Source: Saccostrea cucullata
Lineage: Eukaryota
NCBI RefSeq assembly: GCF_032062105.1
Contig: NW_026937312.1
Location: 434,001-498,000 of the forward strand
Direction: 5' to 3'
Length of the DNA: 64,000 nt
The notes under the pieces are model-generated. The model was not told where the DNA came from. It searched no databases and saw only the letters and a program-made list of their open reading frames with translations. This document shows positions 1 to 64,000 of the stretch, one piece after another (the stretch's first letter is position 1; the number at the start of each line of letters is the position of its first letter). Both the position numbers and the translations under genes were made by a program.

Positions 1-471
1 GCCACAGTGACCTTTATCATTTCGGTGCTGTATATTCTAGTCATCAAAAGAATCAGATATCAATTCCATCAAAAGAAACATGAAATATTTCCAAATATTC
101 GCAGAAATGAAAAATTGACTCAGAACGCAAATACTTCCGAGGAGAAAATAAACCGGAAGTTGATAAGGACCACGGTGACATTACTTGCTGTGACTATTTT
201 ATTTGTTCTAACAATATTCCCACATACCGTGCTTTCTCTAATTGATTATTCTGTGAAGAACTTCTTCTGTCGGTTGTCTTTTGAAGAAGGTGTGGTCTTC
301 AATTTCGCTATCCATTTCTTTTTGCTGAATAATGTTTTAAACTGTGTTATCTATGGGTTTACTGACAAACAGTTCAAGAGGAGGATATTGCTGCTTTTTA
401 GGAGACAAGAGTTCAACTTGTCCGAATCAAGCGATGCAACTTCTAACAGAATAGAAGAAAAAGAGGTTTAG
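1..471 (+). CDS. Class A (rhodopsin-like) GPCR, 5'-truncated by the window edge (TM5 end, ICL3, TM6, TM7, helix 8, C-tail)
   Basis: Open frame from base 1 to TAG at 469-471. It shows a TM5 end (FIISVLYILVIKRI), a basic ICL3, TM6 (TTVTLLAVTILFVLTIFP), TM7 with an NPxxY-like NCVIY, and helix 8 (FTDKQFKRRILLLF). AATAAA at 762-767 is a plausible polyA signal. The subfamily cannot be assigned by eye. Confidence 0.88.
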   Translation, partial: ATVTFIISVLYILVIKRIRYQFHQKKHEIFPNIRRNEKLTQNANTSEEKINRKLIRTTVTLLAVTILFVLTIFPHTVLSLIDYSVKNFFCRLSFEEGVVFNFAIHFFLLNNVLNCVIYGFTDKQFKRRILLLFRRQEFNLSESSDATSNRIEEKEV

Positions 472-557
472 ATCAAATTATTGGGCTATAATAAGTAGCA
501 GAAACCATGTGACACCGGTTATGTATAAATCGCGTCTATTTTGTATGATTCTGATTT

Positions 558-573
558 GTTTGTTGTTGTTGTT

Positions 574-607
<34 letters not shown>
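558..607. repeat. (GTT)n/poly-T low-complexity tract in the putative GPCR 3' UTR
   Basis: Directly visible gttgttgtt run followed by more than 30 T. Confidence 0.9.
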
Positions 608-609
<2 letters not shown>

Positions 610-3600
610 AATACTTTACGAATTTTATTGATCATAGTCATTTTGTCTGAACATGCCAATAACTTTAAGAGCAAACATGTGTCTGCCTAATAAGTATAAT
701 GTTTGTATATCACGTGTATTTTTTCAAAATCACCCAAAATGAAGTGTGGATTGAAAAAAAAAATAAAGATTTCAGTAAAAATAATGTTTAAAGCCAAATG
801 ATGATCTTCAGATATCAAATTTACTATTATGTGTTGATTCCTGAGTTATAAATACATAAAGCTAATTTCCCACGATATTGGTCGTATTACATAATTCTGA
901 TATTCTGATATAGATCTGCCTATTATTTTGATCTATGTAATAGAATGCCCGGGTTTAGCAAAAATTATCACATCGGTTCGAGTTCCTGATAGAACCGTGT
1001 CATGGGAACTGAAATTCTCATACTTTGAAATGCTGATATTTTCCTATAAGACTGTCTCATATCTGTTTTATATCAGAGAGTTGATTTTGAATTTTTTGGC
1101 ACAATTAACGCAATCAATGGCTCACTCCACTGTATCTTCGTGAGTAGTTAAAAGACTGGTTCACCGTCTACAGAAGAAAACTTTTGATGGCAGTCGGATT
1201 ATCACACTTCAGACGGTCAAAGACTTGTAATGGACTTCACATCGACAAATGTTTCATCAAGATAAACAATAAACATTGTCATTTTCAATCAAAGCCATCT
1301 TCGATTCAAAAGAAACCCTTCTTCCCGAGGTTAAAGAGCATGTCATCACGTCCAGTGATCCCTATGGTATATTTGTCTGTAAATCAGTTCTATCGTCAAA
1401 CTGTCGGAGATTTGGAGGCCGCGCGCCGGGTGCACTACGTTTGATGGCTGCTCAACTGCGCCTAATCGATTTCTGATCACATCGTTAAAGATAATCAAAT
1501 TCTGATAATAAAGATAGCTGCCCTCTACAGACGATAGCCTCACAAACTTCACAGGGAGTGTATAAAATGTGATAGTCTTGTTTACGGCGTGGTATTTATG
1601 TGTAAAATAAGCTGAAATATCGGACAAAAACGCCCTTGTCTTTGATGAAGAAAGCTGATTCATAACGTTAAATTCGGGTTATGCGGCAATTTTCACTGGT
1701 CTGATAAGCAATAAAAACTTCATTTAAATTTTATAAATTTTTCAAATAATTCTTTATCAGTGATATGTAGTCTGTAGGGGTAACAAAGCCGATAAAAGTA
1801 ATCAAAAAGTTAATCTTAGAAACTACAAAGAACATAAAAGATTAAATTTTTGTAAGTAAATGTTAAAAGTTTATTTAAAAAAAAAATAACGCTGCGGTAC
1901 ATGTAAGTAGTTTTTCGCACTGTGCAGTTAAAATTCTAAAATAATTTTTTCAGGTAATTCTCTCAAGCTCATTTCTGTGTTACATTTTATTTTGAATTTA
2001 AAAAAAAAATATCTTTAAACTTTGTTTTGATTTTCTTAAAACTTATCAAGCTGTTCTTGAAGACTACTCCGCCCACTATATCCATACATAAAACTAGAGT
2101 TATCTGCCATTCATTGAATCTCAGAGAGCAATGATAAATTTCTATATCAGCTAAACACATTAGACCATTAGATAAATAAATAAATATTATAACCCAATAT
2201 AACATTCTCAGGCTATCAAATTAAATCTGCAATCTCGATAACTAACGATTTATTTACATTTTAGTCCTGTCATAGTGAGAGAGGGACGCTTTAACATTCC
2301 GATGCTGTCACTGAGTTATGCTAGGGGTGTCAGACGTTCGGGGGGTGGCAGTGCAGCCCGACCCGATGACACAGAAATATGTAAAGTGGTCAGTAACGAC
2401 AAGGGCAACACATTTATTCTGGTGGTCACTTAGTTCTAATGGAAAATGGGTTCCTCTGACCGCACGCCTGGTGATTTATGAAATGGATATTTTTTGTCTC
2501 AGTTTTTTCCTTTTCTTTTAAAAAGATATTTCCCGAACATATTGTTAATGAATTTATCAAATTGTAAAATAATTTGTCGGTCTAAATTCAATTTCAAATA
2601 GAGGAAAATATTCAGATAAATTGCGTTTGAATTTTTTATTGTGTAAATTTTTCCACAAACGTTATCTAAATTGAACTTCATAAACACATTGCTATAGTCT
2701 ACACTCAAATCTTTATGTGATATTTCTAATATTCCCTCTTTAATTTTACAAGCAATCTGAATTTTAAAATGTACAGCTCATGGCAAAATGTATCTTTTAT
2801 TGCAATTTATTTCAGCTACACGTGTACAAGAATATCGCCTTAACATAAGTTTACAAGTTACTGTAGCTAGATGTACTTTGATTAGAAATACATGTATATT
2901 ATCTTTACTTTAAAAACTTTTTTTAAATAATAAGTACAGGTATAAATGTCATTTTAAAAGCTTTAAATAAGCAACATTTAACATAACAAATTGCATGTAT
3001 CCCACCACCTTGTGGGAACCAAAGACAATCCAAACCCAGGGGGTCGAAAGGTTTCGAGGGAGAACGAGAAAGAAAAATTGACGTGTGTCAAAGAAGATAG
3101 TACAAGGATGCACGTGCGATGTAAATGCACGTGCAGAACATATGTAGTGTTAATCGCTAGCGTATTTTACACTTTAAATAGCTAAAAAAAAGTTTTAATT
3201 GGAAATTCAAGATGTTGGTGAAATTGATCGAATGTAAAAACAAGAACTAGATAAACATTTGAAGAGAAGTTCACGTGTTTAGGTTTGACCCTCCGCGGCT
3301 CAACAAAATCATCAGGACGGTTTTTATACTTAACCACGCAGCTGCGAAATGTAATAAACTCTCAGAATCTACTAACAAGGTCTGAACCACTCGGAAATTA
3401 ATTTTGTTTTCAAAGGTGAAAGACACATTAAACCGATACAAAAAGCCTTGACACGTCTTGTTTTCTGTAAATCTGTGCTTTCGCTGTTATTACATTTTTT
3501 ATCTTGGGAAGTTATTTAAAATTTGCTTGGTAATAAAGAAGTCATTCAAAAAAAAAAAAAAAATTTCAAACCAATTTGTGAAAAGACAGTCGGAACTTCT

Positions 3601-4177
3601 TGAGGTTGATCCATTAAATAATTTATTTGATTTCTGTCGTATTTATTTATTTTTGTTTAATCCCAGGGAGTGTTTTTATTTATTTTGTCGTGATAAGTCT
3701 TGACGTTACTCCTGATCTCAATCATTTTCTTTCAGGTAGGATACTGGACAGACATTTAATTTCAATTTTCAAATTAAGATGCTAAAAAAATCTCTCCAAA
3801 AATCTAAGAATAATAAAACCTTTAGACGGATTTTTCCACAACTATAAAGCTAACTATTAGGATATCGCTGAGAAATAATTCTATATAAAAAGATGCTATC
3901 AATATAAGAACGTTCCTTTCATTTCAGTTCACGGCCAATTTATTTTTCAGCCGTCATCCAGGACATTCTTTCGTGAAGAATTCAAATAAACTTTAAAAAT
4001 AGAGATGTAGAATTATACATGTTACATCGTTAGGAGTTCAATTTAGATGTCGAACAGCATTTGATGCATGCCAAATTTATCTGTTTAATTAGAAGCGTCA
4101 TTAGCGGAGCAATAAGCATGATAAGACCATGCCACGACGCAGGCCTTGCGTAAGGTTGACGGCCGGTAGTATATGGC

Positions 4178-5133
4178 CACAGGCCTTTAGATCGCTTAAA
4201 AAAAATTGTGTGTGTAAAAAAAAATAAAGGTACTGAACTCTTACACTGGGTATACCTAATTTCGCTAATAAAATATTTTTTATTCGAATGCTCTAAAATT
4301 CTACTTTCTATTTAAATCTATTCATAGATAAACATTCTTCAATTCTACCAAAGCTCATTCCGAAATTCCATATATTTCTTGAGATATTCTGAAATCAATT
4401 TCAAAAATGACCTACTTTCTTTTACTCGACATTAGCTTGGGCCCCTGGCCATTCACATGTAAACAGACGGTGTCTGAAGTGCGGCGAAGAGTTGCATAGT
4501 ATTTGCAAAATCTTTCAACAATTTAAAGTTGATTTCTTACTCCAGATTGTAACGTTAAGTCCGTAATAATATTCCTTTCGCGAAAAATTAATTTGAAAAC
4601 GTCTACATCAACAACTACCGCCATGTTGATTACGAATGTAAATGAAGCCATGGAGAGAACGAATTTTTCCCGGAATGCATTATATACCTTTCGATTTTCA
4701 AAACAATTAGACCGCTAAAATGTTGTTTATGACTTAGTCACACCATATGTTCAAATTAAAGAAAAACCTTGTAAAGCTTGAATGCAAATGAGCAAATATT
4801 CATTGAGTTTAGAATAAATTCCGGGGAAAATTTGTCCCGTCGTTCCCGCTTTACAGTTAGTGAAGGCCCAAGCTGATGTCGAGTAAAAAAATTATTGTCA
4901 ATTTGGGAATTGATTTCAGAATATCTCGAGAAGTATAAGGAATTACGGAATGAACTTTGGTAGTAATGAAGATTGTTTATTTTTGAATAGATGTGGATAG
5001 AAAGTAAAATTGTAAAGCATTTGATTTAAAAGAATTTTATTGGCGAAAGTAGGTACCCCATGAAAAGAGTTCCATACCTTTATTTTTTTTTTCAACACCT
5101 CAATTTTTTTTCTAAGCGATCTAAAGGCCTGTG
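4178..5133. mobile_element. Non-autonomous DNA transposon (MITE, 956 bp) with about 265-bp TIRs and 8-bp TSD; P-element or hAT superfamily
   Basis: Starts CACAGGCCTTTAGATCGCTTA and ends TAAGCGATCTAAAGGCCTGTG. Imperfect TIRs span 4178-4443 and 4865-5133. Perfect direct repeat TATATGGC at 4170-4177 and 5134-5141. No transposase ORF. Confidence 0.88.
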
Positions 5134-8100
5134 TATATGGCGAAGAGCTTGGCACGCACGGGCCTCGAGCGAACAGAATTAATGGACGGGGTTTTTATGC
5201 ATCATTCAATGTTAACTAGTCGTTAAGAATTTATAAAGCTAATCCAGGCTAATTTGCTTGGAAATCTGTTTGATAAAGCATGGATTTTTCCCGGACTTGG
5301 CATGCATATACCGTAAATGAAGACATATTTCGACATTTAGAAGTCATTATAAAGCATCTGACACGATAGCGCAGGAAAAAGCAGGTCGATTCTGCAAAAT
5401 TTGATATTATGATTCCAATTCTCTTTTTTTTTCTCCTGAACATATAATATTTTTATGAAGCACTTTCACTGATACAGTGTACAGTTTGAAATTAAGAAAT
5501 TAGAATCGAGTTTCTGTTTTCTACTTAAACATGTGCAAAACATAATTTACATGGTTATTTGCATGCTGAGAGAAATGAAACTGACAGGCGCCATATGGTT
5601 TCGTAATGTCGAACTTTTTTGATGACAATACGTCAAGTTACTGTTTTATAAATCTTTTTTACAATCAGCAAAATGTCTAGAAAACACAAGGTCTCTCTCA
5701 TCACAACACCTGCTAGATATCTTCCCACTGCATATAGTAAACAAAATACCATTATTTAGAGTCAAATTTGACAACAAGTCAAACTCTGCAGCATACTTTA
5801 CCCATCTTTTTCTATATCTGACGCTTATAATGAAAACCATATGTGAACCCCGAACCCGAAGTCAACATTTGACCGCCGAATCCCTCCGCAGACGGTTATT
5901 TGATGTTTGTGAAGTTCCCCTTTGTTCTCCGTATAACGGATTAAATCAAACGAAACGGAACTAATTCTGTTTGGCGATTGGGGATAATGACATAGAGTTT
6001 CTTTTTATCTCTTTTACACGAAACCCCATTTTGATACATTAGAGGGCAATACAAGAGAAACAAATAGTCCCTAGTGGAAACGATACGCCTTATTCAGCCT
6101 TAACTTTTCACCTTTTCTCAAATCTTTCCTCCAATTACAGAACAATGTGATTAAACTACTCAATGTCTAATTATCGAATAACCCAACCGGAAATTAAATG
6201 ATTCTAAAAATATTAACGATAAATTTAAATAGCAAGGTAAGCTATTTTTTCTTGACTAAATTCATTGTAACTACCGGGAAATTGATGAAACTGACGTCAT
6301 TTACAAGGAAAATATATAATCCTCTCTAAATAAAGATACTCAAGAAGCGTAGTGGTGCTTAAACTGTGGTTTTACCGATGTCCTTATATTATTTTTAAAA
6401 GTAGGGTTAATATTAGAAACACTTCGTAACAGGAAGATGTTCGGTAGAATTGTGTCCGGAATATTTCCTTGACATGCACTTTGCACATTCCTATACAAGC
6501 GTCCACAATATTCCTGTGCATACTTTTATCAGGCAACATGTTATTTACAGCCTTCAATTTTTAATTTTTTTTTTCAATTTTGTGTAATTTTGAAACACGG
6601 TTAATACAAAAAATCAAATAAAAACATTCCTTTGAGGGAAAGAATGTGAGTGCAGTTCAAAAAGAGTATGCAGTGTTTTCTGTCGCTCGTAAAACTTGGT
6701 TTGCTATCTGTGATATCTCGAAGCCATCCATCAGTCTGTTTATCACATCTCTTTGTAAGTGTTTAAACACAGCGAGAAACTTACCCTGGCCAAGGTACAA
6801 GTAAAAGATGATGCAGGCCTTTCTGGAGTTTAAACAACAGAAAGCATGTGCGTAGATGCCTTCCATCTACTTCCATCTAAAATGTCATACAAGTCCAAAA
6901 ATACGGCATACTATAGGCTAAAATCAATCTGAGGACAAAGTCAAATATGTCCAAGGGTTTCATTTTTAGAATTTTTAAAAATAACAAATTTGCTTTATCA
7001 TTTCGCTGATATTGACATTCAAGTCAAACTGTCTTTCCTCAAAGTACTACAATATACTTTTTGCCCAAGTTGTAATTTTTCATTGAGTAAGACATTGTTT
7101 ATACATTATATTTAATTATTTATGAAACTCAGAATTCAATACATCGATTCGTTTTCGAAGGAAAAAAAAGGCATCTCAAAAAGTTCTAATTTTGAATTTT
7201 TTCCTTTGAAGAAAAGGTTGTTGATGTATATATCAAGGAGTTTTGCAGAGGATGAAATACAATTTTTTAGATTTTTATATTTTTTATGCTTAAAATTTCA
7301 AAAAACAAAATTTATAGCTTTTGCCGTATTTTTTTACGTTCTGATTTTAAAGAGCCTTAGATTTCCATAAGTCATGAACACACAATCACCTTTATATAAA
7401 AATCTATCTACAAATATTTTATTTTCGCAATATCTTTTGAAGATTAGAGTATTTCATGAGCAAGAATATTTTCCCCTGAACCCGTTTCCCCCATGCAATA
7501 ACCCAAAAGACCGAGTGCACTAAATTAAAACAGCAGTAATGCAATTATCACAGAAGTCAAGGACAAGAAAGCTAAAAAAAAAAAGTAGATCTTGACTTAT
7601 TTCGTTTTTTTTCTTCTTACGGACCTATTTCCCTAATCATGTCACAATGTAGCGTTGCCGTCTTTCCTCGTTTACAGAAGTACGCGTCGTCTATCGAGAT
7701 CTTGTTCGGGATTTACAAAACAACAATATACCCTTAAATATTAATCTTCTTATCTATCCAGTCGTCATTTGTGTATCTAAACGACGGAAGGTTTCGATTT
7801 CCCATGATGATAAATGGTTCTGTCGCTGGTGACTTACGGACGCATTAATTATAATCGGCAGCGGGTTGTCTATTAGAGTATAATCTAAACGCACCTAAAT
7901 TGTCTCTAGACTGGCTGAACAAACTGACGAAATAGGAATTTCATTTTTAAATTCACAAATACGTTTTATTAATGGAGCCGAAAGGTCGGTGATACAAAGG
8001 GAGAGGTAAACTATTTAACAAGTTGAACAAGACATCGGGATCCCTGAGCTACAGAATACAGGACCTTGTTGTCTCTGTAATAATACGACCCTTGTACTCC

Positions 8101-9442
8101 TTTTAATATCATTACCTACATTGCTTTGTTCTCTGTTCAGGCGAGATCGGGTTCCTCTTGTTCAGCTCTCTTTGATGTCTACTTGGCTACGAGCAATGAT
8201 GTGGTATCTCGGAGGGTATATATTTATATTAATAGCACTAAATCAACCTTATTTCAAAAGTTAGGGCAGTCAAATAGATAAAATACATATATAAATCAAA
8301 AGAACATTGCAAATTTTATGATGAGTCCTATCGTTGAATTGCGCAGCGTGGGGTATTCGGACAGGTGCGTAAACAAGTAATCCTCGAAGGGAAAATACAC
8401 TGTATTTAAAGATGCGTGTTAAATCTATATAATTTACAATGTTCAGTCCTTTAACAAATAATATTAAACATCCTAACACCTGATGCCTATTCTTATAATC
8501 CTTGCTCCTTTCTTATATAAAATAATTTGGATCCAAATCTTATACATCGTTCCTTTACAATTTGATGTACTGGTTTCAATCATGAAAGAATACTATAGGT
8601 ATGACTGATACATAAAAAAGAGAATAAAAATCGAGCATACCCTTGTTTATTTCGCTGAAAGACGGAAAGCCAAAATTTAAAAGGATGTTAATAGAACAAA
8701 TACTTTTCTCTTGTGTAAGATGTTGCTAGTTTTTCGCTGCATCAAAAATCATAGTGATTTTTTTTCAAGTAAAGACACATTAATTATTTCTAAAATATCA
8801 ACAACAGCTTGATTTTATCAAGACAGCAACAAGGAAAAAAAAAACGTTTTCTCAAAACACATGTGCCAAAGAGAAGAAAATTTGATATAAACAACCTGGC
8901 CACTGTATGTCTGTTTAATAATCACTTAGTCTGTGTGTTTCACCAGACCGCCGCTATTGTTATGGGAAATGACCATGCTCACTGAAGCTTGACGATTCCA
9001 TGTATTGTTCTTATGAAGTATATAATGAATTAATATACCGGGAAACGCCAGATGTAATAACTTCAAAAACAAATGGAGACTGGAAAACGACGGAGATAAC
9101 TTATGGAAGATTTCTATACAAAAGTCTATTTTGTTTTGTATATATAAAGGTCATCTACTCATTATGTTTATTTGAAAACACAGGGTCGTGAGAAAAATAA
9201 AATGTCATATTTCTTCCCCAATAAAATGTAGAAGAGAAATATCAAATTTCCTCCGAAATCTCAAAATCGACACCTGCGACGTACTTTTGCGATAAACGTG
9301 AACGAATTTCTTTTTAAAAATCTGGTTTACATCGATAAAAACTTCCTTGATAAAAATACAAAATACATCTTTTCTTTTATTTTGGTAATTTTTGTTTCTT
9401 GATACATCTTAAAAATATGACAATGGCGATAGAAATCTGTAC

Positions 9443-9728
9443 AATTTTTGCCTTGGAAAAATCTTCCCCTTGCATGTATATTTAGTGTAAATATCGAAGA
9501 AAAATAATGTCAGAAATAGATAATTATTAAATAATTATGTATATAGGCTTCAGTTAATACAGATTTTATTTCACATACACATGTTATAATAAATTGCACA
9601 TTAAAACGTGTTTATAATAATCAACAAAAAAATCTGGGATTACCTCTACTAAAAATCAATTTCGCCACGCAGATCAGTAACTAGAAAAGTATACATGCAA
9701 GGGGAAGTTTTTTTTCGAAGGTAAAAAA
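9443..9728. repeat. Short degenerate inverted repeat (probable MITE remnant)
   Basis: CTTCCCCTTGCATGTATA near 9463 pairs with TATACATGCAAGGGGAAG near 9690; imperfect arms of about 40 bp. No clear TSD. Confidence 0.5.
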
Positions 9729-9999
9729 GAAATTGACCTGAATTGAATCTAAATCAGAGTTTAATTGTTTGGGAAATTCAAATTTTTAAAAGGATTTTTC
9801 AGTTTATTAAACACGTTCATGAAAACATGGGAGTAAATTTAGAGACTGCATTTATATCAGAATCTAGGCTTTTTTAAATAGCTAAACGTAATTCATATAT
9901 TAAGTGTATATTATACCGGTATTTAAAAATTATTATATCTAATTACATGAATGATATTATTATATGACTTGATGTTAATTGAAAAAAGAAGAAAACACA

Positions 10000-10565
10000 T
10001 GCTGGGACATTCAACTCGACATTTAAAAATACATGTATATCGAAGAACTTATTGTCAATTATTTCAAAATAGGGGTTTTCCCCATTCTTATGTCCACACG
10101 ATATATCCCAGTGAACATGAAGTAAAAGATGCCTCAGAGTCTGACACCTCTGTATCATATTTAGATATTTAGAAAAAGACGTTAGTGGTTATTTAACAAC
10201 AAAGCTTTATAATAAACGTGATGTCTTTAACTTTTCGTCACCTTACCTTACTTATGCAGCAATATACAATCAGCACCTGCATTCGGGGTTGATTCGATAC
10301 GCAAGAACATGCTCTACGTATGAACAATTTCTAAATCGAGGTAAGTTATTGACAAACAAGTCAATGAAATAAAAATTATTTGCCATTATTTACACGCCGA
10401 ATTGTCGACGGATTTTCCCGTTAATTCCCGATCATGATAAGTAGCACATGGCGGTTGTGACCGATTGGCAGGGGATGTTCACTCCTCCATAACACCTGAT
10501 CCCACCTCTGATGTTTTGGAGGTACGCGTTTGCTCTGCTCCTGATTTGTATTGTTTTATGAATCT
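10000..10565 (+). mobile_element. Degenerate Penelope-like retroelement fragment (RT C-terminal part plus 3' tail)
   Basis: Decayed RT peptides (HSYVHTIYPSEHEVKDASESDTSVSYLDI; LTTKLYNKRD; IRYARTCS), followed by the family tail GTGACCG...GGGGATG...ACTCCTCC...CACCTGATCCCACCTCTG. Confidence 0.75.
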
Positions 10566-13500
10566 TAATATCTTTCGTTGCATGTAATACAATATCAAAA
10601 AATTTAAATATTTTATTGAGTATTTTACGTTATTTCTTATCACAATAAATTGTAAAAAATAAGTATTTAAGTTTTTTGATAAAAATACAGAAGAAAAATG
10701 TGTATAACATTACATGAAGTACTTGATTACATCAGGTCAAAAACAGTGATGAGGTTATTCTGAGAAAAGGGAAAAAATAAGTTTTTCAATATTCACAAAA
10801 ATGGACTATATCGATGAAACTTTCTGCATCAACAGTTTTGTTTTATTCAAATTGGTTAAAAAAGAGGTCAAATCAATATTTTAAACTGGAGATATCTTAC
10901 TAGTGAATTTAGAAAAAAATAATAATAAAATGTAAATAGAAATATTTATCAGAAAATAAATCTTCTAATCATTACCAATATCTTTTAATAGAATATGAAC
11001 TGAAGGGTTATGCAAATGTTTAAGCCTTATCTTTCTCCCAAGAAATTTTGAGACGATAACTTTGCAAAGATTAAATACCTGTATCTTATACCTTAAAATA
11101 AACATTACACATCATATCTGGTCCTTTGGCCTGTCAGGTATAAGCAAGTAATTATTCTGCAAATTTAAAAAAGTACCGAAAATTATTTCTTTAGGTCAAA
11201 AACTGATCGACTTAACAATACCTTTCCTTAGTAAGCATTTTTAGTTTTTTTTCTCAGGATGGACATGTTATTGTGTAACAAATAAAATTATTCAGAGAAA
11301 ATAAATTCTATTTTGTCTTCCTTGCAAATTTGTTCCCCAATTTTGTAATAGCACAATTTTAGCACACAAATCCAAAAAAAAAAAAAATATGCTTGCGTGA
11401 GAAGAGAATAATATTTCCCTGTCTGTCCCAGAGGGCTAAAATGAAGACCAAATATTCATTGGGTGTATACTTGTTTATTTGACAAACTTGAGTTCAGAAG
11501 GCCAACTAATTTGTATCCTAGATGAAATATATTTTATCACCCCCTTCTCAAACGGAGTTATTGTGAAGATACCACGAGGTCATATCTGGGGTGGAGTTTA
11601 AATGAACTTATATGAAGTAAGCACGAAATCACAATCTTATTTCTTGCTGTACACATATATTTTTGTCCTTTTGATCTCGCAAGGGACTAGACAGCAACGG
11701 CTTTGTATTTTTTCTTCATTTTTTTAAAGATAAAAGCAATTGGCAATTTGTCCTGAAACATTAAAACATGATTTGTAATACTACCGGGTATATAGTTTGT
11801 GGGCAACTGTGGAGTCTATCAATAATTACGAGATACCAATTTTCCAGTGAATCTGTTTGCTGTTCTGTGTTGAAATATTTTCATGCTTTCTTGCTGATGC
11901 CACTCAAAGGTATGCAAAACAATCACGTGTCACGCACTCTAATGGCTCGTGAAATTGACAAGCTGTTAACATACATCGATACAAAATTTGGAGCTTGGTC
12001 AGAAATGATGTGCTAAAACGTGTAACTATGTATTGCTGACTTAAGTTTTTTTTACCAATGCAATTAAAGTACAAAGCACATATAAAGAGAAAAGAAATAT
12101 GATTACTAGTATATAGAAAAATAACGAAAATGTGACATGCATATATAGTTTTTCAATATTACTTTAAAACAACATTTCAATAGAGTTTTATTGTCGGAAA
12201 ATCAGTACTGCAATCAGTTATTGTGACTGTAATATGCACATTTCTGTTTAGTTTTGAGTAAAATGCTAATTGTTAGTAGATAAGCATTGGAAATATTTAA
12301 CCAAAATAATGCTATATGTGTATATGATTTAGTACTATTTTCACAATGTTAGATAAGTATTGTATAAAAATTTGAAAATTTATCACATGCATTTAAGTCT
12401 TAAAGGAAAAAAGTAATAGTATGTACCATTATGTCACAGGTGTATCAAATATATTATCATATGTCAAAACTTGATCCTTTTCCGAAAGATGTAAAGCAAA
12501 ATAGATAAAAAGAGAAGAAAAAGAAATCCTTATCGTATGAAAGACTTACGTATATCATTTCATAGATGGGCAGACAAAATAAAGGACTGTACATTTTTTG
12601 CATGTTTTGATATATATCTTTAACGAGTTTTTTTGTTCACATGAAGGTTTTATTTGTTAAAAAAGTTTTAGTCTATAAACAGAAAGATGATAAAAATCGG
12701 TGAAGTAAATGAAAAATGGAAAATTTATTATTCACTTATATAATAAAAGTAAGAAAAGGACATTTTTTCATCCTTAGAAAAACCAGTACATGTATTATAT
12801 AAGAAGTTAAGAAATATTAATAAAATTTGAAATAAGACAAAAAATAACAACGATTGAAAAAAGTGCATTTGTATAATGTTACCCAGATCAAAACTTTCGC
12901 TTTATTTTTTTTATCATTTAGAGTACATTTTCTTTTATAGATATATAAAATGATTTTCAGTAAAATCCATGAAATATTCTATTCACTCTGACTGAATGAC
13001 AGAACACCACATGCTAATACAAACGTGTCATGCATTGTCCACATCCGTGAAATCGAACGAGTCATTAACATGCATAGCGAGACGGGAAAGCCAACGACAA
13101 CATACCTAAGATTGCTGGGGTATGAATGTCAGCCCATAATTGAGTCATCAACATGTCTAAAACAGCCAGATATTGAAGAATATTTTGTCTAAATCATCGA
13201 TCATTGGAGAAAATAATCATTTCATTACAACTATTATGAGTTAAAAAAGATTTATTTACTAACAAATGCCCTGTACATAACTTATTTTTCATTTTTAAAT
13301 GTAATTGAGTATCTCTTTGTTTATCTATATTTAACAGATTTATCAGTGGTAACATGATTCTTTTTTCTTATGTCTTCCTCATGTGCTTTGCAATACATTC
13401 GCTGAAAAGTTTTTCTTGAGACTTAATTTGCATAAAATTGCATAAGCTTTATTTTTAGCTGAAGAAAAACGTTTTAACTGACTGTCAGAATTATCATCTA

Positions 13501-14399
13501 TTCTTTTAATTTAAATTAATTAACTTCTGACGCAAGAGTTAATTTTGCTTTAACTGATATAGATAGTAAGATAATAAAACAATAAAAAGGCAATACTTTC
13601 GTAAAACAATCTGTACATTTGTTATACATGTATAATATTTAATTTTTCCTTATTTTGAACCACGTATATCGTTGCCATATAATTTTATTTTCATATGGTA
13701 CTTGATTAGAAATTTCATTTGAAAAACCTCAGAAAAAAATGTTTTAAAAGGATTATAATTTTCACTCGAATTCTCATAGGACAATCTAAAGAAACTTTCA
13801 AATGATGACAACATAAACATTCACCCGCATATCATTTTCCTAGGCGCTCTTAAGCATATTGAAAATCTGTACCCTGATATACAAATTATTTCAAATATGA
13901 TGATAAAATTATAATTCTATATAAAATATTGGCAACCCGCCACAAAGAAATATGGGACGCATAACATTTCTTTTAACGTGAACATTTTTTGTTATCACTG
14001 AAACTATTAAAATTTGTTTAAAGTTTCGGTTTTTGAAATAAATCATATTATTATCATAATATTTTTAGAATTCTCAGTAAAAATATGCTTTTTATCCTAC
14101 AACATATGTAAATGTGATTCTTACCTGATATAGCCTTACTTTTTATTTCTGCGAAAAATGAACAAAAGCAAAAATCGAGTGCTCCTCTGATATAAGAATT
14201 GCAAAACAAGTGCATTTTTGCTACATCATAATTTACTTTTTATATGAAAGCAACATGTTTTAAGTTGTCATTTGGCTTCTCACCAAACTGTACAGCTTTT
14301 CATATTAAATACTACTCCTTTTTCTATATTATCACTTCATCAAATTAAAAAAAATATTTTAATACTTTTTATACCATCTTAAATTTTTATATTAAATTT

Positions 14400-14553
14400 G
14401 ACTACAGAATTGATCAATACATTAGGCCCACGGTGGGTGTGACCGGTTGAAAGGAGATGCTCCCTCCTCCAATGTACCTGATCCTGCCTCTTGATTTGTA
14501 TTGCGTGTAATTTTTGTGAAACAATCACTGTTCGTTGACTTTTTCATTTTTAT
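14400..14553 (+). mobile_element. Penelope-like 3' tail fragment
   Basis: GGTGTGACCGGTTGAAAGGAGATGCTCCCTCCTCCAATGTACCTGATCC matches the tail at 10450-10510. Confidence 0.65.
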
Positions 14554-17500
14554 ATGAAGAACTTAAAATTTTAAGTTTTTATTTAATTAAAATATCAATA
14601 AAAACCCATCTTAGTGTGAATTGTTTTAATCCTTTGAAGAATGATGGTGACATGTATGAATGCTCTAATTTATCTATTGCCATTGCAATCAAGCGCGTGA
14701 AATAAACACTTGAAATGGAAAAGATTCATTTCAGAGAAGTTTTAAAAGGAGAACAAATGACTAAAATTGCTTCAAGACTATACAGTATAGTTTGATATTA
14801 ATCCTCCTATAACAAATGAACTGGACAGATGATATACACTGTCCCTAAACACCTGACTCAGCGATAGATATAATTTATCTGAGTAACGTAAATAGCAAAC
14901 AACCCAAAGGAGACATATAGACAAGGTAATTAATAATGGTGAAATGAAAGGAATTTTGGCTACAGATCAAAACATTAAGAAATTTCAGAATACCGGGACG
15001 AGGGTCAAGTATACTTACTTACGTAAATATATATAAATCTATATCAACTTACTTGTCAGTGGATGGGTATCTTTATATAAGAAAAGAAAGTAAAGAATGT
15101 GTCATCATTATTTAGATAAAAAAGTATTTAAAAGATTAGGTTTATCCTTTCATACGAAATATCAGAAACTTGAATAGAATTTGAAGTGTTTTAGATAAGA
15201 AAGATATCTTTTACTTTAAAAAATCTGTTGAAAATTATTGTTTTCCTGGCGAATGCATCATTATGAAAATAACACGATTTTGAACATCTGTGAAGTAACA
15301 TTTGAAATTTCCTAAATGATTTAAAATTGGTAGATAAGGCATACCAAAATCTATATGAGATAGTTTGGAAATAATCAATTGAAAAGAAAATAAATCAGAG
15401 AGCATACATGTTTCACAAAGTGTAATTTTTGCTGGTTAATTTAAAGAACAATCTTGAAATGCATTTTCACTTAATCTCAATCTTATATTATTTGAAAGCG
15501 ATAATTGCAGTTAAAAATAATTTTGCAACTTAAAGAAAAAAAATCATATTCGGTTTTTGCCACAACAAAATAGGAGAGAAAGGTTTTCATTTAAATACAA
15601 TATAGCACCCACACAATAACTTGCAATTTAAACGTTGTTATGTAGGCAGTGTTGTATTTAATATGAAAAATTCAATTTAAAAAAAGCATTGACATTTTGA
15701 ATTGTGAAAAACAATACAATTTAAGTCGTTTATGACTTTCCGACAAGATGCCAATATTTTATATGTAATTTCCAATCTTGTAAATTAATTTTTTTAATTT
15801 TGACATGTGGTATTTGCACTCTCACTTTCTATATATATACGTAAGGCAAAATGATTCATTTAATAAATCATTGAGACACAAATGAATGTGAGATAAATGT
15901 ATTTGTTTAATTTGATCATTTAGAATTCTGTAATTTAAGGAAATATTTAACATGCAATATGTTTTTTTCTGTTGTGTTTTATATTCACTGATGCCATTTT
16001 AAAGAATTGCCACTAAACTAACTGAAAAAATATTTTAAAGTTTTGTACATTGTTAATTTTCCAATGCATAAAGTTTTATATATGCTATTCAGTATATACA
16101 TTAAGTCTAGTACAATTTTCATTTCAAGACAAAGTTCTATTTGACATCTGAAAGTCAAGTAAATGATACCGTAGCATCTTCTTAATTTAATTTAAATAAT
16201 TTTGGAAGACATCTTTTGTATATAAACATTACTGCAAACATAGGAAATATAAAATAAATCAGTGGCTGTTAAAGGAGTATTTTTGACGTAAACATTGTTT
16301 TCCACATCGCTACTTTTACATTTATTTGTTTGAAAGAAATCTATAATCTATTTAAAGGCACAACGTTTGAATGTTTCACAGTCAGCAGCTGACTCACACG
16401 CTTATAATGGCTGTATTATTTACGGTATTGTTTACAATCTAAATATATTCCACCTGTTTTTGTAATCAATCTTTTTGTAATGGACTAATTTTCACTCAAT
16501 TTCCTCTGATATTTTATCCACCCTCAACATCTCTCCTTTGAAGAATTCTGACATTCTTTTAAATTTTGCAACACCATTGCATTTTATAATTGTATTTCAT
16601 TATTTATCTAAAAGGTTAAAATCAACCATAAATTAATTTATTGCTAGCCTATAGTTTCTAAATAAGTTAAAAATCTATACTTTATTTGAATTTCTTTTAT
16701 TGACAACACATTGGCATTAAGTGAATATAAAATAACATCTTCTCAGTAGTTTTTGGTGAACTATAATCGTAAATCAGTTGTTTGTTTTGTGGCTTTTCTT
16801 TAGCTTTTCCATCTGTTCAATGTTTTAATGTCTTTGATGCTATCTCTTCAATCATTTTCATTTGGAGGTCAGATAAGGAGTTTTTTTAACTTCTGAGAGA
16901 GGTTTTAAATAAAATCTGATATGGTTTTTACTGATATTAATATTTCAGGAGTCTTAAAAATCAACAACAGAATACAAATGCATTACGAATTCCTCATTAA
17001 TCAGATCCCTCCCATTCTTCCTATTTTTATAACCCTGTAAAAAAAAAAAGCATTGCCTCATGAAATTAAATTATATATTTTTTTTGTTTCATCAACGTCA
17101 GAAGGAATAGTGATCTAAATAAAAATTAAATATTTATTTATTTTCCGCGACATGTGCATTGTTCAGAAGGGATTTTTTTTATGATACCAATGGGATTTGA
17201 TTTGTAAAAAAGTCAGTTTTCTTTGTCCTCAGCTGACATCATCAATAAAATTCCATGCTCGACTCAAATAAGGGCAGCTCGTGTGAGGGTAATTTGAAGA
17301 GTTATCAAACAACACCAAGTGCAGGTAGGGCAAAGTTATGTCTACATGTAAGTCTTCTTAATTTTGCATCAACTTTTAACGATTAAATTTGATCAGTTTT
17401 TACTATTGATATTTGTTTAAATCTATGTACAGATATGATATGATAAATAAGTATATCCCTATAAATCTTTGTCAAATTAAGTGTACGTAGAAGTTATCTC

Positions 17501-18489
17501 CCTTAGAACACCTGACACGTGTTCACGATTGTTAATCCCTGAAAGTAATATTTCTGATAGGGTTTTCCTTTTTTTCTCTTTTTAACAGGCAGAAAACATC
17601 TCTATTCACAAAGTGTCAGTTAGAATATAACACCTGTGATGCTACTGGATATTAAGAATGAGTCGAAAAACTCAATGCATTAATGTAACAAAAGAGGGCA
17701 CGAACCTGAGTCGGCGCTACCCAGCTTGAGCTATGCTTATTATTTGGTAGAAAAATCTCTATTTTGATAGAAAATACAATCTAGTAGAATAGAGTATCAC
17801 AAATGCAACGATTAATGAAAGTAAACCATTTAAAATTTGCGTATCAACAACAGAAAAAGTATGAAAATAGCGAGTTTATACTTAATAATATTTCAATGGT
17901 AACACATTACAAGAAAAAATGCACAGGTGCAATGACAAGATGAATGAAATAGGACTTCCGGTTTCGTTTGATGTTATCCAAATGCTAGCTTTTCTGACTC
18001 TATATTTATGTGCTTAAGCTGAAAGAAAAACATACATAAATCAATATAATGTTTATCAATGTATCTATAATTAAAATGTTTAAACCATTTAAGATTGTAT
18101 TCGCTGTCAATTTTTCAGCTACCGAAAAAAGGCAGTAAATGCATTGGAAATACTATTTCAGATATTTATCAATTGCAGATATTCACCAGGAACAAAAAAC
18201 GTCATCTGTTGGATACATATGATAAAAATTGTATGATCTTTATCTTGTTATCAGGAATGTATAATCAATAATAATACATTTCAATATATTAGTAACCATA
18301 TGTTTGATGCATTAAGAGCAGAGAACGAAAAGTTGACAGGTATACAGCGAATTTATGGGAATAAAACAGTTCATTTGTACCGATTTAATGGGCCATCAGA
18401 TCTTTATATTTAGTTTTCTACCTCTGTTAACTCTTTACAACTTGCTGAACTGTTATGCAACATACACTTAATGTCCACGTCATAGAAAT

Positions 18490-18780
18490 AGAAATTTACC
18501 ATTTCCCCGCAAGCACCTTTTAGCGTAGTACACGTTTCTCTAAAGTTTAACGTAAATAATATTCTGATGTTATATTTTAATACAAAAATAACTTTTCTTA
18601 TTTTATCAGATTTTTGTTAGTATAAAATAGCAGGAAATTGGCATTAAATTAAAGATTACATGAACATTTTGAGGTGCGTGAAAATGCGTGATTGCGGGGA
18701 AACGGTATATGCGTGATTTTGCGTTAGTAATAGGAAATGGTATATGCGTTAAAATGAGTGACTGCGGGGAAGGGGGTTAA
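18490..18780. mobile_element. Degenerate MITE with subterminal repeats, possibly piggyBac-type right end
   Basis: TACCATTTCCCCGCAA near 18497 is inverted to TTGCGGGGAAACGGTA near 18692. The motif is repeated and ends GGGGTTAA at 18780. The left terminus is not resolved. Confidence 0.4.
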
Positions 18781-18849
18781 TGGTGGAAGAAGATTTTAGT
18801 CAAATAAATATATTAAACTGTAATGTATCGTAAAACACCGTTATTGCAA

Positions 18850-19180
18850 TACTGGTCGAGCAAACTGTGATTTCCTAAAAATGGGACGATGAAATGAATG
18901 GGTTGTAAAATTTTTGTGCTGTCGATACAATGATTTTACAGCAGATATCATCTACCATTAAGTCGAATGCTTACTGACGTTTTCCATACTTACTTATAAG
19001 TTATTATTTACAAACTAAATTGTCTACGGATATTTTACAAGAAGCACAAAACGGGTGATGCTTACTCCTTGATGACACCTGATCCCACCTCTGATATTAT
19101 GCATGTCTGTGTTTCCTCTGCTCCTGATTTGTATTGCTTGAAGGACTTTTGAACTCTTCATTATCTCCATATATTTCATT
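18850..19180 (+). mobile_element. Penelope-like 3' fragment
   Basis: GATGCTTACTCCTTGATGACACCTGATCCCACCTCTGAT...GCTCCTGATTTGTATTG tail, with decayed coding end upstream. Confidence 0.65.
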
Positions 19181-19662
19181 ACACTCTTTGCATTGTTCAA
19201 TTTCTAGGGTAAAGGATTAATGACATGTCTGCCTTTATTTCATTGAGGGAAATAATTTTCACTTTTTTAAAATTCATGACAAAAAATCAGAATCATTTGG
19301 ACGCCATTCTTCAGGTGATAAATGTAGACTACTATAGTTTTTTTCTTATTACAAAGATATTCCTAATTATAAAAATGTTTCAGGAGTTGAGAGTTGACAT
19401 ATCGGTTAATATGTCTTTTAATATACATTGTACAGAATTATTTCAAAATAGTTAGTCACTATACAAATAAATGAAAGTAATTGGGTCTTTATGCTGATTT
19501 TGTGATGTTTAGGAAGATTTCAACAGTTATGTTTTAGTCTTTAGGAGAAGTAAGAACATTTTATCTCAATTATAATCACATCTAATGAAAATACTTTCCG
19601 TATGATGTCTCATGTACAATGTACATGTTAACAGAACTAATTTAAAAGAATGAAACAACTAA

Positions 19663-20438
19663 AAACAGTACGACATTTAACTCTGGACACGACATAGTCC
19701 AGACCATTTCTAATTATGATATCCAAAATATTTTTATATCACTTGGTGGGATTTCTTAGCAGTATTCCAAGGTCTCCTGTTGAACCACAAACATTCCCAC
19801 TTCAAAAGAAATGAAGTCCTAAATATTAGAATCCCATGGGATAATACTGGGATTTTTGTCCCACCAACTATCCCACCTTTCTCCCATGGGAGAAAAATGT
19901 CAGATGGGATAGTTTCTCCCATGGGGATATCTTCTTTCATAAATGTGTTCAAATGGGATAAATCCCACGGATATTTGGAATCAAACAATATCTCCCATAC
20001 ATTATGATACATGGAATATATCCCATAAATTATGACAATGACTAATCTTTCATCGTAATATATAGAATATATTCCTATGTTAACGATGTATAGGTGTTAA
20101 AAAAAACAATGTTAATATCCGTGGGATTTATCCCATTTGAACAAATATGTGGGAGAAAAAATCCCACAGGAGAAAATATCCCATCTGACATTTTTTCTCC
20201 CATGGGAGAATGGTGGGATAGTTGGTGGGACTGAAAATCCCACCATTCTCCCATGGGATTCCAATATTTAGGACTTCATATCTATAGAACGGGAGATGTT
20301 TGTGAGTTCAACATGAGTCCCTGGCATACTGCTAAGAAATCCCACCAAGTGATATAAAAATATTTTGGATATCATAATTAGAAATGATAGTAAAAAGTCT
20401 GGACTATGTCGTGTCCAGAGTTAAATGTCGTACTGTTT
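19663..20438. mobile_element. Foldback/MITE-like palindromic element (about 776 bp) with 315-325-bp inverted arms
   Basis: AAACAGTACGACATTTAACTCTGGACACGACATAGTCCAGAC at the left is the exact reverse complement of the right end. Arms are 19663-19975 and 20114-20438 with a spacer of about 138 bp. Many TCCCA/TGGGA subrepeats. TSD not clear. Confidence 0.88.
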
Positions 20439-22876
20439 AAAGTGCTCTTTAAGAGAGTATCTTTACATTTCACCGTATACTTGAAACATGTAATTAAAAA
20501 TATACGTTCTGCACAAATATTGTTACTGTCTAACGTTTAACACGCATTTTAATTTATTAGAACGTTTCTTGTGTAGATAAGAAATGTTTCAAATATTTAA
20601 ATAATCTTTTCATTATACATATTTTTTAGGCTTTAACTGTAAGATTAAACCATAAGCACTATGAAATCAAAATCAACATAGTATCATTAAGATTTCTTTT
20701 CAATTCAAATATAATATAAAGTGTATTAATATTCTATTTTGCCTGTCACATGCATGTAAGGCACTAATTAAAAAAAATTATTTATTAATTTGATTTGAAT
20801 CTCCAAACTTTACAATTTCCTTCCTTTATGACTTAAAAAATAGTTACAAACAATTTTCTTTCATTACGATTTTTTTTAGCAAAGAAAACACATCAAGGAG
20901 GGCATTTATATGGGAGATTGAAGCATTATATTTATTTTTTATGCATTTTAATTTCTTGTTTTATACATCTAAATTTAATTTTTAATGTGTAAATAATGAA
21001 TTCATTATAATTTAAAGATTAGTCACACATTTCAAAATAGGTATTTTCCCCCAAATGACTGGTCTTTTCAGTATCGTATTTTCTATATTATCTGATTCCT
21101 CAGATGCCTAAATGTGTCTTTTTATCCAGCTATTAAACAGACGGCAGTTAGGTCATAACCGGTTTAGGAATTATATTTTTGCGCATGATCAGTGGTAGGT
21201 ACGGATGTTGATTGCATTATTGATGACCTTGTCGATAATTTTCCAATTAAAATGTTAAGAAACTTCATAAAACAAATATTTATTTTTCATGGCAGCTTAA
21301 GGGATTATTATAAAAGGGAGGAAATTACAGCTTTGACACTAATAATTATGGATTAATGTCATAGTTTTAAAGTTAAAAACATAACTATTTAAATCCTATT
21401 GTCACTTGTTCCAAAAGAACAAAATCAATATTTATGTTATTGATGTTAAAATATTATTGATTCTACGTATTTTAGAATAATAATAATGTAATATATTATA
21501 TCAAGCTTCTGTATCAAATACTCTGTTTGTTCAAACGTTTAAATTAAAATCTTATAAACAGAAATAATTAAGTAGAAAGTGAAACGAAATGTATATACAT
21601 GTATATTCATGAACACCTTTTTGCAATTGCAAAGATCTCTATGAGCTGCTGGGTTAACATACCAGTAACTTGCACGATGTATTCCTTATTATACAAAGTT
21701 CAAAGTAAATGCTGAGAAAATAATAAATAATAACAAAACATTTTACTGTAACGGACATCCTTTATTTCTAATTCATAATTTGACAGCAAAAGATGTGATT
21801 CATTTTATCTAGTTTGACAAAAAACATACTTTAACCCAAAGAAGTAAACAAATTATTTTGCGTCAATTATGAGAAGGATATATAGTAAAATCAAATTGCC
21901 AAAACATCATTCATCGCGCAAGATTTAAAGAGAAATGCCAGTTATTAAAAGAGAGATGAAGTCCATTGACCTTATCATATTCAACCGCTATTAAACATAT
22001 AAGAATCAGCTAGTCAAAGGATTATTCACCCCATTGACTGGTCATTTTCTCAAGGGATGATGATCTAATCGAAACATCACGTGATAGAGGTAAGAGTCAC
22101 ATGTCAAAATGACCTTTTTTCATCAAGGAAGAAAATGACAAAGTTTTCACGAAATTCAATTTATGACGTAAAATTAAATCAATGTCAGACATTGTGAAAG
22201 AATTTTATGTGAAAGTAAAGTGTTCAATGGATTTGGACGAAAACAAACAGTGTTGTTTTTAAGATAAAAAATAGGTGCTTTATCCTTTACCAATCATATC
22301 TGATCATCATCTAATAGCCTTTAACTTAAAGGCAAAATCAAAATTAATTTCAATGTCCGACAAAAAAATTACATTCACATAATTTTTATCATGACCCTCT
22401 TCTTAAAAAAAAACACAAAACCAAAACGATATGTGGTAAATATATTGAAAATTTTATTATTTAGCAACTTTTAGGATTTATAACTTGTTCAAGCTTTTTG
22501 AATTCCTGTAGCATTAACTTTTCTGCCAGTGGTCAGCTTCAGTTAAAAAATTAATCTCGCACACAGCATATTCTTGAGAAATAAGAAGATGGGAGATATA
22601 AAAACATATGGTTAAAGCGTGATATTACTATATAATTGAGGAGAATTGACAATGGAAAAGCCTGAATCCAACTCAGTTGACACATAATTTAATTATTTGG
22701 TGGCCCTTACATCGTCTATATGCAGTAAAACATCAAGAGGTGAAACGGATTAGGAAAATTCTGTGGAGTCTTGAATGGAAGTACATGTAGTAAGGGATAT
22801 TTGTTAAAAAAATATTGTTATTATTTTGTTATTATGTTAATACCGAGGCAACAAGGAGTGTTTTCTTCTCGCGTAG

Positions 22877-23585
22877 AATGAAAGATATGAAGATAACAAA
22901 CAGTATTCTAGCTCAAAAGTACAAAATTGGAACAGAGCAAACTCGGTCCTCCAAAACTACACCAGAGTTGGAGTCAGGTGTCATGAAAAGTGAGCATCCC
23001 CTGCCGACTGGTCACATCCGCCGTTTGCTTCTTGTCATAATCGGGAAGAAAACGTCGTCACTTCAGTGTTTAAATAATGACCTAACAATGATTGTAAAAG
23101 ATCTCAGTCAGCATTTGACTTAATGACAAGTTGTATTTGCTGACAAGGTCGTTATATATGTACTTTCAAAAAGACGTTAAACGAGACTGCTAATATTCTT
23201 GTTTAATCAACTTGTTTGACAATAACTTTTCATGTTTTTGAAATCGTTCATATATAGAGCATGCTCTTGCCTATTGAACCAACTAATAGTGTAATTGTGT
23301 AAATCCTGTATGCAGGTTATAAAGGTATATTGCTGCATAAGTAAAGGAAGTTGACGATTAAAAAGTTTAGGTCCATCACATTTTTTATAAAGCTTTGTTG
23401 TCAAATACCATAAAGTCGTTTTTAAGTACAATATACAAATATTGAACAGATGTGCCAGACTGTGTAATACCTTTTATTTCAAGCTCAACTAGATATATCG
23501 TATCGACAAAAGAATCATTCTTAAATGTTAATTGACAATACGTCGTCAATGTATCTAAATGTCGTGTTGAAGACCGAAGCAAGTG
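22877..23585 (-). mobile_element. Penelope-like retroelement fragment retaining the RT YIDD motif
   Basis: The minus strand near 23535-23583 reads LASVFNTTFRYIDDVLS, then IYLVELEIKG and a frameshifted LTTKLYKKCD. The reverse-complement 3' tail lies at 22877-23030. Confidence 0.8.
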
Positions 23586-24098
23586 TATAGTTTAGTTGTT
23601 TTTTTGCCGTAAATGTTTTTCACGTGTGACCTGTCAAACAGATATGTCTTAATCCCTGGTATATTTAAATTCTACAATGCAACATATTGCAATTGAATAT
23701 TGATAATTGATAAACGCAAACGAGAAATCTTAATTTTAACTTAAACGCTTCATTGAGAGAAGTTTTTTAGAAGAATTAATTTTTTTTATTTTAAAATCAA
23801 TTCTTTGTATGAATAGATTATAATAAAAATGCTGTACTTGTTTGTAATCACTATCACTCTATAGTAAAACATCGGAAAATGAAACAGAAATTGGACATGT
23901 ATAATGATTAATATTTTCCAATTTTCAAGTATGTAATACATTTACATGTACTGAGTATATACACTTTCTTCAATGGTTTGATGAAAAATGTATTTAATCA
24001 TTGATTTCACAGTTTGATGTGTATTAAAGAAAGACATTTGTTTCATTCAATATATTTGTACTAGATTCTTAAAATTGACAAAAATATGGGTTTGTGTA

Positions 24099-24242
24099 TG
24101 TCACGGATTATCCGCGGGTTTATGTAACGTACGTTAACGTTATTGTTACGTCACAATACTGTACGTTATGTTTCTATAGTTAATAACAGAGTCAAAATAA
24201 ACCACTATACGATCAAGACGCATTTCTATTCTTTCCACAACA
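24099..24242 (+). repeat. 5' LTR (144 bp)
   Basis: TGTCACGG...CCACAACA, identical on manual comparison to 26740-26883; contains AATAAA. Confidence 0.96.
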
Positions 24243-24246
24243 ATTT

Positions 24247-24257
24247 TGGTGCCGTGA
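24247..24257 (+). other. Primer-binding site complementary to the tRNA-His 3' end
   Basis: TGGTGCCGTGA begins after a 4-nt gap following the LTR. It is the reverse complement of ...TCACGGCA-CCA, the 3' end of metazoan tRNA-His(GUG). Confidence 0.8.
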
Positions 24258-24285
24258 TCGACGGAATGTCTACATAATACGTAAA

Positions 24286-26532
24286 ATGGAAGGAAGACTG
24301 AAAGCCATACGGGCCGGTAACAGATCAGCGGTGACGAAACTTTTCGGACGATTTTTGGACTTGAAAGAAAATACAACCAGTGAAGTAACGGAGGAAATCT
24401 AAGTAATTAGGAAATCTCTAACACAAAAAAGACAAACTCTACAAGAACTAAATGAACGCATATTAGACGCATTATCTGAAGAGGACATAGAAGAAGAAAT
24501 CACAAACACAGATGAGTATATGTACGAATTAGACTGCAAAATTAAGAAAACAGAAAAATTTACAGAAAAGGTTTCATGTAAAACGTTGAACGCCAGTGCT
24601 GAGTGTTTTGTACCCGCCTTAGAAATTCATGATAGTAACGTAAACACTTCAGCTGCAATTCACTCAAGTGAAACGGCTTGTGAGAATATTTTAAACAATT
24701 TTCCTGCCACTGATCTCGATGAACAAAGTACCCAGGATTGGCAGAAAAATGTTTTATCATTACCATCCAACCAGGCCACAAATAATCATCGACTACCGAA
24801 ACTGAATCTTCCACATTTTGACGGGGATATACTACAATGGAATACATTTTGGGATTCATACGAATCAACAATTCACCGCAACCAAACTTTAACACCAATT
24901 CAAAAGTTTTCGTATCTCAAGGCTCAATTACAGGACGCAGCAGCACAAACCATTGCAGGATTTACTCTCACAAACGCAAATTATGAAACCGCCATAGACC
25001 TGCTCAAGGAACGGTTTGGTCAACCCCAGAAAATTATTAATGCTCACATGAGAGCACTTATGGAACTGCAAGCCCCGAGAAACGACGCCATCAGTTTAAG
25101 AAATTATGGAGACTGCTTGGAATCTCATGTCAGGAGTTTAGAGTGTCTAGGACAAAAACAAGAGATGTACGGAGCTTTACTTATTCCAGTCATAATCAAC
25201 AAACTACCAGCTGAAATCAGGAAAAACATTGCACGTGAGTACGATGGTGACAACATTTCGCTACTCAATCTTCATAAAGCTATCAGCAAAGAAGTCAAAA
25301 TCCTTGAATCAGGCCAGATTGAAAACAGCGATGGATTCCACGCAACAGCAATGTTTCTTACCGGAGCCTCAAAGAAACAACGCCATGTTCATAATGGACA
25401 CAACCAGAAAACAAAAGAGTCAACTCCTTATGTCGAAACAACAGAGATAAAGAGCCGCCCATGCATTTATTGTTGCACAGAGAATCACTTTCCAGGGGAT
25501 TGTAAAAAAGTTACAGAAGTAAGTGCAAGATTCGACATCTTAAAACGTAAGAAATTATGTTTCAACTGCTTAGGAAACCACCGTGCCGCAGATTGTAAAT
25601 CCCGCAACAGATGTAAAAAGTGCCAGAAGAAACACCACACAAGTATATGCGACATGAAACTAACGAGGGACAGAGACGAGCCCACCAAATCAACAATTGT
25701 CAACATTGTAGGAACGAGCAAACAAAAACCCACAGAAATAAACGTTGAACAACGACATAAAAGTGTTTTATGGAAATCAGCTTCCACTCCGATGAGTCGG
25801 ACTGTGGACTCCATTCAAGAAAGTAGCAAGCTGACTAACGAGATACAGCAACTTAAGTCAGAGCTGAAGACTAAGACAGAAAGGATGAATACGTTGGAAC
25901 AAGAAAATGCTATTATGCTAGAGAGATTGTTACAATTCGACCAACAAAGAAATTTTCAGACTCGTGTGGAGAATGGGATGAAGGATATGATGGAACATAT
26001 AAATAAACTTGCGCACGAAAACGGACGTCTGCATAACGAGGTTCAGGAATTAAAGGACCAAGTTGTTAATATCAAAACCTACAGCACTCACTTGGAGCAT
26101 TTTAATGCTAAAAACAGCAGTCTTCAGTCACGATATGATTACGCTCTAAGGCAAATAAGTGATCTAAATATCAAAGTACAGACACTTGAAAATCAGCTAC
26201 AAACCTCACAGGGCCCCGTGGAAAGAAGGGAGAAAGATTACACGTTCGCCGTAAGGATCCGTGATGACACACGAAGGGAAGAAACTCAGATGACAGAAAA
26301 ACGTACAGAGGCTGAGGAGAAGGAAAAAGAAAAATCACAGAAAAAGAATCTCAGGGACATGGCAGAGATAATAAACAAAATGCCAATCTACGGACTCGAA
26401 ACATGGAACTGGAGAAATCTAACACAGAACTACGTCACAAACACTCCGAGGAATTCATACAGAGGAGAGACGGATTCGTTAGAGCTGCCACTTTACGGAC
26501 CAAAAATGGACTTACCAACAGACCAATTGTGA
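24286..26532 (+). pseudogene. gag: BEL/Pao Gag (DUF1759-type capsid, three Zn knuckles) fused to a long coiled-coil; one in-frame TAA at codon 39; 670-aa open frame from 24520
   Basis: ATG 24286 (MEGRLKAIRAGNRSAVTKL) is in frame with the 24520-26532 ORF except for TAA at 24400-24402. Capsid motif RLPKLNLPHFDGDILQWNTFWDSY...KFSYLK...LLKERFG. Knuckles CIYCCTENHFPGDC, CFNCLGNHRAADC, CKKCQKKHHTSIC. Heptad-rich region at about 25810-26212. Confidence 0.88.
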
Positions 26533-26636
26533 AACTATATCCAATCGAAGTGAATGAGAACGAACTTAAAATACTATCTTCTGATCGAGTGTCAAAAACA
26601 AAAGCCAAAGAAAGAATCCGTGAATGGACCTCTTAA
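26448..26636 (+). pseudogene. Remnant of the BEL/Pao integrase C-terminal (DUF5641-like) tail, out of frame with gag
   Basis: EEFIQRRDGFVRAATLRTKNGLTNRPIVKLYPIEV...KAKERIREWTS matches the G.DG.VR.A...T..G...RPI.KL.P.E motif that ends BEL/Pao polyproteins. Confidence 0.8.
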
Positions 26637-26739
26637 TTGAGTGATTATGAACTTGTATTTATTTTGAATTTCAATGAACTGTTAATTTGATTTGAACTTT
26701 CTTAATATTCTAGTATAATATTCATTTCGGTGCCCGGAG

Positions 26740-26883
26740 TGTCACGGATTATCCGCGGGTTTATGTAACGTACGTTAACGTTATTGTTACGTCACAATAC
26801 TGTACGTTATGTTTCTATAGTTAATAACAGAGTCAAAATAAACCACTATACGATCAAGACGCATTTCTATTCTTTCCACAACA
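26740..26883 (+). repeat. 3' LTR (144 bp)
   Basis: Identical to the 5' LTR; preceded by CGGTGCCCGGAG (PPT position) and followed by TSD GTGTA. Confidence 0.96.
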
Positions 26884-27858
26884 GTGTAAAAAATCATACT
26901 TTCACATTTGACATCACGCTCATCTATTTTTATTCATTTCAATATTTAAAATCTGTCTAATTAAAAAAATCTATTATTAGAAATAAAATTGCAACTTTCT
27001 CATGAAACAGAGAGCGGTTCGCCTTTGTCCTTTATATATTTAGTATTTTTTGTGAAATGTTTTTATGGGGAAAACTGGTGCCTAAGAAAAATTCATACAA
27101 ATAGAAAATTTAACAAAGAAAAGATGAATCAGTTACTGAACACGAATGAGCACAAATAAAACTAAAATGAAATAATTTTGCTTTGTAGGCGAGCATCCAA
27201 TTTTTCCAAAAATCATTTTAAATCTTCAAAATCTTCATAAAATAATCTGTTTCTTTGAACAGTAGTGTTAAATGCTTGAAATATAGAAGCCAATTGAAAA
27301 GATGCCACTGATAAAACAATTCAAACACCTTCCTAAAACAGAGCTTTTTACAGGAAATGTACAGATCAATTTAAAGCCTGGAGTATAATTCTATTAAGTT
27401 TATCGTATCTGGACATGAAAGTCCCCTCCGTGTCGAAGTTCAGCAGATGAGCAGGGGATTTTATGTGTGTTTAATCCCCACAAACGGCCAAGGTAATTTC
27501 AAGCAAATGTTATACATTATACACCTTTACCCCAGTCTTTCAAGAAGATACAATATTTAACCAATGCTCAAGAACAGCGCATTAACGGAGTTATTTGCAT
27601 AAATCTAGTAATCCTTCTCAATTACATGCATTAGATTGGAAAATTAAATAAAATACAACAGATGCTCTAACAAAGAAAACTTGAATTCTCATTTCAGATG
27701 ACAATTTTTATTCAATGGTTTTGGCTTTTGTGATACAGCTTTAGCAAGAAATCAACGCAAAGAAAAAACAAATTCTCTATGTTATTAATGAGTAATGACG
27801 TTTAATATAACAAAGTAAGAATGCAAGATGAATATGCAAAGTATCTACTTTATTTGTA

Positions 27859-28060
27859 TACTGTAAAATCACATATTTCTAAGGGTCAAATTTTCGTGGT
27901 TTGAATAGAAAACTCTTGGTTCGTGGGATCGATTTGAATTCGTGGATGAAGAATTGTTGAGTAGTTATGTATGTAAGATTTTACATTTCTTAGTGGGCAT
28001 GAATTCATGGGTCTCTTCATATCTCGAAAACAACGAAAATTAAACAACCACGAAATTCTG
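27859..28060. mobile_element. Degenerate Tc1/mariner-type MITE
   Basis: Begins TA-CTGTA. Repeated TTCGTGG motifs on the left face CCACGAA/CAACGAA on the right. The right terminus is decayed. Confidence 0.45.
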
Positions 28061-29159
28061 TGTAGTTGGTGTAATGTATCTAGATCTTTGTATTTTAGGA
28101 AACATTCTTTAGGAATAGAAAACCACAATGTTAAGGACGAAACACGAATAACTATATCTATATAGTATTTCTTCTGGTATGTATCTTCTATTTTTTAAGT
28201 CAAATTTTATATTACATTTTCACAGTCAAATTTTATATGTATATATGTATATGAAACGAAATGAAACAATTATGATTTTAACACACAAAGTTTACATTAG
28301 CCCTACCGGACATGATGATAAATCATAATACAATTCATTCACGTGACTTATATCAAGAAAGTATATTGAAATTTAAATACTGACACCATATAAGGATATT
28401 TCTATTTCAGGATACTATTTTGTCTTTATTTAAGACTTTTTTGTCACATACATTTGCAAGTTTATTGTTATTCAGCTGAAATAATTTATTTTTGACATTC
28501 CAACCCACAAACATATGTATATACAGTGTATATTTTTTACTCTAATACGAAAAAATGTATGCTCATAAATAATGTAATAATGTTCATTAAACCTTCGGTT
28601 TGCTTTGGTTTATTTCTATCTTTCAATAGTTCAAAGGATATATGCTCATTATACTGTTAATTGATTCTCAAAAAAGAGACAATTTTGTGTTTCCCCTACT
28701 ATGTAACCTTGAAAAATAATCAATATTAAAAATATGTATTCTGTTGGCGTCTAAACGGTCTAGGTATTCAGAAGATAGAATATTAATATATTTAAACACT
28801 CAGGTTCTAAAACAAATTTACGATGGAATCTCAGAAAATGAAAATTTTGAAATTGACTTTAAAGAATGCAAATTTTTATTTTTTTTTTATAACGTCACGA
28901 TGAAATCAATATCTCCTTAACAGAGTCATACAATTTTTTTTAAGTTCTTGCAATATTTTTAAATACTATATAGTTTCTTAATTTGAAAACCATGGTAAAC
29001 AAAAAATAAGTGTTTTCTTACAAAACCAAAACGTAATTTTGAAAAGCCATTACAAAGGTAGATTTTTTTAATTGAAATATTAATTAATATATATGTATAA
29101 ATATATAATTCCTTCAATACAAGCAAATTAAAACGGCAAAATGAAAACATAATAAAGTA

Positions 29160-29555
29160 AAACAAGCATATTCAAATATTTGTGGTTCCCTGCTTTCGGT
29201 GTCTTAGTGGAAGGGACGACATTATATTTATTGCTAATTGTATCAAATATGGACATCCTATATATCACATATCGACGTCGTTTTAAAGTAATCACCAGAT
29301 TTAATTTTTTTTTGAAAATCAGGTCAAACTTGAAAGTCAAGGTCAAGGGGTAAAAAATCTTAGGATGTTCGGAAATTTATTGTCAAAGTTAATGCACATT
29401 ATTTCAAATATGAAAGTCCTATCTCTTCAGAGTTACTGGCTAAGGAATGATACCAAAGTAGTTCTTCATATGGAATATAAAAGTCTCATCTTTTTTCATT
29501 CTAAAGTTATGACAGTTAAATTTCCCCCACGCTTTCGCGAAAGCGAGAACAACAA
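29160..29555 (-). mobile_element. Helentron-associated (HINE/Helitron-N-like) element, degenerate
   Basis: AACAAG terminus, GGTCAA/CAAGGTCAAGG repeat core, and perfect palindrome CGCTTTCGCGAAAGCG (29530-29545) near the other end; A-rich flanks. Confidence 0.6.
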
Positions 29556-32500
29556 ATAAAATGAACGTGTTTTAAAGAGAATAGTTCGAAAATATATTTT
29601 CGTTCACAGTTTAACCCAATTCATTTTGTTCTCTTGATTGGTTTTCCTTCTACCTCTATTGACACATTTCTCGTATGAGAACATGTCAGAGCGTGCGAAC
29701 AGCTTAGGGCACTTTGTACCTAACCATAACAAGTAACTTAGTACATTGTTATCACACCCAAGTAAAGTTTACCATCTCATCGACTGATTTGTCATGTATA
29801 TTGTACACTCTATGGTATAATTATAACGTCAATTAACTGACATTGTTTGAACATGAACAATTAATTGTAAATATAAGTAATACATATTTTTCCGATTTTG
29901 TAAAAAAATGCTTTCAACTCTGTTTGACTGAAACATCGAAACATAATTTTTTGTATATTTTTTGTGGATACGCACACATTTTCTTCTGAAACGATCAGTT
30001 CACATGATTTTACGCTAATATTCTCTCACACGATATCACGGATAAGTACTTCTTTGTGATATTAATAAAATCTCTAAGTAGTAAAATATGAATTGAAAGA
30101 TTAGTGGGTCAGATATATCTAAAACAACCATGCACAAATCTACAAATCATCAATTCAAACTTTCACTGAAACAAGTATGTTTTATCCATTCACAAAGGAA
30201 CACAACATTTCATTTGAACAATTTTAAACTTTGAAAACATTGAAATTTTGAAGACACTCTCTTTTGATCTTACACATCAAGTAAGCAATTTTATTCAAAT
30301 TGGAAAAATAACTCTGCTGACGTTTGCTGTGATAAGCAAGTACACTAACATTGTATAATGGTTTAGTTTGATTCGTAGCAATAAAATATTATTTAATAAA
30401 ATATAAATGATAGGGTAGAAACTCATTAAACTATTTCTCACCATCAGTTCACAGAGGTCGGGCATATCTCAAAATGTCTCAAGTGAATTTTTTCTATATC
30501 AATGGTAAAGTATCTTTCAAAAATATCATCATAGATATCGCGTACTCTTTCAAAAACAATGGTTTTTATTTTGTACATGTCAGTGTAGATTTTTGTTCTG
30601 GTAGGTATATATTTCAAAGTTCTTTTTTATATAGCAAAAAATAAATGGTTGTTTATAGTATATATTATGTATATTTGCTAAATTTTCATTCTCGTTGAAT
30701 GATAATCACTACCTACAGATTCAATTACAAGCGTGTATAAAAAAATGTTTGTTTTCATCAAATATTACAATACCTTCATGATTTTCCTTTCCAAAGTATG
30801 TATCATACAAATACCTCGAGGATATCTTCATGCTACTTACTTATTCCTTTTTTCCTTAAATTTAGCTTTCGAAATATTTATGAGATATTCTTAAGGTCAC
30901 TGGGTTCTCTCTGAAGTTGATTGCAGTAATAGCGATGTAAAGCACTAAAAATTGATTTCAAACGGCGTCAGACTAGAGTTATGACCTTTTCTTGTCAGGG
31001 TCGTAGACAAGAAAAAATGAAATAAAGCAAATCTGTCAATTCCTCCTAAAATATTAACTTCAAGGCTCAATCTCTGTAGGGTTTTTGTCGGGGAATCCTT
31101 GATCTTTGTTTTTAAGGCTTTGCTTAAAATATGCAACAAAAACATGAGTATTTTTTTTCTTCATATTTTGGCTACAAATTAGACCACAAATAACGTATAA
31201 TTTGGCGCAATTGAGAATTTTTTTTTCCTTTATACATCTATGACGAAAGTTCAAAAGCATACATTGAAATTTGAATGTTTCAACGAAGGGTAAAAACATT
31301 AAAACACATGTATTCCTTACTTTTAGTGAAAGAAACATTTATTCTAGTATATGAAATTTTCAAACTTATACAAACGAAAGGAATGTCATTTAAATGATGA
31401 CTGAATATTAGTGAAGAAAGTCAGGTGTATTTGACAGCAGTACTGCATAAGTGCACAGGAATGCTTCTGAATATAGTTTAGGTAATTGCTCATTTATTAC
31501 TTTTCTATCTCGTCTCCTAAATGGTCCAATACTTTGAAACTTAATTATTTCATCCTTAAGATTTTTACAATGAATAAATTTCGAATGAATGTTCCATAGA
31601 ATATCCAGGTATACATATATATAAAAAGTTCTAAATCGTAAAGCACTGAAGAATAAATTTAAAAAAAAAACATGATTCGAAAATATGATCATTTAGTTCA
31701 ATAATGGTAATTAAGAGATGGTGATTCTTTTTTGAATAAACACATAAAAATATTTGCATAATATTGCACCTAACAAATTTGGAACTAGAATATTGTTTTG
31801 ACACTCTTTTGTTGAGTGAAATATGCATGCATTTGTTGTCAGTAAGCACTATACATATATTTAGCCATTAACTATCTTTTATTGTAAAACAAATTTTGAT
31901 GTTATCATTTTTAGAGGAATACAAATCCAAATGTTTTTAAATCCACATACCATATTCCTCTTTAGAAAAGAAAAGAACATCATACAGGTCTTTTAATTCA
32001 ATGGATACTAGCATCAAGAACTTAAAACCTAGAATAGCCATTTGTAACTGTTTCTAATATCAGTTGAGTTCAAGAAATGAATTTAACGCCTTTTAAGTCT
32101 TTGCAAAAGCTAGATACAAGAAATTTTATCATCTTTCACAAATCAAAAAATAGAACATAAAAAATTGTTTCCCTCACTGATCCCATTCACTTCTACCTCT
32201 GATATGTTAAATGATTAAAAAAAATTCGTCTGTCAAACTCTGGAGGAATGTTAACCATGTCAAAAATGCTTAACTATGTAGATATGCATATCACAATAAA
32301 TAATCAGGATTTTTTTTTTGAAATTCCTAAGCTTTAGAAAAAAAATTGACAATATATTATGATTTCGCTCTGCCAACAATATTCCACAGCTGGTATTTTT
32401 TAAAGCCACATTTTGATTTTCATTATTCGTTATACTATTAAAGCTACCTATATGAAGACGAAATTTTATAGAATCGGGGATAAACTTTTTCACGACCTTC

Positions 32501-32989
32501 TTGTTATTTTAAATTTTTAAGTTTTTATTATTTTTCTCTATAGAAATGGGATACTACTTGTCACTCTTGTCAAGATATTAAAAAAATCAATTAAGTTCCC
32601 ATCAGAAGCTTTTATTAAGGTAAACCTTATATTTTATGTACTTGTTATCAATATATTTATAGTTTTTCAACTCATACATTCAAGTAGCTTATGATGTGCT
32701 CTATTTCGTACTAAATGATAGTATCGCCCTAAATGAAATTCAAATTTGCACTTTTTTTTCCTTACAAGAAATAAATCTCACCACAAATATTTGACATGTC
32801 CCATATGTTCTCATTTTACTAAGTCTTTCCTCAATATAAACTAATAACTAAACTTTTTTGATTTAATTGAATCCTGCTTTTTTAATATAAAAAAAAATGG
32901 AACTCGGAAATTTTCTTCTTTTGTGATTGGTCATCATCAAATTTACTAGTACTTTGTTGAAAATAATTCTTATTCTAAACAAAAGCACT

Positions 32990-33390
32990 CAAACATAGAT
33001 ATCAAAAGAAGCTGGACTTCCTCAATGACTTTGATCATTTATTCCTCCAATAATATGTTAGATTTCCATGGGTACTAATTGTGCTCCTTTATATATTACA
33101 CGGCAAGTTTATGTTTTCCTTAGATGCAGAGTCTATCTAAAAGTTTTACACGAGGAAAAAACTTTTGCTGTGGTCTACAACTTGACATAAAGTAAATTGA
33201 TGACGTTTTACCAATAGTTATTTGCATTCATATGTCAACTTGAAAAAAATCTCATTGATTCTGAAATCTCTGACACCTGGGACATTGCCACATTGGATGT
33301 TTTCTTCTCCTTGGCATCTGATCCCTTTTATATTTCTGGGGGTTTAGGTTTTGTGCCTATTTCACATATTTGTATTATTTGTTTGTGTTA
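32990..33390 (+). mobile_element. Degenerate Penelope-like RT fragment plus tail
   Basis: CCATGGGTACTAATTGTGCTCCT (MGTNCAP, RT motif) near 33066, IDDVL near 33197, and tail GGCATCTGATCCC near 33313. Confidence 0.65.
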
Positions 33391-35368
33391 CGTCTTTCAA
33401 TATTTTTTTGACTCACATAGAGACGGTGGAGGGTTGAAAATTTGCAAATTCCAAATTTCAAAGGTAGGATCAGGTGCAAATCAAATCAAGTGCTACATCT
33501 AATTAGGTGGGATCAAATTTAGACCTGTTCTCAACACAAATGGTCATTGATGAGCAATGACAGATCTTTTGAGTATATATATATTTTTACATCTTCATTT
33601 CTTAAATCTTTTTTATATTTCCAGTTTTTATAAGAACCAGGGGGCAATATCAACCAAAGCAATATTTCAACCCTTTACAAAGAATAAAAATTTTTGGTTA
33701 AGACTTATTCATGCTTTAGTAAAACTTACTTATCGTAACTAAATAATTATCAAGGAAGGATATTTTATTTATAACTTTCCTAGTTGTACTTCTCCAAAAG
33801 GAAGGCGTGGGTGCGAAATGCACGAGAAAGAATTTTGTATCACGTGGTTTTCATTCAGAATTTGATACATTACTAATACATTAAAATGAAAAGAACGATG
33901 ATAAATGTGGGCATATAGATTTAGAGAAATACATTAAAACAAAATGATATACAAGCATCTCTCTATTTTTCTCTCATTCTATCCGTGTATGTGTGTTAAC
34001 TAGAACTCATGACTTGAAATACAAAACATTTTTATGGCTCAACAGTTAAATGTCACAAACAAATAATATCCATTGAACATGTAATGTTTGCCTGTTGTGC
34101 TTAAATACAGTAAAAATTTATAAATTTGAAAATCTATGGTATTTATTTTCTTATCTGTCAATGCATGTTAATAATTCACGTATTTTATGAGAACAGAAAA
34201 ACTATAAAACAAACGACAAGTATTAAGGAAAAAAAAATCCAACTTACTTAATACCTTGAAGGCAATTCGATAAAATAGTTTGAATTATACAAGTTTATCA
34301 ATCTTGGGAAAGAATCATCTTTGGTTAATACATGTAACAACTCTCCTTCAAATTTTCTCTAGGTAGAGAACTAATTGAAAAGATTGATTTAAAAACATAT
34401 ATTTGAAATAAAATTTACTATCTAAGCTGATCCCAAGGAAAATTTTAAATCAGAACAATGCAGTGTCAGAATTAATTCGAAATATGCGCTCTATTAAGAA
34501 ACAGGTTGTAATCAATTCATGTTAAGCAAATAAAGCATTGCAATTTCATTCACATACCATGTCTATAAAATCATGCGTAAAATTTCACAAGATCTTAACA
34601 ACATATCACACCATAGTGGGCAATTATGTTCTCGATCCGGGGAAGAAAAGCATTCCATCCTATTCAAGTTTTTCCGTTGGTGTAGCAACAGGAAGGGCGT
34701 GCTTCAAACAGGACTTCCGGATTGTGTTGTGTTTTACGCTACACGTTAAAAGTTTTACTATATATTAAGGTTGTGCTTAATCTAGCAAATTCAATGCGTC
34801 GGGATATAAAAAATTATACTTTTCATTGCACCATAAATCTGTCAAAAATATACACTCTCATGCTATTTCAGAAGAAAGACACTAACAATGTCAGTATTAT
34901 TTTAGGAAGAAAAAAACATTTTAGAGCACAGCGTGTAAGTAACATAGGTATTCTGCTTTAATAAATGTAATAATGTTATATATCTCCATATACCTTTCTA
35001 ATGCAAATGTATCTTCAATTCAATTGCAATATCATGTAATTTTCATACTAAATTCATCCTTTTATACCGAAACATACTTTTTCCCACAGTTTTCTGAAGA
35101 AAAAAAATGAAAGTAAAATTAACAAAAATAAAAAAAATGGATTAATAATGTAAAAATATTTTGCTTAGAAATGAAAGAATATTCATGCACCAGTCTAAAA
35201 ATAAAATGAAATAATGCAAACAATTACCTTAAACATTTTAGAAAAAATATGGGCACATTAAAAATTTTGTTCAAATTAGTAACATCTCATTTATGATATC
35301 AATACGATTTACATTTAATAAATTTATATTACTTTTTCTAAAACACTGACTGATGAATAATTAAAAAA

Positions 35369-35658
35369 AACTAGAGGTACTGTGAGCAATGAGCTCACTA
35401 AATGATACCCCCGCCTCCAATATGAATATAATGGGAGTGTCCATGTTTTGTTGTGGGAAAAAAAAAATACGTGTCGGATCAAAATGAAAAATAGGAGGTG
35501 CACAGTAGCTATATGTAATAAAGATTCATCAAATTTCATTCAGTGGTATGAGAGGAGTTGCGGATAAGAGATTGGTACCCCGAAGCGTAAGAGACAGACG
35601 GACGGACGGACACACCGATTACTATATACCCTCCCACTTTTCAAGCGGGGGTATAATA
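35369..35658 (-). mobile_element. Helentron-associated HINE (DINE-1-like) element
   Basis: AACTAGAG terminus with GTGAGC/GCTCAC hairpin; subterminal IR ATACCCCCGC (about 35405) versus GCGGGGGTAT (about 35645); (GACG)n microsatellite; inserted in an A/T run. Confidence 0.8.
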
Positions 35659-36808
35659 AACAATGGATTTGGCCATTTCATAAATCATAAAATTTCTTTA
35701 TGTGTACCAAACATCGTTGGGATTCTTATTTTTAAATTTATATTGTTGTACAGTTAGGTTGTCATATTATTTTCGTATACATGTTACATTGTTTTAAACA
35801 TGTATTGATGAACAAAATCAATCTTTCCATCCATACATCGTAAGCGTATATCTATGGATCATAGCAATTATGTAAATAAAACAGTCAGTAAAAATTTATT
35901 AAATATTTTTCAGAAATGATTTCTAGATAACATCGAGATTAACTTTATGTAAAATTATCAGTTTACCTGTATTGTGAAAATATGGGTTATTTAAACTTAA
36001 AACATGTTTTAACAAGTTATTCATCTATTAAATTTCTTAAATTCCAAGATCTGTTTATCACAGTCTTAAAAAGAGACAAAATCAAAGAGATAATTGTTAC
36101 ACTTTATCTCTTCATGTCTGAACTTGCTCTCGAAAATAAAGGACAATTTTGAGTGCTCGTTCTGTAGGAGTAATACACAATGACCCACTTTGTCACGTCT
36201 AACCTTGATTCTATTTTTATTGCTTATTCAACATTGCAAAGAAATACATATACATGTGTAAATAAGAAAATTTGAAAGTTTTCCATAAAACATGAAAGTG
36301 AAAGTTAACTTAATTTCATGAATAAAGTTGCTTATGATCCATACCATAAACATATGCAAGTCTAATAAAATATTATTTTATCAATCTGGATTTTAGTTTA
36401 GTTAAAAGATTCTAACACTTTAACTACATTGTACACATGTATTTTAAGAGATACTTACTTATCAACATTATGTACACGCAATTTCTAAACATTCATAAAA
36501 AATCAAATGAAAATTTAAAATCTAAAAGATTTCTAAGAAATCATTGAAAATGATTGAAAAAAATAATTTCATCTATGATTTTTTTTTTTAAAAAATTGTT
36601 TCAGTTTTGCGATTCATTCCATATATAATCTTAGGTCCCTTTTGGTACATTTTTTTAATGAAAAGTTCAAATTGAAAACGACAAAAAATACTGACAATTT
36701 AAATAAATTTAAAACAAGTCAAAACATGATTCACAGTTGTTGTGCTTTCAACATATTCTTATCGATATATAAGAATGAACATGAAAGGACTGGGAAACTA
36801 AAAGTCAA

Positions 36809-36828
36809 AGGCATGTCTAAACTTGCAC
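36809..36828. promoter_or_regulatory. Candidate p53-family response element
   Basis: AGGCATGTCT-AAACTTGCAC: two RRRCWWGYYY half-sites, zero spacer, 19/20 match. Confidence 0.45.
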
Positions 36829-38074
36829 AAAACGTTTGATTCTAACTTCCTTATTTGGTCGACCCAAATTTATGTATTTTCGTCTGGGCCAAAATCTATT
36901 TTTACTGCTTATCTAATATCGAATGAGTATACAACCTACATGGTGTCATAGTAAAAATAAAAGCAAAACATTCAACTATACAGTTTTTCAGCAATCTCTA
37001 TCTAAAATCTACATCATGCATCCTTCGCAATTATCTTAAAAATTTTGTTGCTTTATATGTCTTACAGAAGATTTTTTTTCTCTCTCTCTTATGTCATAGT
37101 CTACCGGTATTCTATTTTGCTAAGACATGGGTTCTTCAAGAAATGCTAAATGGCATGTTGTCCAAAGATGTAAGGATTTTTCATGAACTTGAAGAAAAAC
37201 GGAAGTTGCTTTTTCCCTAACCACTTGAATGAAGTGTGCCTTCTGGTTATTTATTCAAAACTCAATTTTCTTAATTACAAACATATTTACATCACTTTGC
37301 AGAAGGGCAAAGGAAATTGACAAGAATCGGAACTTGAGATAAGTGTTGTAAACAGACATTTCAGGTTTTAAAATCGTAACACGCTGGGACTTGTTTTACT
37401 ATAAAAGACAGGAGTAAACCAAACGTATGTGTGTGTATCCAAGGCGTAACCAAGGTGTCAGAAGCGTGCAACACGTCAAAACACGATTTAAAGCTTATAA
37501 ATAATCCCTGTTTCTACATAATTAAACATCTTGGCATGCTTGCTGAAGTGGCAAGACGAAATAAGACACGCATAAAACTTGTCCGGACTTGAATTAAAAA
37601 TAATCGACGACGGTAGATATTTAAATCCTTCGAGGCTATAGGTAAAAAACCTATACAGGAGGAGATCTGTTTCACGATATAACTGCCAACATTTAATGCC
37701 TGACAGGACGCTAAGATAAAGAAATAGAATTTTGAAAAAAGTCTAATTGTTCAATAAATGATTGTTCAAAGTAAAATGATTCATTAATTAAATATCTTGC
37801 AGAAAGGTTTGCATGGCGAGTTGCTCAAAATGGCATTTACTTTTACTAAGCATTTTGTACTTTACAAAGTTCATTCCCACTTTGTTTCTCAGAGGTGTTA
37901 TTAACATTGTTTTAATTACTAACAACCCTACCTAGCCTTAAAATAGTAGCACATAAATTTTTTCAGCATTTTTTTGGTTGTGTTCGATTTTTATGGAAAA
38001 AATCCACGGATATATGTGTGGAAGTTTCCACGGAAGCACATCCCTACAAAATTCTGGTGAAATAAGTCAGAGAC

Positions 38075-38298
38075 ACATTTTTCATATTTGGATATTTTAC
38101 TTGAAAAAGACATTAATGGTAATCTTACAACCAAACTCTATGATAAATGTGATGACTTTAACTTTTCTATCCTCACTCCTCCATGGCACCTGATCCCACC
38201 TCTGATGTTTTAGAGGTCTGTGTTTGCTCTGCTCCTATATTGTATTGTATTATGGACTTTGATTTTAATACTGTTCTTTATCTTCATATATCCTTCAT
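38075..38298 (+). mobile_element. Penelope-like fragment, internally deleted
   Basis: SYLDILLEKDINGNLTTKLYDKCDDFNFSI coding remnant joined directly to the tail CACTCCTCCATGGCACCTGATCCCACCTCTG. Confidence 0.75.
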
Positions 38299-41200
38299 GA
38301 AAAAAAAAATCATAGTCTTTAAAGATGAAAAAACAATTAAAGCTAAGTTGCCAACATTGAAACATGGCAAATACATGTTTCTGTATTCTAATTAGTGCAT
38401 AATGGTGCATGAGAAAAGCTAGCTTTATCGTTATATTTCAACTGCATAAAATAATGTTTCCCTTGGGAATAATAAAAGATGCATAATGGTTTATAACTAG
38501 TTTCGCATATATTACAATTCAATTGTACGTTCATGCAATTAAATAATGAGTCATTTCATACTTAAAAACACTTTTGTGCCTGTTTAAGAAATCATTGACT
38601 TTTTTGTTCTTTACCCTATAGCTAGCAAGAAATCCAAAAAATGTTATTAAGATTATCTCCACCTGATACGAAATACAATCTACCAAAAACCCAACAAGCA
38701 TGCTTTGTGAGCTCATCACGAAAGATAAATAAAATTATAATTACTCTGTTTAGAAAGTTGTAATTATGTAAATTTGTTGGATGTTGAGAAAATTTAAAAA
38801 AAATCCTCTTTGATTAAGAGGCGCACATCATGGTACTTTCTCACGATGAAAACCGCCAAATATTTCATTGACTGAATAAGCCGACATTTAAAGTTAAACT
38901 TTTTAAAATTTTATCTGTTTAATTAATTTTTGTGAACACCCTAATCGTGTTAAAACTACTTGATCTGCACTTCACATGCTGTTCTTAAATAGAATTATCA
39001 ACATAAACTGAGTCAATATATTGAAGCGTCCGACATCTTTCAATAAAAGAAAGGCAAAGCAAAATCGTTTGTCAAACAAGGACCACCCTCATAGAAGGAG
39101 TAAAAAGTGATGACGTAGTAAAGGTCCTATTAAGAGTCATCCTTCAAACCAGTAATAAAATCAAGCATGAAAGTCAACAAAAGCTGATAGACGATAGACA
39201 TCTTAGCTAAGATGCTTAGTTAGAGTGTGAAAAAAGGAAAAGAGAATCTGATTGAAAACAAAGTTTTTTTCTGATTGTTCAAGATCACACATAGGGTTCT
39301 TTCAAGATCTACTAGAGAGGCACATTGGAGGAAATAATTAAAAACATATTCAACGGAAAAAGGAAATATAAACTAATTGTAGTTCACTTTATCGTTATTT
39401 GATTTAAACCATAAGAAAAGAAAGGAAACTGAAGTTACTCAAAGTAGATACCTTTATGTGCATATATAGAGATTTTTTATGCATAAAGGTATAGAAAAAA
39501 TAAGTCAAAACTCTTAATGCCATTTTCAGTTTTATTTAGAATAAAAACAAGTAGCAAAGTAACAAATATTAACATTGGGTTTTACTTAAGCTTGAAAAAT
39601 AAAATCCTATATTTATCAACAAAATATGATAATATATAAAAACAATCCACTACAAGGAAATTTAAAAATAAATTTTACATACAATAAAAAAGGTGTTTCA
39701 TGTCTTAAGTATTATATAAGTAATTTTTCATCACATAAACAAGCACACCTATCTTAGGTGACTTACCCCTCTATAGCCAGAGGAGAGCAATGAATTTCAT
39801 CCTATACACAGCTTATAATGTGTCACGGAGATACTGAATTGTGCCCAACCTAAACTTAAGGCAATCTGCTCTCTTATTCTTATTTTATCTACATATCACA
39901 CTTAATACAAACCACATCATTCATAGATTTGTACTCAATATTATTTTTTAACATTAACATGAAATAAGGACACCTATGTTTATCTTGTAAATATATATCG
40001 TACACAAGACCTTAGGACAATTTTCAGGTAGCCTTGGCCCACCACATTTTTAATGCTACCAGGAGAGAACATATTAAGGATCAATAATCACAGTTTTAAC
40101 AGGCAATTAATTATGTATTTAAATTTCGATCTCATAGAATATTGATGACACAAGGTATATATGTATCTAATTATAAATTGCATGAAGTAAAGACCCCTTC
40201 TCCTTCATGGTGTGGGACTATTTTATAGTCTTCGAGCAGAGAATTTTGACGTTGTTTACGAGACGAAGAGAAAAACAGACAAGCATGTAGGCAGCAATGC
40301 AATATATCGATTTCTATATAAATTATCGTACAAAAAATATAAGTAAAATTGCTTTATAACAGGTAGTTTTTCTGCAACTGTGAATCACTGCAATACTGGT
40401 AAAGAGGGTTCCAAGTTATTTAGTGTAAGGCACCTTATGTCATTATATACATATTAATATATATTCTGAGGGTAACAATTTCTTACAGAAACACAAGCCT
40501 GTGTTTTGGAAGATTGTTGACATCCAATATTATAATAAAATATATTTTATACAATGAAGATGAGTCATACACGTTTGTAGTTCTATTAAGGATACAGTAG
40601 AGTGCCATTAGAAAACAATATCATAGTAAATAGCATGTAAATTTAAACACACACACTCACACAAAACGTTGTAGCTCCCTACATAGTTTAAGAAATGCTG
40701 TCAACCAAATAATTTTCTTGCTGACAATTATAAAACTTTTGGTTTGCTAATACTACATATATATGCCAATAAAGCGGTTTTAAATTGTGTATGTTAAGTG
40801 CGAAATATTTCATCAGATTTATTTTTAGAATATTGCCTATGATCTATTTTTAGCGTGTACATACATGACTTATGCATGAATGAGTTATCTCCTTAAGAGG
40901 CCGACATATGTGTTATGCTTACATGTACTACCGTTGTGAAAAAGCTAAATTTTATTTTAATGAACGAGCGAAGATTTGGTTACAAGTATATATAGCTAAT
41001 TCAAGTAAGATAAATTGTAGGTCATTATCAGTGACATTTTAGTTTACAATATTATTCCCTGTTAACATTTACCTATGCAGCTGTGACAAGTAATAATTTT
41101 AAAAGAAAGTCACCTTGTGCAGTTGTCCCTGGAAAATAAAATTTGTTTTGGGGAGAAATAATAAGAATATCTGAATATAAAAAGAAATAGGAAGATCTTT

Positions 41201-41466
41201 CGCAGAATGTGAGGGGAAGGTAATGGAATCTTACAGCTGTTTACGAGTGAATAATCGGAGCATTGTAGGTTTACTTATCTGATATATTCCACACTCCATC
41301 GTCAAAAGAGAGTCTGATGATCTGGAAAAAAGATGTAATCTGCCAGAACTCTGACAGTTTGACTCTCACGTGTCAATGCACGAGGTCAAGCAAAAAACCA
41401 TCAATAGGGTCACTAGGTTACGTCTAAAGAGACTGCAGTAAGAAGCTTGTGTATAAACAAATTTGT

Positions 41467-41721
41467 TTTGGCGTAAATTTTTTGTGGGATTTAAAGCACC
41501 TCAGTCAATGTGGGGTGGCGGGAAAACTTTGTTGGTAAACACAACCTACAATATATTCTTCAAGTGTGACCCAGATATGTCCGCGCTGCTTAAAGTTTTC
41601 TTTATTTTGGACAAAAACAGGCAGAGGTGAATACCAAATGATTATTGATGATGAGATTTAGATGTTAAGAGGATTCATAAAGAGGTCGTAAAAATCAGTC
41701 AGGCATGTTTTGGCGGGAAAA
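41467..41721. promoter_or_regulatory. Cluster of E2F-type motifs (candidate enhancer or promoter)
   Basis: TTTGGCGT (41467), TGGCGGGAAAA (41516-41526) and TTTTGGCGGGAAAA (41708-41721). The last overlaps a p53 half-site AGGCATGTTT (41701-41710). Confidence 0.4.
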
Positions 41722-42566
41722 TGCTACTACGTCTTTCCCTTTAGAGGAAATACTACTAGTATGATGCTTCCCTTATCGACAGAATATCCTGTTTTGTAAT
41801 AAAGTCGAGAAATACCACATTTGTTTATTGTAAAGAAAGATATTTTAAAGGACATATTACATGTGTATGTCAATATAAATCTCTCTTTAAAGTAGAGGTA
41901 GTAAAGACCTGTTTCGGGGGGCAAAATACAACAGTACAATATGTACCATCCCAGTCCCTTTATTGTACAAGTGCAATGTTTTATTTTGTTATTTTGCCAA
42001 GGTGCTGGTGGGAAGTATATCGTCTTGTTTAGCTTCTCAGAAGTTATGAATGACACAATTACAACATGATGTATGTAGTACGTACATCATTAACTTCGCC
42101 AAGATAAATGTAAATGTGACATTATGTGAAAAAACTGAAAAGCTTAACACTTAACAATACAAATTTCACGCATGGATTTACTGATTTTATTTTACTACGT
42201 TAATGATTAAACTCAATGAAATAACAAAAAAAGCATGACTTTTATTCACTGAATATTAGAATTGCATCAATAAAAGAGCATATTATTGCCCAAAGTGGTG
42301 ACAGAGCAATATAGATTCTATGAAATAAAGTGTTGTCTAAAGTATTATTATATTGACGCCACTTTACTAAACAGTTATGTTTTCTGTGTTCCTGTAATTA
42401 GTATCCTATGTATCCTATGTCTCCTATTTCAGTAAAGGTAGGTTAGTTCACGATACGTCCAACAATTGGACGTCTTGACAGTATTTTAAACAACAGCATC
42501 AAAACACAATTTTAAATCTATAAAACAAAAATTGTAAGAAATGTTTTCCATTGAATACCATAAGAA

Positions 42567-43076
42567 AATAAGATGCGTTTGTAAAACACCGATGGCAGCA
42601 CTGATGGCAGCTTATGGTTTTTCAAATATGTCAAACTTTAAAATTGTTGGTTGTCCAAAGGAAGGCCTTGTCATAAAGAATACAACTGTGAAATATGCAT
42701 GGTTTGGTAATTACTGTTCAAAAGTTATGAGGCTAAGGTCATGGTCAAAGAAATTTATACCCCTTCTTTAAAGTCTTGTTACAATGAATACTCTTGTGAA
42801 GTATGAAAATTCTAGCAACACAATTCAAAAGTTTTTGCTAAGGTTAAAGTATGGTAATTTTTTTGCTGAAAACGTGAGTCAAATTCCAAAGACAAATTTG
42901 ATGGAAGAAAGGTCTTGTCACAAGGAATACACTTGAATACACTTGTGAAATATGAAAGTCATAGCCCCACCCACTCAAAAGTTATGGGTAAGGTAAAAGT
43001 TTTTGAGAACAAACAAACGAACGGACAGGGCAAAAAACTATATACCTCGGAAACTTCGATTTCGGGGGGCAAAAAA
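42567..43076 (-). mobile_element. HINE/Helitron-N element with internal degenerate tandem repeats
   Basis: AATAAGATGCGTTTGTAAAACAC terminus; repeated TCTTGT.ACAA.GAATAC..GTGAA.TATGAAA..TCAAAAGTT units; AACG/GACA microsatellite; terminal hairpin CCTCGGAAA..TTTCGGGGG. Confidence 0.75.
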
Positions 43077-43710
43077 ATGATGCAAAAAATACAATAATAG
43101 CCCTTCAAATTGTAAAGGTGAAATTAAAATAAGAAAACTTATCTCAATTGAAAGAAACTTCAGTTTTCAGTGTATGATTGTATGTATGTTATACAATGAA
43201 CAACATCATCGAATAAATCATCTGACTGAAATATTAAAAATTGAAAACGATTCAAATATCATTTAAAATCAAATTCAAGTTAATATGAGTATTTGGGTTT
43301 TTTGTTATCAGACACACTGGCACTATGTCTTCCTTGGGCAAATTTGCTAGGAAGTTATTTGACAAGGATACATTTTGCTTGAAATATGAACCCGGAAAAA
43401 ATTAGACACAACAAATTTTCCTTAAAATGTATAAAATGAATATTTTTCAATTTCGTTAGAAAACAACTAAATATTTTGCACAAACAACAACTTTCAAACT
43501 ACATACAACGTTATATATTTTGTATTTAAATTTGACTATAAGAAAGCTGTAATAAAATACTGTTATACAATTGATCACATGACCATGAAATTTCAGCATT
43601 GACCATTATCAGCTAGTTTAATTTCATTCTGTGAAATGTCGTTTCAGGTAAAATTAATGGATTTAAACAACAATACCAACATACAAACCTTGAACATATA
43701 AAAAGTAAAT

Positions 43711-44319
43711 AAAAGATGTGTTTGTGAAAAATAGATGTCCTCGTATGGCTGCTTATGGTTGGCGAGGGTTGTGTTTCTCAAATGAAAGTCAAACTTCGAA
43801 GGTTAAGGTCAAAATTGTTGGTACCCAAAGGAAGGTTTTATCACAAGGAATACATCTAAGAAATATAAAAACCCTAGTACTAACTGTTCAAACGTTATGA
43901 CCCAGTTAAGTTTTTTTAAAAGTGGGCTACATTCTCTGGTCTAGGTCAAAAATATTCAAACCCACTGAAATGTCTTATCACAATGAATACACATTGAGGT
44001 GAAAACGCCATAGCACCAACTGTTCAAAAGTTATGGCCGAGGTTCAAGTGTGGTAATGTTTTGAACAAGTGGGTCAAATTCAAAAGTCAAGGTCAAGAGG
44101 TCAAATTCCGTGTATTTCATGATATTCAAAGAAAAATCTTGTTATGGGGAATACACCTGTGAAATAGGAAATCCATAGCAACGTCTCTACTCAAAAGTTT
44201 TAAGCAAAGTTAAAGTTTTTGTGGACAAAAATCCAAACAGACAGACGGACGGACGGACAGACAGAGAATTAACTATATATCCCCATACCCCCGTAATCGA
44301 ATACTTCCGGTCTTAAAAA
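43711..44319 (-). mobile_element. HINE/Helitron-N element, same family as 42567-43076
   Basis: AAGATGTGTTTGTGAAA terminus, AAGGTCAA-rich tandem units, (GACA/GACG)n at about 44238-44264, and ACTATATA-hairpin end. Confidence 0.78.
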
Positions 44320-44544
44320 GCAAGACTGGTGACAAAAATTAATCCCTGTCATACAACTCGTTGTTGAAACTGCAAGAAGCTTTCTTGCACTACAAGTTTA
44401 GTCTCATATCTTAGAACATGCACTATGTCTAGAGAAGGATAACTTGTTTCGACATATATTTTTAAAATTGTATACAAAGGAAAAACTATGGAGGAATACA
44501 AAACGTCGTTATCTGGAAAATTAAAGGAAATATTCCGTTGTTTA

Positions 44545-44655
44545 TGTGATCCCACCTCTGATGCTTTGGAGATCCATGTTTGCTCTGCTCTTATTCTGTA
44601 TTGTTTAATGGACTTTTATGCTTGAATACTGTTCGTTATCTCCATATTTTCATTT
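44545..44655 (+). mobile_element. Penelope-like 3' tail fragment
   Basis: TGATCCCACCTCTGATGCTTTGGAGATCCATGTTTGCTCTGCTC...ACTGTTCGTTATCTCC. Confidence 0.65.
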
Positions 44656-46362
44656 AAAATAAAATAATGAAAGTAAGAAAAACAGACGTGGACATTTTAT
44701 TCCATCATTTGCATTTTTAATTCAGTACCTACAACAAAGTCTATTAAGCTTTTAGATTGCAGTAATATATCATACTTAATATTTAACCCTATGTATTATT
44801 TCTATTATCATTCAAAATAATAAATTAATCAAAATTCTGGCATTTCTCATTTCAAAACCAGATATAGATCTCGCCAACACCTTACAGACAAATACTAGTA
44901 CCCAATAACGATTTAACAATGTGGACATATAAAATGTCATAACTACTGAAAATTCGCCATCTCTGTTTCATGACTTGCCTGAGAAGAATATCGTCAGTGA
45001 ATTCATTTATTGTACAAGTCCTAGAAAGTTATAAGAGGTAAAATGCAATAATTCACCTGGAAGGCTATGAATTTAAAAATATCTCGTATAGCAATTTAAA
45101 TATACATATTCTACTGTGTTCTGTATGAAATTAAAAATAGAAGATCTGTTGACATATACAAAAGTCATATATTTCCTGTTTTAGAAACAATGCACAAACC
45201 ATTCTTTTAATAGAACCACAAAAACGGTGTTAGCCAAGGTCACCTACTGCCGCCATAATAAATAAGATTGATGATTCACATCATGGGTCACTAAGACGCC
45301 AGACCATTTCAGTTACATAACTAACACGTCTCTTAAATACTTAAATTTGATAGCCAAATTAGACACAATGTGTTGTTTTAGACTGGCTGGTAATGATGCA
45401 CAACAAACTCTATTAAATCAGAATGATACATTTCTTGATCTTTGTGTACCTTGGAATAATTAGATTTGGGCAGAGTAAAACCCGTTGACCTAATGTTATT
45501 TTTGCATTTAGGAGCATTTTTCTTAATAAAAATGACTTTCTAACTGATGTTGGGATTTTCGATTTATTTCTAAAATATATATATACTACTTAGATAAAAG
45601 AGGAAAAGAGGCATATCTTCATTTCCTTTCCTTATGATTAAAAGTGCATTTAATTAAACGATCGTTGTGCATTATGTAAAATCTGAATCATTCAACGTAA
45701 GGCAAACGTTTAAAGTACTGTTTTGTGTAATGTGGCTAATTTTATGCATTGATATATTGTTTTGCATGGACAAGGGACTGAATTAACGTGCATTACCTTC
45801 ACCTATCATTAAAAAATGCATGAATCATATGTTTAAAAAAAGTATAAATATTCTGATTCTAATCTAACCACGACAGACCAACGTTAGATACAGATAAATC
45901 TTTACCACTAAATCAAATGAAATAATTATTGCACCTCGGATAGGGGTGGGCATAAAGATTCGTGCATCTTCGCCCATTAAGCAGTCAGAAAGGTAAAATC
46001 TACGAAAGCAATGATTCACTGCTTGATTAGAGTCAGCTGGAGGATTTTTTAATAGTTGAACCTATAGTCGTTAAAATCCGGAAATAAGAAGTAGGTTGAG
46101 TCATTTGAAAGTTTTCGTGTTCTCATTGAATTTCATGAAACTTTTCTGGGAATGTCATATTTCGGTTATGTCTTTCAAACTCAGTTCGAATTTGACCATA
46201 TCTGCATATCTAATAGAGCTCATGAAACTTATAGACCTTACTGTAGAGTGGATTCCTGGTGACAAATTATGCAAAATAAACAAAAACTCTTCCCAGTCCA
46301 AAGCAAATGATATAAGATGCTCAACCCTCCCTGAAAATTTCATCTAGGTAAAATATATAGGT

Positions 46363-46460
46363 CAGCTGATCCCACCTCTTATGTTTTAGAGTTCCTTGTT
46401 TGGTATAGTCCAATATTTGTATTTTTAATGGACTTTTGAGCGTGAATACTGTCCTTACCT
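46363..46460 (+). mobile_element. Penelope-like 3' tail fragment
   Basis: CTGATCCCACCTCTTATGTTTTAGAG...GGACTTTTGAG...AATACTGTCC. Confidence 0.55.
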
Positions 46461-49298
46461 CCAAATACTTTGAGTGTTAAATACCTTTTACCTACACACA
46501 ACACAAAAATCCTAACTAGTACACTAGAGGTAGGGTTAAAATAAAGGTGATTCAAACTACTAAGAACTTGCAAGTCGAAATGGACCTTATTTTACCTTAT
46601 AAAGGATACATGTAGTTCAAACTTTAAACTTTGCTGGTGACTCATTTCCACATGTCTGTCCAACACATAGGTGTATTTAAATGAGTCAAAACCAGCTAGT
46701 GAACCCATCACTGAACGAGTAACAGTGAAGAGTATCGTAGCTACTAGTTTTGCTCTGTCAGCCTATTACGAGTTGTTAGGAAAGTGACTGAATGGATACT
46801 TTTATGGTGGGGACGGCTAGACAGAACACGGAATTCATCAGTGGTACATTAGCTACGTACGTCACTGACCACAATGTTCTTTATTCCAGTGTCCTGTCGG
46901 TGTCCGGTCTACTCAGTTGTAAACAGCTATCGTGATCTTAAAGGTTAAAGTGACCAAGGCCTTTCCTATAACATGAACCTAGTTTATGTTTTTTGCTAGT
47001 TGGGAAGTCAGAAAAGGTCAAACTGATATGATTTTAATAACTTTAAAATGCGTTATTTTGATGAAAATATACAGTAACACAGATTCTCCATTTGATTGCA
47101 CGCAAAGCAGAAAAACCCTAGTTCTGTGCATTTTGTCTGAAAAATAATATGTCTATACTTTGATAAAAGTCCATACTTATCTACACTAAATAATACTTTT
47201 GCTGTCCCTTCTTTTGATATAAAATTCAGCACTAGTATTTTTCGTGGCAAATTTCCCAAAGGTAAGAGAAAAGAGATATCGTGAGTGCTCTTGTCTTGAA
47301 CTCCCAGGTGCCCCGGCTATAGAAGTGCTTTACAGTTAATAGCCAATTTTCTCTTAATATTAGGAAGTACATTTGGTTCTCCCCTCAGTCAAGTGTCTCA
47401 ATTCATCATTTGTCAAACATTATATTATATATTAGATGTGAAGTTTACTTAGAACAAGGTAAATAATTTAGCGCCATATCGTGAACGCCTTGGGAGACCG
47501 CTGTTGAATCAAGTTTCTGGGTATGCTTTGTATGCATGTATATACCCCACAAGAAGGAGAATCTGGCAATAAAAATGACTCAAGGTGATCCAAAACTTAA
47601 TGATTAAAAGTATGCCACTTAGCTACTGAGAATTACAATTTTATTGTACGTTTAGCAGTAACCTGTTTTGGTGATGCTCTCTCATTTACCATCCACACAC
47701 ATACCCTAACATACTTCATTAGTAAGCTGTGGAGGACTCTTTTTACCTCTTAAAGTTTCATTAGATTCAGAAGTGCAACATTCAAAAAAGACTTTTTTTA
47801 ATCAAAGGATGACAGCAGCTTACCTTGCTCTATTTTAAAACATGGACTTTACCTGGCGTGCAGATCGAGACCTCAGACTTACAGGTACCGGGAAACTAGA
47901 GCCCAGCCGCACAGGTAATCAGTGGTCTGAGTCCACGAGGTGTTGATCTCTCTCATCATCAGTACAACATGCTGACTAAGGGTCTATGTCTATAGTGAGA
48001 ACCAACCCGAATCTTCTTGTTGAAGAAATCGACTCATCTAAAAGACAAAACAATTTAAGAATGAAGAGAATCAATCTTATTAGACACATTCATTTTAGTT
48101 ACCTAGTAGTTTTTAAGAATAAAAGCATTACACGACACATGTTTTTTTTTCTTCTTTTTAATATTGGCATTTCGATCGCTTTTTGTTAGTTTTTATTCAG
48201 TTTCTTTTAATATGCCTTCAAAGAAATAAACGCTCTGGTCAGGATTTTTGTTTTCATGCGCAAAACTAATGCTATCATGCTATTTAAAGCATACATCCAT
48301 TGTTTTGCATAATGCTCATGTGTATGTCCGTTCTAAGGTTTCTATTATTTCCTGTGATTGTATCGAACAAAGCATTCGCTGTTTACGTTGATAACATCTT
48401 TTTCCATTACGTTATCGACATCGAATAATTCAGGAAAGTGTTTCAATTTCCGGATTTTAATTTCTTGTCGAATACAAATCTACAGCTTTTGGCGGAGTGT
48501 CAACGGGAACATTGTTCGTTTTATGGTGTTCTTAAAATTGGACAAGACGTTTGGAAAAGATTTGTCAAAGATAGAATGAAGTCATGCCGAGTGAATATCA
48601 AAACTTATGCTGCATTTGACACGTGGGCTCGTGAAGGATCAAACACGAGAACCTGGGTCTAGGATTTAAGTTATAGTGCATGGTCACGCCTTCTGTAATG
48701 GAGTAAAGACCTCCGCATCTTCCAAAACCACGGGTATTGAACAGGCATCCGTGTCAATAGTAATTCATATCCTCGTTTCACGTCACAAACTTCCGCTTTT
48801 GTCCGCAAGACGTCAAAGAAAATTGGCAATTTGCCAATTTCAATCATGCAACTTCCTGTTTTTATTTACTTTTTCACAGTATACTCTACTTCCTCAAATG
48901 CATAGTTTTACGATCAACTTTATTAGTACAAACCTTCTCCATTCTTTTGTAAGGGTTTGGTATATTTTGAAATTACATTGTTTTACAGAAATACTCATCA
49001 GTATGATGTTAAATGAGATTGTACTAAGTATATACACGCATTGCATACTTTAATTTAAAAAAAGTTCATAATATATATAGCAAGCACGAGTTTTAAATAA
49101 TTTTTCGGCACACGTGTTTTCCATTTTACATAAGTAAAGAAATTACTAAGGTGAAAATAATTAAAAATGTTCCGAGAACATTGCAGATCCGGGGGAAAAA
49201 ATATTAAACATTACCTTAATTTGGCCTAAAGCTTCTGCTCCATCATACAAATTAAAGTATATTTTGCTTTTCATTCCATTTCGCCAGTTGCAGTGCAC

Positions 49299-49879
49299 TT
49301 TTTATACCTCCGTGATCGAAGATTCGGAGGAATATAGTTTTTGCCTTGCATGCCCGTCTGTCTGTTAGTCCGTAAGCTCTAACCTTGATTGTTTGGAGCT
49401 ATCAAATGACTTTCATATTTCACATGTGTATTTCTTGTGACAATGCCTTACATTGGGTACCAACACATTTGACCTTGACATTCGACTTTGACCTACTTCG
49501 GAACCTACTTCGGATTTTTTTTTTCAAACTTTAATGGCCGTAACTTCAAACGGTTGGTATCATGGCTTTAATATTTTAAGTATGTATTTATTGTCACAAG
49601 ACCTTTTTAATGATATTATTATTTTTAACCTTTTGACCTTGACCTTTCAGTTTGACTCACTTAAAAAAAACTTAAGAAAAACCTTTCACCGTGGCCATGA
49701 CTTTTGAACACATATCTTCATAAATCACAGATTCATTCCTTATAACAAGACCTCTGCATAGATACCAATTATCTTTTGACTTTGACCCTAGAGTTTGCCC
49801 TATATATCTCACATGTAAACTTTAATCTTTGAAAAAACTGCCATACGGGGGAATCAGTGTTTCACAAACACATCTTGTT
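49299..49879 (+). mobile_element. HINE/Helitron-N element (opposite orientation to the 42.5 and 43.7 kb copies)
   Basis: TTTTATA-CCTCCG..CGGAGG hairpin start, GTCT/GTCC microsatellite, TGACCTTGAC tandem units, and end TGTTTCACAAACACATCTTGTT. Confidence 0.8.
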
Positions 49880-52800
49880 CAATCCAATATATACAGTATC
49901 ACCATCGGGTTGGCACTATTACGGACTCAGTCGCTTTGTATCCGCATCTCCTTAAACTTAACCGTTTGACTACAGCGCAGTCCTACCGCCAGTTTTATAT
50001 TTTAAAATTGCTACCAAGACATTTCTTTTGTTGTAAACTTTCTTTTTCTTCTTTTCTTTATAAATACGCTGTCAAAGAATTATGAAAATTATCTAAATAA
50101 GGCTCTCCGAGATTAAAGGAAGATTTAAAACACTTGAAGAGGGAATAATCACAGAAGCCGGAAACTCAAGAGGCCGACAAGGAGGTTCTCTATACGACAG
50201 TTACGTAACGTTTGTCACAATGCATCCCTCCTAATTATCGACAAATGACAGAAAGGCATTGTGTACTAATTTTTTTTTCGACCGAAAGGTCATCTAAGCG
50301 GTGAACCAGACCGATTGCCTGCTTAGAAATTGCAATTATTTTGCCAACAGCTATCATCATTACGAAGGGAGAGGTTGGGGACCTTCAATAAACTTTCTAA
50401 CCAAAATTTTGCTGCAAAAATGAATTTTTTTCAGTAAAAACATTTTTGTTACTTTACTTGTGACGTTGCAAATTACATTGTGAGTGGGTGCCCCATGCCT
50501 AGAGGATACTTTCGGAACTGATTACTGAACATCTCAATCTGGCAAAGCAATCGTGCGCTGGGGTACGTGAATGCACTAGCTGCGAGTAAAATCTCGTGGA
50601 TCCGCGAGCGTTGACATGGCGACCGCGTGGCTAAGGTTGACGTCCGGTAAGAAAATGACGAAGGGAAACAATTTTTTTCTGGCGATATATTTTTTCTGCA
50701 TTCAATCGTCAGTTTCTTTAAACAGAGAGAATATATCTTATTCAAGAAGAAGTGGATTTTCATTTGTATTAGGAGGTGGGACTAAACCTCAGTTATTGAA
50801 TCTGGCTGGATTTTAACGATCTTCAGTATTTTGAAAAAAAAAGTATTTTTCTGTAACATGTAGTAATCCTCTTTTATAAGGTTCTCTCTTCTTTAGTGAA
50901 ATACGGCTGGGACTTTTCAATTAAATCTCGTGTCATCGACCTATATTTTATACTTATTTGACAAATTACCCCCACAAGACATGAAAGACTCGTGATAAAT
51001 AAGCATCCCTGTTGATTTCAATTAAAACTTGGAGAACGTGTATGGCCAACGGTAGGGTACGGCTAGCGGCCATTGACTCGACTTCACAATCTTCGGGAGC
51101 AAGTATCTCTAGTTAGGCCTTATAAGATACGATTTTCCATTAAGATAATGAGCAGCAGTAAAAATTACATGAAAATTGAATAATCAAGATTTCAGAACAT
51201 AAAATGTTATCCCGTGCCCTCCATCGAACGACACGTAGGTCGATGGTCTTTCGCCTCCCGGCATTATAATATTGGTTTAAGTGTACTTCAGTTGTAAACT
51301 TATGTCAGCTTACCGGAATAGCCTCCATTAACAAGAGTAGATTCGGGTTACAGAAGAATCGGCGGCTGGTCGTTGTTTACCATTGATTACTTAATTCTCT
51401 TCCCGAACTGCAGATCGAGTTGAATTCTTCTAATTGCATATTTTTTTTTATTTTTTTCAGCTTGTCAACATGACTCAGGTAAATGAAAAAATCAATTGAG
51501 AATGCAATCATCACGGGTACAATGAATCTAACCTTGCATTCATAATTAAGAGTAGCAGTTTAATTACAATTTCGATCAGCTAAATCTACGAACGAGAAGA
51601 TCTGTAAATGAAACGTATGAGTGCTACTCGATACATATGCTCTGAGACTTTTTGTGATGCCGCCTGATGATAACCCATGTTACATTTTCTCTTTCACCTC
51701 AAACAGACAAACAAACAACGTGGTATCTTACATAAGATAAAAGGGTTAAAAGTTTGATTCCAATCTACCCCTCACAATACGATCCCGTAATCTGACCCAA
51801 GGGGGGACCGAACAGAAAGGAAGATCCTGGAGATATCTTCTAGTTGTTGACTACTGTCAACAAGGGCCCCTTACGTTCTTGTGCAAAATCCTATCTCAAG
51901 TGGGGTGTTACAAAGGGCCTCCAGATGTTCCGTCTTAATACCTTCACTATACGTGCTTTTTCTTCAAGCTTCCATTTTTCTTCTAAAATAAAGAAACTAC
52001 TGTTTTTTCACCTCATCATATCTTTTCCATCTTATTTTTGGGCATTGATTTTGAACAGGTATATGTCACACAGCAGAGTTCGGTTTCCCTATATTTGGGC
52101 GAGGACCTGAAAGCTGGATTTAGTAAGCATAGACATTAAAGCGATTTGGAACAAAAAAGAAACCATAAAATCATAATCGTTATCTTTGAGGAATAAGGCA
52201 TCGCCATGAATCATCTCCGAAGCTCGCGCAAAAATAATTCTATCCGCCAGTTGCCATGACGACTAATTTGGGTTCTTTGTTGCTGACAGCGGCTGGAACA
52301 TCTTTGGGAATTTTCTTGTTTTTGCTTATTCTTCAGAGAGATTGGCACAACCGAAGTTTCGTGTTGATTTAGGAGATAGAGACGGCGTGCGCCGATGTCT
52401 ACTGTGCACGTGTGCATGATTAAAACAGTAAATACTGGCCGCCTCCTGGTTCTCTGGGGAGTGCTGCTCGGGGGGAAATGTAAATATTTAAGTCTGGTCA
52501 GGGGGAAGGTCCAGACATTGTAATTATGGACAAGATACATGCTTTACCCAATCCCATTAAAGAATAAGCATTTCCGTAACAAATTATTTTTTGAAAGTAA
52601 TGAAGAGGGCTGTTCGTTACATTTTATCGCACCTGTTTCAAATATTTAAAATGTGGTAGGAATACACACATTCAAAATAAAAATTTCAAATATGCATCAG
52701 GGGTAACGAGGAAGGAAAACTGATGTTTTCACTTTGAAGTCAATACATGAATAAGAAATATTTTATTTTATCCTTTATTTTTCTTCCCGTTTATAACCAT

Positions 52801-53239
52801 ATGATGTTGTGACATAACTCTGTGTCTGGTGAAAATATATGTGAGGATACAAAACATCCCTGTGTCACAATTCATCATTTACGTCTGATGCGCAGAGTGA
52901 TACAAGTTCTTAAACAAAACGGAGCTTTGTATGGGAACTTTGAATATTCTTTGCTTCCTTTGTTTTAACATGTATATGAGATTCCTTGTTACAAGTACAT
53001 AACATTACCCATGCACTTAAGTTTCTATGCCCCCTCTTTATTCAAAGGGCTGTGGTTTTTAATTTTTAACTGGTGCATCCCTCTCAGTAAGTACCTACAA
53101 GAGCCGGTCTCGAAAGTCAAGCTTTTCGTGTATTTTCTCATATTTTTTCTCCCTTTTTTCACATATACATGGAAATTTTCAATCGCGAACAGCTGTTACA
53201 TATCGATTTCTGTTGAGGCTTATACCAACAGCCGGTATA

Positions 53240-54423
53240 GATATTTATTAAAATGAAAACAATGGATTATAGTTCTTTTCCTCGTATATCCCTGCATTTT
53301 TTCTTTAAACGGCCAACTCCTTCTTGCAAAACATTGCTTGTTGCTTCAAATACCAATACTACAACTTCATACCTATTCCCACTCTCATTTGATACATTAA
53401 GAGACAAGTCTCTCAAAAGTACAAGTTAAAATATCATTTCTTTATATCTTTATTTTTTACAACAATAAGTTTCTCAACAACTTTTCTGACTTTTTGTTCA
53501 TAAGAACACCAAATAGATGAAAGCATACAAACGTTTACTACATAACATTCAAACAGCGAACACCAAATATCTTCACACATACACAAAATGAACACTTTGG
53601 ATGTTAAGTCGTATAAAAAGAGTTATCAAAAACAAGAGAAAGATTTGAGATCATAACTTTTTTCTGGATTTTCTTGAAAAATTTGTGCGATTTACAGAAA
53701 GTCTAAGGTTGAGAGAAACTTTTTTTCCTTTTCATTTTTTTTCTCCTCTTTTCAACATTTTTAATCCTCTGGTATTTTATACCACAAAACAATAATAAAT
53801 ATGGCAAAAAACGTGTCAAATGTTCTGTATTAAAATATCTGAATATATATTTATAAATAATATATATATATATGAGGATATGCTCCACTCTTCTCGTGAA
53901 ACTTTTTTCTCTCTCAAAGATGTAGTTCTGTTAATTTTCTTTTTACAAATAAATAGGACAATTACAATAGGGGATTTGTTTTCTTTATAAGAATTGACAA
54001 ATAATAATAAAAAAAAAATTAATATAAATTATTGATGAGATCATACGGCCTGCAATGACACAGTCATTGTCCAGTTGTCAATTGCACATTAAATAGAAAG
54101 TCTGCCCTTGCACCGTCCACAAAACTGTACACACGCGCATCTCGATTTTACACAGGCGAAGTCACAAATTGTGCAAAGGGCGTGTTTTACTGTTAATATC
54201 TATCAGGAAACAGGGCTATCAATGGCTACTGCAAGAAACCTTTGCAGGATTTCATTCTTCATTCCATACACGTTAAGTCCCAACAAAACTGTTATATAAG
54301 CGTAGGTCTCGGGAATTTGGCAAGAATCGGGCGCTCTTTGGCAAAACAATCCTGCATGGAAACTCCTAGCATTTTTGCAGATCTGGCCCTCCATTGTAGG
54401 TCCCTGTTTCTAGCACTAAATTC
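53240..54423 (-). other. Non-coding last exon (3' UTR) of the Cip/Kip gene; 3' end uncertain
   Basis: Minus-strand acceptor TACTGAC...CCTCTTTTTGTTTTTACAG| (branch point plus pyrimidine tract) puts the exon start at 54423. Candidate AATAAA signals lie at about 53449, 53244, 53037 and 52762-52779. Confidence 0.55.

Positions 54424-64000: not shown

What the first reader, a model, noticed from the sequence alone, without database searches (positions are those of the whole stretch)
24099..26883. Young, compact BEL/Pao element in which the whole pol is replaced in frame by a long coiled-coil
Seen: identical LTRs, perfect TSD and intact PBS indicate recent mobilisation. After the three Zn knuckles the ORF reads KSVLWKSASTPM, which resembles the VLLKTA lead-in to the BEL protease. 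It then switches without a stop to about 135 aa of heptad-rich sequence (about 25810-26212) and a charged tail. No protease, RT, RNase H or integrase catalytic motifs are present; only the extreme integrase tail remains. Known: autonomous BEL/Pao elements are much longer and encode a single gag-pol. Inference: this is not a simple deletion derivative but a non-autonomous lineage encoding its own modified Gag and borrowing Pol in trans. The coiled-coil could drive co-assembly with, or interference with, helper capsids. This is the best candidate for an undescribed system in the window.
Basis: partly seen in the sequence, partly recalled or inferred. Interest (0 to 1): 0.78.

Follow-up and report, generated by a model that had tools for sequence, protein, structure and literature searches.

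The report
Oyster retrotransposon carrying captured host gene
This is a small oyster BEL/Pao retrotransposon whose enzyme genes were replaced by a spliced piece of the host gene CCDC150, fused in frame to its Gag; it is copied with the help of a complete sister element, which is a tidy new example of a known process.

Summary
There are two identical 144-nt LTRs, a 5-bp target-site duplication (GTGTA), a primer-binding site, a BEL/Pao Gag (DUF1759) with three CCHC knuckles, a helical segment read without a stop, and an integrase tail.

- This copy has an in-frame TAA 38 codons into Gag.
- The last 54 codons of the ORF are out of frame.
- The integrase tail lies in another frame.

The "coiled-coil" is not a retroelement invention. 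It is an intron-less cDNA fragment of the host gene CCDC150: exons 8-10, the end of exon 12 and the start of exon 13. A tree places its source in the Saccostrea lineage.

A complete 5.8-kb BEL/Pao element in Saccostrea cucullata has the same LTRs, primer-binding site and 3' end. In the window element about 650 nt of host cDNA replace 3.7 kb of that element's protease-RT-integrase. Both junctions show microhomology.

At least three other S. cucullata loci carry the same junctions with different target-site duplications. The family was therefore mobilised after the capture, and it has exchanged Gag/LTR sequence with the complete element.

Gag is under purifying selection. The captured part is relaxed, although its frame has stayed open.

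This is LTR-mediated retroposition (host-gene transduction), already described in animals, including Pao elements. It is a new member of a known kind.

The parts
24094..24098 (+). Target-site duplication GTGTA, left copy
   Evidence: Read. The same 5 nt occur at 26884-26888.
24099..24242 (+). 5' LTR, 144 nt, TG...CA ends
   Evidence: 100% identical to 26740-26883. 97-99% identical to the LTRs of the S. cucullata copies and of the autonomous element.
24247..24264 (+). Primer-binding site region (TGGTGCCGTGA...)
   Evidence: Identical in the window, L001 and the autonomous element L006. The tRNA partner was not tested; no tRNA gene is present in the window or the loci.
24286..25791 (+). Gag coding region: N-terminal part, DUF1759 core (24817-25233), three CCHC knuckles (25462-25650), and a remnant of the protease lead-in (25759-25791)
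   Evidence: Pfam DUF1759 E 1.8e-38. Knuckles. 94.8% nt identity to the autonomous element up to 25798. Omega among copies is 0.19-0.3, P about 1e-12.
24400..24402 (+). In-frame TAA that breaks Gag in this copy only
   Evidence: Same frame as ATG 24286 and as the long ORF. The other four copies have a sense codon here.
25792..25798 (+). 5' capture junction: 7-nt microhomology (helper GTGAGTC, first bases of host exon 8 GTAAGTC)
   Evidence: Three-way alignment. Helper homology ends at 25798. Host homology starts at the first base of exon 8.
25792..26450 (+). Captured, intron-less CCDC150 cDNA: exon 8 (25792-25950), exon 9 (25951-26142), exon 10 (26143 to about 26331), end of exon 12 (to 26367), first 83 nt of exon 13 (26368-26450)
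   Evidence: Protein hits to oyster CCDC150, 68% identity to S. cucullata. Five separate blocks match the host gene locus L002, with the introns absent.
26320..26334 (+). Internal deletion junction between two AAAGAAAAAG repeats; it removes host exon 11 and the first ~105 nt of exon 12
   Evidence: Overlapping blastn blocks and direct reading.
26368..26376 (+). 1-nt deletion relative to the host just after the exon 12/13 junction; it shifts the ORF out of the CCDC150 frame
   Evidence: Host and element read side by side. The host frame continues as KQNANL...HKHSE in the +1 frame.
26368..26532 (+). Frameshifted 54-codon tail of the long ORF, with stop at 26530-26532
   Evidence: Predicted disordered, pLDDT about 30. 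The tail is re-shifted in copies L003 and L005.
26448..26450 (+). 3' capture junction: GAG/GGAG microhomology, in the middle of host exon 13
   Evidence: Three-way alignment. Helper homology resumes at 26448.
26451..26636 (+). Last ~61 codons of integrase (DUF5641 end) with the pol stop codon; in frame with host exon 13 but not with the long ORF
   Evidence: Pfam DUF5641 E 7.5e-4. 97.3% nt identity to L006 15209-15645.
26724..26739 (+). Sequence just upstream of the 3' LTR (plus-strand primer region)
   Evidence: Identical in the window, L001 and the autonomous element.
26740..26883 (+). 3' LTR
26884..26888 (+). Target-site duplication GTGTA, right copy

Best explanation
The element is one copy of a non-autonomous BEL/Pao LTR retrotransposon family of Saccostrea oysters.

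Origin: during reverse transcription of an autonomous 5.8-kb BEL/Pao element, the reverse transcriptase switched template onto a spliced CCDC150 mRNA and back again. About 3.7 kb (protease, RT, RNase H, integrase) was replaced by about 650 nt of host cDNA. The LTRs, primer-binding site, 3' priming region and a complete Gag were kept.

Product: the result was a Gag-CCDC150 fusion ORF. A later 1-nt deletion cut its connection to the integrase tail.

Propagation: because all cis signals match those of the autonomous partner, the RNA is packaged, reverse-transcribed and integrated by the partner's enzymes in trans. This produced several insertions with 5-bp target-site duplications. It also allowed repeated recombination with the partner in the LTR-Gag part.

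Role of the captured segment: it is best read as a tolerated passenger. It forms a helical C-terminal extension of Gag under relaxed constraint, and mainly its open frame has been kept. The window copy cannot make the full protein because of the TAA at 24400.

Shown: host origin, spliced structure, junctions, the partner element, multiple insertions, and mosaic Gag.
Inferred: template switching as the mechanism, trans-mobilisation, and passenger status.
For: - Host origin: the ORF's C-terminal part matches oyster CCDC150 at E 5e-60, 68% identity.
- Spliced structure: five blocks collinear with exons of the S. cucullata gene, with introns absent and the exon 8|9, 9|10 and 12|13 junctions preserved.
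- Source lineage: captured copies group with Saccostrea hosts against Crassostrea+Ostrea (support 100/99; other placements rejected, p-AU 0.0075).
- Autonomous partner: L006 9813-15645 carries DUF1759, DUF1758, RVT_1, Peptidase_A17, integrase and DUF5641. It is collinear with the window element on both sides of the insert at 94.8% and 97.3% identity. Its primer-binding site and 3' flank are identical.
- Junction microhomologies.
- Mobilisation after capture: the same junctions occur in L001 (duplication GTAGG), L003/L004 (GCCAT) and L005, versus GTGTA in the window.
- Exchange with the partner: a single clade of the non-autonomous copies in LTR-Gag is rejected (p-AU 0.02; first half 0.006).
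- Selection: Gag omega 0.19-0.3; captured part 0.5-0.75, not significant.
- Precedent: PMC5131818.
Against: - The passenger reading is not secure. Placing the 130 host-to-captured changes at random gives about 7 stop codons, and none of 5000 trials had zero. Third positions differ 41% against 16% for first and second positions. All indels inside Gag-CC are multiples of three. All three observations fit selection on the translated product.
- These tests are weakened because copies were found through annotated ORFs, and because part of the path belongs to the constrained host gene.
- The 5' junction sits exactly at a host exon start and at one of only two GTRAGT motifs in the partner. A splice-mediated fusion is therefore not excluded.
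- The only complete partner copy examined has an in-frame stop between protease and RT. No intact helper was shown.
- Trans-mobilisation itself was not observed.
Confidence: 0.8

Rival explanations
1. The captured coiled-coil has become a working part of a modified Gag. It would be selected because it helps the fusion protein co-assemble with, or interfere with, the autonomous element's capsids.
For: - The frame stays open through about 190 captured codons despite 24% nt divergence from the source, while random placement of the same changes gives about 7 stops.
- Third positions differ 41% against 16% for first and second positions. Path omega is 0.15-0.30.
- In-frame indels only.
- The segment is predicted as long helices.
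- The stem of the captured clade is long (0.38 aa changes per site) against a crown of about 0.05, so the fusion persisted for a long time.
Against: - Among four independent copies there are 29 non-synonymous and 14 synonymous changes. That gives omega 0.73-0.79 at the observed transition bias, P 0.2-0.3.
- Amino-acid divergence from the host is at least 6 times that of the host lineage.
- A frameshift already destroyed the 3' part of the insert. The resulting tail is disordered and differs between copies.
- Copies were found through annotated ORFs, which biases the frame and indel tests.
- Keeping a long ORF could serve RNA stability rather than protein function.
Confidence: 0.25
2. The 5' junction was made by RNA splicing rather than template switching. 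An autonomous element sitting upstream of CCDC150 exon 8 in the same orientation was read through. A cryptic donor at the start of its protease (G|GTGAGT) was spliced to the exon 8 acceptor. Only the 3' junction needed a template switch. This is the classical route of retroviral oncogene capture.
For: - The host part begins at the first base of exon 8.
- The partner has G|GTGAGT exactly at the junction. GTRAGT occurs only twice in its 5.8-kb sense strand.
Against: - Exon 8 itself starts with GTAAGTC, so the two sequences share 6 of 7 bases. Microhomology of this size is typical of template switches (median 6 bp in PMC5131818).
- Under the splice route that similarity would be a coincidence of about 0.2% or less. 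Under template switching only the exon-start position (a few per cent) is coincidental.
- No element insertion was seen in the host gene locus L002.
Confidence: 0.2
3. The locus is a host gene (a domesticated Gag fused to a coiled-coil), or an assembly chimera, rather than a mobile element.
For: NCBI annotates the S. cucullata copies as ordinary 'uncharacterized protein' genes.
Against: - Complete LTR pairs, a primer-binding site and a different 5-bp duplication at each locus.
- At least four loci besides the window, with unrelated flanks.
- The same structure appears in the window and in an independent assembly.
- This copy carries a premature stop.
Confidence: 0.02

Closest known systems
LTR-mediated retrocopies ('pseudo-LTR retrotransposons') of metazoans (Tan et al. 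2016, Genome Res, PMC5131818), including cases made by the Pao element BATUMI in Drosophila and BEL18_AG in mosquito
   Same: - Part of the internal ORFs is replaced by a partial, intron-less host mRNA copy.
- Short microsimilarity at both fusion points.
- The retrocopy is often in frame.
- The chimera can go through further rounds of retroposition as a non-autonomous element.
   Different: - Here the chimera is old (24% nt divergence from the source gene) and has become a multi-copy family with its Gag intact.
- It keeps exchanging sequence with its autonomous partner.
- The host is an oyster.
Maize Bs1 retroelement (Jin and Bennetzen 1994; Elrouby and Bureau 2001, 2010; as summarised in PMC13317346)
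   Same: A non-autonomous LTR element that transduced host gene fragments, which became part of a hybrid ORF within the element.
   Different: Bs1 is a plant element with pieces of three host genes. This one is BEL/Pao, in an animal, with one host gene contributing several exons.
Acutely transforming retroviruses with Gag-onc fusion proteins, such as Gag-Myc of MC29 or Gag-Abl of Abelson virus (from general knowledge, not tested here)
   Same: - Architecture LTR-(partial or complete) gag-host cDNA in frame-remnant of the 3' viral genes-LTR.
- Replication-defective and helper-dependent.
- Capture through chimeric RNA and non-homologous recombination during reverse transcription.
   Different: There is no sign that the captured piece has signalling or growth-promoting activity. 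The element is germ-line inherited and intragenomic, with no env.
Gag-only non-autonomous LTR retrotransposons such as barley BARE-2 (mentioned in PMC13317346; details from general knowledge)
   Same: They encode Gag but no Pol, share cis signals with an autonomous partner, and are mobilised in trans.
   Different: Those arose by mutation or deletion, without a captured host sequence fused to Gag.

Membership tests
BEL/Pao LTR retrotransposons (Belpaoviridae) | LTRs with TG...CA ends flanked by a short target-site duplication | tested here: met
   144-nt identical LTRs and a GTGTA duplication.
BEL/Pao LTR retrotransposons (Belpaoviridae) | BEL/Pao-type Gag (DUF1759) with CCHC knuckles | tested here: met
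   DUF1759 E 1.8e-38. Three knuckles.
BEL/Pao LTR retrotransposons (Belpaoviridae) | Pao-type protease, RT/RNase H and integrase encoded in the element | tested here: not met
   None in the window element. All are present in the collinear autonomous relative L006. The window element is therefore a derivative, not an autonomous member.
Non-autonomous LTR retrotransposon mobilised in trans | Shares LTRs, primer-binding site and 3' priming region with an autonomous element of the same genome | tested here: met
   L006: LTRs 97-98% identical; primer-binding site and 3' flank identical.
Non-autonomous LTR retrotransposon mobilised in trans | Several insertions of the defective form at different sites, each with its own target-site duplication | tested here: met
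   Window GTGTA, L001 GTAGG, L003/L004 GCCAT, L005 complex CAACT. Flanks are unrelated.
Non-autonomous LTR retrotransposon mobilised in trans | Demonstrated dependence on the partner's Pol | not testable with these tools
   Needs an experiment. The one complete partner copy seen has an in-frame stop at L006 12008-12010.
LTR-mediated retroposition / host-gene transduction | Internal segment derived from a host gene that exists elsewhere with introns, and is present in the element without them | tested here: met
   Five exon blocks of L002 are contiguous in the element. Introns of about 0.2-2.3 kb are absent.
LTR-mediated retroposition / host-gene transduction | The host segment replaces, rather than interrupts, internal retroelement sequence | tested here: met
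   L006 11517-15208 is missing and the cDNA takes its place.
LTR-mediated retroposition / host-gene transduction | Microsimilarity between element and mRNA at the fusion points | tested here: met
   5' junction: 6 of 7 nt (GTRAGTC). 3' junction: GAG/GGAG. A variant in L007 is joined at GATCGAGT.
Domesticated Gag-derived host gene | Single, LTR-less locus under purifying selection | tested here: not met
   Multi-copy, with full LTRs. The window copy has a premature stop.

The most novel reading that the evidence does not exclude
The Gag-CCDC150 fusion may be more than a passenger-carrying cripple. It could be a selected 'parasite of a parasite': the helical extension would let its Gag multimerise with, or poison, the autonomous element's particles. 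That would give the defective family a packaging advantage or give the host a brake on the helper. The long persistence of an open frame and the constant recombination with the helper would then be signs of an arms race between the two elements.
Probability: 0.15. Interest if true: 0.7.

Novelty: new member of a known kind. Interest (0 to 1): 0.35.

Why it matters
The locus is a clean, fully dissectable animal example of a retrotransposon capturing a spliced host gene fragment. The source gene, the autonomous partner, both junctions, a second junction variant and several daughter insertions are all in hand.

It shows three things:
- Such chimeras can outlive the capture event by a long time.
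- They can spread as a family.
- They can keep their Gag and LTRs current by recombining with the helper.

For annotation, it means the S. cucullata 'uncharacterized protein' genes LOC134281340, LOC134253748, LOC134239853 and LOC134237725 are copies of this element, not host genes.

It does not reveal a new kind of system.

Tried and rejected
- Search for an autonomous element or a second copy inside the window: there is none. Only two ORFs reach 150 aa, and the LTR motif occurs only twice.
- tRNA partner of the primer-binding site: no tRNA genes in the window or in seven loci. From memory, the first 11 nt look like the complement of a tRNA-His 3' end. That is a lead, not a test.
- Rfam scan of the window: nothing found.
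- Rooting the captured clade with the crinoid CCDC150: the branch is too long and gives no resolution. The tree was redone without it.
An earlier look-up of isoform X2 was not on record, so isoform X1 was used.
- Closer source gene: a search with the captured part alone found only one short 63% hit.
- Plain Nei-Gojobori dS against the host saturated in exon 8. It was recomputed with transition-weighted site counts.
- Joined host coding model: none was built or handed to any search tool. Host exons were compared one by one and only the counts were summed.
- The large representative-protein search and the structure-library search were not needed.
- No contig looked human.
Full report
**What is at the coordinates**

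- Window 24099-26883 is a 2,785-nt LTR element.
- The two LTRs (24099-24242, 26740-26883) are 144 nt and identical. They begin TG and end CA, and are flanked by GTGTA on both sides.
- The LTR start occurs nowhere else in the 64-kb window.
- After the 5' LTR comes ATTTTGGTGCCGTGATCGACGG, the primer-binding region.
- The coding frame starts at ATG 24286. It hits an in-frame TAA at 24400-24402, then stays open to the stop at 26530-26532. The ORF listing reports the 670-aa part from the first ATG, 24520.
- Pfam finds the BEL/Pao Gag domain DUF1759 (E 1.8e-38). There is no protease, RT, RNase H or integrase.
- In another frame (26403-26636) there is a weak match to DUF5641, the end of BEL/Pao integrase (E 7.5e-4, below the curated cut-off).
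- Three CCHC knuckles lie at 25462-25650.
It overlooked the premature stop and the frame difference of the integrase tail.

**What the coiled-coil is**

- A word search with ORF residues 415-670 returned oyster CCDC150 (coiled-coil domain-containing protein 150). Identity is 68% to Saccostrea cucullata, 63-64% to Crassostrea/Magallana and 59% to Ostrea.
- It also returned a 747-aa S. cucullata protein with DUF1759 that is 93% identical over the whole ORF.
- The S. cucullata CCDC150 gene (locus L002, 21 kb, about 19 exons) was fetched.
- The element matches it in five separate blocks, collinear with exons I number 8, 9, 10, 12 and 13. Host introns of roughly 0.2 to 2.3 kb are absent.
- Exons 8-10 are all phase 0 and are read in the Gag frame.
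- The 8|9, 9|10 and 12|13 junctions are those of the spliced mRNA.
- Exon 11 and the first ~105 nt of exon 12 are missing. The gap lies between two AAAGAAAAAG repeats.
- A 1-nt deletion relative to the host just after the 12|13 junction (about 26368-26376) throws the ORF out of the CCDC150 frame. The last 54 codons are therefore a frameshifted reading of exon 13 and the integrase tail.
- In the host frame, exon 13 runs straight into the integrase tail. The original fusion probably ended at the pol stop (26634-26636).
- AlphaFold2 gives a confident helical Gag core (pLDDT 85-90). It gives three long helices over the captured part (pLDDT 60-83) and a disordered shifted tail (pLDDT about 30).
Exons were handled one at a time.

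**The autonomous partner and the junctions**

- A search with the Gag part found S. cucullata proteins with Gag plus the BEL/Pao protease domain.
- Locus L006 holds a 5.8-kb element (9813-15645, duplication ATAAG). It carries DUF1759, DUF1758, RVT_1, Peptidase_A17, integrase and DUF5641.
- Its gag-pol frame is open for 1,781 codons except for one in-frame stop at L006 12008-12010.
- The window element equals L006 9813-11516 (94.8%), plus the cDNA, plus L006 15209-15645 (97.3%). So 3.7 kb of protease-RT-RNase H-integrase was replaced by about 650 nt.
- The primer-binding site and the 25 nt before the 3' LTR are identical.
- At the 5' junction the partner reads ...CCCCG GTGAGTC. Host exon 8 starts GTAAGTC directly after its acceptor AG. 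The element reads CCG ATGAGTC GGACTG.
- At the 3' junction the overlap is GAG/GGAG, in the middle of exon 13.
- I favour template switching at microhomology for both junctions, as in PMC5131818.
- The 5' junction coincides with an exon start and with one of only two GTRAGT motifs in the partner. That keeps a splice-mediated fusion alive as a rival.
- Locus L007, a rearranged chimera of partner and defective element, carries a longer piece of exon 13 joined to the integrase tail at GATCGAGT. At least two 3'-junction forms therefore exist, and the window's form may be secondary.

**A family, mobilised after capture**

- The cluster of the 747-aa protein has four S. cucullata members. Their loci were fetched.
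- All have the same 5' junction, the same exon deletion and the same frameshift.
- L001 has duplication GTAGG and one LTR difference.
- L003 and L004 are the same locus on two contigs (98.6% identical flanks, duplication GCCAT).
- L005 is a nested or inverted complex flanked by CAACT.
- Flanks are unrelated to the window.
- Copies are 95.4-96.8% identical to each other. The window copy is no more distant than the others. The window is therefore probably S. cucullata or a close relative.
- Only the window copy has the stop at 24400.

**Selection and history**

- Among four independent copies, Gag shows omega 0.19-0.3: 58 non-synonymous against 76 synonymous changes, P about 1e-12.
- The captured part shows 29 non-synonymous against 14 synonymous changes. 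That is omega 0.53 unweighted and 0.73-0.79 at the observed transition bias, P 0.2-0.3.
- Against the host gene, the captured exons 8-10 are 75.9% identical. Third positions differ 41%, first and second positions 16%. Path omega is 0.15 (plain count) to 0.27-0.30 (transition-weighted). G-to-A is the commonest change.
- Part of that path belongs to the constrained host gene.
- Placing the 130 changes at random on the host exons gives about 7 stops, and never zero in 5000 trials. All indels inside Gag-CC are multiples of three.
- The frame has therefore been kept open. However, copies were found through annotated ORFs and the finding itself was picked for its ORF, so these tests are biased.
- A protein tree puts the captured copies with the Saccostrea hosts (100/99; other placements rejected, p 0.0075). 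The stem is 0.38 changes per site against a crown of about 0.05. The capture is old relative to the spread of the present copies.
- In LTR-Gag, the two partner copies interleave with the defective copies. A single clade of the defective copies is rejected (p-AU 0.02; first half 0.006).
- Only the last ~80 nt before the junction are private to the defective family. They are 22% diverged from the partner.
- This mosaic fits repeated recombination between co-packaged RNAs. It also means that Gag's low omega may be borrowed from the partner.

**Verdict**

- The structure, origin and spread are settled. This is a helper-dependent BEL/Pao derivative carrying a transduced, spliced CCDC150 fragment fused to Gag.
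- That is a known process in plants (Bs1) and in animals, including Pao and BEL elements. It is a new member of a known kind.
- Whether the helical extension does anything remains open.

**Limits**

- No whole-genome DNA search of oyster assemblies was possible.
- The tRNA partner of the primer-binding site was not tested.
- No intact helper was shown.
- One experimental step was referred.

Noticed in passing
window 7-471 (+): A 154-aa ORF at the window's edge matches the C-terminal half of rhodopsin-family GPCRs (7tm_1, E 4.7e-7, 30.0 bits against a cut-off of 30.5). It is probably an exon of a host receptor gene.
   Followed up: partly
L003 3232-6167 and L004 1238-4184: The arrangement is LTR-internal-LTR-about 20 nt-LTR inside a single GCCAT duplication. 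The 20-nt spacer is the start of the primer-binding region fused to the end of the 3' priming region. The two regions share a TTTYGGTGCC motif.
   Followed up: partly
L007 9491-12903: A chimera of the autonomous element's 5' half (LTR, Gag, protease, part of RT), then the last 27 nt of an LTR plus 4 nt, then the 3' part of the captured CCDC150 piece. The exon 13 segment is longer here and the junction to the integrase tail differs (GATCGAGT). No matching target-site duplication is present.
   Followed up: partly
L005 1046-4650: A nested or inverted complex of element parts: inverted LTRs at both ends, a tandem 3' fragment sharing an LTR with a full copy, all flanked by CAACT. It may be a real rearrangement or an assembly problem.
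   Followed up: no
L002 11151-11167 (host CCDC150 intron 7 / exon 8 boundary): The acceptor AG is followed at once by GTAAGT, so the 3' splice site abuts a consensus 5' splice site. This layout resembles recursive splice sites.
   Followed up: no
L006 12008-12010: The autonomous partner's gag-pol frame has a single in-frame stop between protease and RT. NCBI annotates two genes there. Whether it is a mutation or a read-through signal is unknown.
   Followed up: partly
window 24001-28000: The element's sense strand is strongly A-rich (AT skew 0.22 against about 0 in the flanks). G-to-A is the commonest difference between the host exons and the captured copy (31 of 130).
   Followed up: partly
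window 59933-60193: A 135-nt unit is repeated 1.9 times at 98% identity and starts with a long T run.
   Followed up: no
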